Source: Gammaproteobacteria bacterium (GTDB taxonomy: Bacteria; Pseudomonadota; Gammaproteobacteria; CBDBNL01; JAAOII01). From it: 64,000 bases of DNA. Numbering within the stretch: the stretch's first letter is position 1; the number at the start of each line of letters is the position of its first letter. The stretch is taken from contig OZ242372.1 of NCBI GenBank assembly GCA_965209035.1, positions 992,001 through 1,056,000 on the forward strand, read 5' to 3'. The translations under genes were made by a program, and so were the position numbers. Shown here in pieces: positions 1-64,000 of this stretch. The notes below the pieces were generated by a model. It saw nothing but the letters and a program-made list of their open reading frames with translations. It ran no database searches and had not been told where the DNA came from.

Positions 1-1
1 A

Positions 2-187
2 CAGCAATTGAAAAAGGACTATACCATCGTCATCGTCACACACAATATGCAGCAGGCGGCACGCATTTCCGATGACGCCGCGTTTATGTATATCGGCGAA
101 TTAATTGAGTTCGATTCCACAAGAACTATTTTCACCAAACCGAAAAAGACCATGACAGAAGACTACATCACGGGGCGTTACGGCTAA
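2..187 (+). CDS. pstB: Phosphate ABC transporter ATPase PstB, 3' fragment (truncated by window edge)
   Basis: Frame 2 translates to ...[33 protein letters not shown]...[10 protein letters not shown], the canonical PstB C-terminus; directly upstream of phoU. Confidence 0.95.
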
Positions 188-206
188 TTTAAGATAAAAT
201 AAAACA

Positions 207-947
207 ATGAACTCACATCAACATATATCCGCCAAGTTTGAAAAAGAACTGGCGGGATTGCGAAACGACATCCTCAAGATGGGTCAGTTTCTGGTAAAAC
301 AATTGGAAGAAGTCGCCCTGTCCATTGACAAAAAGAAGCCGCGCAAAAATAAGATTATCTCCAAGCACGAACAAAAAATTAACGAACTGGAAGTTTCTCT
401 GGATACCAAGTGCGTTAATCTGCTCGCCTTGCACAGCCCCACCGCCTCGGATCTGCGCTTTATCATCGGCATCAGTCGTATGGTGAACGATATGGAAAGC
501 ATGGGCGACGAAATTACCAAGACATCTTTTACATTACAAAAGATGCTGGAACAAAACGAAGCGAACAAAGATTATCATCTGTATGCGGATCTTAAGAATA
601 TCGCCGATGAACTCGTGCAGCTGCTGCTGGATACCCTGCATGCCTATGAAGAAGAGAGCACCGAAGCGGCGGCAAAATTGATCATCAAAGAGCGGAAGAT
701 GGATGTCCTGTATCAAAATGCAACTCGTGCCAGAATTACCTGGATTATGGAAGACCCGGGAACTGTCAAGATTGTCGTCCATGTTTTTTGGATGCTGCGC
801 TCCATGGAACGCATCGGCAAATGTATTCGTCAAGTCAACAATCACCACATTTTTGTTCAAAAAGGAACGGATACGCGCCATATGAGCAGCGAGAAAGTCA
901 AAGACAAGTTCATCAAACGCAAAAAATCTGTCCGCCAAAAGTCCTAA
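207..947 (+). CDS. phoU: Phosphate signalling complex protein PhoU
   Basis: HIS..F..EL N-terminus, 'LALHSPTASDLR' and 'RSMERIG' motifs; follows pstB. Confidence 0.92.
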   Translation: MNSHQHISAKFEKELAGLRNDILKMGQFLVKQLEEVALSIDKKKPRKNKIISKHEQKINELEVSLDTKCVNLLALHSPTASDLRFIIGISRMVNDMESMGDEITKTSFTLQKMLEQNEANKDYHLYADLKNIADELVQLLLDTLHAYEEESTEAAAKLIIKERKMDVLYQNATRARITWIMEDPGTVKIVVHVFWMLRSMERIGKCIRQVNNHHIFVQKGTDTRHMSSEKVKDKFIKRKKSVRQKS

Positions 948-969
948 GGGTCTCTATAAAGGCTTGGGG

Positions 970-1100
970 TAAGACCCGGAATAAAGACCGGGGATAAGGG
1001 TTCGGGATACAAACCCGGGATAAAAGACCAAGGATAAAGGTTTGGGATACAAACCCGGGATACAAACCGAGAATAAAGGTTTGGGATACAAACCCGGAAA
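970..1100. repeat. Degenerate tandem repeat, ~37-bp period (GATAAAGGTTTGGGATACAAACCCGG core, 3 copies plus fragments)
   Basis: Visible reiteration between convergent phoU and fadE; the core has an imperfect internal inverted repeat (GGTTTG...CAAACC). Confidence 0.8.
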
Positions 1101-1177
1101 AACAAAAATAACTCCCCGGCAAAAGTTGGGGAAGTAGAATGACGAATGACGAATTAGAATACGGCTTTTATTTCCTT

Positions 1178-3736
1178 CTACTTTAATGCAGCAAAGTCGT
1201 CCACTTTAAGAATATTCTCGGCCGCCGTCTCGGCGTCCGTCCACAACTTGCGTTCGGCCGCGGTAATTGTCTTATCCTTAACCAGCCGAGCCAAATACTC
1301 ACCGCGTGCAAGAAACGGCGGTTGCCTCATCCCCGATTTGCGGACACGACGCAGCACAGGTTGCAGTTGCTTCGCCAAAACATAGGCTCGGCGCAATTCC
1401 GGCAAAGGTGAACATACTCCCTCGGAAAATTCGGGAATAGTTTCTTCCGGACCCGTCAAAAGTTTGGATTTCGGGTCCTTCAAAGAAGCGGCGATCGCCA
1501 AAATCTCCTTGTCCTTGGGTGCGGCATGTCCGCCAAACGGCCGGAAAATGAAATGCATACAGGCACCGCCGAAAAATAAATTGCCGGCAATTCCCGCCAG
1601 AGATGCGTGCGCCGCGCGCGTCATTCGCTTTTGGAGAACCAAAAGTAAGGGTAATTGCTCCGCGGGCATCCCGTCGTTTTGAAACTTACGCAGAGCCGCG
1701 GTCGCGACAAACATCGCACACCAGGCATCGGCAAACCGACCGGACAAACTCTCTTTTCTTTTAATACCGCCGCCAAACCGGAGCAAAGCCACTTCCGCCA
1801 AAACAGCGAACAGGGCACTCAAAACGGAAAGTCTTCTGTGGAAGACACCGAGTTTGCCGGCGGCTCCGCTGTTAAAGTTAAGATTAAGGTTAAGATTGGA
1901 ATTGGCATGCGGGTTCGGATTGAAAAAGGGCAGCCAGCCACCGCTCCAACAGGCCGCCAAACACCGGCCCACCATGCCAAACACATAGGCCGTGTGGCGA
2001 AAAAATAACTCGGCGAAAGCCCGCTCATCCTTGTTTGCCAGGGCTCTTGCCTCATCATACAAAAACGGATGGCAACGCATCACCCCCTGACCGAAAATGA
2101 TCATACACCTGGTGAGAATGTTCGCGCCTTCCACCGTAATACCGATCGGCGTGCTGCGATACGATTCTTCAAGGTAGTTACGCCCGCCCGACATAATCGC
2201 CTTGCCGCCGTGCAGATCCATTGCCAGGTTGACCGATTCCCTTCCCATTTCCGTGGAATAATATTTAATGAGTGCCGATGCCAAAGCCGGCTTTTGCCGG
2301 GCATCTATCATGTCGGTTACGGCATCGCGCATGGCCGCCGTGGCGGCCGAGTTCACCGCCAGATGCGTCAACTTCTCCGCCACCCCCTCAAACTCCGCCA
2401 AAGGAATTCCAAACTGACGCCGAACATTCGTATAAAAAGCGGTTGTCAAAAAACTCATCCCCGCGGAAGCGCGCGAAAGCGAAGGCAAGGAAATCCCTCG
2501 CCCAGCGGCAAGACATTCCATCAGCATTCCCCAGCCCTTACTCACGCCCTTTGCGCCGCCAATCACATCTTCCAACGGGACAAAAACATCCTTGCCCCAA
2601 ATGGGACCGTTATGAAAGAACACTCCCATCGGATCGTGCCGCCGCCCGATATTCAACCCCGCGGTTTTATGTGACAACAGCGCGCAGGTAATTCCAAGAT
2701 AACCGCCCTCTCTTTCTTCCGCTCCCGGCATCGCCGCGCCGTCATCTTCATCGCCTCTGCCGTCACCGCCGTCACTTCCTCTTTTTCCCGATTTCGGCAA
2801 CAGACGATCCGGGTCATAGGCCTTAAATGCCACGCCGACCAAAGTGGCGATGGGCGCCAAACTAATGTAACGCTTGTTTAATGTCAGGCGAAATCCCAAT
2901 ACCGATTTTCCGCCGATGGTCTTCTTACACAGAATTCCGTAATCTTCCATCGCACCCGCATCCGAGCCACCGGGCAGGGATGTGAGAGCGAAACAAGGAA
3001 CTTCCTCTCCCTGTGCCAACTTGGCGAGATATTTCTTCTTTTGTGCCGCCGTCCCGTATCTCAGCAGCAGTTCGCCGGGACCCAACGAATTTGGCACCAT
3101 CACCATAATCGCCAAGGCGGCCGAACAACTTGCCAGTTTGGTAATCACCGCCGCCTGAGCTCCTGCGGAAAACCCGAGGCCGCCCGCGGACTTGGGGATA
3201 ATCATCCCCCAGAACTTGTGCTTTTTAATATAGGCAAACGCCGCCGGTGGCAACCCCTTATGCTTTTCTATCGTCTCACGCGAACAAAGTGCGCACAAGG
3301 CTTCGGTTTCATTGACAAGAAATTTTTTCTCCGCCGCGGTCAAATTGCGATGCGGCATACCCAAGGCCGTTTCCATCGCGCTCGCATAGTCTCCCCGAAA
3401 CAGAAACTTTTCCCAGGACAGATCTCCGGCGGCGATGGCTTCCTCTTCGGTTGCGCTGATTTTGGGGACGCTCTTTTGCATGCCGGCAAAAACCCAACCG
3501 GCAAGTTTCTTACGCAACGGCCGCACATGATTGAGCAACAGAAACATCGCAAGAAAGAAGCCGCCGACAACACACGCCACCCAGGCTCCGAACGCAATCG
3601 CCGCCAAAAGGCTGACCGCAAAAATCCCCGCGGTCCCTATCTCCATTCGGATCAGATCTTCGCGGCTACGCGCCCAAGCGATCGCCAGAGCAAAGATGAC
3701 GAGTAAAGTCCAAAGAATCTGTACCAAGATTGTCAT
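1178..3736 (-). CDS. fadE: Acyl-CoA dehydrogenase, FadE type
   Basis: N-terminal TM segments, 'VMVPNSLGPGELL', 'PCFALT..GGSDAG', 'KRYISLAPIAT', 'ITVEGANILTR'; 852 aa. Confidence 0.92.
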   Translation of the reverse strand: MTILVQILWTLLVIFALAIAWARSREDLIRMEIGTAGIFAVSLLAAIAFGAWVACVVGGFFLAMFLLLNHVRPLRKKLAGWVFAGMQKSVPKISATEEEAIAAGDLSWEKFLFRGDYASAMETALGMPHRNLTAAEKKFLVNETEALCALCSRETIEKHKGLPPAAFAYIKKHKFWGMIIPKSAGGLGFSAGAQAAVITKLASCSAALAIMVMVPNSLGPGELLLRYGTAAQKKKYLAKLAQGEEVPCFALTSLPGGSDAGAMEDYGILCKKTIGGKSVLGFRLTLNKRYISLAPIATLVGVAFKAYDPDRLLPKSGKRGSDGGDGRGDEDDGAAMPGAEEREGGYLGITCALLSHKTAGLNIGRRHDPMGVFFHNGPIWGKDVFVPLEDVIGGAKGVSKGWGMLMECLAAGRGISLPSLSRASAGMSFLTTAFYTNVRRQFGIPLAEFEGVAEKLTHLAVNSAATAAMRDAVTDMIDARQKPALASALIKYYSTEMGRESVNLAMDLHGGKAIMSGGRNYLEESYRSTPIGITVEGANILTRCMIIFGQGVMRCHPFLYDEARALANKDERAFAELFFRHTAYVFGMVGRCLAACWSGGWLPFFNPNPHANSNLNLNLNFNSGAAGKLGVFHRRLSVLSALFAVLAEVALLRFGGGIKRKESLSGRFADAWCAMFVATAALRKFQNDGMPAEQLPLLLVLQKRMTRAAHASLAGIAGNLFFGGACMHFIFRPFGGHAAPKDKEILAIAASLKDPKSKLLTGPEETIPEFSEGVCSPLPELRRAYVLAKQLQPVLRRVRKSGMRQPPFLARGEYLARLVKDKTITAAERKLWTDAETAAENILKVDDFAALK

Positions 3737-3837
3737 AACTTCATTATATCAAACAAGTCGTTTCCCTGAGGTGTGTCTCATTCCGCCACAGACAGAAAAC
3801 AAACATAACTCCCGCCTCCGCTTCCGCTTCCAAATCC

Positions 3838-4020
3838 CCGCCACAGATCCGGATGAATTGCCACCACAGATCCGAGCGAATTGCCGTCACAGATGCAAGG
3901 CGAATTGCCACCATAGATACAAGGCGAATTGCCACCATAGATCCGGATGAATTGCCGCCATAGATGCAAGGCGAATTGCCGCCATAGATGCAAGGCGAAT
4001 TGCCGCCACAGATGCGCGGA
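3838..4020. repeat. Tandem repeat of 23-24-bp units (GAATTGCCRCCAYAGATGCAAGGC-like), about 8 copies
   Basis: Head-to-tail units without unique spacers; two interleaved variants end in ...GATCCGGAT and ...GATGCAAGGC. Confidence 0.9.
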
Positions 4021-4348
4021 TTGAGGTTAGTTGTTAAGAAAGCGGCAGGATGGTCCGCCGGCCGGGCCGGGCGGGACATGCCTTAATGTCGGCAGGCTGT
4101 CCGCCGCGCCAAAATGCCGGATGGCAGGATCCCAATTAATGAAAGTTGCCGCATCCGTCACCGACTCAATCAACGACCGCGCAAGCGGCTCGGATTTAGA
4201 ACACCCGCCGAGGTCTTCTCAGAAGCGACCGGAGTGGATTATAATTTAGCAACCCGTGTTGCACCGGAAGGTTGAATTCGCCTAGAATATGTTCTTTGTT
4301 TTTTCTGCGGCGCAAAACCGAAAACAGGATCCGCAAAAGACTGTCAAC

Positions 4349-5281
4349 TCACGGTTTAGCGGGGCCCGCATGGCCAATCCCTGCATAGCCAATCGATGCC
4401 CGCCGATTAACAAACACCGTGACAACAATCAACACGGCAAACAGGATGCCAACGAGATCCGATCTCTCGCGCAGCAGGATGGCGGACGCGCCGAGTGTCA
4501 TGAAAGGTTGCAGTAACTGGACCTGACTAATGCGGGCAATACCTCCCATCGCGAGAGCCCGATACCAAAAGAAAAACCCAAAAAACTGACTGACAAGAGC
4601 AAGATACAAGAAAGCAGCCCACACACCGCCACTCAACGCAAACGGCTCTGCCGGGCGAAAGATCCAACTTAGCGGAATATTGATCGGCAAAGCAACAATG
4701 ACAAGCCAACAGGTGACACGCACCCCGCCAAGTTGCTTTGTCAATTGTGCGCCAAGCCCGTAGCCGATGCCGGCGGCTATAACCGCAACAACAAGCATCA
4801 GGTCTCCCAAATGCAATACAAATTTTTCTTCGCTGCGAATCAGGGCATAAAGAATGACCAAGAGCGCGCCGAGAACGGCCGTCACCCAAAAGAGCGCGGA
4901 AGGTCTCTCCCGGGCAACAACCAGGCCGCATATGGAAGTTACCAAAGGCAAGATTCCCAGCAAGATGCCGCCGTGCGAAGCCGGAACCGTAATCATGCCC
5001 CAGGCCACCAGTACGGGAAAAGTAAAAGCCACGCCAAGAGAGGCAACAAACAGCCGGTAAAATTGCCGCGCACTCGGCAGTTTTCCGCCCATGCACAACA
5101 GAAATACGACGGCAAGCCCGGCCGCCAACACGACGCGACCGCTGCCGATAAAGATCGGATGCATTTCCGCAACGGCATAACGACTGGCGGGCAGTGTCAA
5201 ACTAAAGCCGGCCGTGGCAATCAAACCCGAAAGCAGTCCGATGCCGAATCTGATGTTGAGATTTTGAAATTTTTTTAGCAT
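4349..5281 (-). CDS. DMT/EamA family transporter
   Basis: 310 aa with about 10 hydrophobic segments; 'WYRALAMGGIARISQVQLLQPF' is a typical DMT motif. Confidence 0.88.
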   Translation of the reverse strand: MLKKFQNLNIRFGIGLLSGLIATAGFSLTLPASRYAVAEMHPIFIGSGRVVLAAGLAVVFLLCMGGKLPSARQFYRLFVASLGVAFTFPVLVAWGMITVPASHGGILLGILPLVTSICGLVVARERPSALFWVTAVLGALLVILYALIRSEEKFVLHLGDLMLVVAVIAAGIGYGLGAQLTKQLGGVRVTCWLVIVALPINIPLSWIFRPAEPFALSGGVWAAFLYLALVSQFFGFFFWYRALAMGGIARISQVQLLQPFMTLGASAILLRERSDLVGILFAVLIVVTVFVNRRASIGYAGIGHAGPAKP

Positions 5282-5376
5282 TGTTATTGTTTTGAAATTA
5301 TTTCAACATCGTTTTGACATCGTTTTGATGCAAGCACATCTTAATCCGCAACAAAGTAAAATCAACCCAACCGTCC

Positions 5377-5446
5377 GATCCCACCCATTTCCGGACTTTT
5401 GTTGTTTTTGCAAGAATTGAATTGACGAGAGTTGTTGGTGAACATA
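5377..5446 (+). repeat. ~70-bp direct repeat, left copy, flanking the R-M cassette
   Basis: GATCCCACCCATTTCCGGACTTTTGTTGtTTTTGCAAGAATTGaATTgACGAGAGTTGTTgGTGAaCATA matches 7548-7617 with about 5 mismatches. Confidence 0.92.
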
Positions 5447-5541
5447 GTGCGGGCTTGCGCAGTGCGGGCTTTCGCAATGATACCAAACCGGTCAGTCAAC
5501 AAATTCGTTTAAAACGCTCATAGTGTGCGTTCGGTTGTCAT

Positions 5542-6398
5542 TTATAACTTACTTTGCAATAAGTTGGCTATTGTTCCATAGATAACTTTCGCCGATGCTT
5601 TGGATTGAAAATGCTTCAGCAAGAGTCGTAAAGTCTTTTTCTCCGGGAAAAGCGTCAAAATAATCTCTTCAAATATCGTATTGTTTTCAAAAATTTGTCT
5701 GTAAATTCTCGGCGACAAGTCTTTTATTTCTTCAAAAGAACTTTCGGCATCCAGGTCAAAATTGGTTTCCGGAAAATCGGGTATTTCCGTTTTCCACTTT
5801 TTCACATACTTTAAGATTTGAGTCCACGCGGCCGTGTGGTTTAATAATTGAAATAATTCCTCGCCATAGGACAGGTGTAACTCAACTCCATACGCTTTTG
5901 CCATCTTGGCGAGCTCTTCTTGATAATAAGTTTTATTTTTCCGCAGTTCGGGATCAATAAAGTAAACAATGCCGACAAGATTATTTTCCTCATGCCGATT
6001 AACCATTTCACCCAATTTCTTTTCAAAATTAGAAATCTGTCCGCGCTTTTTCGATGAGTCGTGATCATCCCTCACTTTTTGTTCTATTAAATATATTTTG
6101 TTATGGGTTTTGAAGCACTGATCGATATTCAATCTGTTTTTATTGTCCGCCACAAATTTTTTTCCAAAATCTCATAACCAAATTCTCGCAGGTATGCTTC
6201 AATGATAATTTCAAAAGCATCGCCAAAACGAATTTCGTGCGATTGCAATAGGTTTTGTAAAATCTTTGCCTTTGGTCTTGTTGGTCTAAACAAACCGATG
6301 TACCGGTTTGGGGACTGGGCAATTTTTTCAATCAGGCGTGCTTTTGATTTTTCAAAAATTGTCTCGTTCAAAATACCTTTGAACTTTTTGTAACGCAT
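5542..6398 (-). pseudogene. HpyAIV-like (GANTC) type II restriction endonuclease, frameshifted at an A7 run (6157-6163)
   Basis: ATG at 6398 gives MRYKKF...RYIGLFRPTRPKAKILQNLLQSHEIRFGDAFE; the second frame continues ...IEQKVRDDHDSSKKRGQ. Adding one A restores a ~285-aa ORF. Lies next to a HinfI/CcrM-like MTase. Confidence 0.8.
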
Positions 6399-6402
6399 CG
6401 TC

Positions 6403-7473
6403 TTAAGTGAGATATTCTTTGATATAACGTTCGCGCAATGTATCCAATAAGACCAAATTATCTTTTTGGGAAACATACCAAAAGGTCCAGCCGTTGTTTG
6501 TCGGTTTCCCCAGAATCTCCGTGCTGATTTTGTGAATGGAGCCTGTCTTGTTATCCCATTCCAAAGTGGCGTTTGCCAAAATTCGGGCTTTATGCCGCCT
6601 GCCTTTTGAATATAGGAAGTCGCCCGCTTTAATCAGGTCCGCTTCTATTAAATTGCCAAACGGCACCTTTGGAGATTTTACTTCCATCGGATAGGATAAA
6701 AGCGCATCGTCCAGTTGTCGGACTTTTGCGATCCTGGCCTTGGCAATTTTGATATAAGGGCTTTCTTTTTCTATGCCTATAAAATGGCGTCCCAATTTTT
6801 TTGCAACAGCCGCCGTTGTCCCGCTGCCAATGAAAGGATCCAAAACAATATCGCCGGGGTTGGAAGTAGCCAAGATGATCCGATACAACAAGGCTTCGGG
6901 TTTTTGCGTTGAATGTGCCTTTTCGCCGTTTTGTTTAATCCTTTCTTTGCCGGAACAAATCGGGATATACCAATCGCTGCGCATTTGTTTGTCATCGCCA
7001 AAAGTTCTCATTGATTTGTAATGGAATGTATATTTTGAACTTTGATGTTTTGCCGCCCAAATGAGCGTTTCTTGGGCGTTGTTAAAACGAGTGCCTTTGA
7101 AATTGGGCATAGGATTTGCTTTGATCCAAACAACATCATTCAATGTCCAAAACCCCAGATCCTGCATTATTTTTCCAACACGAAAAATATTGTGATAACT
7201 GCCAATCACCCAAATCGCGCCGTCTTTTTTCAACACTCTTCGGCAAGCCCGAAGCCAACCCTCGGTAAATTGATCGTAGTCCGCGAACGAAGAAAATTGA
7301 TCCCACTTGTCATCCACCCCGTTCACCCTGGTTTGGTTGGGCCTGAATAGTTCGCCCCGCAACTGTAAGTTGTATGGCGGATCGGCAAAAATAAGATCGA
7401 TGGACCTTTCCGGCATATCTTCCAGTACCTTTGCACAGTCGCCTTTGATCATTTGATTGAGATATTGATTCAT
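6403..7473 (-). CDS. N6-adenine DNA methyltransferase, beta class, M.HinfI/CcrM-like (probably GANTC)
   Basis: DPPYNLQL, 'NPMPNFKGTRFNNA', HSTQKPE, DPFIGSGTT and a CcrM-like C-terminal domain (VPFG.LIE...GSIH...NGWTFW). Confidence 0.92.
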   Translation of the reverse strand: MNQYLNQMIKGDCAKVLEDMPERSIDLIFADPPYNLQLRGELFRPNQTRVNGVDDKWDQFSSFADYDQFTEGWLRACRRVLKKDGAIWVIGSYHNIFRVGKIMQDLGFWTLNDVVWIKANPMPNFKGTRFNNAQETLIWAAKHQSSKYTFHYKSMRTFGDDKQMRSDWYIPICSGKERIKQNGEKAHSTQKPEALLYRIILATSNPGDIVLDPFIGSGTTAAVAKKLGRHFIGIEKESPYIKIAKARIAKVRQLDDALLSYPMEVKSPKVPFGNLIEADLIKAGDFLYSKGRRHKARILANATLEWDNKTGSIHKISTEILGKPTNNGWTFWYVSQKDNLVLLDTLRERYIKEYLT

Positions 7474-7547
7474 ACTATTTCATAGCCTGCGGGATAGGAC
7501 ACCAAAATATTATAACTGACCGGGAATGTAAGCACGCCTGATTGTAT

Positions 7548-7617
7548 GATCCCACCCATTTCCGGACTTTTGTTGCTTTTGCAAGAATTGCATTAACGAG
7601 AGTTGTTTGTGAGCATA
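7548..7617 (+). repeat. ~70-bp direct repeat, right copy, flanking the R-M cassette
   Basis: Second copy of 5377-5446. Confidence 0.92.
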
Positions 7618-7698
7618 ATAAAGCATCACGATAACCGGTCAATAAAAGAAGGAGAAAAATTTACACTTACGGATAATAACGGATATAATTGATTAACC

Positions 7699-8088
7699 GT
7701 GCCAAACGCAAACCAACTCAAATTTTTAAGGCTCAATCTGTTCCTCCTGATCGGATGGGCTGTTCTTTCGTTTCTTGCTTATCCGCTGTTCGGTAGCGGA
7801 GTATCCTCGGCCTTGTTTGGCGGCGGTATTCTGTATTTGTTCGCTGCTCTGTTCCAAGGGTTGTTTTATTTTTCTTTTCGCGGTGCGGCACAGGCAACCC
7901 GCATCCTCTTTGCGCTAAAACTTGGCTCCTTGGTTAAGTTTCTTTTGGTGATTTTACTTTACGCCCTTGTCGCCGCCGGGCTTGTCGCCGCCGGGTTGCC
8001 CCCCGCCGAATTTTTGCCGGCGATGACCTGTGGCATCGTGATCATGCACTTCGTCCAGGCATTCGCCGCGGCCGGAATGCTGCGCTAG
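7699..8088 (+). CDS. ATP synthase subunit I (AtpI/UncI)-like membrane protein
   Basis: 129 aa with four TM segments; 'SALFGG' and 'FRGAAQATRILFALKLGSLVKFLL' resemble AtpI 'GA..A..I..SFY.GE..K'. No atp operon follows. Confidence 0.65.
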   Translation: MPNANQLKFLRLNLFLLIGWAVLSFLAYPLFGSGVSSALFGGGILYLFAALFQGLFYFSFRGAAQATRILFALKLGSLVKFLLVILLYALVAAGLVAAGLPPAEFLPAMTCGIVIMHFVQAFAAAGMLR

Positions 8089-8112
8089 TCCGACACGCCC
8101 GACACGCCCGTC

Positions 8113-10659
8113 ATGTCCGTTCTGTCTTCCAATTCCGCCGAGTTTTCGCCGATGATGCGGCATTATTTGCACATCAAAAAAGAGCATCCGGACACCTTGC
8201 TCTTTTATAGGATGGGTGATTTCTACGAACTCTTTTTTGAAGATGCGAAAAAGGCGGCAAGGTTGTTGGACATCACGCTGACGGCACGCGGCAAAAAGAA
8301 CGACATGCCGATCCCGATGGCGGGCGTTCCCTTTCACGCCGCCGATTCCTATATCGGCAAACTCCTGAAAATTGGAGAATCCGTCGTCATCTGCGAGCAA
8401 ATCGGCCGGCAACGCCAAGGCGATCCGGTGGAGCGTCGGGTAACACGCATCATCACACCCGGCACGGCAACCGAGGAATCCTTCACCGAAGAGACGCGCG
8501 ACTATCAAGCGGGCGCGCTGGTATTTGGCGCGCGCGGTTACGGCCTCGCATGGCTTAACCTTTCGAACGGCGAGTTTCGTATGCAAATCTTGGAAAGCAA
8601 CCAAAGTTTACAAAACGAATTGGGCAGGTTAAACATCACCGAATTGTTAATTAGCAAGGACGAAAAAAATTGGAGCGGGGCCGCCCGCTATGTCCGCGCC
8701 TATGATGCCCGGCATTTTGAAGAAAAAGAGGCACTCGCTTTGCTGCACAAACAATTCGGCGAGGACTGGCTGGTGCGGCAACGGGCGGATACACACGTTC
8801 TGCCGGCATTGCGGGCGGCGGGAGCCCTGCTTTCTTATGCGCTGGCGACGCAACTTAATACCCTGCAACATGTGAAGCCGCCGCAAATAACCGCCGAAGA
8901 AGAAGCCGTCATCATAGACCCGGTGAGTCGCCGACATCTCGCCATAGACGACAATGAGGATAGCCAAAAAATATCGCTGTTCGGGCTGATGAACAGCTGT
9001 GTCACACCCATGGGGTCCCGCCTGTTGCGGCGAGAATTGCATCGCCCGATTCGCAACATAGACTTACTCGGCGGCCGCCAACTGGCAATCGGCGAACTGA
9101 TGAAAAGCAAGATGTTTGATTCTGTCCGACCGATTCTGGCAAAGACCGGTGACCTGGAGCGTTCCCTCGCGCGCATCTCAGTGCGCACCGCCAGACCGGG
9201 CGATCTGCTGCGGGTGCGACGCGCCCTGGCGACAATTACGGAACTGCAGTCCGTCCCCGATTTTGAAACACCGGTGCTGCGGCGACTGAGCGATTCGCTG
9301 CAACCCTTTGATACCCTCAGCGAACTGTTGGGGCGCGCCATATTGGAACAACCGGCGGCGCACCTGCGCGACGGCGGTGTCATTGCATCCGGGTATGACA
9401 AGGAGCTGGACGAACAACGCGCTTTGCAAACCAACAGCGGGGAGTTTCTAACAAGAATGGAGGCGGAAGAAAAACAGCGGACCGGTCTGAGTTCCCTGAA
9501 GATCGGCTACAATCGGGCGTTTGGCTATTACATAGAAATCAGCAGTGGCCAAGCAAAAAACGCGCCGAGCGATTACATCCGCCGCCAAACTTTGAAAAAT
9601 GCGGAAAGATACATCACACCTCAGTTGAAACTGCACGAAGATAAGATTCTTGGCAGTCGCAGTCGCTCTCTCGCACGGGAAAAGTTTTTATATGAACAGA
9701 TTTTGGACAAACTCAACGCCGAGATGCGCCGCCTGCAAACCATCGCCAAGGCCTTGGCTGTGCTGGACTTTCTGTGTTGTCTCGCCGAGCGAGCGCATCT
9801 GCTCGGCTGGAACAAACCACAACTGCACCTGGCGCATTCTCTGATGATTGAAGATGGCCGCCATCCTCTGGTGGAAGAATACTCGGACCAGCCCTTCATC
9901 GCCAACGATCTTCTTTTGGATAACAAACAAAATATGCTCATCATCACGGGGCCGAATATGGGCGGAAAATCCACCTACATGCGCCAGACCGCATTGATTG
10001 TATTACTCGCGTACATCGGCAGTTATGTGCCGGCCAAGAAGGCGGAGATCGGCAGAGTAGACCGCATCTTCACACGCATCGGCGCCGGCGATGACCTGGC
10101 GTCCGGCAGTTCCACTTTTATGACCGAAATGACCGAGACCGCTCATATTCTCAAGACGGCAACCGCGGACAGTTTAATTTTGATGGACGAAATCGGGCGC
10201 GGCACCGGCACCTATGACGGTCTGTCTCTTGCTTGGGCATGTGCCGATCACATCAGTCGCTCCTTGCATGCCTACGCGATGTTTTCCACTCATTACTTTG
10301 AACTCACCGCCATTGCCAAGGAGTTACCGGGAACGGCAAATGTCCACCTGGCGGCAAAAGAGCATGCCGGCGGTATTGTCTTCTTATATAAGATAAGAAC
10401 CGGGCCCGCCAGTCGCAGTTACGGGCTGCAGGTGGCGCGTCTCGCCGGCGTCCCGCAACCGGTCATAGAACACGCCCAAAAAATTCTGGACGAGTTACAA
10501 CAGGCGGAAAGAAAACAAATCCCGACCGAGCAACCAATCCCCCAAACTTCTCTCTTTGACGAGGACCCGCTGCGACGCAACCTACAAAAAATAGAACCCG
10601 ACAACCTGAGCCCGAAGGACGCGCTGGCGGAAATATACAAACTGCGGGACCTGCTCTGA
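8113..10659 (+). CDS. mutS: DNA mismatch repair protein MutS
   Basis: [11 protein letters not shown], Walker [31 protein letters not shown]. Confidence 0.99.
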
Positions 10660-10676
10660 TCTGTTTTCAATTTTCT

Positions 10677-10716
10677 TTCAACTTGCTTTCAACTTGCTTT
10701 CAACTTGCTTTCAACT
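10677..10716. repeat. 11-bp tandem repeat (TTCAACTTGCT) x ~3.5
   Basis: Directly visible between mutS and ctpA. Confidence 0.85.
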
Positions 10717-10771
10717 TTCGATGCAATAAAATTGTTTTTGGATTACAACGAATTGGTGTATAATAATTGAT

Positions 10772-12109
10772 ATGAATAAACAGACTATTACTCGTCCAAC
10801 CGCAACAACCGCGAAGGCGGCGGCAAACAATTCGCGGTGGCAAACGCACTTTCGGTTCGGCGGCCGTTCCATGCAAACCCTGACCCTGTTCTTGGTTTTA
10901 AGTTTCTTCGTGCTGCTGCCTTCGCATGCCGCTCGCGACCAAATACCGGTCAAGGAGATTCACGAGTTTGCCAAGATTTTGGAAGTCATTCGGGCAAACT
11001 ATGTGGATGAAACGGACGACAAAGAATTAATGAAGCAGGCTATTCGCGGGATGCTGCGGGACCTGGACCCTTACTCGGTCTACCTGGACAAACGCCAGAA
11101 AAAAGAACTGTCCATCAAGACTCAAGGAAAATTTGGCGGGCTTGGCATCCAAGTCACCTATGAAGAGAAAGCCGGCGCGATCAAAGTCATCTCCCCCATA
11201 GACGATACTCCCGCCCAAAGGGCCGGCATCCAGCCGTTGGATTTAATCATCGCCATTGACGGCAAAAGCACCGCGGATATGGATCTCGAGCAAGCGGTCA
11301 ATACCATGCGCGGCAAGCCCGGTACAAAAATCAACATCCGTGTCCGCCGGCCCGGCCAAAAAGAACTGATTGATTTCACTCTGGTGCGCGAGGTGATTAA
11401 AATTAAAAGCGTCGCCGTGACACCCCTGTCCGACGGCTACATTTACGCCCGTCTCAGTGCTTTTCAATCCAACACCGCCTCGGACCTGTCCCGGCTGATC
11501 CGAGGCGCAAAGAAAGAAAACAAAAAACTTAACGGCATGATTCTGGACCTGCGGAACAACCCCGGTGGGCTGCTCAGTTCGGCTATCGGCGTATCCGACA
11601 TCTTTATTGAAGACGGTGTCATCGTCTCCACCGCAGGCAGGTCCAGAAACTCGCAATCTTCCAGCAAAGCGAACGGTTACGACCTGACCGATGGGCTGCC
11701 GGTGCTTGTGCTGATCAACGGCGGTTCGGCATCCGCCTCGGAAATTGTTGCCGGCGCGTTACAGGATCATCATCGCGCGTTGATTGCCGGCACCAAGAGT
11801 TTCGGCAAAGGAACAGTGCAAAGCATCATTGATATTAGCGACGACGCAGCCGTGAAAATCACAACCGCCAAGTACGCCACGCCGAGCGGGAAATTCATTC
11901 ATAAAATCGGGATTGAACCGGATATCAAAATTGAGATTCCAAGAAACCGCAACGCAACGATTGAAACGGAAGCGGCAAACTTGCCTGAGGATATCAGCAA
12001 GGGTGCAAAAGCCCTGTTTGAAAGGGATCGGCAGTTGCATCAGGCTTATAATCTGCTGCTGGATCTGGTTGTTGCCGGCGGTAATGTGTTGGAAATGAAA
12101 GGGACCTAA
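10772..12109 (+). CDS. ctpA: S41 carboxy-terminal processing protease (start possibly 10871)
   Basis: LDPYS, PDZ 'GGLGI', DLRNNPGG, SASASEIVAGALQD, SFGKG. Confidence 0.95.
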   Translation: MNKQTITRPTATTAKAAANNSRWQTHFRFGGRSMQTLTLFLVLSFFVLLPSHAARDQIPVKEIHEFAKILEVIRANYVDETDDKELMKQAIRGMLRDLDPYSVYLDKRQKKELSIKTQGKFGGLGIQVTYEEKAGAIKVISPIDDTPAQRAGIQPLDLIIAIDGKSTADMDLEQAVNTMRGKPGTKINIRVRRPGQKELIDFTLVREVIKIKSVAVTPLSDGYIYARLSAFQSNTASDLSRLIRGAKKENKKLNGMILDLRNNPGGLLSSAIGVSDIFIEDGVIVSTAGRSRNSQSSSKANGYDLTDGLPVLVLINGGSASASEIVAGALQDHHRALIAGTKSFGKGTVQSIIDISDDAAVKITTAKYATPSGKFIHKIGIEPDIKIEIPRNRNATIETEAANLPEDISKGAKALFERDRQLHQAYNLLLDLVVAGGNVLEMKGT

Positions 12110-12124
12110 AAATAAATAAAACAA

Positions 12125-12212
12125 ACGAACAACCCACACCCGCCCGAACAACCCACACCCGCCCGAACAACCCACAACCACCCGAACAACCAACACCCGC
12201 CCGGCACCCCGC
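12125..12212. repeat. C/A-rich degenerate ~19-bp tandem repeat (GAACAACCCACACCCGCCC)
   Basis: About four imperfect units after the ctpA stop. Confidence 0.8.
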
Positions 12213-12359
12213 CACACATTCGCATACTCCCCGCAACATATTCACCTACTTCTCGCCTCAAGAAAGCGCAAGGTTATTTTCATCCTATTTGAAACTTAAT
12301 CATTCGTTTTCACCAAAGTTTGTAATCTCTTTAAGCCGAACACAGCGAAGCCGCGCCAA

Positions 12360-14963
12360 ATGTCACAAGAGAACAGGCCGCAACAGTATGACCCGCATGC
12401 CATAGAATCCCGCGTGCAAGAGTTCTGGGAAAAGCAGGATCTTTTTCGCGTCTCGGAGGACCCAAACAAAGAGAAGTTTTACTGTCTGGCAATGCTTCCT
12501 TACCCGAGCGGACGGCTACATATGGGACATGTGCGTAACTACTCAATTGTGGATACGCTTGCGCGCTTTCACCGAATGGACGGCAAAAATGTCTTGCAAC
12601 CCATCGGCTGGGACGCCTTCGGTTTGCCGGCCGAAAATGCCGCCATCAAAAACAAAACATCCCCCGCCAAGTGGACCTATGCCAACATCAATTACATGCG
12701 CACTCAGTTCAAGAGGCTCGGCTATGCGTATGACTGGTCGCGCGAATTCGCCACCTGCGACCCCGACTACTACCGCTGGGAGCAATGGTTTTTTCTGAGA
12801 ATGCGCGAGCGAGGACTCGTCTATCGCAAGAACGCGATGGTTAACTGGGACCCCGCGGATAATACGGTGCTCGCAAACGAGCAGGTGATAGACGGCAAAG
12901 GCTGGCGTTCGGGCGCGACCGTGGAGCGGCGCGAACTCCCCCACTGGTTTATGAAGATCACCGCATACGCCGAGGAACTGCTCGCCGACCTGGACAAGTT
13001 AACAGACTGGCCCGAGCAGGTACGGGTGATGCAACGCAATTGGATCGGCAAATCGCGCGGGCTGACCATTGACTTTAAACTTGACAAGACCCGCGATGCC
13101 CGCGAGCAAGAATTGGAAACCGTCTCCGTGTTCACCACCAGACCGGACACCTTGCTCGGTGTCACCTTTCTCAGTTTATCCGCGGACCACCCTCTGTCCG
13201 GCCACTGGGCACGGCAAGACAAAAAAATTGACGCGTTCATTGAGAAGATACGCACCGCCCAAAAAGACCCCGCCAATACGGAAAAAAACGGACTGGATAC
13301 CGGCCGCCGGGCGCTACATCCCCTGACCGGCGAACCGGTGCCGCTCTGGATAGCCGATTATGTCCTGACCGAATACGGCAGCGGCGCGGTGATGGGCGTG
13401 CCGGCACATGATCAAAGAGACTTGGAATTCGCCGGCAAATACGGACTGCCCGTTCGCCGGGTGATCGCGCCGACTACACCCGGCAGTGCGCCGGGCAGTG
13501 CGCCCGGCAAGGCACCGCACCGGGACGAACAACCGGGCGAAAAAGCATCGCATACGCAAGCATCCGCAAGCTCGCAAGACGCCTACACCGAACGCGGCCT
13601 GACCGTCAACTGCGGCGAATACGACAATCTAAACTTTGACGAGATGTTCGCCGCAATGAAAGATGCCCTTGGCAAAAAACAGGCCGGGCGGGAAGAAGTG
13701 CAATACCGATTACGCGACTGGGGGATTTCGCGCCAACGATTCTGGGGTTGCCCTGTCCCGATCATTCATTGTCCGCAGTGCGGCGAACAGCCGGTGCCGG
13801 ACGCGGATCTGCCGGTTAGGCTGCCGGAAAATATTTCGCTGATGGGCGGCAACTCACCGCTGCGCCGGGTCAAAGAATTCTACGAGTGCCAATGCCCCAA
13901 ATGCGGCGGCGCAGCCCATCGGGATACGGACACTTTTGATACCTTTATTGATTCTTCGTGGTATTATGCCAGATACTGCTGTGCCGATTGTGATACCGGG
14001 ATGATGGATGAACGAGGTGCCTACTGGTTGCCGGTGGATCAGTATGTCGGCGGCGTGGAACACGCTATCTTGCACCTTCTGTATGCGCGCTTCTTTTACA
14101 AATGCATGGACGATATGCTCAATACCGGCAAAAAAGTGGTCACCCGGGCGCGCGAACCGTTCACTCGGCTTCTTGCCCAGGGCATGGTCCTAAAAGACGG
14201 CACCGCCATGTCCAAATCCAAAGGCAACATTGTCGATCCGCAAGCATTAATAGACCAACAGGGCGCGGACACTATCCGCTTATATATGTTGTTTGCGGCA
14301 CCGCCCGTGCAGGCATTTGAATGGACCGACGGGGCGGTCAACGGTTCTCGCCGTTTTCTCAACCGGTTTTGGCGGCTGGCGTTGCGTTATGCGGACGCCG
14401 ACAGATGCCCCGATCACTACAACAAAGAAAACCTCGGCAAAACGCAGCGCACTCTTTACGCCAAACTGCATCAAACGATTGACAAGGTCAAAAAAGATAT
14501 TGCCGTGCGCCACAGTTTCAATACCGCCATCGCCGCCATGATGGAACTCACCAACGAGATTACGAGTGTCCTTGGCGATTCCGACCTGCCCGCCGACAGG
14601 GCTCTCGGCCGCGAGTGCATGCACAGTTTAATATTACTCCTGGCGCCTTTCGCGCCGCACATCTGTCAGGAATTGTGGAATATGTACACCGCGAACGCAA
14701 CAGACGAAGAGAGAATTCTAATGAATCATCCGCTGCCACAAACAGACCCGAAAGCCATGGAGGACAAACAACGGACGATCGTCATCCAGGTGAACGGGCG
14801 GCTGCGCGCCCGCATGGAAGTTGAGGACATTAAGGACATTGACGACGCAGCGAAAAAAGAAGTCTCCCGCCGCGCGTTGGACCTGGTAAAAAAATGGACC
14901 GACGGCAAGATGCCGCACAAAACTATCTTTGTGCCGGGGCGGCTCATTAATTTCGTTATTTAA
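12360..14963 (+). CDS. leuS: Leucine--tRNA ligase
   Basis: HMGH (HIGH) and AMSKSKGN (KMSKS) motifs, FTTRPDT editing domain. Confidence 0.99.
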
Positions 14964-14991
14964 TTTTGTTATTTAATTTTCTTATCCAATT

Positions 14992-15495
14992 TTGTTTTCC
15001 CGGAATAGGCGTGCCGCCACATTAACATTATTATTATTAATGCCTGTTTTGTCCTTGCCCTCATGCGCGCTGAGTTTGCAACGCGGCGCGGAGGCAGCGG
15101 AAAAAAGTCCGTTGCACATAAACGGCAAAGGCAAAGAAGGTTACTTTTTTTCTCTGCGGGTTGCCCGTGCCTGGGAAGAGCATAACGGCAAGGTCACCCC
15201 GGATCCCGCCACGGCGACAACACAACTGAGATTTACCGGGCCGACTTGCAATAAACACACTCTGTTGATCGACAGCCGCGGCGACAAAACGGATTTCCTT
15301 GTCATCTGCCGTCTGGAATACACGGTGCAACCCGCCGAAGAGGATAAGAAACGCGACGGCATGCTGAGCGAGCGGTTTATCCTGGCATCGGATAATAACC
15401 TGAACGCCTACTACCGCAAAGAAGACACCCTGCGTTCCCAAACCCTGGACAGACTGGCACAGAAACTGGTCCTTACGGTTAAAACAGTGCGTTGA
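14992..15495 (+). CDS. lptE: Probable LPS-assembly lipoprotein LptE (divergent)
   Basis: Signal peptide ending in Cys, 167 aa, conserved leuS-lptE-holA position; sequence similarity itself is weak. Confidence 0.65.
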   Translation: MFSRNRRAATLTLLLLMPVLSLPSCALSLQRGAEAAEKSPLHINGKGKEGYFFSLRVARAWEEHNGKVTPDPATATTQLRFTGPTCNKHTLLIDSRGDKTDFLVICRLEYTVQPAEEDKKRDGMLSERFILASDNNLNAYYRKEDTLRSQTLDRLAQKLVLTVKTVR

Positions 15496-15564
15496 AGCCG
15501 TCGCAAACAGCCGCCGAAGAACTCTTATTTAAATACCCAAATACCCGAATACCCAAATGTCCAA

Positions 15565-16596
15565 ATGCCACCGCCGGCCGCGCTAAAAAAAGTTTACCTT
15601 ACCTCTTCGCAGGATCTTCTTCTGTGCGATGAGGCCATGGAAAAGATTCGCCAACTCGCCCGCAAACACGGATATGACGAGTTGCGCCGGTTTATTCTGA
15701 ACGAAGAGACACCGAAAGAGGTGATCTTAAATGCGCTCGGCGGGGCATCTTTGTTTGCCGCCAAAACCCTCGCGGAAGTCAGGATTTATACGGACGAACT
15801 CAAGGCCGACCAAGAAAAAACACTGGCGGAATTGGTCAATGCCGTCGGGGAAGACACAATGCTATCGGTTGGTCTGCCGCGTCTTTCCGCCGCCGCCCGC
15901 AAAAAAAAGTGGCTCACGGAATTACAACGCAAGGACGGCAATTTGCAGATTCTTTATCCGCCGCAGGAGCAAAACTATTTGAATTGGTTGCAAGAACGTG
16001 CCGCCAAGGTCGGGTTGCAATTGGAAGGAGAAGCCTTGCGTTTCTTGGCGGTCAGTTGCGAAGGCGATTTGAGCACGGCGGCCGGCGAATTGGAAAAATT
16101 GGTGCTCGGCTTCTCCCAACAAGAAGGCACTCGCCGACTAACATACGACGATGTCCATCAGTTTGTCAGCGACCACTCGGAATACGCCGTCTTTGCCCTC
16201 AGCGACAGTGCCTTGGCGGGCAAACCCGCTCGCTGTCGGCGCATTCTGCGGCGACTCAGAGCAGAAAATATCCACCCCACTCAGATCAATTGGATACTCG
16301 CCCGCGACCTGCGCATGCTGATACGACTCGGCAATAAGAGTTCCGGTTCTATCACACCGGGCGAATGGGCGGCACACGGAATTTTCGGTCCCGGTAAAAG
16401 CTGCGCCCGGGACGCGTTGCGCCGGTTTGCGGGCAAGTCCGCCCTACTCGGCACATTGGTCAGGCTCTCTGCCATGGCGGACAGATCCGCCAAAGGCGGC
16501 GGCTCGGAACATATTTGGCCGATTTTGGAAGCAATCGCCCTGCAGATCGCCGGGTCCAAGACCCCCGGCAGACTGCCGATTACCCTGCGCGAGTAG
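15565..16596 (+). CDS. holA: DNA polymerase III delta subunit
   Basis: 'SLFAAK', 'EGDL..A.GELEKL', 'VFALSDSALAG'; position after leuS-lptE. Confidence 0.9.
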   Translation: MPPPAALKKVYLTSSQDLLLCDEAMEKIRQLARKHGYDELRRFILNEETPKEVILNALGGASLFAAKTLAEVRIYTDELKADQEKTLAELVNAVGEDTMLSVGLPRLSAAARKKKWLTELQRKDGNLQILYPPQEQNYLNWLQERAAKVGLQLEGEALRFLAVSCEGDLSTAAGELEKLVLGFSQQEGTRRLTYDDVHQFVSDHSEYAVFALSDSALAGKPARCRRILRRLRAENIHPTQINWILARDLRMLIRLGNKSSGSITPGEWAAHGIFGPGKSCARDALRRFAGKSALLGTLVRLSAMADRSAKGGGSEHIWPILEAIALQIAGSKTPGRLPITLRE

Positions 16597-16641
16597 CCCG
16601 CCCCTCTTTACCGGGGTTTTGGCCGGGGTTAAAGCGAATTC

Positions 16642-17244
16642 TCAATAAAAGTGAATGCCCAGGACACTGCGGAAACTCTTGCGTTTGTTGATACGTTCTA
16701 CCCAATTACGCAAGTTTGGCAGGTCGCTGATCCAAATATCATATTGTTCCGGGCGACGAATTAAAAAGAACAACGCCATGTCCGCAATAGAAAATTCTTC
16801 GGCAAGGTATCGCTTGTTCTTAAGCAGCGTATCCAAACGCTTCAAGTATCTCTTGATTTGAGCACGGCACTCGGCCCGGACGGCGACTTCTTTCGTATTT
16901 TCGTAAATGATGATGTTGCCATGAATCGCCCTCTCTTGCCAAAAAAACCAACGCATCGTTTCGGTATACAACTTTGGGACAGCGGGCAGAAACTTCCGCG
17001 TATCAAGTGCCAGATAAAAGAGAATGGCTCCCGTCCCAAACAGAGACGCCTTCTTTTTTTCCGCCCGCTGATCGATGAGAACCGGGATTTCTCCCAGCGG
17101 ACTCACTTTCTTGATCTCTTTTTTGAGTATTTTGGAAGTCGGGTTGGTCGGAATCAAATGATAAGACGCCTTAATCTCCTCAAAAAAAACAAGCGGAGCC
17201 AACGCATTATGCCGGTCCCAAGTATAAAGGTCAAAATCTGTCAT
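16642..17244 (-). CDS. Glutathione S-transferase family protein
   Basis: 'SPLGEIPVLID', 'GAILFYLA', 'YLAEEFSIADMA', 'PNLRNWVERI..R'. Confidence 0.88.
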   Translation of the reverse strand: MTDFDLYTWDRHNALAPLVFFEEIKASYHLIPTNPTSKILKKEIKKVSPLGEIPVLIDQRAEKKKASLFGTGAILFYLALDTRKFLPAVPKLYTETMRWFFWQERAIHGNIIIYENTKEVAVRAECRAQIKRYLKRLDTLLKNKRYLAEEFSIADMALFFLIRRPEQYDIWISDLPNLRNWVERINKRKSFRSVLGIHFY

Positions 17245-17246
17245 TT

Positions 17247-17714
17247 CTAAGTCGCCGCAGCATGCGTAAGGCTCGCCAGCACTTCGGCCGCATGTCCCGG
17301 CACCTTGACCTTACGCCATTCTTTGGTTAAAATTCCGCCGGCTGCCAGCAAAAAAGTGCTTCTTTCTATGCCACGCACCTTCTTTCCGTACATATTCTTA
17401 TCCCGCATCACATCAAACAATCCGCACAGTTCTTCCTTCGGGTCGGCGATCAACGGGAACGGCAATTCCAACTTTTTGGCAAACTTATGGTGTGATGCCA
17501 ATGTGTCGCGCGAGATGCCGAACACACGCACTCCTTTGTCAAGAAACTCCCCGTGAAGATCGCGAAAATCCTCGTTCTCGCGGGTGCAACCGGAAGTATT
17601 GTCACGCGGATAAAAAAAGAGTACCAAAACCCTGTCCGTATTCTCCGCCAAAGAAAAGACCCCTGCGGTAGATTCGGCGGAAAATTGCGGAACAGCGGAA
17701 CCCATCTTAACCAT
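17247..17714 (-). CDS. bcp: Peroxiredoxin Bcp
   Basis: FYPRDNTSGCTRE, GISRD, ERSTFL, KVKVPGHA. Confidence 0.93.
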   Translation of the reverse strand: MVKMGSAVPQFSAESTAGVFSLAENTDRVLVLFFYPRDNTSGCTRENEDFRDLHGEFLDKGVRVFGISRDTLASHHKFAKKLELPFPLIADPKEELCGLFDVMRDKNMYGKKVRGIERSTFLLAAGGILTKEWRKVKVPGHAAEVLASLTHAAAT

Positions 17715-18200
17715 TACGATTAAAGCGTTGCAACCGCCGGCAATTCCCGCATAACCCGGCAGGCACCAAAAGCAGTTTGTTATACATATGTTTTATTGAT
17801 CATTCATCTTTCATTATTAAAAAAAATTAAAAAAGCGGGGATATATTAACGCATCCGGTATGCCCAAATATATAAAATCCTATTCAAAGAAAAAACGACC
17901 ACCGGCAAGTAACCACCTCTTTTATTTTACCGATTATTATACACAAACGCATTTTATGTGAATGTGAATGTGAATTGGTCCGCCCACCCCGTCCTGCGCC
18001 CGGGCCCGGGAACTCCATAAAAGGAGGCGAATCTGACAGGAATCCAAGCGGCGATTGGGGTAATTGGGTTTAGGTAGTTAGGTAGTTTAGGCGGTTTAGA
18101 GTGAGTGGGCAGGCAGTCGCTTGGCTTCCCGCCTCCGCAAAAAACCTCCCTGTTTTTTTCCAAACAGAAAAGGGCTGTCTTACTGTTCCCTCTTCCCGGC

Positions 18201-18469
18201 CTACCTGCCTTGGGCTGTGAGTCCGCCCGGCATCAAGCTGACCGCTTCATCCGCAGGCCGGCATTAACAAAGACTGCAGTGAGCGGCGATACAATCCGCT
18301 CGGCAACCGCCCGCCAAATAACATTCACATTATTAACATTAAAGGAAGGGTTGATAGAAAGATAAAAATTTGGAATATCATTACGAACGCCCTGTGCCGA
18401 TGCCGGGCGGGGCAGTCGGCCGCGTGTTCCTCTCGCCGACCGAACCGATAAAAAGTGTAGTTGATTCAT
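18201..18469 (-). pseudogene. Internally deleted remnant of a GLUG-lipoprotein family gene (leader joined to the last 10 codons)
   Basis: The 5' part matches the leader of 28639..30897 (TTTTTAtCGGTTCGGtCGGCGAGAGGAACAcGCgGCCGaCTG). 18233-18201 reads MPGGLTAQGR*, matching the family C-terminus MPGGLSAQGR*. Confidence 0.85.
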
Positions 18470-18526
18470 CTCTTGTTTTATTTAATTGTAGTTATGTATT
18501 TTTATAAAAGAATTTCGTATCCTTTA

Positions 18527-18548
18527 ATTATAAACCTATTTCCAAAGC
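18527..18548 (-). promoter_or_regulatory. Family promoter motif (YTTTGKAAAT-N6-TATAAT) of the remnant locus
   Basis: CTTTGGAAAT-AGGTTT-TATAAT ~58 bp before the ATG at 18469; same spacing as at 24772 and 35052. Confidence 0.65.
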
Positions 18549-18677
18549 CTTTCTGAAATTATGCAAAATGCGCATTTGCGTCAAACCCCAAATAATCATT
18601 TTAAAGTTGCCTGTTCTTGCCGCAAATTTTTGGAATATTCCATTGTGTTGATGCAAAACCGTAAAAACGGATAGCCC

Positions 18678-19265
18678 TCACAAAAACAGCAACCCAATGG
18701 ACAGAACCAACAAGGATGCCATCGCCCAATTAAACACAGCCAGCGCGCGCGGTGATTGAAGATAACGCCGCAGAAAAAACCCGAGAGATGTCCAAAAGAA
18801 CAATCCGGGAATAATGACAACAACAAAGACCGCGGCAATAGACAAGGCATTCCACAAGTAAAACCAACCGGGATTACCAAACCAGGCGAAGACCGATATA
18901 CTCATCGCCCAGGCCTTAACATTCAAATATTGGAACAAGAATGCTTCGTAGAATCGCAAGGGTTGCTTCATTTTGTCCTCGGTGGCAACTCGACCCGCCC
19001 GAACGATTCTGTATGCGATGAACAAAATATAAAAAGCGCCACACCACCGCAACAAAGGAAAAAGAGCGGGATGATTTTGAAAAATGGAACCCAGGCCGCT
19101 ACCCACAAGAATGAGTATGGAAAAAACACCTGACAGAATGCCGGCGATATGTGGCAGTGTTCGCCGTAAGCCAAAATTGGTGCCGGATGCCATCAACATA
19201 ATGTTATTTGGCCCCGGCGTGCCGCCGGCAACAAAGGCGAACAGGGCAAGAGCAAGGAAGTTCAT
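18678..19265 (-). CDS. LysE family translocator
   Basis: TPGPNNIMLMASG.NFG.RRTLPH, FQYLNVKAW. Confidence 0.92.
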   Translation of the reverse strand: MNFLALALFAFVAGGTPGPNNIMLMASGTNFGLRRTLPHIAGILSGVFSILILVGSGLGSIFQNHPALFPLLRWCGAFYILFIAYRIVRAGRVATEDKMKQPLRFYEAFLFQYLNVKAWAMSISVFAWFGNPGWFYLWNALSIAAVFVVVIIPGLFFWTSLGFFLRRYLQSPRALAVFNWAMASLLVLSIGLLFL

Positions 19266-19833
19266 TCCAACTATTTTAGACCATTTAACGGGTCTGTTCT
19301 ATCCCCGGATAATCCTTGTATAATCTCCGCCCCGTCCGCCGGAACCGCTGGCTCTTTGATCTGAGAACGCACAATGAATGCACAATGAATGCCAAACTCA
19401 GCGTCCAAAACCTTGCCGAGATCATGCATGCACCTGTCCAAGATTTTCGCCCCCAAAGATCCGATATCCGATTGGGGATCTCTTCCAACTTTCTCATCTC
19501 TCTCATATCCCTCATATCCCCCTTATATAAGTATCTTATATAGAGACCACAGACACCTTGGCGAACATCCGAACATCCGGCAAGGCAAATATTGCCAACG
19601 AACTTATAAGCGACAAGTTAATCGGTAACTTAAACGGCAATTTAAGCGACCGGGTGATTAAGAACATCGGAAAAATAGGATACAAACGCGGCGACTTGAT
19701 ATAAAATACTTTCAATACAAATTGAAAATAGTCCTCCATATGAAACCTTTTATTGTAATTTTTTTGCAAACCTTTAATAAAAAAACATCGCCACCGGGTA
19801 TGTCTCTTCTCCAAATCACCCGGGGCAATTTGT

Positions 19834-19932
19834 GCAAACCCTTCTCCAAAATAAAGAACAGGTATCTTACCGGCAATCAAACCGGCAAGATGTTTTCAAA
19901 ATACAAGAGTTACAGATTAATTGTTTTGGAAC
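19834..19932 (+). repeat. Diverged upstream copy of the 3' end of the adjacent SAM-methyltransferase gene
   Basis: Translates KPFSKIKNRYLTGNQTGKMFSKYKSYRLIVLE versus KPFFKIKEKYLAGHRTGKVFAKFKSYRLIVLE at 20698-20793. Confidence 0.85.
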
Positions 19933-19947
19933 AGGACCCAAACCGGC

Positions 19948-20814
19948 ATGGATAGCAAAGAATTCGGCTTGGTGTTCGCTCAAAAACTGACCGGCATTGA
20001 ACATCTTCATTTCGGCTTCTGGGAAAAAGGAGAAGCCCCGAAAATCTCCGCCCTGTTTAAAGCACAGGAAAAGTATGCCCGGATGCTTGCGGACATCATC
20101 AAAAAGCATACTCGCGGAAAAACAGCACCGCGTCTGTTGGATGTCGGACCCGGCAGCGGAACAATGATCCGCCGACTGACCGAAGCCGGCTATGTCGTTG
20201 ACGGTGTGACACCCTCAAAATATCTTTACGAAGAAATGAAGGAACGGTTGAAAACTCTGAAAAAGTCACCGTCCAAAAGGCGGGACTTTTTGTGCCGCTT
20301 TGAAGAATTACCGCAACACAACCCCCGGCACAAGTATGACCTGGTTTACTGCAGCGAAAGTTTTCAATACTTAAAATTGCAAGAAGCATTACCCGTCTTA
20401 CGGCAAATCCTCGTGCCGGGCGGAAAAGTCGTCATCTGTGATTTTTTTAAACGCAATAACAAGCCGGTTCCCGGACAAATGGGCGGCGGTCATCTGTTGG
20501 CGAGTTTTTACACAAAAGTTTCCGCGGCCGGCTTCCGGCTCGTTTCCGACCGCGACATCACCGAAAACACAAGTCCGACCATTGATATGCTGGATCATCT
20601 CGTCCGCCAAAGGCTGCTGCCATCCCTGGAAATCACCGACCTGTTTCTGAAAGCACGACACAAGATCCTCTATTCTTGCTTGCGGTTTCTCTTCCGCAAG
20701 CCCTTCTTCAAAATTAAAGAAAAATATCTTGCCGGACATCGCACCGGCAAGGTGTTTGCAAAATTTAAGAGTTACAGATTAATCGTTTTGGAGCGCGGTC
20801 CGGCGGCGCATTAA
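19948..20814 (+). CDS. Class I SAM-dependent methyltransferase (small-molecule type)
   Basis: HLHFGFW, LLDVGPGSG, 'YDLVYCSESFQY', 'LVPGGKVVICDFF'. I prefer ATG 19948 over TTG 19921. Confidence 0.85.
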   Translation: MDSKEFGLVFAQKLTGIEHLHFGFWEKGEAPKISALFKAQEKYARMLADIIKKHTRGKTAPRLLDVGPGSGTMIRRLTEAGYVVDGVTPSKYLYEEMKERLKTLKKSPSKRRDFLCRFEELPQHNPRHKYDLVYCSESFQYLKLQEALPVLRQILVPGGKVVICDFFKRNNKPVPGQMGGGHLLASFYTKVSAAGFRLVSDRDITENTSPTIDMLDHLVRQRLLPSLEITDLFLKARHKILYSCLRFLFRKPFFKIKEKYLAGHRTGKVFAKFKSYRLIVLERGPAAH

Positions 20815-20852
20815 TTAAAAGAAAAAAGAAAAAGACGGCCGGGCACCGACCG

Positions 20853-20939
20853 GGTGTTTGCAAAATTTAAGAGTTACAGATTAATCGTCTTGGAGCGCGG
20901 TCCGGCAGCGCATTAAAAGAAGCAAGAAAAGAAAAAGAC
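20853..20939 (+). repeat. Near-identical downstream copy of the methyltransferase 3' end and trailer
   Basis: GGTGTTTGCAAAATTTAAGAGTTACAGATTAATCGT.TTGGAGCGCGGTCCGGC.GCGCATTAA repeats 20751-20814. Confidence 0.92.
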
Positions 20940-21018
20940 TACCGTACCAAGTCGCCGGCACAGACAATCAACGACTTATCCGCTTGCCACTTGCCCGCCG
21001 GCACAAACCGGCGAGATA

Positions 21019-22122
21019 TTAGTGGAAAAATTTCTTCAGTTGCTCCGTCCAGCGTGTGCCGCCCGGCGAATGTTTTTTACCGTTCTTCTCCAAACTGGCT
21101 TTCAGTTGCGCGAGAAGTTCTTTTTGTTCGGCATTCAGGTTCACCGGCGTCTCCGTCCGAATTTGACATAACAGGTTGCCGCGCGGCCCTCCTTGCGGAT
21201 CCGGCATCCCTTTGCCGCGCAACCGCAAGACATCCCCGGCTTGCGTCCCGGGCGGCACCTTAACGGAAATCTTGCCGTCCGGCAAGGGCAGCAATACCTT
21301 GCAGCCCAACGCGGCATCCGCCAGATGGACCGGCATCTCACACAACAGGTCCGCCCCATCGTGTTGAAAAATGGGATGGGAGCGAACCCGCACCAACACA
21401 TACAGATCACCGGCACGCCCGCCGCCAAACTCACCCTGACCTTGCATGCGGATTCTGTCGCCGTCATGAATACCCGCGGGGATTTTCACCCGAATCTCTT
21501 TCTCTTGCAAAACAACACCCTTGCCGCCGCAATCGGCGCAGGCTTGTTTAATCCGTTTGCCGCGCCCGCCGCAAGACGGGCAGGGTTGCTGCATACTGAA
21601 CATCCCGCGCTGCACGCGCAGGATACCGCCGCCGCCGCACTTCTCGCAGGTTTTAAACTCCGTCCCGCCCTTGGCGCCGGTTCCCTTGCAGACGGCGCAT
21701 GCCTGTTTAAGGCGGACTCTAAGCGTTTTCGCGACCCCTTTGTATGCCTCCTCAAAACTGACGGTCACGCGTTGGGCAACATCCGCGCCGCCGCGCGTTC
21801 TAGCACCGGACTGTCCGAAAATCTCATCAAAACCATCAAAAATACTGCTTAAATCCGGCCCCTGTGAAAAACCGCCGCCATTGCTGCCACCAAACCCGCC
21901 GAAAGGAGAATCCCCGGCACCCCCTCTGTCGTATTGGGCCCGCTTGTCGGCGTCGCCGAGGATACTGTATGCGTGATTGATTTTTTTCAGGCTGGCTTCC
22001 GCCGTCTTATCGCCGCCGGTCTTATCGGGATGATGTTTCGTTGCCAGTCGGCGATAAGCCTTCTTAATACTGTCGGCATCCGCGCCGCTTTCCACACCAA
22101 GAATAGAATAAAGATCTTCCAT
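21019..22122 (-). CDS. dnaJ: Chaperone DnaJ
   Basis: HPD J-domain, G/F region, four CxxCxGxG repeats. Confidence 0.96.
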   Translation of the reverse strand: MEDLYSILGVESGADADSIKKAYRRLATKHHPDKTGGDKTAEASLKKINHAYSILGDADKRAQYDRGGAGDSPFGGFGGSNGGGFSQGPDLSSIFDGFDEIFGQSGARTRGGADVAQRVTVSFEEAYKGVAKTLRVRLKQACAVCKGTGAKGGTEFKTCEKCGGGGILRVQRGMFSMQQPCPSCGGRGKRIKQACADCGGKGVVLQEKEIRVKIPAGIHDGDRIRMQGQGEFGGGRAGDLYVLVRVRSHPIFQHDGADLLCEMPVHLADAALGCKVLLPLPDGKISVKVPPGTQAGDVLRLRGKGMPDPQGGPRGNLLCQIRTETPVNLNAEQKELLAQLKASLEKNGKKHSPGGTRWTEQLKKFFH

Positions 22123-22158
22123 GTTTAAATATTATAGGGTCAGGCGGACCCCTTCTCA

Positions 22159-22890
22159 TCAATGGGCGGAATACTTGCCGTGCCGATGCAAAACATCGAT
22201 CTTGCCTTTCGCCGCCTTGGCATCTTCGCGATCATGTGTCACCAATATGCACGGCAAGCAGGCTTCGCGAATATGAGAAAAAACAAACCGGCGAAAACGC
22301 AGACGCAGCGAAGCATCCAATTTATTGAACGGCTCGTCCAACAGAACCGCTTTGGGCAGTGCCAGCAGAGTGCGCATCATCGTCACCCGGGCGCGCTGGC
22401 CGCCCGACAGAGTTGCGGGATCACGCTCCCCGAATCCCGCCATGCCAATATGAGCCAGTGCTTCTTTAATTTTTTCTCGTCGATCCCGCCGCCCCCCGGA
22501 ACCCGCCGCCAAACCAAACGCCAAATTCTCGGCAACGGACAAGTGCGGGAACAACAGATCATCTTGAAACAGAATACCAATCCGCCGTTTCTCCGGCGGA
22601 TGACCCGTGATGTCCTCGCCATCCAAAAGAACTCGCCCCTCGGTTTCAAATTCCCGTCCCAGGGTGCCGCAGATAAACCCCAACAGAGTGGATTTTCCGG
22701 TCCCGCTTTCGCCCATTATGGTCAGGGTTTCGCCGCCACGGATACGCAACGACAAGTTTTCTGCCAGAGTTTGGCCGTGAATTCGGATATGCACGCCGCG
22801 CAATTCCAGCGACATTTTTTTGCTTTCCTTCATATGCGCAGACCTTGCCTGTTTCTTGCTTGCAAACTTGGTAACAGCAACGCAATACAA
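22159..22890 (-). CDS. ABC transporter ATP-binding protein, YnjD-like (true start probably ~22815-22833)
   Basis: GESGTGKST, 'LFQDDLLFPHLSV', LSGGQRAR, LLDEPF. Confidence 0.88.
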   Translation of the reverse strand: MYCVAVTKFASKKQARSAHMKESKKMSLELRGVHIRIHGQTLAENLSLRIRGGETLTIMGESGTGKSTLLGFICGTLGREFETEGRVLLDGEDITGHPPEKRRIGILFQDDLLFPHLSVAENLAFGLAAGSGGRRDRREKIKEALAHIGMAGFGERDPATLSGGQRARVTMMRTLLALPKAVLLDEPFNKLDASLRLRFRRFVFSHIREACLPCILVTHDREDAKAAKGKIDVLHRHGKYSAH

Positions 22891-24536
22891 AAAACGACAA
22901 ACGGTATGACAGACTGAAACACTCCCGTCACACCGATAATACGCCGGTCACCGCCCGAAGCCAAATTGACCATTTCCGTGGTCAGAGTCACCACATGCCC
23001 TTTGCCGGGAATGAGGGTAGGCAAGTACTCGTTGATACTCACCGCAAACGCGATGGCAAAGGCGTAAACGAGAGAGCGGAACATAATCGGCAACTTAACC
23101 GCAAACAAAGTGCGCCAGCGCGACGCGCCGAGACACCAACCAATCCGCTCGTAGCGCGCATCCAATCGCCGATAAGACAACCCGATGATCAGGTAAACAT
23201 ACGGCAGGCTGTAAATCCAGTGCGCCCAAAGGACCTTCCAAAATTCGGGTATCCTCAATTTTAGCAACAACACATCAAATCCGAACATAAACACAATCTG
23301 CGGAATGAAAAGGGGGAAGTAAAAACAGAGTGCCGGAATACGGATTTGATGAAGATGCAAGTACTCCAACATTCCGACAATGACGATAACCGCAAACAGC
23401 GAAACAACCGCCGCAATCAAAATACTGTTGAAAATCGGCGCACACAGATAACAGTTAATCCAGTAGGTGGCTTGCCAGCTGTCGGGTATCAGGGCGGGAA
23501 ACCGCCAGATGCCGGCGAAAGACCAGACCAACATCATCAGCAGGCTACCGAATCCAAACAGCACCATGACCGCCAACAACAAAAAAGAAACCGTTTTTTG
23601 TACCAAATGGCGACCGCCGCGCTTCCCGTTAACGACAAGACGCCGATAGATCTTTCCGGCCGGGAATTCCGAAAGCAACCAAAGGAGCGCGACCATGCCT
23701 ACCGAAACCGAAAGAAGGACCCCGCCGGCGGCGGCTGTCATGCGCTGTGTCAAATCATCGCCGCGAAACCACTGTAATAGCCGCACCGCCAAGGGCGGCG
23801 GCGCATTCGGCGCCAAGATCAACGCAATATCCACATTAACCAGCGAAAAAATCAGAATAATAAACAACGGCAGCCGAATGTGCGGATAGACTTGCGGCCA
23901 GATCACTTTCCACCAGGTAGCCAGCGGATGATATCCCAAGGAAGCCGCCACCCGAAGATGGGCGGTCGCGTTCGTGCGCGTCAATGCCCCGTTAATCACA
24001 AACAACAAAAACGGAATCTCCTTAAGACAAAGGAGAAAAATCATCACCAGCCCCCAATGATCCGGCACAGGCGGAAACAGCGGCGGCTGTTGCCAGCCGA
24101 ACAAGGGCGCAAACAAACGCATCAAAAAACCGCTTGGCACCAGCAAAAAAGCCAAACCGGCGGCAAGTGTCAGATGCGGTATGGCAAGCAACGGCGCCAG
24201 GAAATTCTGCAGAGTCTTGTAACGACCCTGCGTATGACAAAAAGCGACAATGAGCATGGACGCTATCAAAGTAATCAGAGTGGATCCCAAGCCGATGACA
24301 AGTGTAAGCCGAACCGATGTCATAAGACCCGGCGCGGACAGCACCGCATGCCAGGCATTCCAACCAAACGCATCAAAGCCCAGAACGGGCAGGTAATCCC
24401 ATGCGGGCAGAATAACGCCGACCATACCGGCAATCAACGGTAGAAAGAAGGCAAACCCCAGCAACCAGAGGCTCCAAGCCGCCGTCAAACCGAACAAGAA
24501 CCCGACAAGAGGGTGACGCTCTGAATGGTTTGTCAA
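22830..24536 (-). CDS. ABC transporter permease, YnjC-like (two TM domains)
   Basis: 'PLLAIPHL..A.GL.FL..PSG', 'KEIPFLL', 'FAVS..EYLPTL..G.G...TLTTE.V..ASGGDRR'. Confidence 0.85.
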   Translation of the reverse strand: MTNHSERHPLVGFLFGLTAAWSLWLLGFAFFLPLIAGMVGVILPAWDYLPVLGFDAFGWNAWHAVLSAPGLMTSVRLTLVIGLGSTLITLIASMLIVAFCHTQGRYKTLQNFLAPLLAIPHLTLAAGLAFLLVPSGFLMRLFAPLFGWQQPPLFPPVPDHWGLVMIFLLCLKEIPFLLFVINGALTRTNATAHLRVAASLGYHPLATWWKVIWPQVYPHIRLPLFIILIFSLVNVDIALILAPNAPPPLAVRLLQWFRGDDLTQRMTAAAGGVLLSVSVGMVALLWLLSEFPAGKIYRRLVVNGKRGGRHLVQKTVSFLLLAVMVLFGFGSLLMMLVWSFAGIWRFPALIPDSWQATYWINCYLCAPIFNSILIAAVVSLFAVIVIVGMLEYLHLHQIRIPALCFYFPLFIPQIVFMFGFDVLLLKLRIPEFWKVLWAHWIYSLPYVYLIIGLSYRRLDARYERIGWCLGASRWRTLFAVKLPIMFRSLVYAFAIAFAVSINEYLPTLIPGKGHVVTLTTEMVNLASGGDRRIIGVTGVFQSVIPFVVFCIALLLPSLQARNRQGLRI

Positions 24537-24771
24537 TGTATCAACCGGTGATTTATGATCATACTTACAAGAGAAAAGAGTTATAACTTTTTATTATAAG
24601 AATGCCCGCCCGGTGTCAATAGAAAGAAATACCCGAACTATTTTGAATATTTTTTGAATATTGCCGCGTTTGCGAAAGAAAAACGACTTGACTTTTAAAG
24701 CTGTGATTGGCAAGATATGGAACTTTTTTCGGTATAAAAATATATCAAAGACGAGCAAAAAACGGCAATTA

Positions 24772-24793
24772 TTTTGTAAATTGGTGTTATAAT
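24772..24793 (+). promoter_or_regulatory. Putative promoter (TTTTGTAAAT-N6-TATAAT, with extended -10 TG) of GLUG lipoprotein 1
   Basis: TGtTATAAT at 24785-24793; motif shared with two paralogous loci. Confidence 0.65.
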
Positions 24794-24853
24794 TAACCTT
24801 ATGGAATTTTTTTCTCAATTCAAAATTAACAACTATTAACTATTAAATCAGCC

Positions 24854-27800
24854 GTGATGCATAAGTTTAACTTTTTATCGGTTCGGCCGGCTTATTTTTT
24901 GACAAGCATGTTGGCTTTGCTTCTTGCCGGTTGTGCCGTCGGCGGTGGCAGCTCCGGTGTAGCGGACAGCTGCTCGTTTATCAACAATTCGACACAAAAT
25001 GATAACGATCTGGATGGGTTCACAGATTCTTGTGATGTGGATGACAATAATAACGGCCTGATAGAAATCCGCACTTTGGATGACTTGGCGCGGCTGCGCG
25101 ATGACCTAGATGGTAATGGGACAGACGATGGCAATATTGACGAGATTACCGCCGTGGGTTCCATTGGTTGCCCGCCTGCCGGTTGTGTCGGTTATGAGTT
25201 AACCCGCTCGTTGAATTTTAGCCTGGCCGCATCTTACAAGGAGAACAGCGGCAACCGCGCTGTTTGGACGAGTGGCAGTGGTTGGCAGCCGATCGGCTCC
25301 TGTTCCGGTCCGGATAATTGCACCGCTTGGACGGGTGTGTTTGATGGCGGGGGTTATACTCTTACCGGTCTGTTTGTCTCTGCGGATAATCGCACTTTCG
25401 GTGTGGGCTTGTTTGGTGCGTTCGCCGGTCGTCTTCAAAATCTGCATCTCCGGGATGCGAGCGTCAATGGCGGTGCCCTTTATGTGGGCTCGCTGGCAGG
25501 CTATGGCGGGAATGCCGGTTATGAGTATCTGTCGGTTACGGCTAGCCGTGTAATGAGCCCGTCGGCCGGCTATGTGGGCGGACTGATTGGGGACGGTCGC
25601 AATGCGAATATTCGCTATGCGAATGTATCCGGCACGGATGTTGCCGGGGATTCTGATGTTGGCGGCCTGGTTGGATTGGGTTACGCGGCGGACATTCGCT
25701 ATGCTCGTACTTCCGGCGGAAGTGTTGCGGGAAATCGCAGCCGGGTTGGCGGACTGGTCGGGGTTGGTCTGGATGCGGATATTCGCGATGCTTATGTGTC
25801 CGGCACAAATGTTTCCGGGAGGAATGAGGTTGGCGGCCTGGTCGGGGTTGGAGAGGAGGCGGATATTCGCAATGCTTATGTGTCCGGCACAGATGTTGCC
25901 GGGAGGAATGATGTTGGCGGCCTGGTCGGGGTTGGTCGGGAGGCAGATATTCGCAATGCTTATGCCTACGGCGGAAGCGTTACCGGAAATCGCAGGGTTG
26001 GCGGCCTGGTCGGGCACGGGTCCCTTGCGACTATTCGTTATTCCTATGCGGCCACCGGTCCTGTTTCCGCTAACCGCAGTGGCGGTGGCTTGATTGGTTC
26101 CGTCTATCTCGGGGCACCCGCAGTCACAGATTCCTATTGGGATAATCAAACCACCGGGCAGCCGTCCGGCGGCGTCGGCAGTGGCAGCGGGCAAACCACT
26201 TTTCAACTACAGTACCCGACCGGGTTCACCGGCATTTACGAGTCCTGGGGCAATCTTTGGTGCAACCCGGCCACCGGCGAGCAAAGGACAAATTCTTCCC
26301 AACCGTCCGGATTTGTGCCTGTCTGGGATCTTGGCAGGAATTTCCAATACCCCGTTTTGAACTGCCTTCCCGTCAGTGCGGAACAGCAGCGGCAAAACCA
26401 TGTTCAAGACCCGAACCAAGACCAAGACCTGGATAATATCCCGAATGAGGCGGATGCTTGTCCGACCGGTGTGACCGGCTGGACTTCTACGGGAGACACG
26501 GATGCTGACGGCGATGGTTGTCGTGACAGCGATGAAGATGCATTCCCAACAGACGCATGTGCGAACATCGACACGGATAATGACAACCAACCGGACAGGC
26601 TCGTCGCCGGTTGTGCTACCGACCTAACCGAAGATACGGACGATGACAATGATAGTCTGGCGGATGAGGCGGATGCCTGTCCGGCCGGTGTGACCGGCTG
26701 GAATTCCACGGACAGCAATCTTGATTCCGACGCGGACGGTTGTCGTGACAGCGATGAGGACCGGGATGACGACAATAACGGATTGATGGAAATTGACAAT
26801 TTGGACGAGTTAGCCCTGTTGCGCGATGATCTGCACGGCGAAGGCAGAGACAGTGAGGGTAATCTTGCAACCAGAGGCTGTCCGCAGTCCGGTTGTCTGG
26901 GTTACGAATTGACCCGCTCGCTCGATTTTGAAGAATCGAGTTCCTATGCTACCGGCAGTGCAAATATGGATGCATGGACAATGGACGACCTGGGTGGCTG
27001 GACGCCGATCGGTTCCTGTTCTGCCGGCAGTAGTTCACAGGCTGATGATTGCGTGTCCTATACGGGAATATTTGACGGCAATCACTATGATATTGACCAT
27101 CTTAGAATTTCCGCGGATGATGATACGAACGGAGTCGGTTTGTTTGGTGCTGTGACGGGTACTATTCAAAACTTGGATCTGTTGAATGTGTTTGTCGGCG
27201 GAGGCGCCAATGCTGTTGGTATGCTGGCGGGCTATGGTTCCGGCGCTCGTTTTCAAAATATCAGCGCGACGGGAAGAGTGGATAGCCCCGGGGCACGAAG
27301 CGTCGGCGGGCTGGTTGGTTTTGGGGAAAGGGTGACTATTCGTGATTCCGATGTGTCCGTGTTTAGAAACTCTGTTCTTGGTTCCGGTAGTATCGGCGGG
27401 CTGGTCGGGCATGGATCCTTTGTGACTATTCGTGATTCCCATGTGTCCGGGTCGAACAAAAATACTCGATCTGTTCACGGTCGCGGCAATGCCGGCGGAC
27501 TGATCGGGTTTGGGCCCTCTGCAACAATTCGCGATTCCCGGGTGACCAATGCGGAGATTAGCGGCACCGGAAGTGGCGGCGGACTGATCGGGTATGGGCC
27601 CTTTGCAACGATTCGTGATTCCCGTGTGTCCGACGTGGGTATTAGAGGAGGATTCGTTGGCGGGGGGCTGATCGGGTCCGGGTCCTCTGCGAATATTAGT
27701 TATTCCAATGTATCCGGAGACACCTTCGATCATTCTCGTATATCTTTCAGCAATGATATTGAGGGTGCGATTGCCGGCGGTTTGGTCGGGCTTGGATCCT

Positions 27801-28567
27801 TTGCGACGATTCGCTCTTCTCATGCATCCGCCATTTTATTTATCGGGCGTGATGGTATTGGCGGTTTGGTCGGGCTTGGGACCTCTGCGACGATTCGCTA
27901 TGCTTATGCATCCAACAGCATGATTGGCGTCGGTGATCAAAGAAATTGTGAATGTGAGGTGACTGGCGGACTGATCGGGTACGGTCGACATGCGGATATT
28001 CGCTATGCTTATGTGTCCGGTCTCAATAACTTAGGGAAGATTGATGTCGGCGGACTGGTTGGGTCCGGTCGGAATGTGACGATTCGTTATGCTTATGTGT
28101 CCGGCGGCAGTGTTGAGGGGAGTAATCGTGATGAGGAAGGTAATAGTATTAATGGCAGTGTTGGCGGCCTGGTCGGGGATGGGTCCAACGGTCAAGTGCA
28201 TTATTCTTATGCCGCCGCCGGGCGTGTTTCAGGTGCCCGGAATGCCGGCGGCTTGATAGGCTTTGCCGGCTTTGCCGAGAATCAAACCATCGTCACTAAT
28301 TCTTATTGGGATAATCAAACCACCGAGCAGGCAACCAGTGGCGGTGATCTGGGTAATGGTCAGACCACGACAGAATTACAATCGCCGACTAGTTTCACCG
28401 GCATCTATGCATCTTGGGGTAACTTCTGGTGCAACCCGAATACCGGCGAGGAAAGGACGAGTTCTTCCCGGCCGACCGGCTTCGATCCTGTCTGGGATCT
28501 TGGCAGTAGCACGCAATACCCCGCTCTGAACTGCATGCCGGGCGGCCTCTCGGCACAAGGCAGATAG
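24854..28567 (+). CDS. Large surface lipoprotein with two GLUG-repeat modules and TSP3-like DxDxDG Ca-binding repeats
   Basis: Lipobox LLLAGC; 'DDNNNGLIEI..LD.L..LRDDL' caps twice; many VGGLVG repeats; DxDxDG..D..D.CP repeats; C-terminal YPALNCMPGGLSAQGR. Confidence 0.85.
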   Translation: MMHKFNFLSVRPAYFLTSMLALLLAGCAVGGGSSGVADSCSFINNSTQNDNDLDGFTDSCDVDDNNNGLIEIRTLDDLARLRDDLDGNGTDDGNIDEITAVGSIGCPPAGCVGYELTRSLNFSLAASYKENSGNRAVWTSGSGWQPIGSCSGPDNCTAWTGVFDGGGYTLTGLFVSADNRTFGVGLFGAFAGRLQNLHLRDASVNGGALYVGSLAGYGGNAGYEYLSVTASRVMSPSAGYVGGLIGDGRNANIRYANVSGTDVAGDSDVGGLVGLGYAADIRYARTSGGSVAGNRSRVGGLVGVGLDADIRDAYVSGTNVSGRNEVGGLVGVGEEADIRNAYVSGTDVAGRNDVGGLVGVGREADIRNAYAYGGSVTGNRRVGGLVGHGSLATIRYSYAATGPVSANRSGGGLIGSVYLGAPAVTDSYWDNQTTGQPSGGVGSGSGQTTFQLQYPTGFTGIYESWGNLWCNPATGEQRTNSSQPSGFVPVWDLGRNFQYPVLNCLPVSAEQQRQNHVQDPNQDQDLDNIPNEADACPTGVTGWTSTGDTDADGDGCRDSDEDAFPTDACANIDTDNDNQPDRLVAGCATDLTEDTDDDNDSLADEADACPAGVTGWNSTDSNLDSDADGCRDSDEDRDDDNNGLMEIDNLDELALLRDDLHGEGRDSEGNLATRGCPQSGCLGYELTRSLDFEESSSYATGSANMDAWTMDDLGGWTPIGSCSAGSSSQADDCVSYTGIFDGNHYDIDHLRISADDDTNGVGLFGAVTGTIQNLDLLNVFVGGGANAVGMLAGYGSGARFQNISATGRVDSPGARSVGGLVGFGERVTIRDSDVSVFRNSVLGSGSIGGLVGHGSFVTIRDSHVSGSNKNTRSVHGRGNAGGLIGFGPSATIRDSRVTNAEISGTGSGGGLIGYGPFATIRDSRVSDVGIRGGFVGGGLIGSGSSANISYSNVSGDTFDHSRISFSNDIEGAIAGGLVGLGSFATIRSSHASAILFIGRDGIGGLVGLGTSATIRYAYASNSMIGVGDQRNCECEVTGGLIGYGRHADIRYAYVSGLNNLGKIDVGGLVGSGRNVTIRYAYVSGGSVEGSNRDEEGNSINGSVGGLVGDGSNGQVHYSYAAAGRVSGARNAGGLIGFAGFAENQTIVTNSYWDNQTTEQATSGGDLGNGQTTTELQSPTSFTGIYASWGNFWCNPNTGEERTSSSRPTGFDPVWDLGSSTQYPALNCMPGGLSAQGR

Positions 28568-28638
28568 GCGCAGGTAGGCAGGTAAGTAAGCAACATAGAA
28601 TTTTTATCCATTCAAAATTAACAACAATTAAATAAGCT

Positions 28639-30897
28639 ATGATGATCAATAAGTTTGTTTTTTACCGGTTCGGCCGGCGAGAGGAACATGCAGCCGGCTG
28701 TCACGCCCGGATGTCCAAGTCTAATCCTATTCCAAATACTCGGATCTCGTCCGGCGATGCCATGCGGGTTACCGGGCGATTTATATTGCCGCTAATGGTA
28801 GTCTCCGGTTCTTTGCGGCGACCGAAACGGTTGGCTTCTTTTTACGCTGTTTTGCTGACAGGCATGCTGGCTTTGCTTCTTGCCGGTTGTGGCGGCGGTG
28901 GTGGCGGCAGCGGCGGTGACGGCGGCAGTCCCAAAGTAGCGGATAATTGTCCGACAGTTGACAATCCGGAGCAAGAGGATAACGATACGGATGGGTTCGG
29001 TGATGCCTGTGATGCGGATGACAATAATAACGGCTTGATAGAAATTCGCACTCTGGATGAGTTGGCTCGTCTGCGCGACGATCTGAATGGCGACGGAACA
29101 GATGATGGCAATATTGACGAGATTACTGCCGTAGGTTCTGATGGTTGCCCGAGTTCCGGCTGCTTGGGTTATGAGTTGACCCGCTCGTTGAGTTTTAGTC
29201 TGGCGGCATCTTATGAGGTGAACAGTAGTAATCCGGCTGTCTGGACGAGCGGCGGCGGTTGGGAGCCGATTGGCTTCTGCTCTGTTTTGAATTTTTCCGG
29301 GGATGGTTGCGGCAACATTTACACGGGTGTGTTTGATGGCGGGGGTTATACTATTGCCGATCTGTTTGTCAATGCAAGTGATGATGCGATTGGAGTGGGA
29401 TTGTTTGGCGCGTTCGCAGGTCGTCTGCAAAATCTGCATCTCCGGGATGCGCACGTCAGTGGCGGTGACCGTTATGTGGGATCACTGGTGGGCTATGGCG
29501 CGGATGCCAATTATGAAAATCTGTCGGTTACGGATGGCAAGGTGATTGTGACGAGTTTGCTCTTCTCCTCCTACGGCGTGGGCGGACTGGTCGGCCATGG
29601 CAAGGATGCCCGCTTTGAGAGTGTGTCGGTTATCGGTGGCAATGTGATGAGTCCGTTTGCCAGCGGTGTGGGCGGGCTGGTCGGGGATGGGACCGGATCT
29701 AATATGAGTGATGCTTATGCTTCCGACGGAAATGTTTCCGGCAATAATTTTGTTGGCGGACTGATTGGGGTTGGAGAGGACACCGATATTCGCTATGCTT
29801 ATGCATCCGGCGGAAGTGTTGCCGGGAGTGGTTTTATTGGCGGAACCGGCGGACTGGTCGGGGTTGGTCTCAATGCGACGATTCGCTATGCGAATGTATC
29901 CGGCGTAACCGTTGCCGGGGTTGATCATGTTGGCGGGTTGGTCGGAGATGGGCCGAATGCGGATATTCGCCGGACGAATGTATCCGACGTAATGGTTGCC
30001 GGGGATGATCATGTTGGCGGACTGGTTGGGAACGGGCCGGATGCCAATATGAGTGATGTTCATGCTTTCGGCGGAAGTGTTGAAGGAAGAAATCATAGGG
30101 TTGGCGGACTGGTCGGGTATGGGCGGAATACGACGATTCGCTTTGCTTCCGCATCCAACGGAAGTGTTGCCGGAGATAACGATGTTGGCGGACTGGTTGG
30201 ATATGGTCAGTATGCGGATATTCGCTATGCTTATGCATCCAACGGAAGTGTTGCCGGACTAGGTAATAGGATTGGCGGACTGGTCGGGTTGGGGTCCTAT
30301 GCTAATATTCGCTCCGCCTATGTGTTCGGCACAGATATTTCCGGCACGGCAGATAGCAATGATGTTGGCGGACTGGTTGGGTTTGGTCTCGAGGCGGACA
30401 TTCGCTTTGCTTATGCATCCGGCGGAAGAGTTGCCGGACAACGTAATAGGGTTGGCGGACTGGTTGGATCTATTCGCGAACAGTCTAGCCTGGGACTGAT
30501 CCGGGTCCGGGACCCGGTCCGAGGCGGTCAAATTCATTATTCTTATGCCGCCACCGGGCCTGTTTCAGGTTCCGGTAGGCGTGTTGGCGGCTTGATAGGC
30601 CACACCGATGATCAAACCATCGTCAATGCCACCTATTGGGATACTCAAACCACCGGTCTTTCAACCAGTGACGGTGACTTGGGTCAGGGTAATAGCACGA
30701 CAGAATTACGATCGCCAACCGGCTTCACGGGGATCTATGCACCTTGGAGCAACTTCTGGTGCAACCCCGACACCGGCGAGGAAAGGGAAACTTCTACCCA
30801 ACCGACCGGCTTCGTTCGTATCTGGAGTATTGGCAGTAGTTCTCAATACCCGGCTCTGAACTGCATGCCGGGCGGTCTCTCGGTGCAACGCAGGTAG
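28639..30897 (+). CDS. GLUG-repeat surface lipoprotein, paralogue 2 (long leader; start uncertain)
   Basis: LLLAGC lipobox, Gly linker, DNCP..DNP.Q.D.D.DG.GDACD (TSP3-like), VGGLVG repeats, same C-terminus. Confidence 0.85.
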   Translation: MMINKFVFYRFGRREEHAAGCHARMSKSNPIPNTRISSGDAMRVTGRFILPLMVVSGSLRRPKRLASFYAVLLTGMLALLLAGCGGGGGGSGGDGGSPKVADNCPTVDNPEQEDNDTDGFGDACDADDNNNGLIEIRTLDELARLRDDLNGDGTDDGNIDEITAVGSDGCPSSGCLGYELTRSLSFSLAASYEVNSSNPAVWTSGGGWEPIGFCSVLNFSGDGCGNIYTGVFDGGGYTIADLFVNASDDAIGVGLFGAFAGRLQNLHLRDAHVSGGDRYVGSLVGYGADANYENLSVTDGKVIVTSLLFSSYGVGGLVGHGKDARFESVSVIGGNVMSPFASGVGGLVGDGTGSNMSDAYASDGNVSGNNFVGGLIGVGEDTDIRYAYASGGSVAGSGFIGGTGGLVGVGLNATIRYANVSGVTVAGVDHVGGLVGDGPNADIRRTNVSDVMVAGDDHVGGLVGNGPDANMSDVHAFGGSVEGRNHRVGGLVGYGRNTTIRFASASNGSVAGDNDVGGLVGYGQYADIRYAYASNGSVAGLGNRIGGLVGLGSYANIRSAYVFGTDISGTADSNDVGGLVGFGLEADIRFAYASGGRVAGQRNRVGGLVGSIREQSSLGLIRVRDPVRGGQIHYSYAATGPVSGSGRRVGGLIGHTDDQTIVNATYWDTQTTGLSTSDGDLGQGNSTTELRSPTGFTGIYAPWSNFWCNPDTGEERETSTQPTGFVRIWSIGSSSQYPALNCMPGGLSVQRR

Positions 30898-30993
30898 ACG
30901 CAGGTAGACGCAGGTAAGAGAGAAGGCAAAGCGGGCGAGACGGGGACGGATACGTGGTCGCGCTCGTTCCACTTCAAAAAATCTAAATGTTCT

Positions 30994-31009
30994 TACCGAA
31001 CATAGCGGG
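30994..31009 (+). repeat. 16-bp element TACCGAACATAGCGGG downstream of GLUG paralogue 2
   Basis: Identical copy at 37883-37898, downstream of paralogue 3. Confidence 0.7.
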
Positions 31010-31060
31010 AATGCGATCAAAAAGCAATTCGCGCTGCTTTGGGGGATGTAATTACTGTCT

Positions 31061-31930
31061 TTGGGACATATAATAATTGAAATTATGAATAAATCCAAAC
31101 CTTCCTCGAAGAAACTGCGATTGGGTCGTTTGTTGCCCTTGCTGGCTCTGGTCGGCGGCGGTATCCTGTTCTTCGCTCTGGACGGCCCCTCTTATATCAG
31201 TATTGACATCTTAAGAGAATACAGGCATGACCTGACGGCACGCGTGGAGGAACTGGGTTTTCTTGCGCCGCTGATTTACACTTTTTTGTATGCTCTGGTT
31301 GTCGCCTTTTCTCTGCCTGTGGGTCTGGTATTGACGCTGACCGGCGGCTTCCTGTTTGGCATAGTCACCGGGCTCATCGGCACGGTCGTAGGCGCTACCC
31401 TGGGCGCGACCGCCATCTTTCTGGCGGTGCGGATGGGTTTTGGCCCCGCCGTAGAATCTCAAAATGCCGCCTGGATCAACCGCATGCGCGCAGGCTTTCA
31501 AAAGAATGCCTTAAGTTATATGCTGGTGTTGCGGCTCATTCCGATTTTCCCCTTTGTTCTGGTTAACCTCGCGCCGGCATTATTGGGTGTTTCCCTTCCC
31601 GTCTATTTTTTCGGCACGCTGCTCGGCATCATTCCCGGCAGTTTCGTTTTCATTCTGCTCGGCAACGGCCTCGGGGCAACTTTTGATGCGGGCGGCACTC
31701 CCAATGTGGACCTGATCCTGAATCCGGAAATTCTCGCACCGCTCATCGGCTTGGCCATTCTCGCCCTGGTGCCGGTGGCATACGGAGCACTCACAAAGAA
31801 AAAAACCGCATCAAAAAAACCGCAAGATTCCAAAGTTTCCAAAGAGGCTAAATCCGCCCCCGCCCTCACCGCATCCCGAACAAAACGGCAAAAAACGGCA
31901 GGCCGCCCGAAGTCCGTCCAACGAAAATGA
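31061..31930 (+). CDS. TVP38/TMEM64 (DedA/SNARE-associated) membrane protein (start probably ATG ~31085)
   Basis: 'AFSLP...LTLTGGFLFG', 'GATLGAT..FL', 'LRLIPIFPF.LVN'; Lys-rich tail. Confidence 0.9.
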   Translation: MGHIIIEIMNKSKPSSKKLRLGRLLPLLALVGGGILFFALDGPSYISIDILREYRHDLTARVEELGFLAPLIYTFLYALVVAFSLPVGLVLTLTGGFLFGIVTGLIGTVVGATLGATAIFLAVRMGFGPAVESQNAAWINRMRAGFQKNALSYMLVLRLIPIFPFVLVNLAPALLGVSLPVYFFGTLLGIIPGSFVFILLGNGLGATFDAGGTPNVDLILNPEILAPLIGLAILALVPVAYGALTKKKTASKKPQDSKVSKEAKSAPALTASRTKRQKTAGRPKSVQRK

Positions 31931-33405
31931 GCGACACAATTCGCACCGACATTGCAATTATCGGCGGCGGCTCCGGCGGATTAACGCTGGCAGCCGGCGC
32001 GGTTCAAATGGGGGCAAAGGTCGTCCTAATAGAAAGAGACAAGATGGGCGGAGACTGTTTGAACTACGGTTGTGTGCCGTCCAAATCCTTGCTGGCCGCC
32101 GCCCGTCAGGCGGAAGGGGTTCGGGCCGGTTTCGGCATCACCGGCACCAAACCAAAAGTAACCTTTGCCGAGGTCAATCGCCATGTCAAACAAGTCATCG
32201 CCTCCATCGCACCGCACGATTCGGTTGAACGGTTCGCCTCTTTGGGGGTGCGTGTCATCCAAGAATCGGCGCACTTTGTTGCCAAGCGCACTCTGCAGGC
32301 GGGCAAATACACGGTGCGCGCCCGGTATATTGTGATCGCCACAGGTTCTTCGCCGATGGTCCCGCCCATCCCCGGCCTGGACAAGTGCGCTTATTTCACA
32401 AACGAAACCATCTTTGAGAACAAGACCCTGCCGCGGCATCTTTTGGTGATTGGCGGCGGCCCGATCGGCTTGGAAATGGCACAGGCACATGCCAAGTTAG
32501 GCGCCAAGGTATCCGTCGCGGACATGGGACCGATTCTGCCGCGCGATGATCCGGAATTGACGGCAGTCATTCGCAAAAGATTACTCGGCATGGGAATTGC
32601 ATTGCATGAACATATTCAAATAGACTCCGTCAAAAAAGGAGGCGCACGGGGCGGCACACAGGGCGTCACCCTAAAACTGAAAGGCGACGGCAAAGATGGC
32701 AGTGGTAATAAAGGTGACACACCCCAAAACCTGAGCGGCTCACATCTGCTAGTTGCCGCCGGGCGCCGAGCCAATGTCGGGGATCTGGACTTAGACAAGG
32801 CCGGCATTCGGTGGTCGCCGCGCGGCGTTGAGGTGAACGCAAGACTGCAAACCGCCGACAAGCGCGTGTATGCCATCGGCGATGTGGCAAGTCCTTACCA
32901 ATTCACCCATGTCGCCGCCTATCATGCCGGCATGGTCATTCGCAGTATTCTTTTTAAGATGCCTGTCAAGGTGAACTATCGCGCGTTGCCCTGGGTAACC
33001 TATACGGATCCCGAAATGGCAAACTGCGGGTTGTCCTATGCGGATGCGGTAAAGCAGCACGGCGCGGGTCATCTGCGGGTGTTGACTGTCCCCTTCGCCG
33101 AAAATGATAGGGCGCGTACCGAACGCCTTGATGACGAAGGCATCATTAAAGTGATCGTAACCAAGCGCGGGAAAATTCTGGGGGTCGCGATGGTCGGCCG
33201 GTCGGCGGGAGAACTCATCCAACCCTGGTGCCTGGCAATTCAAAACAAGTTGAAAATCGGCGCTATGGCGGGCTATATCGCTCCTTATCCAACACTGGGA
33301 GAACTCAACAAAAAAGTTGCCGGCTCCTTTTACAAGAAAGCCCTGTTTGAAAATCCCGGATTAAAAATAATCGTGCGCTGTTTGATGCGTCTCACTTCGT
33401 TCTAA
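31927..33405 (+). CDS. FAD-dependent pyridine nucleotide-disulfide oxidoreductase (dihydrolipoamide dehydrogenase/MerA-like)
   Basis: GGGSGG, GGDCLNYGCVPSK, IGGGPIG, YTDPE; YPT replaces HPT and there is no C-terminal CC, so it is neither true Lpd nor MerA. Coupled to TVP38. Confidence 0.88.
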   Translation: MSDTIRTDIAIIGGGSGGLTLAAGAVQMGAKVVLIERDKMGGDCLNYGCVPSKSLLAAARQAEGVRAGFGITGTKPKVTFAEVNRHVKQVIASIAPHDSVERFASLGVRVIQESAHFVAKRTLQAGKYTVRARYIVIATGSSPMVPPIPGLDKCAYFTNETIFENKTLPRHLLVIGGGPIGLEMAQAHAKLGAKVSVADMGPILPRDDPELTAVIRKRLLGMGIALHEHIQIDSVKKGGARGGTQGVTLKLKGDGKDGSGNKGDTPQNLSGSHLLVAAGRRANVGDLDLDKAGIRWSPRGVEVNARLQTADKRVYAIGDVASPYQFTHVAAYHAGMVIRSILFKMPVKVNYRALPWVTYTDPEMANCGLSYADAVKQHGAGHLRVLTVPFAENDRARTERLDDEGIIKVIVTKRGKILGVAMVGRSAGELIQPWCLAIQNKLKIGAMAGYIAPYPTLGELNKKVAGSFYKKALFENPGLKIIVRCLMRLTSF

Positions 33406-33415
33406 TCTTTTCGCC

Positions 33416-34717
33416 TTGGCGGAGAATTTTCTGGTCATAGGCGGCGGCGGGCGCGAACATGCCATGGCTTGGAAACTGGCGACAAGCCCTTTCTGTTCGG
33501 GCGTCTTCTGCTGTCCCGGCAACGCCGGCACGGCGGTCGAACCCAAAACACACAACATCCCGTTGGACTGGCAAGATGCTTCTGCTTTGTTGCTATTCAT
33601 CCGTGAGAAAAAAATTGGTGTCACCCTGATAGGCCCCGAAGTCCCGTTGACGGCCGGGCTGGGGGACCGCCTGCGCGCCGCCGGACACTTTTGCTTTGGT
33701 CCCGGTGCGGCCGCCGCCCGTTTGGAAGGCTCCAAAGTCTTCTGCAAGGATTTTGTAACCCGTCTGGGCATCCCGACCGCGCCCTATCGCGTATTTGACG
33801 AGCGGCCGGCCGCCGACTCCTATCTGGCGGAATGCGACTTCGACTTCCCCTGTGTCATTAAATACGACGGCCTCGCAGCCGGCAAGGGCGTCACTGTCGC
33901 CGCGGATCGACGAGAGGCGGACGATGCCCTGGACGACATCTACAAAAAGAACAAGTTCAACTCCGCAGGCACACCGCGCGTCGTCATAGAGTCCTTCCTG
34001 ACAGGGGAAGAACTCAGCTTTATGGTGGCGGCGGACGGCACCGAATGCCAGCCGCTTGCCACTTCCCAGGATCACAAGGCACGCGACGACGGCGACAAGG
34101 GACCCAACACGGGCGGGATGGGGGCCTACAGCCCTTTCATGCCGGCGGAAAACATACGGCAGGATCTTCTCAAAGAATTCATTGAGCCCACCCTGCGCGG
34201 TCTGGCGGCGGACGAGATACCCTATCTCGGCTTCCTATATGCCGGCCTGATGATTGACAAAGACGGACACGCAAAACTGCTGGAATACAACTGCCGCCTC
34301 GGCGACCCGGAGACACAGGCACTGCTGTTTGGCATGGAAACCGACCTTGCCGAATGGTTGTTGCGTTTGCGCGACGGCGAAAAGATGCGCGACCTGCCGA
34401 TTCGCCGCATTAAAGACAAGTTTGTCGTAACCGTCGTGATGGCAGCGGCCGGTTATCCCGACAGCCCCCAAATTGGTGCAGTGATCCGGGGGATCCGAGG
34501 CATAGACAACATCTCGGACTCGGATGTCAAAGTGTTTCATGCCGGCACCGCCGTCAACACCGAGGGCAAGTTAGTCACAGCCGGCGGCCGGGTGCTTGCT
34601 GTCACGGCCCTCGGGCGAGACCTGAACGCGGCGCGCCAAAAAGCCTACGCGACAATAAAAAAGCAAATTTCCTGGCCCGGAGCCTTTTACAGAACGGATA
34701 TCGGCGCAAGGGGATAA
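33416..34717 (+). CDS. purD: Phosphoribosylamine--glycine ligase
   Basis: GGGGREHA, LEGSK.F.K, DGLAAGKGV, GPNTGGMGAYSP, RLGDPETQ. Confidence 0.98.
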   Translation: MAENFLVIGGGGREHAMAWKLATSPFCSGVFCCPGNAGTAVEPKTHNIPLDWQDASALLLFIREKKIGVTLIGPEVPLTAGLGDRLRAAGHFCFGPGAAAARLEGSKVFCKDFVTRLGIPTAPYRVFDERPAADSYLAECDFDFPCVIKYDGLAAGKGVTVAADRREADDALDDIYKKNKFNSAGTPRVVIESFLTGEELSFMVAADGTECQPLATSQDHKARDDGDKGPNTGGMGAYSPFMPAENIRQDLLKEFIEPTLRGLAADEIPYLGFLYAGLMIDKDGHAKLLEYNCRLGDPETQALLFGMETDLAEWLLRLRDGEKMRDLPIRRIKDKFVVTVVMAAAGYPDSPQIGAVIRGIRGIDNISDSDVKVFHAGTAVNTEGKLVTAGGRVLAVTALGRDLNAARQKAYATIKKQISWPGAFYRTDIGARG

Positions 34718-35051
34718 CGGGATAACGGGGAAATCACCTGAAAAAACGAGGTTCTTAATCACCGAACCGCCCGGCTTTCTCGCGCGGTTTGCTTGGTGTT
34801 GTTTATGCATCATCTATAGGTGTCGGGGACAGTTGCAAACTGCTTTATTGCTCTATTAATAATGCCAAATAGCAAAATCTTCCTATCCTCTCATTCTCTA
34901 ATACTTGTGGAACAATTCTTGGCGGTTTGGGGGTCGGTTTGGGGTTCGGGGCGGCCACAAACACACAGAGGATGAAACCGGGTGGGATGACACAGCTTTT
35001 GCAAAAACAACAAAAATCCGAAACTGGGTGGGACTATACACCCCTGCAAGA

Positions 35052-35073
35052 TTTTGGAAATTAAGGTTATAAT
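35052..35073 (+). promoter_or_regulatory. Putative promoter (TTTTGGAAAT-N6-TATAAT) of GLUG lipoprotein 3
   Basis: ~54 bp before ATG 35127; shared family motif. Confidence 0.65.
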
Positions 35074-35262
35074 AATGGTATAAGTCATACCATAACCATT
35101 AATATTTTTAACAACAAAAAACAATTATGAACAAGATATACTTTTTCCTGTCCGGTCGGTGCAAGAAATGCACTGCCGGCAAAGACGCCCGAAATTCGCG
35201 TGTCTCCTTTAATAAGAATAATAATAACTTCAAGGCAATGCCTCTAATCTTTTACCCAATCA

Positions 35263-37686
35263 ATGCTTGGCGGTCGCTACGGTTGTTTGCCGGGCGGGTT
35301 CTATTGCCGCCAACGGCAGCCTTTAATGCCAGCCTGTCTGAACTTGCCATCTCGTTTAGATCGCTTAGTATGCACCGTTCTGTTACCCCCCCCCCCCCCC
35401 CGCCGCCACTTTCGTTTAGGTCGCTTAGTGTGCACCCTGCTGCTGACCGGTACATTCGGTTTGCTTCTTGCCGGTTGTGACGGCGGTTCCGATGGCGGCG
35501 GTTCCGGTGGCGGTGATCCTCGTGCTGTTTCCAACATTGAAGCCGAGGCCGGTGAGGAGCATATTCTCGTGAGTTGGACCAATCCGGATCAAGAAAATAT
35601 CACCGGGTTCAATATCACTTGGTTTTTTAATGTCGCCAATAGGAGCGAACAGGAAACGAGGACCCTGTCTGCCGCCAATGTCGATGGGCAGCTGCTGACG
35701 CCTGAAGCCGACTTGCTGCAGCCCGGGAGTCGGGTGAGGTACAACATTACAGGCTTAACGAACGGCATCACCTACCGGATCACGATTGCGGTACTTTATG
35801 CGGATGGTACATCCGTGGATTCGGTTCTTGTGCGAAGAACCGGGATGGATCCGGACGGCGGTGATGATGCCACTTTCCCGGCTGTTGCCGATGTCCAAAC
35901 CGCAGTCAGCAGGAATAATATTACCGTCCGTTGGACCAATCCGAACCGGGATGGTATCGATGGATTCAATATTACTTGGGTCAATGTTAATGATAATGCC
36001 GATAGAGGCACAAAAGAATTTAATCCGCAGGCAGCGAATGTTGCGGCGGGTGCTTCGGTTGAATACAAGATTACGGATCTAACCTATGCCGCCACCTACA
36101 AGATCACAGTTTCGGTGCGTTATGCGGGGCAAGAGCCCATTCCTTCGGCCCCGGTACAAAGCACAACCCGGCTGAGTTCGGATATTGATGGTGATGATGA
36201 TGGTGTGGTGAATACGGAAGATCTGGACTATGACGGTGACGGCTTGATCGAGATTCACAGTTTGGACCAATTAGCCCTGCTGCGCGATGACCTAAATGGC
36301 GATGGGACGGATGATGGCAGGTTCGGCGAGATTGACGCTGTAGGTTCTGTGGGCTGCCCGGATGACGATGCCGGTGGCTGTGTCGGTTACGAATTGACCC
36401 GCCCGCTCAACTTTAGCGATCCGGATTCCTATGAGGATCCGGATAAGAATATGGATACCTGGACGAAGGGCCGCGGCTGGGTGCCGATTGGATCTTGTCC
36501 TACCCTCAGCAGCTGCCGTTCCAATGCCTATACCGGTATCTTTGACGGCAATAATCATAACATTGCCAATTTGTTCATCGCGACGCTGGGCGTGAACAAC
36601 TCCGGGGTTGGATTGTTCGGCGCAATGAGCGACGCAACAGTGCAAAACTTGCATCTGCTGAATGGGACGATTCGCGTGGATCAGAGTTTGACTCTCGACC
36701 CTCAACACTTCCATGTGGGACTGCTGGTCGGCTATGGTTACAACGGACACTATGAGAACCTTTCGGCTTCGGGCTCGGTGATGACAAAAGGCAGCGGTAT
36801 GTTTGGGTTGGACGGAGGATCCCAATCGGTAGGCACTCTTGCCGGGCGGATTGCAGGTGCCGATAACACACTGATTCGTGTTTCCGCCAAGATCGGCACC
36901 CTATCCGGGTTCAGTAGAGTTGGCGGGCTGGTCGGGTCGGCGGAAAATGCTCGGATTCGCGATGCCTATGCGGTCGGCGGCACCCTATCTGCAAGAAGTA
37001 CATCCGGCGGACTATTCGGCTTATGCAATGAGTGTCAGATCAGCCATGCCTATACGGACGATATCGATGTTTCTACAGATGTTAATACTGCCGGCGGGCT
37101 GATCGGACTTGTGGAAGGCTCGAGTATCACACTTTCTTATGCGAAAAATATCAGGATCTCCGGAAGTAACCATTTGGGTGGCCTGATTGGAGATAGTGCA
37201 GCTGCAGGGCAGGCTAGCCTGACCCACTCGTATGCGTCCGGCGGCAGCTTAAGCACAGCTTCGGCTGCGAGTCCGGGGGAGTTAAACGGCGGGTTGATCG
37301 GTAGATCCGATACCCGCGATAACGACGACCAAGTGCGTTATTCCTATGCGGCGATTGAGCCTGTGGCTGCTACCGCAGTGAAAGGCTTGATAGGAGAAGG
37401 AAATGCGAATGTCACAGATTCCTATTGGGACTCCGCAATAAATACCGCCGGCGGGGGACGCGGCCAGGGCAATACCACCGCAGAACTACACATGCCGACC
37501 GCCGACAATTTTGACGGAACACTCTACGCAACCTGGGGCAGATTTTGGTGCGACCCCAGCTTCGTCGAAGTTACGGAAAGCGATATGCAGCCGGCGGGTT
37601 TTCTCCCCGTCTGGGATCTCGGCAACAGCACGCAGTATCCCGCCCTGAACTGCATGCCGGGCGGACTCGCAGCGCAACGCCCCTAA
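35263..37686 (+). CDS. GLUG-repeat lipoprotein paralogue 3 with two fibronectin-III-like domains; the family-type start (35127) is out of frame across a C16 tract
   Basis: LLLAGC lipobox; two 'VSWTNP...GFNITW...YxITxL....Y.I' FN3-like units; DxDxDG; GGLIG repeats; YPALNCMPGGL C-terminus. Confidence 0.83.
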   Translation: MLGGRYGCLPGGFYCRQRQPLMPACLNLPSRLDRLVCTVLLPPPPPRRHFRLGRLVCTLLLTGTFGLLLAGCDGGSDGGGSGGGDPRAVSNIEAEAGEEHILVSWTNPDQENITGFNITWFFNVANRSEQETRTLSAANVDGQLLTPEADLLQPGSRVRYNITGLTNGITYRITIAVLYADGTSVDSVLVRRTGMDPDGGDDATFPAVADVQTAVSRNNITVRWTNPNRDGIDGFNITWVNVNDNADRGTKEFNPQAANVAAGASVEYKITDLTYAATYKITVSVRYAGQEPIPSAPVQSTTRLSSDIDGDDDGVVNTEDLDYDGDGLIEIHSLDQLALLRDDLNGDGTDDGRFGEIDAVGSVGCPDDDAGGCVGYELTRPLNFSDPDSYEDPDKNMDTWTKGRGWVPIGSCPTLSSCRSNAYTGIFDGNNHNIANLFIATLGVNNSGVGLFGAMSDATVQNLHLLNGTIRVDQSLTLDPQHFHVGLLVGYGYNGHYENLSASGSVMTKGSGMFGLDGGSQSVGTLAGRIAGADNTLIRVSAKIGTLSGFSRVGGLVGSAENARIRDAYAVGGTLSARSTSGGLFGLCNECQISHAYTDDIDVSTDVNTAGGLIGLVEGSSITLSYAKNIRISGSNHLGGLIGDSAAAGQASLTHSYASGGSLSTASAASPGELNGGLIGRSDTRDNDDQVRYSYAAIEPVAATAVKGLIGEGNANVTDSYWDSAINTAGGGRGQGNTTAELHMPTADNFDGTLYATWGRFWCDPSFVEVTESDMQPAGFLPVWDLGNSTQYPALNCMPGGLAAQRP
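35386..35401 (+). repeat. Poly-C16 homopolymer flanked by ~40-bp imperfect direct repeats
   Basis: 16 consecutive C; flanks 35347-35385 and 35406-35446 (TCGTTTAG.TCGCTTAGT.TGCACC). Confidence 0.9.
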
Positions 37687-37882
37687 AAGCCCTTAAAACT
37701 CCTAAATCCTCTAAACGGCAGGCGGTGTTTGGTTGCCTGTGTGCGGATTGTACGCGGATTGTGATCAGGACATACCGGACCGCGGCATTCAATCCTCAAT
37801 CTTCAAACCCAAACTCCAAACAAAGCCCTCCTCTCATCAGCGGAACTGAGACGGAGTGGAACGGGAACGATCAGCACCCGGA

Positions 37883-37898
37883 TACCGAACATAGCGGG
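37883..37898 (+). repeat. 16-bp element TACCGAACATAGCGGG downstream of GLUG paralogue 3
   Basis: Identical to 30994-31009. Confidence 0.7.
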
Positions 37899-37984
37899 GT
37901 GATTTATGTTATACTTATTTATGGTTCTATTTTTAAGAACACCGAGTCATATGAAAATAATTATATTAATTGGATTAGTTAAAC

Positions 37985-38057
<73 letters not shown>

Positions 38058-38072
38058 TGTCGGAGATTTTTT

Positions 38073-38888
38073 ATGGGTATACTGGACAAATTTAGAAGAA
38101 GGCAGTCGGTCCTCAGCACGACACGCAAAGAACGGGGCGAGTCTCCCAAACCGGAGAGTGAGGGAACTTCCGCCGTTCTCGGCGTAAAGCACCGGCCGGC
38201 CGAAGGCCCGCCGCCGGTGCGCATCACCATCATGAACGGGAAAGGAGGCAGTGGCAAGAGCACCCTTGCCACCAATCTTGCCGTTATCCTGTCCACCCAT
38301 GACGAAAGCGTTACCCTGATAGACAATGACCCGCAATGTTCCAGTATCCGCTGGCTAAGAGAACGCCCACATTCGTCCGTGGCGATCAAAGGGGTGATTG
38401 CCGAAGAAGGCGGCGGCAGGCTAAAAAACACCAGGATATGGTCGGGCGGTATCGGTCCTCAAACGGAATATGTGATTATTGACACACAAGCCGGTCTGCG
38501 CGGGCTGGAACTTTCCACAATCATTGACAAAAGCGATATGATTTTAATTCCGGTACTGCCTTCGGCAATTGATATGCGGGCGACGGCGGATTTTGTGGCG
38601 CAGGTTTTTCTTAGCAATGCGTATCGTCGCACCAAAAAACCCATCGGTGTTGTCGCCAATCGGGTCATTAACGATTCGGTGATCTACCGCAAACTGCAAA
38701 AGTTCTTATTGAGCCTCAGAATTAACTTTATCAGCACCTATCGGGACAACAAGGCCTATCTGGATGCGGCGGAAAAAGGATTGGGCATCTTTGAATTAAA
38801 TATCGGCGGCGATCTTGCCGAAGAACGGGTGGAATGGGAACTGCTCATCAAATGGATAAAGGATAAACAGACCGAGCGGGTCCGATAG
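38073..38888 (+). CDS. ParA family ATPase
   Basis: Deviant Walker A KGGSGKST, 'LIDNDPQ', 'VIIDT', 'PVLPSAID'. Confidence 0.9.
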   Translation: MGILDKFRRRQSVLSTTRKERGESPKPESEGTSAVLGVKHRPAEGPPPVRITIMNGKGGSGKSTLATNLAVILSTHDESVTLIDNDPQCSSIRWLRERPHSSVAIKGVIAEEGGGRLKNTRIWSGGIGPQTEYVIIDTQAGLRGLELSTIIDKSDMILIPVLPSAIDMRATADFVAQVFLSNAYRRTKKPIGVVANRVINDSVIYRKLQKFLLSLRINFISTYRDNKAYLDAAEKGLGIFELNIGGDLAEERVEWELLIKWIKDKQTERVR

Positions 38889-38895
38889 TCGCCAT

Positions 38896-39573
38896 ATGCG
38901 ACACAAATTGCCGTTGTTTTTGCGTCTGGAAGCAACACGATTTTTCCGAACTTCTCATCATCTTTTAATCCCTTTTCTGGTCGCTCTTTGGGTCATACTC
39001 GTCTTCTCTTTGGCGGGGCTGGGGACGCAGGTATCGGCGGCGGACACCGCCTATATGAATTACGCCCTCCTTTGGCTTTGCGCCGGCTTGTCCCTGCTGC
39101 TGGGCGCGGATCGCCTCTTTGATGCCGACCACAAGAACGGTCTGTTGGAGCAGATCTTTTTGGGGCCGAGTTACTTTATCATTTTGGCGCGTGTCCTTCT
39201 TTTTGCCGGCATGCACGGTCTGTTCTTTTGTCTGATTTGTCTGCCGATTTTAGGCCTGCTGCTTGGCATGCCGGCTGTCGATCTGTTTTTATTTGCCGCC
39301 TGTTTTCTTCTTGGTCTGCCCGCTTTTTGTATGACCTTGGCCTTGGGAGCGGCCATTGGCGGCAGTTCCTCTGCCCGCGACGGTGTCGGCTTCATGCCGG
39401 CGTTGGTATCGCTTCCTCTTTATGTGCCGGTGGTCTTGTTGTCTATGTTGGCACTCACCGAACCGGCAGCCGCTGCGTTTTTTATGCAATGCCTGCTGGC
39501 ACTTTCTTTGACGCATGTGGCGTTGTTGGGATTGGCAGTTAACTACATCCTGCGCGATGCGGCTGCCAATTAG
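38896..39573 (+). CDS. ccmB: Heme exporter protein CcmB
   Basis: 'RLFDADHKNGLLEQ', 'LVSLPLYVPVVL'; precedes ccmC. Confidence 0.85.
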   Translation: MRHKLPLFLRLEATRFFRTSHHLLIPFLVALWVILVFSLAGLGTQVSAADTAYMNYALLWLCAGLSLLLGADRLFDADHKNGLLEQIFLGPSYFIILARVLLFAGMHGLFFCLICLPILGLLLGMPAVDLFLFAACFLLGLPAFCMTLALGAAIGGSSSARDGVGFMPALVSLPLYVPVVLLSMLALTEPAAAAFFMQCLLALSLTHVALLGLAVNYILRDAAAN

Positions 39574-40294
39574 CCTGCGCTTGCTGGCGAGTCCGCGCGG
39601 GGCATATCTGTTCTGCCGTGCCGCGCAAAAGCCGACGGTGATTCTGACCGCCTTATTACTGACCTGCGGTGTCGTTTGGAGCCTGTTCATTGCCCCGCCG
39701 GATGCCCGGCAGGGAGATGTCTACCGCATTATGTTTGTGCATGTGCCGGCCGCCTTTTGCGCCGAAGGAATTTATGTGTTTATGTCGCTCGCCGCCGGTG
39801 TCTATCTGATCTGGAATATGAAACTTGCCGGCTTCGCGGTGCGCGCGGCCGCACCGCTCGGGCTTGGTATGGCATTGATCACGCTTGGCAGCGGCTCCGT
39901 TTGGGGCAAACCGACATGGGGGGCCTACTGGGTATGGGACGCCCGTCTGACTTCCGTGCTGCTGCTTGCCGTTCTTTATATGATTATCATTTACCTGCAC
40001 CGCTCTCTCAACAACTCCACAGCGGCAGCCCGGGCATCTGCGGTCGTCACCCTGGTCGGGCTGATCAACATCCCGGTCATCAAGTTTTCGGTGAACTGGT
40101 GGTTCAGTCTGCATCAACCCGCATCGCTGACTTTGGGCGGTTTTTCCATGCCGGCGGTGATGTGGATGCCGCTGCTGACAATGATTTTGGCATTCAATCT
40201 TTTTTGGTTGACGGTCTTTTTTATCCGTCTTGGCAATGAGATTCTCATCAGCGAAGGAAGAGCAAAATGGGTGCAAGAAGTCATAAAGCGATAA
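39557..40294 (+). CDS. ccmC: Heme exporter protein CcmC
   Basis: QGDVYRIMFVHVP, WGKPTWGAYWVWDARLTS, SVNWWFSLHQ; ATG at 39557. Confidence 0.95.
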   Translation: MRLPISLRLLASPRGAYLFCRAAQKPTVILTALLLTCGVVWSLFIAPPDARQGDVYRIMFVHVPAAFCAEGIYVFMSLAAGVYLIWNMKLAGFAVRAAAPLGLGMALITLGSGSVWGKPTWGAYWVWDARLTSVLLLAVLYMIIIYLHRSLNNSTAAARASAVVTLVGLINIPVIKFSVNWWFSLHQPASLTLGGFSMPAVMWMPLLTMILAFNLFWLTVFFIRLGNEILISEGRAKWVQEVIKR

Positions 40295-40298
40295 AACG

Positions 40299-40442
40299 AT
40301 GATGGCACAACTTTGGGGCGCCGATTGGTGCTATTTGATGATCGCTTATTTTTTGACCTGCGGAATGCTCCTTGCTCTTATTTTTTTCGCAGTCAAAAGA
40401 CGGCGGGCGCTTCTGCGGCATCTGCGACAAAACAAACATTAA
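40299..40442 (+). CDS. ccmD: Heme exporter protein CcmD (below ORF-track cutoff)
   Basis: MMAQLWGADWCYLMIAYFLTCGMLLALIFFAVKRRRALLRHLRQNKH: one TM plus basic tail, between ccmC and ccmE. Confidence 0.8.
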   Translation: MMAQLWGADWCYLMIAYFLTCGMLLALIFFAVKRRRALLRHLRQNKH

Positions 40443-40451
40443 CAAATAGCG

Positions 40452-40898
40452 ATGCATCCGAAGCGCGCCTACAAACTGGCGGTCATCCTGTTTGTTTTGA
40501 TCTGCCTCGGCACAGCCGCGGCTCTGGTCCTTTTTCGGTTACGCGCCAACATCAATTACTTTTATACGCCCGCGGAAATTGTGCGGACGCAGCCCATCGG
40601 CAAGAATCTGCGGCTGGGCGGCTATGTGAAGAAAGATTCTGTAACCCGATTGGAAGACGGTCGGGTCGGCTTTGTCCTGACAGACGGTGAGGAGGAGGTT
40701 CGCGTTGTTTATGCCGGATTACTGCCGAGTTTGTTTGCCGAAGAGGAAGAGGCGGTTGTCAACGGCAGACTGCAAACATCAGGCACCTTAATTGCCAAAC
40801 AGGTTCTGGCAAAGCACGACGAAAATTACCGGCCGCCGGAGATGAAATATTTGAACAAGAACAAGAACAAGCCGGGCCTACAGGCACCAAACAAATGA
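40452..40898 (+). CDS. ccmE: Cytochrome c maturation heme chaperone CcmE
   Basis: NINYFYTP, LRLGG.V, Y.GLLP.LF.E, VLAKHDENY.PPE. Confidence 0.96.
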   Translation: MHPKRAYKLAVILFVLICLGTAAALVLFRLRANINYFYTPAEIVRTQPIGKNLRLGGYVKKDSVTRLEDGRVGFVLTDGEEEVRVVYAGLLPSLFAEEEEAVVNGRLQTSGTLIAKQVLAKHDENYRPPEMKYLNKNKNKPGLQAPNK

Positions 40899-41457
40899 CT
40901 GACAAAACGAAGCAAGCTAGCTTATTGTTATTAATCATTTTGCACCTTAATTGCCAAACAGGTTCCGGCAAAGCACTACAAACACGATCGGGAAAACTAC
41001 CGGCCGCCGGAGACGAAATATTTGAACAAGAACAAGCCGGGCCTACAGGCACCAAACGAATGACTGACAAAACGAAGCAAGCCAGTTTATGGTTATTAAT
41101 CATTTTGCACCTTAATTGCCAAACAGGTTCCGGCAAAGCACTACAAACACGATCGGGAAAACTACCGGCCGCCGGAGATGAAATATTTGAACAAGAACAA
41201 GCCGGGCCTACAGGCACCAAACAAATGACTGACAAAACGAAGCAAGCTAGCTTATTGTTATTAATCATTTTGCACCTTAATTGCCAAACAGGTTCCGGCA
41301 AAGCACTACAAACACGATCGGGAAAACTACCGGCCGCCGGAGACGAAATATTTGAACAAGAAGAACAAGCCGGGCGACCTGCCTCAAACAAATGACTGAC
41401 AAAACGAAGCAAGCTACAAAACAAGCCACGAAACAAGCTGTGCTGTTAATTATTTTG
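40783..41457 (+). repeat. Fourfold tandem amplification (165-bp period) of the ccmE 3' end plus gpmI 5' start
   Basis: Units start at 40783, 40942, 41107 and 41272 (GCACCTTAATTGCCAAACAGGTTC...ATGACTGACAAAACGAAGCAAG). Confidence 0.95.
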
Positions 41458-43011
41458 GACGGCTGGGGAATGGGTGCCGATGAAGACGGCAATGCCGTTT
41501 TACATGCCGCTACTCCTAACTGGGATCGGTTGTGGTCGACGGCACCGCACCGCAGTTTGAACGCCGGCGGCGCGGCGGTGGGACTGCCTCTCGGTCAGAT
41601 GGGCAACTCCGAAGTGGGGCATTTAAATATCGGCGCCGGACGCATTGTGTATCAGAGTTTATTGCGGATTAACCGCGCCCTGCTATCGGATGCATCGGGC
41701 GAAGCATCAGGCGAAGCATCAAGTGAACATGCGACCAACACAGAACTGCAACACTTTTTTGCCGAACACCGGCAACGAGGGGGGCGTCTGCATCTGGCGG
41801 GACTCCTTTCCGATGGCGGTGTCCACAGTCACCTAAAACATCTGTTCGCCCTGTGCCGTCTTGCAAAAGAAGCCGGCATTACGGATTTTTGTGTTCATGT
41901 TTTCACGGACGGGCGCGACACGAATCAAAAGTCCGCCGCCGCCTATTTGGGGCAACTGGAAAAATGCTTGCATGAACTCGGCACGGGGACTATCGCTTCC
42001 GTATCCGGCAGATACTATGCGATGGACCGGGACAACCGATGGGAGCGAACCGCCGAGGCTTACGCGGCACTCATAGGCGGAGGCGGATGCAGAGACAGTG
42101 GCAGTGATGTCCCGGTTGCGCGCAGCCCGGCGGAAGGTCTGCAACAAAATTATGCGGCGGGACTGACCGATGAGTTTGTCAAACCCTTTCGGATTAGCGA
42201 TGCGCCGGCTTTCCAACCGCAAGACTCTTTGATTACCTTCAACTTTCGTGCCGATCGTATGCGCCAATTAATGAAGGCGCTTGCCTCTCCCGACTTTGGC
42301 GAATGGGAGCGGCCGTTTGTCCCGGCGAAGGAAAACTTGCTGACAATGACCCCCTATGACGAGAGCCTGCCGTTGCGATCTCTGTTCACGACAGAGCCGC
42401 CCGCGGATGTTCTGGGAGAAGTCTTGGCGAACGCCGGCAAGACGCAATTACGCTTGGCGGAAACGGAAAAGTTTGCCCATGTCACCTATTTTTTTAATGG
42501 CGGGCGGGAAGCCCCCTTCGCCGGCGAAGAACGCATCCTCATCCCCTCCCTCAAAGTGGCAACATACGACCTGGCACCGCAGATGCGGGCGGAGGAAATT
42601 ACCGATGCCCTCTGTCGGGGCATCGCATCCGGGAAATACGATTTTATTCTGTGCAATTACGCCAACGGCGATATGGTCGGACACAGCGGCAAGTTGGATG
42701 CCGCCGTCTTGGCAGTCCAAACATTGGATCTTTGTCTGGGAAAACTTCTCGCCCAAATCCGTCAGAGTAACGCGCATGCTCTTATAACGGCCGACCATGG
42801 CAACTGCGAAAAAATGATAACGGATGACGGTCTGCCGCACACCGCCCACACACTCAATCCCGTTCCGCTGGTGTACTGCGGCCCCAAGCAAGCGGTGTTT
42901 CATCGGGAACCCGCCGGCTTGTCTTCTCTGGCGCCTTCCGTGTTACAGTTGATGGGTTTGCCGCAGCCGGCGAAAATGGACGGGGTGCCTCTTTTCAGTT
43001 CTCTTGCTTAA
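41392..43011 (+). CDS. gpmI: 2,3-bisphosphoglycerate-independent phosphoglycerate mutase
   Basis: LIILDGWG, GQMGNSEVGH, DGGVHSH, GRYYAMDRD, AETEK, DMVGH, TADHGN. Confidence 0.98.
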   Translation: MTDKTKQATKQATKQAVLLIILDGWGMGADEDGNAVLHAATPNWDRLWSTAPHRSLNAGGAAVGLPLGQMGNSEVGHLNIGAGRIVYQSLLRINRALLSDASGEASGEASSEHATNTELQHFFAEHRQRGGRLHLAGLLSDGGVHSHLKHLFALCRLAKEAGITDFCVHVFTDGRDTNQKSAAAYLGQLEKCLHELGTGTIASVSGRYYAMDRDNRWERTAEAYAALIGGGGCRDSGSDVPVARSPAEGLQQNYAAGLTDEFVKPFRISDAPAFQPQDSLITFNFRADRMRQLMKALASPDFGEWERPFVPAKENLLTMTPYDESLPLRSLFTTEPPADVLGEVLANAGKTQLRLAETEKFAHVTYFFNGGREAPFAGEERILIPSLKVATYDLAPQMRAEEITDALCRGIASGKYDFILCNYANGDMVGHSGKLDAAVLAVQTLDLCLGKLLAQIRQSNAHALITADHGNCEKMITDDGLPHTAHTLNPVPLVYCGPKQAVFHREPAGLSSLAPSVLQLMGLPQPAKMDGVPLFSSLA

Positions 43012-43098
43012 AAGATCGGACAAGCGGCAGCGAACATGAAATCGGCCGGGAAGCAGTCGGGCAAGAAGCCGGGCATGAAAACATAAAAGGATGAAAGG

Positions 43099-43677
43099 AT
43101 GGCAAAAAGGGTAACACGCGGCCCTGCCGACGGCAAGGGAATGGGAAGAAAAAGAGGCGCGGCTGCCAAAGAGACATCAACAGCCGGAATAATAGACGAA
43201 ATAATAGCCGGAACAGCAGACGAAAAAACGGACGGCGCAGTAACGGGCAAAGAACGCGCCGGCGGGGCGGATGAAAAAGAACGCGAGATGCTTCCGGGTG
43301 CACTTCCGGAAACACTTCCAAAGACGCCCCCAAACTTTGAAGAAGCATTCGTGTCGCCAAGGCACACTATACCTCGCCGCGTGTCTCGTCGCCCGAAAAA
43401 GAAGATGATTCTGTTCGCCCTGCTGTTCGGGGCCGGCGGTATCCTGCTGACCGCCGCTTTATTAATCAGCATGGATTTGCTATTTAAGCCGGTTGCCGTT
43501 CTTTCCGATCCCTCAAAAAACGGGAAAATTAAAAACGATATCGTCCAACTTCGGGGCGAAATTCAACTTCTGTATGAAAAACGAAACAGCCTGTTAGCCG
43601 AACAACGCAAACTGAAAACCGCCTTAAACAAAATCCAAGAATATCTTTCCGAATCCGAACCGGGCATTAATAAGTAA
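43099..43677 (+). CDS. Hypothetical bitopic membrane protein with C-terminal coiled coil
   Basis: Good RBS (AAGGA), disordered N-terminus, one TM segment after RRPKKK, heptad-like C-terminus. Confidence 0.6.
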   Translation: MAKRVTRGPADGKGMGRKRGAAAKETSTAGIIDEIIAGTADEKTDGAVTGKERAGGADEKEREMLPGALPETLPKTPPNFEEAFVSPRHTIPRRVSRRPKKKMILFALLFGAGGILLTAALLISMDLLFKPVAVLSDPSKNGKIKNDIVQLRGEIQLLYEKRNSLLAEQRKLKTALNKIQEYLSESEPGINK

Positions 43678-43880
43678 ATAACCATAAATAACCGGGGCCG
43701 ACAGCACCCGGCGAATGCCGGAATAACCGGAATAAAAAGGAATCTCGAAAAACTGACTTAAAAGAAACCGGTGCCGGTGACCCGGCGGCACATCTGCCGG
43801 CGATCAGCGGCGGCAGCCGCGACCGGCATAATAATGCCGCGAATGTTAAAGCCTTAAGCGGGTTAATCGGGTTAATCAGG

Positions 43881-45185
43881 TTAATCAGATAAGTCGGATA
43901 CGTCCTTGACGAGAATCTTGCCCTTGCGTTCCAGACAATCCTGTGGGACAGTGATCTTCTCTTTGGTCGGTTTATAGCCGCGCTCACGAAACCAAGCAAC
44001 CGACTGAGTACTCACCGCCACCAGATACCGATAGTTCCTTTCGGCCGCCAAACGCTCCATAGAACGCAGCAAACGACCGCCGTAACCGCGGCCGCCAAAT
44101 TCTTTGCCAACCACCACACATTCCAATTCCACATAACCGGGGTTCTCCTTAATCGGCGACAGCGCGGCACAGCCCACCAGAACGCCGTCTTGCTTAATAA
44201 TCCGAAACCTCTCCCGGGTATCTTCCAGTACCCGCAAAGAGCGCGGCCGCAAGATGCCTTCCTCTTCCAGCGGCTCTATCATTTTTTTTATTTGACGCAT
44301 ATCCGAAACTTCCGGGGCATCCAATCGCTCGTAGATATCCGAGTGCAACATCATCCCCATGCCTTTTGAGGTAAACAATTCTCCGAGCAGTGCGTTCTCA
44401 CATTCAACGGATATCAGATGGGCGCGGCTGACCCGACAAGTGCGACAATAGTATTCGGCAGCGCGCACAAAGGGCATTACCACATCGGGAAGCTCCCGCC
44501 GGCGCGTGTCCGTATCGCGAATATCCAACGCCAAGGAACGACATTCGGCGGGCAGAGAGTCCGTATAAAAAACAATCTTTTTGATGTCCCCCTCTTCGCA
44601 CAATGCGGCAATAATCTCTTGGGTCGGGAGGGCGTAATCTTGCCCGCTCTTATCCGTCGCCAGGTTTGTCAACAACACGATATTGCCTTCCGCAAGTGCG
44701 CGCGCCACCGCATCCGTATCCGCTTTGCGCAGTTTGCCGCGGCGTTGATAATCCGTCCCGTCTATGACACCGAGAGGCTGTGCCAGTAACCAATTCCCCG
44801 CCAAGACCGGCACATGCCCGAGGACATCATGCGCACTGCGGGTCAGGTTGCCGACACACTGCCCCGTTTTTTTCCACAACTTCTCCCTGAGGCTGCTCAA
44901 CTGCGCGGATGTAACGGCACGATTCTTCTCGCCGCGGCGAAAAGAAGGGACGGCAATTCCTTCCAAACAAATGATACAACGAATACCCAAACTGTGACAG
45001 ATCATCAGATCGCGCCAGAAATCCGTCCGCTTCTTGCCGCCGCCGATCAGATCCGTCGGCAACACAAATACCAAGGTCTTGTCTTTGTGTGCCATGATAT
45101 AGGGAACCGCCGACCTCAGGTCAACGGTGTTCGCCGGCTCGCGCGTCGACGCGAGCGAGTTCGGATGATTTGTTTTTTTCGGCAT
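43881..45185 (-). CDS. argA: Amino-acid N-acetyltransferase (N-acetylglutamate synthase), divergent
   Basis: 'RSAVPYIMAHKDKTLV', 'GN...AQPLGVIDGTDY', 'LLGELFT..G.G', GNAT domain 'IEPLEEEGIL..RS', 'WFRERG'. Confidence 0.88.
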   Translation of the reverse strand: MPKKTNHPNSLASTREPANTVDLRSAVPYIMAHKDKTLVFVLPTDLIGGGKKRTDFWRDLMICHSLGIRCIICLEGIAVPSFRRGEKNRAVTSAQLSSLREKLWKKTGQCVGNLTRSAHDVLGHVPVLAGNWLLAQPLGVIDGTDYQRRGKLRKADTDAVARALAEGNIVLLTNLATDKSGQDYALPTQEIIAALCEEGDIKKIVFYTDSLPAECRSLALDIRDTDTRRRELPDVVMPFVRAAEYYCRTCRVSRAHLISVECENALLGELFTSKGMGMMLHSDIYERLDAPEVSDMRQIKKMIEPLEEEGILRPRSLRVLEDTRERFRIIKQDGVLVGCAALSPIKENPGYVELECVVVGKEFGGRGYGGRLLRSMERLAAERNYRYLVAVSTQSVAWFRERGYKPTKEKITVPQDCLERKGKILVKDVSDLSD

Positions 45186-46228
45186 CAGTCCCTTTTTTGC
45201 AATGCAACAGATTTTGTAAAATTGACATATTCCGTCAGCTTGGCGAATGCCCCGCCTTCTTTTAGAACGGCACGCGCCTTCTCAATGCCCCGACCAATAT
45301 CCGTCGCCAGACCGGCAACATAAAGCGCCGCCCCCGCATTAAGAATTAAAAAATCGGCGCCGTTGCCGGCTTCGCCTTTCAAGGCGGCGCGCAGAATCTC
45401 CAAACTCTCCGCCGGTGAGGACACTGTCCGCCGTTCCGCTTCTTTTGCCGCGATTCCATAGTCGGCAGGGTCCAGGGTGAACTCGTCTATGTTTCCGTCT
45501 CGCAGTTCAACAATACGTGTTCGGGCAAACGGGCTGATTTCATCCATCCCATCCGCGGAATGCACCAGCAAGACATGCGCACTGCCCAGATCGCGCAGCA
45601 CCTCCGCAAGCGGGCGCAGCCAACGGGCGTCAAACAAACCGATCAACTGCCGCACACAACCGGCGGGATTGGTGAGAGGCCCCAAAAGATTAAAAATTGT
45701 GCGCACCCCCAGTTCGCGGCGAACCGGGGCAACATGCTGCATCGCGGCATGGTGGGCCGGCGCAAAAATAAACCCGAAGCCGACCCGATCCAAGGCCGCG
45801 GCAACCGCCGCGGCGGAAAGTTCCAATGTCGCACCCGCACCGGCAAGCACATCCGCACTGCCACAGGCGCCGGAAACGGCCCGATTGCCGTGCTTGGCTA
45901 CCCTTGCTCCGGCCGCGGCCGCCAACAGGGCCGCACCCGTGGATACATTAAAGGTGAACGAACCGTCACCGCCTGTGCCGCAAGTATCAATTAAATGCTC
46001 CGTGTTTTGAGGGCGCACTTTTAAGCTCAGTCGGCGCATCACCCGAACCGCCCCCTTAATTTCTTCGGCTGTCTCGCCTTTGGCCCTGAGTGCCACCAAC
46101 AAAGCGGAAATTTGCACCTGCGACAAGCTGCCCGCCATGATCTCCCCAATCAGGGACTCCGCCGCGGCGGCGGTCAGATCGTTGCCGTCAATTAACCGAT
46201 TGAGAATCGTCCGATATTCCATTCGCAT
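45185..46228 (-). CDS. trpD: Anthranilate phosphoribosyltransferase
   Basis: DTCGTGGDG..TFNVST, KHGNR, RTIFNLLGPLTNP, DGMDEI. Confidence 0.97.
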   Translation of the reverse strand: MRMEYRTILNRLIDGNDLTAAAAESLIGEIMAGSLSQVQISALLVALRAKGETAEEIKGAVRVMRRLSLKVRPQNTEHLIDTCGTGGDGSFTFNVSTGAALLAAAAGARVAKHGNRAVSGACGSADVLAGAGATLELSAAAVAAALDRVGFGFIFAPAHHAAMQHVAPVRRELGVRTIFNLLGPLTNPAGCVRQLIGLFDARWLRPLAEVLRDLGSAHVLLVHSADGMDEISPFARTRIVELRDGNIDEFTLDPADYGIAAKEAERRTVSSPAESLEILRAALKGEAGNGADFLILNAGAALYVAGLATDIGRGIEKARAVLKEGGAFAKLTEYVNFTKSVALQKRD

Positions 46229-46406
46229 ATTTTAGCACCATATACAGGTAGGATACCGGACAGGTTTGGCTCGGGGTTTGGATTGAGACAAGTTTTGACA
46301 CACCCGACTCCGGCTGCGTAAAAGACAGCGGCCACATCTGACGCAAGTACTATTAGAATAGTTATAATGTTGGAAAAGATAAATAATTTGATCTCTTTAT
46401 AACCTA

Positions 46407-47597
46407 ATGCCTAATCCAGAAATGAAACAACTTTCACAAGAAGAAGTCTTTCAACTTACCGAGACAGTCGCAGAGTTGGGCAAAAATCATGCTTTACTTC
46501 CACCTATTGGGGAAATTAATGCGTTTAAAAGTTTTCTTAACAAGAGTGGTCATCCGGATAAAGAAAACTTGGGCCAGAGAGATGGTGGCTGTACAAGAAG
46601 TGAGTTACTCACCCGATTTTTAATTTTGTGTGCTGTCTTAGATCAGGGGCCGGAGATTAAAGGCGTCCGAAAACTTTTGGTAAAAGTAATTAACCAGTTG
46701 TATGAACAAGAAATTCGTATATTTCATAAACCGGTTTCTTTTTTTCAAGAAATCGGTATATCTGTTGATTCAATATGGAATAACCATGAAAAAATTAAAG
46801 AAGAAAGAGCCGAAATCTGGGCAAGAGATAATCAATCCAATGCAAACAGATATAACTTGTATATGGATAACAGTAAACAAACACTGAGCTACGCTATTTA
46901 TCGTTGGGGTGTTCCTTTGGCACTTCCTTATTTATTGGAGAAAGAATGCTCGCGAAGAGAAACAGCACTATCAGATTATCTAAAGCAATTTAATTCCTCG
47001 GAGCACATGAGTAGGGAGGTAAAAGACCATCGTAAGTATGGATTAGGAAAAGCAATAGGTGATAAGGCATGTCATTTGTTTGCAAAATGGATGGTCTCTA
47101 CTTTCAGTCTTATACAAAGTGAGGAAAAATGCTGGGGAGAATATTCGTTTGAAATTCCCTATGACTCTAATGTGGGCCGAGTATTATGGCGCACAGGATA
47201 CTTGCTCAGGTGGGCATCGCTCCAAGACTACAAAGGATTTGGTGTTATACAACCCGAAGGTCAAAATAATTATTTACGTATTACTAATATTCGCGGAAAA
47301 GGCGTCTCAGATAAAACCATTTTAGATGACACATTAATACGGGAATATGAGAATATCGCTTTGGAACATATTAAGTCTCATAAAAGAAAACCGCAAAAAA
47401 TTGAGATACAAAGATTACAACATGTGTTTTTACGGCAACAAGAGTTAAAACCTTCTCACTTTGACGACGGATTGATTTACATTGGCACCGAATTTTGTTT
47501 TAATCATCAAGAGCCGAATTGTGAAGAGTGCCCATTAAAAGAGATGTGCCTTGCACATAATCATGCTCCACAATTAATAACTGATTATCACACTTAA
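46407..47597 (+). CDS. Uncharacterised HhH-GPD/endonuclease III-superfamily protein with C-terminal [4Fe-4S] motif
   Basis: 'AIGDKAC' (HhH with Lys), 'IPYDSNVGRV..RTG' (catalytic Asp segment), C-x7-C-x2-C-x5-C; visibly AT-rich relative to trpD. Confidence 0.7.
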   Translation: MPNPEMKQLSQEEVFQLTETVAELGKNHALLPPIGEINAFKSFLNKSGHPDKENLGQRDGGCTRSELLTRFLILCAVLDQGPEIKGVRKLLVKVINQLYEQEIRIFHKPVSFFQEIGISVDSIWNNHEKIKEERAEIWARDNQSNANRYNLYMDNSKQTLSYAIYRWGVPLALPYLLEKECSRRETALSDYLKQFNSSEHMSREVKDHRKYGLGKAIGDKACHLFAKWMVSTFSLIQSEEKCWGEYSFEIPYDSNVGRVLWRTGYLLRWASLQDYKGFGVIQPEGQNNYLRITNIRGKGVSDKTILDDTLIREYENIALEHIKSHKRKPQKIEIQRLQHVFLRQQELKPSHFDDGLIYIGTEFCFNHQEPNCEECPLKEMCLAHNHAPQLITDYHT

Positions 47598-48394
47598 GTA
47601 AGTAATTGTTGTTGATCTTTTTCCCCCGAAAGTCTGTAACGATTATGACGCAAGCGAGCCAGGGCAAACTCAAAGTATTCGGGGACAATTTCAAAACCCA
47701 GGTAATGTCTCCCAATGTGCTTGCTCATAAAGGCGACCTGGCCGGAGCCAAGAAAAGGATCCAAAACAAGGTCATTGGGTTCGCTCGCATATTCAAGGAG
47801 TTTCTTCACAATTTCGGCGGGGAGTTTGGTCGGGGTTTTTAGATCCCCGCTCCAATATTCTCGCTTAATTTCCCACACATCTTCCATATCCCGATATCTC
47901 AGACTCCCGCCGTTCATTCCCCGCGCATCGTTCGGATATCGGGCATTGGGGAAAAACTTTCTTTGTTTCTCGTTCTTGCAAAGGAACAGACAGTGATAAT
48001 GCGAACTAATGAAACGGCGGCGGGTATTCACCCCAAATTGATACTTCCAAATAATATGATTGATGGTTGTAAAGCCGACTGCGTCAATCGCATTGAGCAT
48101 ATCTTTCAGGTGATTCCAGCCGGAGAACACAAACGCACTGCCGGACGGCTTAAGCAGCCGATAAGCCTGCCTCAGCCAGTCGCGGGAAAAATCATAGTAG
48201 TTGCCGCTGTCAATTTCCCGATAGCCGGCAAGAACCCGGGAACCTTTGCGATTGTAGTTTGCTCTTTGTGCTTGAAAATCTATGCCAAACGGCGGGTCCG
48301 TAATAATGAGGTCGACACATTCCGGCGGCAGTCGTTGCATCCCCGGCAAGCAATCTTCATTAAAGATTTGGTCCTTTGCGATCTTGATTGTCAT
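47594..48394 (-). CDS. N4/N6 DNA methyltransferase, beta class
   Basis: TDPPF, 'TPTKLP', VLDPFLGSG. Confidence 0.93.
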   Translation of the reverse strand: MTIKIAKDQIFNEDCLPGMQRLPPECVDLIITDPPFGIDFQAQRANYNRKGSRVLAGYREIDSGNYYDFSRDWLRQAYRLLKPSGSAFVFSGWNHLKDMLNAIDAVGFTTINHIIWKYQFGVNTRRRFISSHYHCLFLCKNEKQRKFFPNARYPNDARGMNGGSLRYRDMEDVWEIKREYWSGDLKTPTKLPAEIVKKLLEYASEPNDLVLDPFLGSGQVAFMSKHIGRHYLGFEIVPEYFEFALARLRHNRYRLSGEKDQQQLLT

Positions 48395-48489
48395 GTTCTT
48401 TGAGAAAAATATCCTCGTGCATGAACTGCCCCGCGGGATCCGTCATACTTTATGTCGCTCGCCCGGCTCTTTGTTTGTCCGATGGAATG

Positions 48490-49203
48490 CTATTCCGGTC
48501 CGGCTTGCAACGAGGCATCTATATGGCGATATGGGGGTATGGGTTTTATGCCGGGCATGTCCCGGTCCCGGCAATTCTCCTTGTTCTCACCGCCAATGCA
48601 AAAATAGTGCGCCTTTAAATGTGGCAGATTGAAAATAAGAACCTCGGCGTGAAACAAAATCCCCGGAAATACATCTTTCGGTAAACTGACGATACTGCTG
48701 ATAGGCGGGTATTCGCCTCGCACAAACTTCATCCAACGGGCACTATGAAAACTCTGATTAAGCCGAAACCCGTAAGGGGTGAACAACACCATAGGAACAT
48801 CCAATCCAAATAATTCTATCGCTTTATGAAGCCATAACTCGGGCAATAGCGGTCTGCCACCATAATGCGCCTTGACATATTCCTTGGTTTTTTTATCAAT
48901 ATTAAAGGGCGGGTTGGCTATCACCAATCCCGGTTTGGGTATTTCGCCCTTTTCAATCGCCAGATAATTGCACACCTCGGTATTCGCGAACCCCTGATCT
49001 TCCACATCAATCCCCAACACCTCAAAGCCATTTTGCTGAAACGGCTTCAATAACGAGCCCGCACCCACGCAAGGATCAAAAACAAGGCCTTTAATGTGAG
49101 GACTGAGGATAGAATAAAGAAACTGACTGACAAAATCGGGAGTATGCACAGTCGCTTTCTTTGTTTCCCGATAAAAGTTATTTCTGTCTACCCTGTAAAC
49201 CAT
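48490..49203 (-). CDS. Small N6-adenine DNA methyltransferase-like protein, gamma-class motif order
   Basis: 'HTP', FDPCVGAGSLL, then NPPF; no obvious C-terminal target-recognition domain. Confidence 0.8.
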   Translation of the reverse strand: MVYRVDRNNFYRETKKATVHTPDFVSQFLYSILSPHIKGLVFDPCVGAGSLLKPFQQNGFEVLGIDVEDQGFANTEVCNYLAIEKGEIPKPGLVIANPPFNIDKKTKEYVKAHYGGRPLLPELWLHKAIELFGLDVPMVLFTPYGFRLNQSFHSARWMKFVRGEYPPISSIVSLPKDVFPGILFHAEVLIFNLPHLKAHYFCIGGENKENCRDRDMPGIKPIPPYRHIDASLQAGPE

Positions 49204-49318
49204 ACATTCAACCGGTTTTATCTTTTTTGTAAATACCTATACGGGCGTTTGTCGGCGTCCATGCTCTTTTTTCATATCAGTTTGATTATATACCGGACGA
49301 AATGAATAAATTGCAACA

Positions 49319-51133
49319 CTAATGCTTTTCCCGGGCGAACAAACTCTCCAACTCTTTTTGGTAGTCTTTGGTGCGCGCTTCTATTTCTTCCCGACTGAGG
49401 TTGGAAAGGTCGTTGCGCAGCATGCGTTGATCAAAGTCGCGAAAAATACGGCCGATCTCCCGGCTGCGTGCCGGCGTGAAGTCCAGTTCTTCCAACAGGT
49501 CGCAGGTCATCGCGAGACTGGTGTCAAACAGTTCGCGATAAATGAACTCCTCCTTCAATCCGGCTTGCAGCAGGGCGCGGGCATGGGTTCGGTCCCGGGC
49601 GCGCGCCAGCAATTTTAAGTGCGGGAAGTTCCGCTGTGCCTGTTCCACCATCTTGACGGAGGTCTTGACCGCGTCTATGCAGATCGCCATGCATCTTGCA
49701 TGCTCCGCTCCGGCCGCTCGCAAAAGTTTAAGGTCGGACGGATCGCCGTAGTAAACCTTGCTGCCGAAGCGGCGGGCAACTTCTATTTGCTTAATGTCCT
49801 TGTCCACCGCGACAAACGGGATATTTTGCGAGCTGAGGACTCTGGCGAGAACCTGGCCGAAGCGGCCGAAGCCCACAATAATCACCGGTCCCTCCTGTTC
49901 GGGAATATCGTCATAGGGACGCTCTGTCTGAGAGGACGGCAAGGGCTTGTGCAGTTTGGAAAATTTTCGCAACACATAGGGCAGCGCAAAAGAAATAAGC
50001 GGACTCAGAATCATTGACATGGAAATGAGCAGGGTCAGAATCTGACCATGGGTACCTCCCAGAATTGGATTTTCGGCCGCACTTTGAATCACAACAAATG
50101 CAAACTCGCCGCCCTGGCTGATGTTAACCGCCAATCTTATGGCGTCCTTGCCTTTCAGCCCTCCCAAGCGGGCAATGAAAAACATAACGAGCATTTTAAT
50201 TGCCAAGTAAACCAAACAGAGGCCAAAAACAAGCGGGGCGAATTGTTTCAGGAGTTCCCAATCAATACTCATACCGACCGCCAAAAAGAAAATACCGAGG
50301 ATGATACTTTTGAACGGCTCCACCTCGGATTCTATCTGATGGCGATATTCCGATTCGGACAAAACCAGGCCGGCAATAAAACCGCCCAAGGCCATGGAGA
50401 TGCCGATTAATTCCATCAGCGATGCCGAAACGAGGACGACGAGTAACGCCAGGGCCGTAAAAATATCCCGGCTCCTGACTCGGGCAACGAAACGAAAGAT
50501 AGGATTCAACAAATATCTGCCGCCAAAGTAAAGAGCCGCAACAACGGAAATCTTCAAGAGACCGGACAGTGCCCAGTGCATCTCACCTTCCGCCCCGCCG
50601 GCCGATGCGGCGGAATCCGGCGCCAAAAAGACCACCAGGGCCAGAGCCGGCACAACCGCCATATCTTGCAACAGAAGGATTGCCAGTTGCACTCGGCCGG
50701 AAGGCGTTACCAACTCGCCGTTCTCTTCCAGATTTTGCAAAACGATGGCCGTGGACGAGAATGCAAGACAGGTGCCGACAACCAAGGCAATTTGCCAGTC
50801 CGGCAAAAAGAGCATAAAAATCCCGCCGAAAACCGCAATACAAATCAGCATCTGCAGCGAACCCAGACCGAAGACCCGGTGCCGCATCTCCCAGAGTGTG
50901 CGCGGATTAATCTCCAAGCCGGTCAAAAACAGGAACAGAACCACCCCGATTTCCGAAAAATGCAAGATGGTCTGGGTATCTTCCACCTGCCGGGAAACAT
51001 AGGGGGCGATGAGCGCGCCGGCAACAAGATAGCCGACCACCGAACCGAGTTTCATATAGCGAAACAACGGCACGGCTATCACAGCCGCGCCAAGCAAGAT
51101 AACGGACAAAAGAAGGGTGTCGTGCAGGGTCAT
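49319..51133 (-). CDS. KefB/KefC-type CPA2 potassium efflux antiporter with RCK domain
   Basis: 'LGSVVGYL.AG', FSSTAIVLQ, 'SEYRHQIES..EPFK', GFGRFGQ, YYGD. Confidence 0.93.
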   Translation of the reverse strand: MTLHDTLLLSVILLGAAVIAVPLFRYMKLGSVVGYLVAGALIAPYVSRQVEDTQTILHFSEIGVVLFLFLTGLEINPRTLWEMRHRVFGLGSLQMLICIAVFGGIFMLFLPDWQIALVVGTCLAFSSTAIVLQNLEENGELVTPSGRVQLAILLLQDMAVVPALALVVFLAPDSAASAGGAEGEMHWALSGLLKISVVAALYFGGRYLLNPIFRFVARVRSRDIFTALALLVVLVSASLMELIGISMALGGFIAGLVLSESEYRHQIESEVEPFKSIILGIFFLAVGMSIDWELLKQFAPLVFGLCLVYLAIKMLVMFFIARLGGLKGKDAIRLAVNISQGGEFAFVVIQSAAENPILGGTHGQILTLLISMSMILSPLISFALPYVLRKFSKLHKPLPSSQTERPYDDIPEQEGPVIIVGFGRFGQVLARVLSSQNIPFVAVDKDIKQIEVARRFGSKVYYGDPSDLKLLRAAGAEHARCMAICIDAVKTSVKMVEQAQRNFPHLKLLARARDRTHARALLQAGLKEEFIYRELFDTSLAMTCDLLEELDFTPARSREIGRIFRDFDQRMLRNDLSNLSREEIEARTKDYQKELESLFAREKH

Positions 51134-51264
51134 ATGAAGGTTTTACGGTTAAACAAGTTAAAGGATGAACTACAAAATATTATAAGAAGGCAAGACCAAG
51201 AAAGAGAGACGGAAACGGCAAGACCCTTCGCCATTTATGGTATCATATCAACTAAACCTCTTTT

Positions 51265-54195
51265 ATGCAAAACTTCATTCGTATTTTGGGTGCGCGCACG
51301 CACAACTTGAAGAACATTCATGTGGAGATCCCGCGCAACCGCCTGGTGGTGATTACCGGTCCTTCCGGCTCCGGCAAGTCCTCGCTTGCGTTTGACACCA
51401 TTTATGCCGAAGGGCAGCGGCGCTATGCGGAATCTCTTTCCGCATATGCGCGTCAGTTTCTTTCCGTGATGGAAAAGCCGGATGTGGACGCCATTGAGGG
51501 GCTCTCGCCGGCAATCGCCATTCAACAAAAAGCATCTTCCCACAATCCGCGCTCCACGGTCGGCACGGTAACCGAAATTTACGATTACCTGCGTCTGCTG
51601 TATGCGCGCGTCGGCACCGCCTATTGCCCGCATCACGACCTGCCGTTGGAGGCGCGCACCCTGGCCGAGATGACGGATGCAATTTTGGAGATGCCCGCAG
51701 GCACGCGCATCTCCGTTCTGGCACCGGTGATTCGCGATCGCAAGGGCGAATACCATGCCCTGCTTCGCAACCTGCAACGCCAAGGATTTATCAGAGTGCG
51801 CGTCAACGGCGACATCATGGAAATTGACGATGTTCCCGCGCTGGATAAAAACAAAAAACACACCATAGAGGTTGTGGTTGACAGACTAGGTGTGCGGCAA
51901 GACGCGGCCCTGCGCATTGCCGAATCGCTGGAAACCGCGTTGCACCTTAGCGACGGCCTGGTCACGATTACGCCGACGGAAAAGAGCGGCCCCGACAAAA
52001 AACATAGCACAAAAACTGGCAAAAAAGATGACAACACCACTGCCAACAAAAGCGCCGATAAAGCGGCCGCGAACACAAAAGAAATGGTTTTCTCGGCGAG
52101 ATTTTCTTGCCCGTCCTGCGACTATACCATCCCGGAGATGGAGCCGCGCATGTTCTCGTTCAACAACCCGCAAGGGGCATGCCCGGAATGTCAGGGGCTT
52201 GGAAATCGCCCTTACTTTGACCCGCAGCGTCTGGTGCGCGCGGAACTTTCCCTTGCCGAAGGAGCCATTCGCGGTTGGGGCCCGCAAAATCCTTACTACT
52301 ATCGGATCATAGAAAGCGTGGCGGACCATTACGCCATCTCCAAAACCAAAACCTACTCGCAACTGACCAAGAAACAGAAAGATCTTTTAATGCACGGCAG
52401 CGGGCGGGAAGCGCTGACCATAAGGCACGAATCGCGCTTCGGGGAAAGAACTCGGCGGCGTCCGTTTGAAGGGGTCGTCGGCAACCTAACCCGAAGATAT
52501 CGGGAAACCGATTCGCCGATCATTCACGAGGAACTGAAAAAGTTTATGAGTATCTCGCGCTGCCCGGCTTGCGGCGGCTCTCGCTTGGGCGAGGCGGCGC
52601 GCAGTGTGCGCTTAAAGGGAGTCAAGAACAGCAGTTTGCCGGAAATCAGCGATCTCTCCATTGAAAAATGCCTGGCTTTTTTTGAGTCCCTGAATCTTAA
52701 GGGAAAAAGAAAGGAGGTGGCGGACAAAATACTGCGAGAGGTGCGCAGCCGGCTCAGTTTTCTGGCGAATGTCGGACTGGGCTACTTGAACCTGCACAGA
52801 AACGCCGAAAGCCTGTCCGGCGGCGAAGCACAGCGAATTCGTCTTGCCAGCCAAATCGGCTCCGGCCTAACCGGTGTCCTGTATGTTTTGGACGAACCGT
52901 CCATCGGCCTGCACCAAAGAGATAACCGCCGTCTGCTGGACACGCTGAAGAATCTGCGCGACCTGGGAAATTGCGTTCTCGTGGTGGAACATGACCTGGA
53001 AACGATTGAAGAAGCCGAACACATCATTGACATAGGGCCGGGGGCCGGCATTCACGGCGGCCGCGTTGTCGCCGAGGGGACGGCAGCCGAACTCCGCAAA
53101 GCAAAGAATTCGCTGACGGGTGACTATCTTGCCGGCCGGCGAGCCATAGAAGTGCCGGCAAAACGGGTAACCTACGACAAGAACAAAGTGGTGAACCTGT
53201 GCGGGGCCCGCGGCAACAACCTTAAAAAAGTCAACCTTGAAATTCCCGCGGGTCTTTTCACTTGTATCACAGGCGTTTCCGGCTCGGGCAAATCCACTTT
53301 GATCAACCAAACGCTCTATCCCCTGCTCGCCCAAAAACTGAACAAGGCATTTTCGGAAGAACCCGGACCGCACGATTCAGTCACCGGGTTGCAACATCTG
53401 GACAAGGTCATCAATATCAATCAAAGCCCCATCGGCCGCACTCCCAGATCCAACCCGGTGACCTACACGGGCATCTTTTCCCACATTCGGGAGATTTTTG
53501 CCGCCACGGCAGAAAGCCGGGCGAGGGGCTACGCGCCCGGCAGATTCAGTTTTAATGTTCGCGGCGGCAGATGCGAAGCCTGCGAAGGCGACGGCCTCAT
53601 CAAAGTGGAAATGCACTTTCTTTCCGACCTGTATGTGGCTTGCGATCAATGCGGCGGCAAACGCTACAACCGCGAGACCCTGGAAGTGAAATACAAAAAC
53701 AAATCCATTTATGATGTTTTGGAAATGACCGTGGAAGAAGCCCTGGAGTTTTTTAGCGCAATCCCGCAGATTGCCAAACGACTTCAGGTGCTGATGGATG
53801 TGGGCCTGAGTTACATCAAACTCGGGCACAGTGCCCCGCTGTTATCCGGCGGCGAAGCCCAGCGCATTAAACTTTCCAAGGAACTCAGTCGCGTTGCCAC
53901 CGGCAAAACTCTTTACCTGTTGGACGAGCCAACCACCGGGTTGCACTTTCACGACATTCGCCAACTCCTTGCCGTCCTGCACAGGCTCAGAAATATGGGC
54001 AACACCATAGTGGTTATTGAACACAACCTGGATGTGATCAAGACCGCCGACTGGGTGGTGGATATGGGACCCGAAGGCGGCCAAGGCGGCGGCAAGATCA
54101 TTGCCGTCGGCACACCCGAAGATCTGGCACAAATCAAAGATTCCCAAACGGGAATGTTCCTGCAAAAATGCTTGCAACACAAGACCGCTTCTTGA
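51265..54195 (+). CDS. uvrA: Excinuclease ABC subunit A
   Basis: GARTHNLKN, two Walker A motifs, two LSGGEAQRI, zinc fingers. Confidence 0.99.
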
Positions 54196-54273
54196 GTCAC
54201 CTCTGCGCAAACCGGAAGACGGAGACTGGGAATCTAAAAAAATAAACCACACCAACGCATCAACGCGAAAATA

Positions 54274-54870
54274 TTGAACCGACCGACCGAACTTGTTGCC
54301 GCTTTAAAGAACGGCGAGATGATCCTTCTTTTGGACGACAACGAGCGTGAAAACGAAGGAGACCTGATCGCGCTGGCACGGCACATCACCCCGCGGGCGA
54401 TCAATTTCATGGCAACCGAAGCGCGCGGACTGATCTGCCTGGCATTGTCTCCCGCATGGTGCGATCGCTTGCGTCTGACTCAAATGGTGCCGGCATCGGA
54501 AAACACCTCACCGCACCATACACAATTCACCGTCTCGGTGGAAGCCCGCCGGGGTGTTACCACGGGCATCTCGGCGGCCGACCGGGCACACACCATTCGC
54601 ACCGCGGTTTCGCCGGCTGCGGTGGCGGAGGATCTGGCGCGGCCGGGACACATCTTCCCGATTCGCGGTCACGCGGACGGACTGAGAGGACGCCGCGGAC
54701 ACACGGAAGGCGCTTTGGAATTGTCGCTTCGGGCGGGGGACAAGCCGGCTGCGGCGGTGATGGTGGAAGTGATGCATGCGGACGGGACCATGGCCAGAAA
54801 AGCGGACTTGGAAAAATTTTCCGCCCGACACAAGATCCGCATGGGAAGCGTGGCATCTCTGGTAAAATAA
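54274..54870 (+). CDS. ribB: 3,4-dihydroxy-2-butanone-4-phosphate synthase
   Basis: RENEGD, FTVSVEA, TTGISA.DR, RPGHIFP, RRGHTE. Confidence 0.96.
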
Positions 54871-54896
54871 AAGGGAAATAAAAGGGAGATAAAAGG

Positions 54897-55379
54897 ATGG
54901 AACCGAAAGAAAAAATCTTAGTCTACAAAGTGATTCTCTATGCCGCTCTGTTCCCCGGCAATGTCGCAATCGTCATCCCCGCCGTCTTGGCATGGCTCGA
55001 TCCGGGGGCCTACAACATCGGTTTTTTTGTTTCTATCGGCGGCGTCTGCCTGGCAGTCGGGCTGGTCATCCTCGGTCATTGCATTTACCAGTTTTGGCGG
55101 CGCGGGCGCGGCACTCTCGCCCCGTGGGATGCCCCGGCAAAGACTGTAACCGGCGGCCTGTATCGTTATTCGCGCAACCCGATGTATGTGGGAGTGTACC
55201 TGATGATTTTCGGGTGGAGTCTGCTGCTCAATTCCCCGCTGGTTCTCCTGTGGCTTTTGTTTTTTGTGCTCGCTTCGGGTGCGTTTGTCATTCTCCAAGA
55301 GGAACCGGCGTTGGAGAACCGGCACGGCAAGGAATGGCTTGAATACAAGGCCAAGGTGCCGCGCCGTTTTTTGTTTTAA
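54897..55379 (+). CDS. Isoprenylcysteine carboxylmethyltransferase/PEMT family membrane protein
   Basis: GRGTLAPWD, G.YRYSRNPMY, 'EEPAL...G..W..Y...VPR'. Confidence 0.9.
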   Translation: MEPKEKILVYKVILYAALFPGNVAIVIPAVLAWLDPGAYNIGFFVSIGGVCLAVGLVILGHCIYQFWRRGRGTLAPWDAPAKTVTGGLYRYSRNPMYVGVYLMIFGWSLLLNSPLVLLWLLFFVLASGAFVILQEEPALENRHGKEWLEYKAKVPRRFLF

Positions 55380-55473
55380 GTTCCGGAAATTAGATACAAT
55401 TTATCCTCGGTTATATCCGGTTATATCCGGTTATATATTGTGCTTCCGGCGTCCCGGTCTTAAGATGGACCGG

Positions 55474-55992
55474 TTATGAAGCCAATAAAGAAATTTCGCT
55501 AACTCCAAGCCGGATACACATCGCAACATTCGAAACATCAAAAATGAAGGGCAATTCGGACATTCTTCTTTTCTCTCTCAAAAAATAATAAACTTTATCT
55601 AACGGCATTAGAATATCGGCAGCCAACTTATTTGCTTCTACCTCTTGTAATGTGGTTAGTTTACTGCGATATAAAACATCGTCTTTTACCCCATCCCCGA
55701 TAAATGGTTCGTGTAACAGAAGATGCGCTAATTCATGGGCTGCGGTAAATCTCCTCCGCCTAAGATTTTCTTTATTGTTTAATGCTATTTCATATTTTCC
55801 TTCATCGCTTATTTTTCTTATCCAACCGGAAATGTTATTGGGCATCTCTTTGGAATATACCCTTTCCACACCAAAGAGTTTGGATAATTGATTTACCAAG
55901 TATGGAGGTCCGTGTTTTTCTTGGAAATCATGGATAATTTTTTGTTTATCCTGACTCAAAGAGTACCCTTTATTAAAGTTCCGCATCTTCAC
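55474..55992 (-). CDS. ImmA/IrrE family metallo-endopeptidase
   Basis: RRRFTAAHELAH (HExxH), EVEANKLAADILMP, FDVS..A..IRL; AT-rich. Confidence 0.92.
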   Translation of the reverse strand: MKMRNFNKGYSLSQDKQKIIHDFQEKHGPPYLVNQLSKLFGVERVYSKEMPNNISGWIRKISDEGKYEIALNNKENLRRRRFTAAHELAHLLLHEPFIGDGVKDDVLYRSKLTTLQEVEANKLAADILMPLDKVYYFLREKRRMSELPFIFDVSNVAMCIRLGVSEISLLAS

Positions 55993-56151
55993 TCTTCTTG
56001 AAATGTTCTTCTTTTTTATTTGGGGAAGATTATATGCGATTTTCTAAAAAAACATACTGAGTGCTTAACAGCCTGCGCCGGATACTTGCGGATGTCTGTG
56101 TCTTCGTACTTGTGGTGCTTTCTTTTAAGATAAGAGCATCTCGTGCTCGTT

Positions 56152-56421
56152 TTAATCCTTAAACTCCCAGCCCATTTCTTCATAAATCTTTTTTAACTTG
56201 GGTTTTTCGCGCTCGTATCTCGCCATAGCACGCTGATACCATTTTGCCCTGGCGATCAAACAATAACAAAGCACATATAAACCCACTACCGGAATAGCCA
56301 CGATAAACATCACCAAAAAAAGTGGCACCGCATAGCCGATAATAACAAGAATCGGTACAAAGAATATAAAGATGAATACCGCCTTACTGACGCCGGCACC
56401 GATGAGTATTAGTTTTTTCAT
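56152..56421 (-). CDS. Small hypothetical membrane protein
   Basis: 89 aa, two hydrophobic helices and a charged tail; AAAGGA RBS upstream. Confidence 0.6.
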   Translation of the reverse strand: MKKLILIGAGVSKAVFIFIFFVPILVIIGYAVPLFLVMFIVAIPVVGLYVLCYCLIARAKWYQRAMARYEREKPKLKKIYEEMGWEFKD

Positions 56422-56584
56422 AATCTTTATTCCTTTTCTATACTCATATTATACCATTTTGGCGGGTGTCGGCAGCGGTCACCCGGCTGCTGATTGCAAG
56501 TTTCCGATGAAGGCAACACTCCGGCGGGGGATGGCAGCAGCGGTCGTCCGGCTGCTGATTGCAAGGGTAAGGACGTGGCAGGGC

Positions 56585-56736
56585 GCGACTCTCTTTTAGA
56601 GTTTTTTTAAGGCTTCTTTATTCGGAGCAGCCGAGTGGATCCGGCGACGGGGGCAGACTGCGACTCTCTTTTAGGGTTTTTTTAAAGCTTCTTTATTCGG
56701 AGCAGCCGAGTGGATCCGACGACGGGGGCAGACTGC
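56585..56736. repeat. 75-bp tandem duplication at the 3' end of the methyltransferase; an additional ~30-bp pair at ~56471 and ~56536
   Basis: GCGACTCTCTTTTAG...GGGGGCAGACT starts at 56585 and 56660. Confidence 0.9.
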
Positions 56737-56754
56737 GGATCTTTTTGTGCTTCT

Positions 56755-57648
56755 TTATTCTTTTTTGGACGCGGCGTACTTGACTCTGTTTTCCAACAGG
56801 GCCGTCTGAGAAGATGCGTCCGGCGATGCATCGCCTTCCAAGTCATCCCCGGCATCGGCTCTTTCGTCGGTAAACAGTCGGTATTTTTTCATCACCCGGT
56901 TGCCGTTTTTCAATCTGTCCAATATCATCTTGTGATAACGAGAATTAATTTCACATGACAGATACCGCCGGTCGTGTTTTTTGGCGGACAAAATTTCCGA
57001 ACCGCTGCCGCCAAAAAGAATAAACGCACTGTCCTTCGGCTTGGTAGATGCCAGCAACAGAAGTTCAAACAACGGCACCGGAATTTGGCAGGCATGAAAA
57101 GTTTTGTCTTTGGAGACATTTTTTACCAAATCAAAGTAAAACCACGAATAGGGCATTCTGCCTTTGTGTCCCTCTTGCATGCGTTGCATGATGCGCTTGT
57201 CCTTAAGGTTTTGATAGGGCAGCACAACCTGCTCCTTGTAAAAACGATTGTTCGGCGTCTTGGTGGCATGCAAAACGGATCTGTGTGCGGTGGTAAATCG
57301 CTTGTTACTGTGTCCGACATTTGTGTTGTAAATCCAGACATAATCTTGTACCATTTCGGCCGCCTCATCCAGAAAACCCACTCGCAGATAAGCGTTTTGC
57401 TTCGGGTAATTGATAAAGAACAGATTCCCTTCGGGCTTAAGAACGCGCAGACTCTCTTCTGCCAGTGCAATATACCAGTCAATGTATTTTTTCCAACTTT
57501 GGGTATAACGCGTCCCCGCATAGTTAATGCCGACATTGTAATCCGGGTCGCCATATACCATATCCACCGAGCCATCGGGCAACTCGCGCAGCACCTCCAG
57601 CACATCGCGCCGATGCACCTTGTTGATATGTTCTTGTTGTAAGGTCAT
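56755..57648 (-). CDS. N4/N6 DNA methyltransferase, beta class, DPDY variant (ORF track extends to 57693)
   Basis: GDPDYN catalytic-motif variant, 'FHACQIP', LFGGSGS SAM motif. Confidence 0.85.
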   Translation of the reverse strand: MTLQQEHINKVHRRDVLEVLRELPDGSVDMVYGDPDYNVGINYAGTRYTQSWKKYIDWYIALAEESLRVLKPEGNLFFINYPKQNAYLRVGFLDEAAEMVQDYVWIYNTNVGHSNKRFTTAHRSVLHATKTPNNRFYKEQVVLPYQNLKDKRIMQRMQEGHKGRMPYSWFYFDLVKNVSKDKTFHACQIPVPLFELLLLASTKPKDSAFILFGGSGSEILSAKKHDRRYLSCEINSRYHKMILDRLKNGNRVMKKYRLFTDERADAGDDLEGDASPDASSQTALLENRVKYAASKKE

Positions 57649-57810
57649 GCTTTCTTTTCTGTCAACCGATACTCCCGCGCCTTTTTCAAACAAACGGAAC
57701 CTATGTCCGCATCATCGTCAAATGCATACAAGTACATTCTTAATAGGACGGCATCGGTCATCTGTTTTCTAAGTAAATAACAGCATTGAATGCCCTTAAT
57801 CTCTTTTTGC

Positions 57811-58584
57811 TTACTTGTTAGTTTTTGATATTCGGCGAGAAGCCGACCGTAAAAGACGAATACTGTTATAATCGTCCGGGTTATCAAACCCAAACTCCCA
57901 AAAAGAATATTGATCGTCTCTCTTTTCAAAAAAAAAGACGCGAATTTTCTTGTTGACAACAGACGACCAATATCTATACGGATAGAATAATTGGCGAATA
58001 ATTGTATTGCTTGTTTTACTGTTTTTTGCTTCCACCAGAACAACTTGTTTCTTTCCCTCATAGCCGGCATCTACTTCAGTTTGGACGCTGCCTACCTCAA
58101 TGCGTTGTTTGTTTACAAAAAAGTTAAATCCCGAAGAAGTATATTTACGACCTCTTATACTTAGAACCAACGAATCATCTTCACAGAAGGTTCTAACCAA
58201 ACTGGAAGCATAAGCAATGTCCAGATGTTGCATTTCCGAGTTTCCGATATTTGCCGTTTCAGATTCAAAGTTCAATACGGAAACATACTTTCCCGGTTCC
58301 TCTTTTATTTCCGGTATATCCACATACCCTTCTCCTTGCACCAAAGCATAATAGCCGTTTTTCACCGGTAAAATAAACAGATTCTGACGAACAAAAACTT
58401 CGGGTCTGGCTTCCCTCGTGTCTTGTTTGCACAAAACTCGCACTTCCCTTTGGCTGGTCTTTAAAAAATTCTTGGTTGCTTTTTTGATGTCCTCGGCTGA
58501 TAACAAAAAAGGACAACGAGAAAAATCATGTTGATTAATTTTGTATTTCTTAAATATGGCATACCAGGCATCATTATCTGCCAT
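57811..58584 (-). CDS. Putative type II restriction endonuclease, PD-(D/E)xK fold
   Basis: 'QTEVDAGYEG...LVEAKN...IIRQLFYPYR'; lies between two MTases. Confidence 0.78.
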   Translation of the reverse strand: MADNDAWYAIFKKYKINQHDFSRCPFLLSAEDIKKATKNFLKTSQREVRVLCKQDTREARPEVFVRQNLFILPVKNGYYALVQGEGYVDIPEIKEEPGKYVSVLNFESETANIGNSEMQHLDIAYASSLVRTFCEDDSLVLSIRGRKYTSSGFNFFVNKQRIEVGSVQTEVDAGYEGKKQVVLVEAKNSKTSNTIIRQLFYPYRYWSSVVNKKIRVFFFEKRDDQYSFWEFGFDNPDDYNSIRLLRSASRRISKTNK

Positions 58585-58692
58585 TTGGATAACTCAAATT
58601 TCTGAAATAGTTTCTCACAACCTGTCTCTGCCCACATGGCTTCGATAAATCACGCGCTACCCTATAAAACATACATCGGTAAAAAATACCTA

Positions 58693-59565
58693 TCATAATA
58701 ATTGTTCGGTCTGATGATACGAACCCGCCCCGGCAGATGCCTGTCCCAGCCGCTTGAGCGTCAGCTCCAAGTACTCGGGTTCAATATCCATTCCAATGTA
58801 CTTGCGGTTACCCGCAAGTTGGCCGGCAAGGGCGGTCGTGCCGCTGCCGTTAAACGGATCCAAAATGGTGTCGCCCTCCTTGGTGGAAGATAAAACAATC
58901 CGCTTAAGCAACGCCAGCGGCTTTTGTGTCGGATGCTTGCCGTGTGTTTTTTCCGACGCAGCCGGAGTGGGTATGGACCAAACGGAGCGCATTTGTTTTT
59001 CTGGTTTCTTAATGAAATCCTCCGGGAAGGTGCCGCTTTTCATATCCCGATAATTAAAGACACTGCGGACGGCCTTGGTCTTTCTTGCCCATAGCAGCGT
59101 CTCATGACTATGGGCAAAGGTTGTGCAACTCAAGTTCGGTGCGGCGTTGGGTTTAAACCAAGCAATATCATTAAGTAAATGAAACCCTGTTTTGAGTAGC
59201 AGATAACCGCACTGGTAAATACTGTGATAGGTGCCGCTGATCCAAATTGTTCCGGATTCGCGCAACAGGCGACGGCAGGCAAGAATCCACTGTTCGTGAA
59301 ACTCGGTATCCCGGGCAAAGCCCTCGCTCTTGTCCCATCTCCCTTTGTTCACACTGACACGCTTACCGGCATGACAGGTCACACCGTCATTGGAAAGTTT
59401 GTAGGGCGGGTCAACAAAAATCATGTCCGCACAGCCCGCGGGTAATTGCTCCGCCACTGCCAAAGCATCACCCAAATACAAAGTGCAATTCGGCGAACGA
59501 AACCAAGGATTTAACGGAGTTATTTCTTCTCTTGCGGCGGTCACCGCATTGCCTTGCTTCAACAT
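58693..59565 (-). CDS. N6-adenine DNA methyltransferase, DpnA/M2.DpnII-like (probably GATC)
   Basis: DPPYKLSNDG.TC..G..VSVNKG.WD, GTYHSI, KQMRSVW, GKHPTQKP, DPFNGSGTT. Confidence 0.9.
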   Translation of the reverse strand: MLKQGNAVTAAREEITPLNPWFRSPNCTLYLGDALAVAEQLPAGCADMIFVDPPYKLSNDGVTCHAGKRVSVNKGRWDKSEGFARDTEFHEQWILACRRLLRESGTIWISGTYHSIYQCGYLLLKTGFHLLNDIAWFKPNAAPNLSCTTFAHSHETLLWARKTKAVRSVFNYRDMKSGTFPEDFIKKPEKQMRSVWSIPTPAASEKTHGKHPTQKPLALLKRIVLSSTKEGDTILDPFNGSGTTALAGQLAGNRKYIGMDIEPEYLELTLKRLGQASAGAGSYHQTEQLL

Positions 59566-59989
59566 GCTTTTATGCTCCCTTTTTTATTTCTACTCAATCT
59601 GTTGCCTAGTCGATCCTCTTCAAAATCATTTCTACCCGCTCTCAACATATCTGTTATTATAGGCGGAACGGGGACTGACTCCATATTCGGAAGCCTTGGC
59701 GGCGGCGATGACAGCCCCCGGAAACTTCGGAAACTGTGAACCTACCCCGAGCAACATTTAATAAGTCAAGAATTATCGCCGAAACAATAACTCACTTTTC
59801 TTAAGTTGAAGATCCGATTTTTGAACGAGTACCACTTGAAAAATCTGCGGCATCGCCCGCCCTGTTAACCGTTTGGATATAGGCAGTCTTTTGTAATTGG
59901 GCAGAATTCTTATGCCACTTACGAAGCGGCGAAAAAACCAAAACCAACAAAAAGTAGCGATTAGATATCCCCGCGGAATCCGAGATCAT

Positions 59990-60436
59990 TCATAAGATTC
60001 TTTTAAGCCATTTTATTGCACGTTTAAGAATGGTGATGTCATCATCCATCATCCCCATGCTTGAATTACATTGCCGGCAGACCCATCCTCTTATCTCACC
60101 GGTCTTATGGTCGTGATCTATCACAACATCGTTTGTGTATTGACGGGTGATCGTTTTCTGGCACACCGGACAATAAAATTTTTTGCCAATTGCCGGGCGA
60201 GGATGTTGCTTTTCGTATTCTGTCTTTCTCTTTCTTGATATCGGTTTTTTTATTTTTCGGCATTCTATACAATCACCGCGACGAGATATTCTGCCGCTGA
60301 TTGTTCTTTGATTCTTTTGAAATTCAAAAATAGATTTCCTTTTTTGACAAAGCCGACAGATTTTTGTTTTTCCCAAACAGTCTGCACAGTATTTTTCGAC
60401 CGTATTGTTTATTCCGCATTCTATACATTTGCTCAC
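59990..60436 (-). CDS. Endonuclease VII/Hpy99I-like beta-beta-alpha-Me nuclease with multiple CxxC motifs
   Basis: CPVC...IDHDHKTGEIRGWVCRQCN..MG..DD; upstream CRLC...F..N...RR..CIECRK as in Hpy99I-type enzymes; follows an MTase. Confidence 0.82.
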   Translation of the reverse strand: MSKCIECGINNTVEKYCADCLGKTKICRLCQKRKSIFEFQKNQRTISGRISRRGDCIECRKIKKPISRKRKTEYEKQHPRPAIGKKFYCPVCQKTITRQYTNDVVIDHDHKTGEIRGWVCRQCNSSMGMMDDDITILKRAIKWLKRIL

Positions 60437-60467
60437 TTGTTACCGCGAGCCCCATTTTCACAATGCT

Positions 60468-61280
60468 TCACAATAGAGTGGGAAGAGGAAGGGAGTCTTC
60501 TTGAAAAGTTTCTCGCAATCGCTTATTGGCAATTGCAACATACCTATCATATATTTCACTTCCAACAAAATTGCGGCCGGTTAATATTGCCATCTTAGCG
60601 GTGGTTCCGCTTCCCATAAATGGGTCGTACACAATCTCACCCACATTGCTCCACGATAAGATATGATCTTTTGCCAATTCTTCCGGAAATATCGCAGGAT
60701 GACCGTATGCAATAGAATCACTGGCAGAATGACCCTTGCCAATGTTATATTGCCACACATTGGTGCGCCTCCCTGTCTTGTCATATCCCTTTCTAATCAC
60801 CTGTTTCAATTCTCCGCCAAATAATCTTTTATTACTAACATCGCCGTCCCGGCTGTCTTTATTTTCTCGGTCTCTTATAAGATTAATTGTTTTGGGTTTC
60901 CCTTTGGAAAGGACGAACATATACTCAAAGCTTTGCCAGTATGTCCGATTGTCCCCGCAAGCGCCGCGCGGCGGCTTAAGGTAAATCATCGTATCAAAGA
61001 GATTAAATCCTACCCGCTTAAAATACAAAGCCTGGCGAAAAGAAGTTCCGCTTTCATCCCCCTCTTTTGTTTGATCATTGACTATCCAAACCAGGACACC
61101 GCCCAATTTCAAGACGCGATGCAATTCCTTTGCAATTGATGTGAATTGTGAAAAAGTGTTCCCGGAATACTTCCGCATATTATCATAAGGCGGTGAGGTG
61201 ATCATCATATCAATGGAACTTGTTTCAAACCTCTGCATTGTCTTAAGACAATCTTCGTTATAAATGTGATTAATTTTCAT
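60468..61280 (-). CDS. N4-cytosine-type DNA methyltransferase, beta class
   Basis: TSPPY, HPAIFP, YDPFMGSGTT. Confidence 0.93.
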   Translation of the reverse strand: MKINHIYNEDCLKTMQRFETSSIDMMITSPPYDNMRKYSGNTFSQFTSIAKELHRVLKLGGVLVWIVNDQTKEGDESGTSFRQALYFKRVGFNLFDTMIYLKPPRGACGDNRTYWQSFEYMFVLSKGKPKTINLIRDRENKDSRDGDVSNKRLFGGELKQVIRKGYDKTGRRTNVWQYNIGKGHSASDSIAYGHPAIFPEELAKDHILSWSNVGEIVYDPFMGSGTTAKMAILTGRNFVGSEIYDRYVAIANKRLRETFQEDSLPLPTLL

Positions 61281-61396
61281 TAATTTTCATTGTCTGTTAC
61301 TCCAATACTTCTATCATACAAACATATTACCTTAATTTTGTAGTTCTAAAATTTTAATGCCAAACGCATTAATAGACAGGGAATTATAATCCGCTT

Positions 61397-62185
61397 TTAA
61401 GATTTGTTATCCGTTTTTGTATCAAAACGCAGAAAGTAAGCATCAAGTTCGGGCCTCACCCTCACGCCCGCTTCTTCAAAACATTCAAGTAAAAATTCAT
61501 AGACACTTTCTCCCGCCAAAAAATCCCACAGGTCTTCGCCGACTTTCAATTCATGCTCCAAGTCCAACATCCCTTTCATCGTCCAACGGCGATAAGGGTT
61601 CGGAGCCTCGGGGTTATAGGGAATGGCAACAAGGCTGTGCACCTTGGCATCCGGCTCCCGGGCAAGAAACACGGCAATCCATTCCAACAGGGTGCGTTTA
61701 TATGCCAGGAAGCTGCTTTTATTCGGCTTGGCTGTCTTCAAATCTATTAGAAAAATTTCGTCTTTCTTTAAGTAGATATCAACCCTCGGGGTGCTAATAC
61801 TTTTCATTTCTCCTTGACGACAAACCGAACGAATTCTTTCTGTTTCCGGGAGTTTGTCGGGTTCCGCCTGCCCCACCGTGAGGGAGTTGATAATAGCCTG
61901 AATTTCGTCTTGCGCTTTCTTGCTGATCCGGTTCGGCATATTAAATTGTTTTTCGGCAATTGGAAATTTCTTGCGCGCCAGATAAATTGCCACCGGCTCA
62001 AAAATAGTTGTTCCAAAGTTTGTATTGAGCGAGTGAATAAACGAATACAACGCTAACCTCTGTTTTCCAAGAAGCCGGGTGTGAAACGGCATTTGTGCCG
62101 GCTCGGGATTATGATTTTGCAGTTTTTGACGAATACTGTCGCATATGAGATTGGTGATCGCCGCTTTGTCTTTGTCCGAAGGCAT
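61397..62185 (-). CDS. TdeIII/MjaII-like type II restriction endonuclease (probably GGNCC)
   Basis: MPFH.RLLGK.RLALYSFIHSLNTNFGT.IFEPVA, DLKTAKPN, AIPYNP. Confidence 0.85.
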   Translation of the reverse strand: MPSDKDKAAITNLICDSIRQKLQNHNPEPAQMPFHTRLLGKQRLALYSFIHSLNTNFGTTIFEPVAIYLARKKFPIAEKQFNMPNRISKKAQDEIQAIINSLTVGQAEPDKLPETERIRSVCRQGEMKSISTPRVDIYLKKDEIFLIDLKTAKPNKSSFLAYKRTLLEWIAVFLAREPDAKVHSLVAIPYNPEAPNPYRRWTMKGMLDLEHELKVGEDLWDFLAGESVYEFLLECFEEAGVRVRPELDAYFLRFDTKTDNKS

Positions 62186-63855
62186 TATTTATTTTTTAAG
62201 TGAAAGATGATCTCGGCATATGCCCCCTTATCTTTTTCCGTCCTATTAAGAACGGGGCGTTTGTAGTGTCGCACGATACGCATTCCGGCTTTGTCGGCTA
62301 TGCCGGGATAAAGGCCGTACTTGTCGTTTGCCACAAAAAAAACATCAAAGTCGTCAGCCAGAAAGCGTTTGCAGTTGCTTAGAACCGCCGAGATGCCCTC
62401 CGCATAACTTGCGCGTGCCGCGCGCCCCTGCCCTTTGGCCATGGGACCGATCTCCATTGCATCCTTGCGCGCAAAACCAAACAGGTCGTATGCGTAAGCA
62501 TGCTGCTCATGATAATCTATCAGGCCGACATAAGGCGGGCTGGAAAAAATTCCTCTGATCTTTTTTGCCGAAATCCGGTCGTACAGGTCTCTGTTTTTGT
62601 TTTTCAGTAATTGCAAGAAATCCGGATCCCGCGCATCGGCGGCAACGCACAGCTGCATCGTTTCCGTCCGCAGTCCGTCAAACTCTTTCAACCTCTCCAA
62701 AGTATCCCGGGAATATCGGGTCCACCATTGCGATATGGAAAACAGCGGCTTACAAATCTTACCGTGCTTGGAGCAATAGTAGGTTTCGGTCACCGGTGAT
62801 TTCAAGGTCGCCAGGTCGGCGTGGGTGGTTGCGCGACAACTGCGCAGGGTGCGACTGAGTATGATCGCCAATACTCGCTTGGCGGGGGAATCTTCAAGTT
62901 CGCGAATTAACGCAAAAACAAAGTCTATCTCACGGCGCACCGGCAACAACAGCCATTTGTCCAAAAAAGTGGCACTCTGCGGTTGCCGAACTTGCAAACG
63001 ATATTTGGAAATCAGTCCATGGTAAATCTGTGCGAACTCTTTCTCCTTCGGGATGGCGTATTCTTTTTCGTTAAGTTCGCCGTTATGCAGTTTCATTCTG
63101 TATGCCGGTGCCGGAAAAAATCGTTGATTATAGTCGTTCAGGGCACTCAGCAATTCCGCTTCAAAGCGGGCATTTTCCGCGCCCGTCTCCGCCACAAACT
63201 CTTTGAGGGCGGCGGTAATCCGAGCCGTCTCATATGCCAGTTTATGAAAGTCGTAACGCCCGATCTTAACATTTGCGATGAAACTATTGAACGCCGACAA
63301 ATCCACACCCAGAGCGTGCATACCCATTTCGTTGGCTTGCACCAAAGTGGTTCCGCTGCCGCAGAACGGATCCAAAATGATATCCCCTTGCCGAAAAGGT
63401 GCCTCCTTTTTGAACTCGTCCGTCCGGGAACTTAAGAAATATTCCACCAGTTGCGGGATGAACTTCCCTTTGTAGGGATGCAGCCGATGCACATGTTTGG
63501 TCGTATCTTTTTCTCTGAGGCGATCAAACGAAAGATGCCAGTTGAGATCCTCGCCCAGTTTCTTTTTCCAGTCATCCGCACGGGAACCCGGCCCGATGCG
63601 GCCTTGGATGCGGCTTTGGTAGTAACTCGTCAGCTCCGTTTTGCACACCATGCGGATACCGTTAAAAATGTGCTTCCTGATGCGGCCGTATTGAATGAGA
63701 TACATAATATTGGCGGTAGAAATTTCTTTGCCCGCATACTCGGACGCCCAAAGACCCGCCTGCTCCAATGTCAGATAATCGCCCGCGGCGGTCCCAGGCC
63801 CTGTCGGCTGTTTTAGCGCCTCCTTCGTCCCCGTCATTTTAGCCATTTCCGTCAT
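62185..63855 (-). CDS. N4-cytosine DNA methyltransferase, alpha class, with N-terminal HTH-like extension
   Basis: HRLHPYKGKFIPQLV, LDPFCGSGTT, SSPPY near the C-terminus; its stop overlaps the nuclease start. Confidence 0.9.
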   Translation of the reverse strand: MTEMAKMTGTKEALKQPTGPGTAAGDYLTLEQAGLWASEYAGKEISTANIMYLIQYGRIRKHIFNGIRMVCKTELTSYYQSRIQGRIGPGSRADDWKKKLGEDLNWHLSFDRLREKDTTKHVHRLHPYKGKFIPQLVEYFLSSRTDEFKKEAPFRQGDIILDPFCGSGTTLVQANEMGMHALGVDLSAFNSFIANVKIGRYDFHKLAYETARITAALKEFVAETGAENARFEAELLSALNDYNQRFFPAPAYRMKLHNGELNEKEYAIPKEKEFAQIYHGLISKYRLQVRQPQSATFLDKWLLLPVRREIDFVFALIRELEDSPAKRVLAIILSRTLRSCRATTHADLATLKSPVTETYYCSKHGKICKPLFSISQWWTRYSRDTLERLKEFDGLRTETMQLCVAADARDPDFLQLLKNKNRDLYDRISAKKIRGIFSSPPYVGLIDYHEQHAYAYDLFGFARKDAMEIGPMAKGQGRAARASYAEGISAVLSNCKRFLADDFDVFFVANDKYGLYPGIADKAGMRIVRHYKRPVLNRTEKDKGAYAEIIFHLKNK

Positions 63856-63867
63856 TTGATTATTCTG

Positions 63868-63912
63868 TTATTTCCCGGTTACTTCCCGGTTATTTCCCGG
63901 TTATTTCCGGTT
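63868..63912. repeat. 11-bp tandem repeat (GTTATTTCCCG) x ~4
   Basis: Directly visible upstream of the MTase start. Confidence 0.8.
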
Positions 63913-64000
63913 TATCTGTTATGTAGCACTTGAATGATACTGCCTGAACAGCGCCTATGCGGGCTTTTCTTCCCGCCGCAGGTCCTCGCTCAACTCAACC

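Follow-up and report, generated by a model that had tools for sequence, protein, structure and literature searches.

A probable internal-deletion remnant of a GLUG-motif lipoprotein gene in a gammaproteobacterial genome

We found that the gap between a LysE-type translocator gene and bcp in this genome is filled, on the minus strand (18546-18201), by the conserved upstream block of a large lipoprotein family, a leader ORF of 78 codons and then the last 10 codons and stop of the same family, and we consider a one-off internal deletion in a full-length family member to be the probable origin of this arrangement. Positions without a prefix are those of the window, the whole stretch of 64,000 nucleotides that was analyzed (GenBank assembly GCA_965209035.1, contig OZ242372.1, positions 992,001 to 1,056,000). 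The empty locus observed by the initial annotation is confirmed as real, and its description, of a promoter and leader running straight into the family C-terminus, was accurate apart from the reading frame. On its 3' side the remnant continues into a family 3'-flank motif and then a terminator-like hairpin, so that the locus and its neighbors comprise the following features.

17247..17714, minus strand: bcp (AhpC/TSA peroxiredoxin), flank; Pfam PF00578, E=8.6e-30
18135..18172, minus strand: terminator-like hairpin (18172-18145), 11 pairs, then a T run; weak evidence on its own
18180..18200, minus strand: family 3'-flank motif, one unit, GGCCGG.AAGAGGGAA; compared with paralogues 1202767, 1204983, 1207362 and 734058
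18201..18233, minus strand: family C-terminus MPGGLTAQGR and TAG; +1 frame with respect to the leader ORF
18231..18238, minus strand: deletion joint ...TCAGCT / TG / ATGCC..., placed by alignment with paralogues
18233..18469, minus strand: leader ORF, 78 codons and TGA; family N-terminal extension and the first five residues, MKRSA, of a probable signal peptide
18370..18405, minus strand: leader stretch of 36 nt that recurs in the solitary unit U1 (35/36)
18470..18546, minus strand: conserved family upstream block with a TATAAT box; leader profile match 18238-18546
18678..19265, minus strand: LysE-type translocator gene, flank; Pfam PF01810, E=4.4e-13

Two family ends without an interior

Both ends of the remnant are recognizable as parts of the family at the DNA level. 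Used as a single nhmmer query, the remnant locus matches 32 other places in the 2.24-Mb genome (E<=1e-3), and after two nhmmer rounds the leader copies number 35. Pairwise alignment with the leader of the paralogue at 28639..30897 shows conserved blocks as far as ...AACGGT..GCTT, just as the initial annotation had written. The leader ORF starts at the ATG at 18469, begins MNQLHFLSVRSARGTRG and runs to RIVSPLTAVFVNAGLRMKRSA, its last residues being RMKRSA; it contains no hydrophobic core, no Cys and no lipobox (L-x-[AGS]-C). The family promoter motif that had been read upstream of it stands as a conserved block (consensus of 35 copies, 'ttg.aaat....ttataat') with TATAAT at 18532-18527, approximately 60 nt 5' of the leader ATG, but a sigma-70 consensus scan called no promoter there, which we ascribe to a weak -35; the block is a putative promoter. 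At the other end of the locus, the hairpin is the single terminator-like site found in the region, as compared to 1.8 expected in shuffled sequence.

The tail (18233-18201, ATG CCG GGC GGA CTC ACA GCC CAA GGC AGG TAG) is identical to the best paralogue ends at 28/33 nt and is followed by the family 3'-flank motif, as in the paralogues. The ends of 55 family genes were made into a DNA profile, which matches 18196-18237 (profile positions 111-152; E=0.0049 genome-wide), beginning 1 nt past the end of the leader match. By arithmetic from the profile search, chance tail matches so near one of the 35 leader ends are expected at approximately 4e-6. The jump to the family C-terminus is thus upheld by the nucleotide identity, by the profile and by the position immediately after the leader. 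Between the two ends nothing of the gene is left: when 17600-19300 was compared by blastx with 55 family proteins, only leader residues (approximately 3-69) and the last 14 residues matched, the latter with 10/14 final amino acids, and there was no match to the interior with its GLUG repeats (PF07581). Consistent with this, Pfam recognizes no family in the ORF of 78 aa, and the two paralogues within the window both give the GLUG motif PF07581. Missing from the remnant are the signal-peptide core, the lipobox, the beta-helix and, except for its last 10 codons, the conserved C-terminal domain (which ends QYPALNC-PGGL-AQGR*); the codons that remain are out of frame with the leader. The absence of the interior, lipobox included, and the identification of the flanking genes as bcp and LysE therefore agree with what had been read from the sequence at the outset.

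The family to which these ends belong is large and lineage-restricted. A strict C-terminal motif, [YF]P[VAL][LI].C.PGG, occurs in 55 distinct ORFs of the genome, and a 199-aa C-terminal region has 125 matches in it, 63-108 in each of three complete genomes from its bacterial family and 9 in a fourth that is 72% complete; GLUG lipoproteins of this kind were present in 4/4 genomes of that family and in 0/26 others of the class or order. A narrow literature search found no description of a GLUG-motif lipoprotein family. Several leader classes exist, combined with different interiors. In leaders of the remnant's class, a conserved ATG opens a frame that runs uninterrupted over 60-90 residues as far as RRMKR, and on through a brief Arg/Leu-rich repeat and a hydrophobic segment to the lipobox LAGC; across the 35 copies, conservation within the leader is highest in the first ~60 nt. 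Three copies (C1:1471299, 1575239 and 1579962) begin out of frame past a proline/poly-C stretch.

Most members (e.g., 28639-28890) carry 60-90 residues ahead of the lipoprotein signal peptide; the frame is conserved, a stop closely precedes the ATG, and no DNA of the gene is better conserved than the first ~60 nt. This N-terminal extension has no match in Pfam and may be an undescribed extended pre-sequence or a regulatory leader. In the gene at 24854-28567 (plus strand; leader 24772-24891), only the first third of the leader profile is matched and the protein begins MHKFNFLSVRPAYFLTSMLALLLAGC; the middle of the extension has been lost in frame and what remains is a signal peptide of normal length, an indication that the extension can be dispensed with.

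The joint in the family, in reads and in relatives

In the remnant, homology with paralogue leaders stops at GCT and homology with paralogue tails starts at ATG. Past ...ATGAA(A/G)CGG, the paralogues read nnn-(G/T)CTCGTTTG and then conserved signal-peptide DNA (in protein, RMKR-(S/L/P)..RLARLGRLV...LLAGC), and just 5' of the tail they read AA(C/T)TGC-ATGCCGGGCGG. The remnant reads CGGTCAGCT-TG-ATGCCGGGCGG, with the Cys codon reduced to TG, and one further base would be needed for leader and tail to be fused in frame. The TGA of the leader ORF overlaps the ATG of the tail, which lies in the +1 frame, and the clean fusion of leader and tail that had been proposed does not hold. No repeat tract is present at the joint, and its ambiguity, or the sequence shared by the two ends, amounts to at most 2-3 nt. 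The paralogues stay alignable across CTCGTTTG, the hydrophobic core and CTTGCCGGTTGTGG; both breakpoints therefore fall within conserved sequence, and not at borders between constant and variable parts. On the tail side, the breakpoint lies 33 nt before the stop, inside the conserved end of the gene, and of the C-terminal DNA profile of approximately 165 nt the last ~40 nt are left and about 130 nt are lost.

We then counted full and empty loci, as the initial annotation had proposed, and the joint proved unique among the 35 leaders. The distance from the leader to the next tail on the same strand is 1 nt here and 1365-9291 nt for the other 34/35, and there is no second empty locus among these class A/C leaders. 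For class B, all matches of the leader model that cover the leader proper are at least 1224 nt away from a tail; this model also caught an unrelated dispersed repeat (136 matches), and its count is not a gene count. Thirty of the 35 leaders run into ORFs of at least 675 aa, the five exceptions being the remnant, a 95-nt leader fragment at C1:723585 and three genes whose frame is broken and whose interior is present (C1:738418, 1364651 and 1473427). Leaderless C-terminal pieces occur at C1:1074705 and 1075560. Each of these damaged copies has a different lesion; decay and rearrangement are thus common in the family, and the joint of the remnant is one of a kind. The two leaderless pieces lie back to back (C1:1074705-1076094), a minus-strand ORF of 274 aa beside a plus-strand ORF of 353 aa, a pair that looks like the product of inversion or recombination between family members. 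A short ORF at C1:770061 (...CGPGGLCGRH), considered as a second empty locus, was rejected: no leader-like DNA lies 5' of it, it is absent from the leader-profile matches, and it ends at a poly-A-rich intergenic repeat.

The stretch occurs in four sequencing runs, none of them an RNA run. In run X1, a 6864-nt contig covers the whole of it with 0 differences; in X3, a 474-nt contig covers 17933-18406 with 0 differences; and in X4, which comes from another sample and another study, a 6393-nt contig covers 16700-18898, again with 0 differences. X1 and X3 represent one sample, possibly the source of the assembly, and X4 a second. The read depth at the joint equals that of the flanks. Misassembly, which an absence of reads across the joint would have indicated, was rejected because independent contigs of three runs span the joint without a difference, and the identical empty form is present in two samples. 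No polymorphism between filled and empty forms was seen in these two samples, whose sequences are nearly identical; rare variants are lost from contigs, and a filled form present in a minority of the sampled population would escape a comparison of this kind. Raw reads of X7 come from a second strain, 5-12% divergent and from another sample, under the same organism label. Thirty-nine of its reads were placed, at 88-99% likeness, covering bcp and LysE and leaving 17948-18363 and 18468-18675 uncovered, a gap that is compatible with either sequence divergence or different content. Separately, the spacer between LysE and the methyltransferase gene contains a dispersed repeat of ~100 nt (19328-19432), present in the genome in 60 or more copies that are about 70-90% identical, which accounts for the extra depth and loose read ends at 19388-19429.

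A filled allele between bcp and the LysE gene was not found in the collections searched. Scans anchored on LysE returned 80 loci from genome contigs (best 45% identity) and 80 from metagenome contigs (best 44%), with no close relative in either, and in a DNA search of 30 relatives bcp and gst alone matched, at approximately 66-75% identity. In two genomes of the same bacterial family but another genus (G002 and G003), the methyltransferase gene, bcp and the GST gene follow one another on a single strand, methyltransferase and bcp being 37 nt apart with neither a LysE nor a lipoprotein gene between them; the corresponding region of G001 is without bcp. The adjacency of methyltransferase and bcp in the first two indicates that the LysE and lipoprotein genes are additions in the lineage of the remnant, and that the lipoprotein copy later decayed.

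Solitary repeat-spacer-repeat units

A stretch of the remnant leader recurs elsewhere in the genome, as the insert of a solitary unit in which two direct repeats enclose a single fragment. A genome-wide scan gave three such units in total.

C1:1947803-1947912 (L180:7803-7912), U1: two 37-nt direct repeats, 34/37 identical, around a 36-nt insert
C1:1910207-1910314, U2: 37-nt repeat and a 34-nt insert matching purA at 32/34
C1:1329195-1329299, U3: 35-nt repeat and a 35-nt insert matching an intergenic stretch at 31/34

The insert of U1 (C1:1947840-1947875) matches positions 18370-18405 of the remnant leader at 35/36, the next best of the other 34 leaders reaching 28/36, and loose ends of X1 reads at 18370 and 18405 show U1 repeat sequence. 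Each of the three units resembles its source in the insert alone, the homology ending in U1 exactly at the repeat borders, and each has its own repeat and its own site. The inserts are 34-36 nt long and 91-97% identical to a copy elsewhere in the genome. Derivation of the inserts from a foreign relative rather than from the genome itself was not supported, as, over the three units together, the repeats differ at 3/109 positions and the inserts differ from their in-genome copies at 6/104, which are similar rates. The U1 repeat occurs in 2 copies in the genome only and was not found in 30 relatives, nor, as a 27-nt pattern, in the genome contigs; its surroundings have no Rfam match, and the idea that it forms a strong hairpin was not supported, since it folds no better than shuffled sequence (z = -0.3).

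U1 sits between fxsA and comM, 2.5 kb from a complete type V-A CRISPR-Cas locus. Next to U1, a 72-nt unit is repeated 5.3 times in tandem with 98% likeness (L180:8048-8431), and the 3' end of comM is duplicated (L180:8413-8598 and 8721-8906; 186 nt, 97% identical), a duplication that starts the tandem repeat. The type V-A locus (C1:1950409-1963800; L180:10409 onward) comprises cas12a, cas4, cas1 and 88 repeats, from which 84 spacers were parsed, and with a Cas12a scoring 1070 bits against TIGR04330 the system looks active. Its repeat, of 36 nt, is unrelated to that of U1, and its spacers are 25-33 nt long. One 32-nt spacer matches the chromosome at C1:2062514-2062545 at 32/32, inside a 260-aa ORF, and the 4 nt preceding this match are TATC rather than the TTTV that is the usual V-A PAM. 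The genome (92.7% complete) has a single cas1, and Cas3 (TIGR01587), Cas10/Cmr2 (TIGR02577), Cas6 (PF01881) and Cas9 (TIGR01865) gave no match above cut-off. Membership of U1 in the Cas12a array was rejected, the repeat being different and the distance 2.5 kb, beyond comM. As a CRISPR array in its own right, U1 fits in the lengths of its repeat and spacer (23-55-nt repeats with a spacer of similar length), but further repeats with other spacers were not found and its repeat is not shared with the cas-linked array.

Off-target integration of spacers, giving rise to 'neo-CRISPR' loci, has been described (Nivala et al. 2018, as outlined in bioRxiv 10.1101/148544). U1-U3 resemble the loci outlined there in having two repeats of 35-37 nt, which brackets the V-A repeat length of 36, around a self-derived fragment. 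They differ in the length of their inserts, which at 34-36 nt are longer than the V-A spacers of this genome and than the 27-29 bp given for spacers integrated by the V-A Cas1-Cas2 of F. novicida in a passage of PMC13034035. Going by these likenesses of sequence and length, U1-U3 may be off-target spacer integrations.

Origin of the remnant and its place in the family

The variability of the family invites the alternative, raised in the initial annotation, that the remnant is a vacated expression site, in which leader and tail anchor interiors that are swapped and the slot has been caught empty. The family is large and variable, its 55 ORFs with the C-terminal motif falling into several leader classes with different interiors, some copies carry poly-C frame switches behind the lipobox, and the leader and upstream block of the remnant are intact. 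In cassette antigenic variation, as in pilE/pilS of Neisseria and vlsE/vls of Borrelia, one expression site is served by silent promoterless cassettes. The conserved ends flanking a variable interior in a surface-protein family are shared with those systems, but here 30/35 leaders belong to complete genes that each have an upstream block, which leaves no pool of promoterless cassettes; the breakpoints lie off the constant/variable borders, in conserved sequence, and the signal peptide, the lipobox and most of the C-terminal domain have gone; the two ends are out of frame; and a 33-nt tail is very short for homologous exchange. Moreover, the genome has no second empty site, Pfam finds no recombinase gene among the neighboring genes, and the identical empty form, with no variation, was seen in two samples. 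We thus regard a vacated expression site as extremely unlikely, and cassette exchange is no longer suggested for the family, in which the variation seen so far lies in frame switches, in the diversity of leaders and in the large number of complete genes. The survival of the leader could also mean that the remnant is kept because the leader is itself useful, either as a regulatory RNA or as a small protein; it might, for instance, titrate a factor in control of the leaders that the family shares. In favor of such a use, the leader still has its reading frame of 78 codons, neither the upstream block nor the terminator-like hairpin is damaged, and the first ~60 nt of the leader are its best conserved part across the 35 copies. 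However, the ORF belongs to no Pfam family, Rfam gives no credible match in 17600-18800, and a recent deletion is also compatible with an open frame of 78 codons; we consider retention of this kind very unlikely.

One could also envision that the deletion and the capture of a leader copy in U1 are two footprints of one event. Under such circumstances, a single double-strand break would have been repaired by end joining, giving the deletion, while a piece of the degraded end was captured by an off-target CRISPR-type integrase, or a former CRISPR-type system with a self-matching spacer would have attacked the locus, the survivors carrying the deletion. The closeness of the U1 insert to this leader rather than to any other, with homology ending at the repeat borders, favors a connection, as do the position of the matched stretch only ~130 nt from the joint and an arithmetical chance of approximately 5e-4 that one of three random 36-nt captures would land in the 350-nt locus; the genome, furthermore, has an active-looking V-A system, one spacer of which matches the chromosome in full. 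Against this, the matched stretch survives, so the deletion would not relieve self-targeting. The U1 repeat is unrelated to that of the V-A array in a genome with one cas1 and no other Cas effector above the cut-offs used, the inserts are longer than V-A spacers, and the repeat neither folds well, matches Rfam nor occurs in the 30 relatives or genome contigs. U2 and U3, in addition, copy purA and an intergenic stretch, and the 424-aa frame of purA is open across the part copied in U2. A common event is accordingly unlikely, though it carries somewhat more weight than a leader kept for its own use.

An internal deletion in a full-length family member remains, in our view, the probable explanation. 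The ends are authentic, the interior is absent, the joint is unique and the form is the same in two samples; a unique breakpoint, with no other empty locus and no polymorphism seen, is what the initial annotation itself had equated with ordinary one-off decay. To judge from the paralogues, a full-length gene for a GLUG-motif beta-helix lipoprotein, with a leader of the type ...RMKR-S-RLARLGRLV...LAGC, would once have stood between LysE and bcp, and one internal deletion would have removed it from signal-peptide codon 6 through the 11th-last codon, a loss of approximately 2-2.7 kb if the ancestor resembled the 675-912-aa paralogues with similar leaders. Because the ends share at most 2-3 nt, the deletion was presumably illegitimate (of the microhomology or end-joining type) and not the product of homologous or site-specific recombination. 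With the joint one base short, the leader ORF now stops at the TGA at the joint; the remnant could still be transcribed, yielding a 78-aa peptide without an export signal, and it is presumably incapable of making a lipoprotein or of switching back on.

Three observations sit less easily with this deletion. The leader frame is still open over 78 codons, which counts against an old, unconstrained remnant and points either to a deletion of no great age or to some remaining use of the leader. The exact joint cannot be reconstructed as a simple join, one base being missing from leader plus tail. The 36-nt copy of the same leader in U1 is a coincidence that plain random decay would not predict.

Expanded families of bacterial surface-protein genes hold pseudogene remnants and internal-deletion scars, which likewise keep both ends and lose the body while other copies are broken in other ways. 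The remnant described here is tidier than these, in that the upstream block, leader, stop, 3' motif and hairpin all survive, one base out of frame. Phase-variable lipoprotein families are switched by homopolymer tracts; such switching belongs to the same gene family here, but the remnant is without a tract and has lost approximately 2 kb. The finding suggests that a large, lineage-restricted lipoprotein family loses members by illegitimate deletion, besides gaining them. The solitary units may outweigh the remnant itself: U1-U3 would be rare natural cases of spacers integrated off target, or of a different short-patch capture process. Were the deletion and the capture of the leader indeed one event, which we consider unlikely, the three would stand as natural 'neo-CRISPR' insertions and as a record of past breaks in the genome of a symbiont.

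Follow-up and report, generated by a model that had tools for sequence, protein, structure and literature searches.

In a 64,000-nucleotide stretch of a Gammaproteobacteria genome (hereafter the window), we detected two converging genes, R and M, that likely form a Type II-like restriction-modification cassette directed at AGCT, in which R would be a dimeric [4Fe-4S] HhH-GPD glycosylase/AP lyase. R probably acts on unmethylated AGCT, by base removal rather than backbone cutting. The original prediction had read R as a glycosylase-type restriction enzyme, and this reading is supported by the analysis, in which every proposed check that it covered favoured the prediction. Three results go beyond it: the avoidance of AGCT by host genomes, the loci with a broken R next to an intact M, and the predicted symmetric homodimer of R.

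The three open reading frames of the locus were recovered as first described, with 396 aa on the forward strand and 266 and 237 aa on the reverse strand, and R and M are convergent with stop codons overlapping in a single TTAA:

46407..47597, forward strand: R gene, 396-aa open reading frame; proposed restriction glycosylase/AP lyase, HhH-GPD/[4Fe-4S] protein
47594..48394, reverse strand: M gene, 266-aa beta-class N6/N4 DNA methylase; proposed cognate AGCT methylase
47594..47597, no strand: TTAA common to both stop codons of the converging R and M
48490..49203, reverse strand: small NPPF methylase of 237 aa (PF02384 family), the second methylase of the locus

The flanking genes encode a TrpD-type protein (PF00591 and PF02885) and a Kef-type protein (PF00999 and PF02254), and R is AT-rich (GC 0.36-0.38 in 46500-47500 versus 0.54-0.62 in the flanks), both as originally noted. 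The R gene is present in one of 61 related genomes, namely the window's own. This patchy presence and the low-GC patch suggest that R was horizontally acquired and is not a housekeeping gene. The host encodes its own Nth and MutY, which the PF00730 model finds at 84.6 and 76.4 bits respectively, and R is thus an extra copy. TrpD identity to the nearest genomes is only 46-53%, and in one of these genomes trpD and kef lie ~96 kb apart, so that the limits of the insertion could not be drawn from an empty-site comparison. Among mobile elements, searches of 72,556 plasmids and of 50,697 phage records returned nothing that matched R, and no R locus was confirmed in the viral contigs scanned.

The AlphaFold model of R (pLDDT 86.6) shows a two-domain helical fold with a helix-hairpin-helix and is almost wholly helical, with one short beta-hairpin. 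A VIA structure search against 48,161 chains returned only members of the HhH-GPD superfamily in rows 1-23 (Z 11.5 to 6.2), and the first unrelated row had Z 4.6. The HhH-GPD match on which the original prediction depended was therefore found, as the sole fold above Z 4.6 in this search. E. coli endonuclease III (2abk) aligned over 204 of its 211 residues (Z 10.9, rmsd 3.6), leaving ~190 residues of R without a counterpart. The best rows of a Foldseek search against PDB belong to the same families at weak scores (best E 0.12; none at E <= 0.001), and the ESM Atlas neighbours of R, taken as a lead only, include HhH-GPD and AGOG clusters.

At the sequence level, the family models score R poorly. 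The curated HhH-GPD model PF00730 gave no match at E <= 1, PF10576 reached 14.1 bits (cut-off 20.5), and TIGR01084 mutY reached 26.1 bits (cut-off 286.5; E 5.5e-6; residues 327-387), while no nth model was among the NCBIfam matches listed; nothing exceeded threshold in Pfam, NCBIfam or PADLOC. Comparison of the R family profile with host Nth (E 0.016) and MutY (E 5e-4) using hhalign aligned the Cys loop alone, and the best phmmer hit of R among PDB sequences was MUTYH (E 0.33). R is thus orthologous to neither Nth nor MutY.

All four endonuclease III-like motifs quoted in the original prediction are present in the R translation and in the order given. RFLILCAVLDQ occupies residues 70-80, AIGDKAC residues 216-222 and IPYDSNVGRV..RTG residues 250-264. 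The features of the R protein map to the window as follows:

46602..46652, forward strand: R residues 66-82, ELLTRFLILCAVLDQGP; helix resembling endonuclease III ELLIAVLLSAQ, compared by eye with host Nth
46734..46946, forward strand: insertion specific to the family, R residues 110-180; homodimer interface according to the prediction
47037..47102, forward strand: helix-hairpin-helix motif YGLGKAIGDKACHLFAKWMV, with the Lys220 codon at 47064-47066
47154..47198, forward strand: IPYDSNVGRVLWRTG, with the Asp253 codon at 47163-47165; matches host Nth VDTHVFRLSNRTG
47496..47549, forward strand: Cys364-x7-Cys372-x2-Cys375-x5-Cys381; proposed [4Fe-4S] cluster loop

Conservation was counted over 179 non-redundant R homologues. 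K220 and its neighbours G212, G214, K215 and G218 are each present in all 179, as are P251, S254, N255, G257, R258 and G264 around D253, which itself is kept in 178. The first helix retains E66 in 177, R70 in 178 and Q80 in 179 homologues, with G81 also conserved, and the four cysteines of the loop are kept in 179, 178, 178 and 178. Given this conservation, the motifs are not a product of chance. In the model a helix begins at residue 219, which puts K220 where the second HhH helix begins, and D253 caps helix 254-262; K220 and D253 were equated with Lys120 and Asp138 of endonuclease III by motif and helix position, not by residue-level superposition. From the fold and these conserved residues we infer that R excises bases. 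Like Nth and MutY, R covers the whole endonuclease III fold, with an HhH Lys opening the second helix and a C-terminal Cys4 loop that may bind a [4Fe-4S] cluster, and it shares with Nth the motif D-[ST]-[HN]-V-x-R-x-x-x-R-T-G. Unlike them, it is nearly twice as long, has x7 rather than the x6 of host Nth and MutY in the first Cys spacing, falls under all curated family thresholds, is predicted to be dimeric, and is methylase-linked and patchily distributed.

Three features described below, the linkage to a methylase, the avoidance of AGCT and the decay of R ahead of M, point to restriction and not to a particular chemistry, and R might instead be an AGCT restriction subunit acting as a metal-dependent phosphodiesterase, with the HhH-GPD scaffold only binding DNA and the active site lying in a family-specific insertion. 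Compatible with this are the residues that endonuclease III lacks, and many invariant acidic or His residues outside the canonical motifs that have no assigned role (D59, H107, E199, H223, E249 and D353). We consider it unlikely. The known cores of restriction nucleases (PD-(D/E)xK, HNH, GIY-YIG and PLD) rest on beta-sheets, but the R model is almost all helices with its single beta-hairpin. Furthermore, searches of Pfam, NCBIfam and PADLOC assigned none of the three proteins of the locus to a nuclease family, in agreement with the original prediction, and the R positions without variation even in subfamilies of as little as 23% identity are the Lys and Asp proposed for glycosylase/lyase activity and cysteines of the cluster loop (K220, D253, C364, C375 and C381).

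The large size of R relative to endonuclease III had raised the possibility that its insertions read the DNA sequence. The size difference holds, but the largest insertion (~110-180) coincides with a predicted dimer interface and is not obviously a sequence reader. This interface comprises residues 110-124 and 154-180 together with 206-216, which adjoin the HhH hairpin; residues 154-161 have pLDDT < 50 in the monomer model. The symmetric homodimer prediction scored 0.80 versus 0.00 for the best control, with contacts agreeing 100% between runs and a partner pLDDT >= 89. That mark was attained by 20 of the 30 proteins whose solved structure is a same-chain pair and by one of the 23 with a single-chain structure. 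The prediction supports a symmetric homodimer of R, favouring binding without demonstrating it.

The PF01555 (N6_N4_Mtase) match of M spans the entire protein (E 1.8e-39), and in PADLOC M matches MTase_II (E 5.4e-62). M carries motif IV as TDPPF and FLGSG close to the C-terminus. As a beta-class enzyme with DPPF it probably makes N6-methyladenine. Orthologues of M (58-63% identity) adjoin R in 21 loci. More broadly, the constant linkage of R homologues to methylases that the original prediction called for was observed across many phyla, as 73 of the 76 loci have a PF01555-type methylase beside R. The methylase lies upstream on the same strand in 67 of these, downstream on the same strand in five, and is convergent as in the window in one; stop and start codons of the two genes often overlap. 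The three exceptions provide no evidence against linkage, since one (L051) has only 116 bp of upstream sequence and in the other two (L070 and L075) R is a fragment. Among the 76 loci, every full-length R whose flanks can be read has a methylase. In the partner methylases the motif is SPPY or DPPF/DPPY, and enzymes with these motifs make N4-methylcytosine or N6-methyladenine. On a quick R tree with SH-aLRT support (covering the window and 57 loci out of the 76, omitting L074, loci with truncated R and loci without a methylase ORF), the type of methylase was swapped at least 5-6 times and a methylase was retained throughout. Since R has repeatedly swapped methylases of both motif types, either modification would restrain it.

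Of the 16 palindromic 4-mers, AGCT has the lowest ratio of observed to expected sites in the 816 kb surrounding the R genes (O/E 0.34). The ratio is < 0.5 in 62 of 72 R loci, and all ten NAGCTN contexts are depleted (0.26-0.61). The window contains 40 AGCT sites versus 155.7 +/- 12.2 expected, and its own genome has an AGCT O/E of 0.40, being depleted more strongly in ACGT, CTAG and TCGA. By comparison, AGCT O/E is 0.85-0.97 in four family- or order-level relatives without R, and none of 18 class-level stretches without R falls under 0.5; the median in non-carriers is 0.91. Sampled far from the locus, five R carriers of the Anaerolineae group have AGCT O/E of 0.02-0.19 and one Thioalkalivibrio carrier has 0.47, while relatives of those carriers without R have a median of 0.78 (4 of 25 under 0.5); this second comparison, within Anaerolineae, points the same way. 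In one carrier, only two AGCT sites occur in 40 kb versus 103 expected. Carrier and non-carrier groups were set by the presence of R, and related genomes within them are non-independent. Avoidance by carriers is not universal: AGCT O/E is >= 0.5 in 16 of 76 R loci, and ten loci with a methylase 36-47% identical have a pooled O/E of 0.61. These results suggest that the recognition sequence of the R system is AGCT, which carrier genomes avoid.

The R family is compact, with 590 homologous proteins and, in a set of 1.84 billion representatives, 138 clusters, and is found patchily, mostly in uncultured Chloroflexota and in many other phyla. The original prediction had allowed for an existing annotation as a conventional nuclease; no source names the family beyond 'hypothetical'. 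No description of it was found in the literature searched on restriction glycosylases, HhH-GPD proteins and AGCT methylomes, and REBASE and supplementary tables, which lay outside the scope of that search, could name it. In four loci R is broken while M is apparently intact: two have one nonsense codon each (L006 and L036), one an internal deletion in R (L072) and one an R fragment (L076). R has thus been knocked out repeatedly with M kept, and R was never found without M, which is expected of a toxic R and not of a helpful repair enzyme.

This pattern bears on a reading of R as a methylation-linked glycosylase, either Mig/Vsr-like, repairing damage at methylated AGCT, or ROS1-like, removing methylated bases. 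The structure matches of R include Mig.MthI (1kea, Z 11.1, 200 residues aligned), a T/G mismatch glycosylase with the same HhH-GPD/[4Fe-4S] fold, and the 5-methylcytosine glycosylase ROS1 (7yho, Z 10.2), and a tight methylase linkage would also suit a writer-repair pair. The Mig gene is associated with a restriction-modification system, and the ~220-aa Mig repairs deamination damage arising from a 5-methylcytosine methylase. The partners of R, however, are N6/N4-type methylases, and deamination of N4-methylcytosine or N6-methyladenine leaves no T:G mismatch. A repair partner should also maintain its sites, whereas carriers have lost most AGCT, and Nth and MutY are already present in the host. 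Together with the repeated inactivation of R beside a retained M, this makes a repair or eraser function quite improbable.

A modification-dependent antiphage role directed at modified phage bases, with the adjacent methylase functionally unrelated, appears the least probable of the alternatives and very unlikely. Stand-alone HhH-superfamily glycosylases, Dag1 and Dag2, are reported to act against phages with modified guanines, and R resembles them in that a HhH-superfamily glycosylase fold has been recruited for defence against foreign DNA (bioRxiv 10.1101/2025.10.29.685425, available part). In that part of the preprint the Dag proteins are compact, follow a Type IV-like logic and are not described with methylases, 'methyltransferase' having 0 occurrences. 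R is set apart from this description by its adjacent methylase, with codons that often overlap, by Type II logic and by an apparently unmodified target, AGCT. The type of methylase has been exchanged repeatedly with one always retained, and an enzyme that needs modified bases would not strip its host genome of an unmodified 4-mer.

The preferred reading, a methylase-paired restriction glycosylase, has a precedent in R.PabI, along with R.HpyAXII and R.CcoLI. According to the part of the 2023 review consulted (PMC10273834), this is the one protein superfamily known to restrict by excising bases, and its members are methylase-paired homodimers that recognise the 4-bp palindrome GTAC and combine glycosylase with AP-lyase activity through a Lys; PabI-type genes are often inactivated and GTAC is strongly avoided in host genomes. 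The R family shares every such trait, observed or proposed (methylase, dimer, palindrome, lyase Lys, avoidance and inactivation). It differs in fold, PabI-type enzymes being a curved antiparallel beta-sheet 'half pipe' (HALFPIPE) and R an all-helical HhH-GPD protein with a Cys4 loop, in its proposed site (AGCT versus GTAC) and in its distribution. No PabI-family chain is among the listed VIA and Foldseek rows, an absence that is no exclusion. In the proposed mechanism, M would methylate the host's own AGCT sites and the R homodimer would recognise unmethylated AGCT, flip out one base per strand and excise it with the assistance of Asp253. Through a Schiff base, Lys220 would then break the strand by beta-elimination. 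Happening twice at the same site, this would produce abasic sites or nicks lying opposite and close to each other, which are difficult to repair.

On balance, and with slightly less assurance than for the cassette itself, R would more likely than not be the first restriction enzyme of HhH-GPD fold and the first with a [4Fe-4S] cluster, a homodimeric glycosylase/AP lyase on unmethylated AGCT, such that base-excision restriction would have arisen independently at least twice. If true, restriction glycosylases would have a second, unrelated fold after PabI and represent a recurrent solution and not a curiosity, and the repair enzymes Nth and MutY would be tied directly to genome defence. As a reagent, a small glycosylase that reads a 4-bp site and probably needs no metal would be new, and the family a possible scaffold for programmable base excision. 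The severe loss of AGCT in carriers makes the R family a good model for toxic restriction shaping genome sequence, and a cultured source exists in Anaerolinea thermophila UNI-1 (WP_013558736.1).

Even with the family being an AGCT restriction glycosylase, the window copy may be weakened or inactive, part of a decaying cassette kept for its methylase; this is a real though lesser possibility. The window R departs at six of 106 columns that are >= 93% conserved (R65S, D83E, A256V, loss of G283, K284E and G383A), where the median is one and only six of 179 sequences have more, and the loss of G283 removes a residue from a conserved G-K-G hairpin. The terminal branch of this copy in the quick tree is long (0.8 versus a median of 0.23), its convergent gene order recurs at only one of the 76 other loci, and AGCT depletion is milder in its genome than in the Anaerolineae carriers. 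Nevertheless, its 396-aa frame is intact with all proposed catalytic and cluster residues present, the window itself holds only about a quarter of the ~156 AGCT sites expected, and a second sequence 99% identical to this R occurs in the protein collection.

The small NPPF methylase, which the original prediction had included in the system, is not part of a conserved cassette, as its homologue is present in none of the 76 R loci. It matches PF02384 weakly (E 1.1e-7) and has 407 homologues, mostly of 205-225 aa and 62-74% identity, that form a separate widespread family.

Our analysis suggests that R and M probably form an AGCT-specific restriction-modification system in which R, the HhH-GPD/[4Fe-4S]-like protein, acts as a glycosylase/AP lyase. 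As the original prediction had it, three ORFs lie between the trpD and Kef antiporter genes, and the ORF map gives the following features:

45185-46228, minus strand: TrpD-type flanking gene, confirmed by Pfam
46407-47597, plus strand: R, 396 aa, the proposed restriction subunit
47594-48394, minus strand: M, 266 aa, beta-class N6/N4 methylase
48490-49203, minus strand: second methylase (NPPF), 237 aa
49319-51133, minus strand: Kef-type antiporter flanking gene, confirmed by Pfam

R and M are convergent, and the TTAA at 47594-47597 is indeed common to both stop codons, as had been noticed. GC content, 0.54-0.62 in the flanks, falls to 0.36-0.38 within R. A match to PF01555 (N6_N4_Mtase; E 1.8e-39) covers the whole of M, which also matches a PADLOC Type II methylase model (E 5.4e-62), and the second methylase has a weak match to PF02384 (E 1.1e-7). 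The block had been described as free of nucleases, and none of the three proteins matched a nuclease family in Pfam, NCBIfam or PADLOC. Further upstream, a 539-aa ORF (41392-43011, plus strand) starts with short tandem peptide repeats (KQATKQATKQA) and contains SGEASGEASSE near residue 100.

We detected 590 homologues of R at E <= 0.001, most of them 388-400 aa long with identities near 50%, and all that carry a name are annotated as hypothetical. The family is small and isolated, since its profile retrieved only 138 clusters (E <= 0.001) from 1.84 billion representatives at 50% identity. Among prokaryotic genomes, scanned at one per species, 76 R loci were found, the majority in Chloroflexota and others in Ignavibacteriota, Acidobacteriota, Pseudomonadota, Nitrospinota, Nitrospirota, Elusimicrobiota, Planctomycetota, Sumerlaeota, Bacteroidota, Fibrobacterota, Methylomirabilota, Myxococcota, candidate divisions and one Helarchaeota archaeon, a distribution that is horizontal. 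Carriers of R include Anaerolinea thermophila UNI-1, Thermanaerothrix daxensis GNS-1 and Thermanaerothrix solaris. The linkage to methylases that had been put forward as a check is found throughout this set: a homologue of M directly adjoins R in 72 of the 76 loci, and at L074, whose R is the most distant (34% identity), another PF01555 methylase lies upstream with a 4-bp overlap, bringing the total to 73. The three exceptions are no evidence against linkage, because one (L051) has just 116 bp 5' of the gene and the other two (L070 and L075, same genome) are mere R fragments. M precedes R on the same strand at 67 loci, where stop and start codons often overlap; R precedes M at five, and the two converge at one (L065), as they do in the window.

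The partner methylases belong to different groups, and their motif IV reads SPPY at 44 loci, DPPF at 22 and DPPY at five. As a rule of thumb, enzymes with SPPY modify N4 of cytosine and those with DPP[YF] N6 of adenine, and the modified base would differ among the partners accordingly. On a quick maximum-likelihood tree of R (57 rows), methylase type switches at least 5-6 times on well-supported branches (for example, L035 with SPPY is sister to L038 with DPPF), so that R has stayed constant through repeated exchanges of its methylase. The second methylase, which had also been proposed as a partner of R, has to be set aside, as a homologue is present in none of the 76 R loci. It belongs to a separate, widespread and very compact family of small methylases (407 homologues, mostly 205-225 aa, 62-74% identity), and in the window it stands without a restriction gene. 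Members of this family also occur in candidate-phyla bacteria and Woesearchaeota.

Decay at these loci affects R first. Four loci have an inactivated R beside an intact methylase ORF: R is broken by one nonsense codon in L006, by another in L036, where it replaces the invariant W167, and by an internal deletion in L072, and is reduced to a 38-residue remnant in L076. Among the 76 loci, every full-length R whose flanks are readable has a methylase. Both observations are what one would expect if cells could not survive R in the absence of M.

Genome composition points to the recognition site. Of the 16 palindromic 4-mers, AGCT is depleted most strongly around R genes: the 72 loci that reach 5 kb, which total 816 kb with the cassette, contain 632 occurrences where 3-mer frequencies predict 1860 (O/E 0.34), a ratio about equal to that of the generally avoided CTAG. 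The per-locus median O/E is 0.30, with values below 0.5 in 62 of the 72 loci and of at least 0.5 in 16 of all 76. Depletion extends to each of the ten NAGCTN contexts (0.26-0.61), which a 4-bp site would predict. The ratio is 0.29 in 41 SPPY-type and 0.31 in 21 DPPF-type loci, and depletion is weaker (0.61) in ten loci with intermediate methylases. AGCT-specific m4C methylases are on record in REBASE-based surveys (PMC10609329).

This avoidance follows the R gene. The genome of the window has an AGCT O/E of 0.40, and the window itself contains 40 AGCT sites against 155.7 +/- 12.2 in dinucleotide-preserving shuffles. This genome is the only one of 61 related genomes in which the R gene was found; four family- or order-level relatives without R (100 kb each) show ratios of 0.87, 0.85, 0.90 and 0.97, and 18 class-level stretches without R have a median of 0.91, none being below 0.5. 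In a second, within-lineage comparison, a set of 51 relatives of a Thermanaerothrix genome includes four with R. Stretches remote from the R locus have AGCT O/E values of 0.19, 0.13, 0.09, 0.04 and 0.02 in five Anaerolineae-group carriers and 0.47 in a Thioalkalivibrio carrier, against a median of 0.78 in 25 non-carrier relatives (four below 0.5). In both comparisons the groups are defined by the R gene, and the related genomes within them are non-independent. Avoidance is extreme in an Anaerolinea-type carrier (G062; L154 and L155), with two AGCT sites in 40 kb against 103 expected. Three Anaerolineae-group genomes in which R was not found (L130, L159 and L164, relatives of G061) still have ratios of 0.13-0.19, which could reflect another AGCT system, recent loss of R or incomplete assembly.

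The genome of the window avoids ACGT (O/E 0.17), CTAG (0.29) and TCGA (0.37) more strongly than AGCT and thus probably hosts several systems; GGCC (0.44) and GTAC (0.49) are also depleted. Its family-level relatives G001-G003 avoid GGCC (0.12-0.34), TCGA (0.14-0.41) and GTAC (0.20-0.51), but not AGCT. These palindromes suggest several further restriction systems in the lineage.

It is very likely that R is the restriction partner of an AGCT methylase. A role as a repair or eraser enzyme appears improbable, as it fits neither the N6/N4-type partner methylases nor the loss of AGCT sites nor the R-first decay. Still less probable is a modification-dependent defence like that of Dag1 and Dag2, antiphage glycosylases of the HhH superfamily, which would leave both the obligatory methylase and the depletion of an unmodified 4-mer unexplained.

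If R is this partner, base excision is its likely chemistry. No curated model assigned R to a family above threshold, and sequence hints are confined to the C-terminal Cys loop: PF10576 (14.1 bits, cut-off 20.5), TIGR01084 mutY (E 5.5e-6, residues 327-387) and, in a PDB sequence search, MUTYH (E 0.33). The AlphaFold model (32-sequence input; pLDDT 86.6, pTM 0.86) is almost wholly helical. The original prediction called for a structural match to HhH-GPD, and in an exhaustive comparison with 48,161 PDB representatives the first 23 rows all belong to this superfamily (Z 11.5 to 6.2), namely the DUF2419 queuine salvage enzyme, MUTYH, Mig, endonuclease III, MutY, NTHL1, ROS1, AGOG, Mag1, OGG1, MagIII, AlkA and TAG; the first unrelated row follows at Z 4.6. 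Foldseek again placed HhH-GPD families on top, weakly (best E 0.12). E. coli endonuclease III is covered over 204 of 211 residues (rmsd 3.6, Z 10.9) by an alignment spread across residues 9-393 of R. R therefore amounts to a core resembling endonuclease III into which about 190 residues have been inserted.

The four endonuclease III-like motifs ascribed to R are all present in the order stated. The host Nth reads ...LPGVGRKTANVVL...VDTHVFRLSNRTGL... with a C-terminal C-x6-C-x2-C-x5-C, and R reads ...GKAIGDKACHLFA...YDSNVGRVLWRTGY... with C-x7-C-x2-C-x5-C, a putative cluster ligand set. In endonuclease III, Lys120 is the Schiff-base nucleophile and Asp138 the catalytic Asp. The R model has a helix (219-232) beginning at D219/K220 and another (254-262) directly after D253, so K220 and D253 are predicted to stand where this Lys and Asp are expected; these equivalences are based on motif and helix position, and profile-profile alignment of the family with host Nth and MutY recovered the Cys loop alone. 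Across 179 non-redundant homologues, K220, Q80 and C364 are kept in all, D253, C372, C375 and C381 each in 178 and E66 in 177. A Lys at the K220 position is a signature of bifunctional glycosylase/AP-lyase members of the superfamily, and host MutY has Ser there (GIGRST). The all-helical model and the identity of the invariant residues both disfavour a conventional phosphodiesterase with an active site hidden in the insertions, a reading that would be compatible with the genomic evidence but that we consider unlikely.

A separate question is whether the window's copy of R is weakened, for which there is perhaps a modest chance: six columns that the family conserves strongly are altered in it, among them one affected by a deletion within the G-K-G hairpin, its branch on the R tree is long, and its genome shows milder AGCT depletion, but its reading frame and all proposed catalytic residues are intact.

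Modelling also supports, without showing, homodimerisation of R. The prediction scored 0.80 against 0.00 for the best control (controls passed), a mark reached by 20 of 30 proteins solved as one-chain pairs and by one of 23 solved as single chains, with contact agreement between runs of at least 100% and partner pLDDT of at least 89. The predicted symmetric interface (residues 110-124, 154-180 and 206-216) lies mostly in the largest family-specific insertion, partly near the HhH hairpin, and takes in the invariant Q158, Y162, R166, W167 and G168 and the segment 154-161, disordered in the monomer model. Endonuclease III and MutY act as monomers; a dimer would suit a palindrome, since each strand would then face its own active site.

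In the proposed mechanism, M would methylate AGCT and R would scan DNA, passing over methylated sites. At unmethylated AGCT each protomer would flip and excise a base, assisted by D253, and K220 would open the abasic sugar as a Schiff base, with strand breakage by beta-elimination; additional breaks may come from host AP endonucleases. R would work like the PabI-family restriction glycosylases, but it is apparently not a member of that family, whose HALFPIPE fold is unrelated. It combines an HhH-GPD fold with an Nth-like signature of Lys, Asp and Cys4, but scores below the curated sequence cut-offs for HhH-GPD, Nth and MutY in every case and differs from Nth and MutY in size, predicted oligomeric state and genomic context. 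The Dag defence glycosylases of HhH fold, described in 2025, are presented as stand-alone and modification-dependent (bioRxiv 10.1101/2025.10.29.685425). No account of an HhH-GPD restriction enzyme paired with a methylase turned up in the literature outside REBASE and paper supplements. Given the PabI-like logic and the different fold, R would probably represent restriction by base excision in a second fold, unrelated to PabI.

In an alignment extending to subfamilies 23-36% identical, the invariant columns still include K220, D253, C364, C375 and C381, and the beta-hairpin 281-296 (YLRITNIRG in the AGCT clade) is variable. The distant subfamilies (homologues P0297, P0301, P0303, P0305, P0307, P0317, P0318, P0321 and P0325) keep the Lys, Asp and Cys residues and differ in this hairpin; some are about 415 aa long and others about 380 aa with a CGxGxGxFY end. 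They may represent sister enzymes that recognise other sites.
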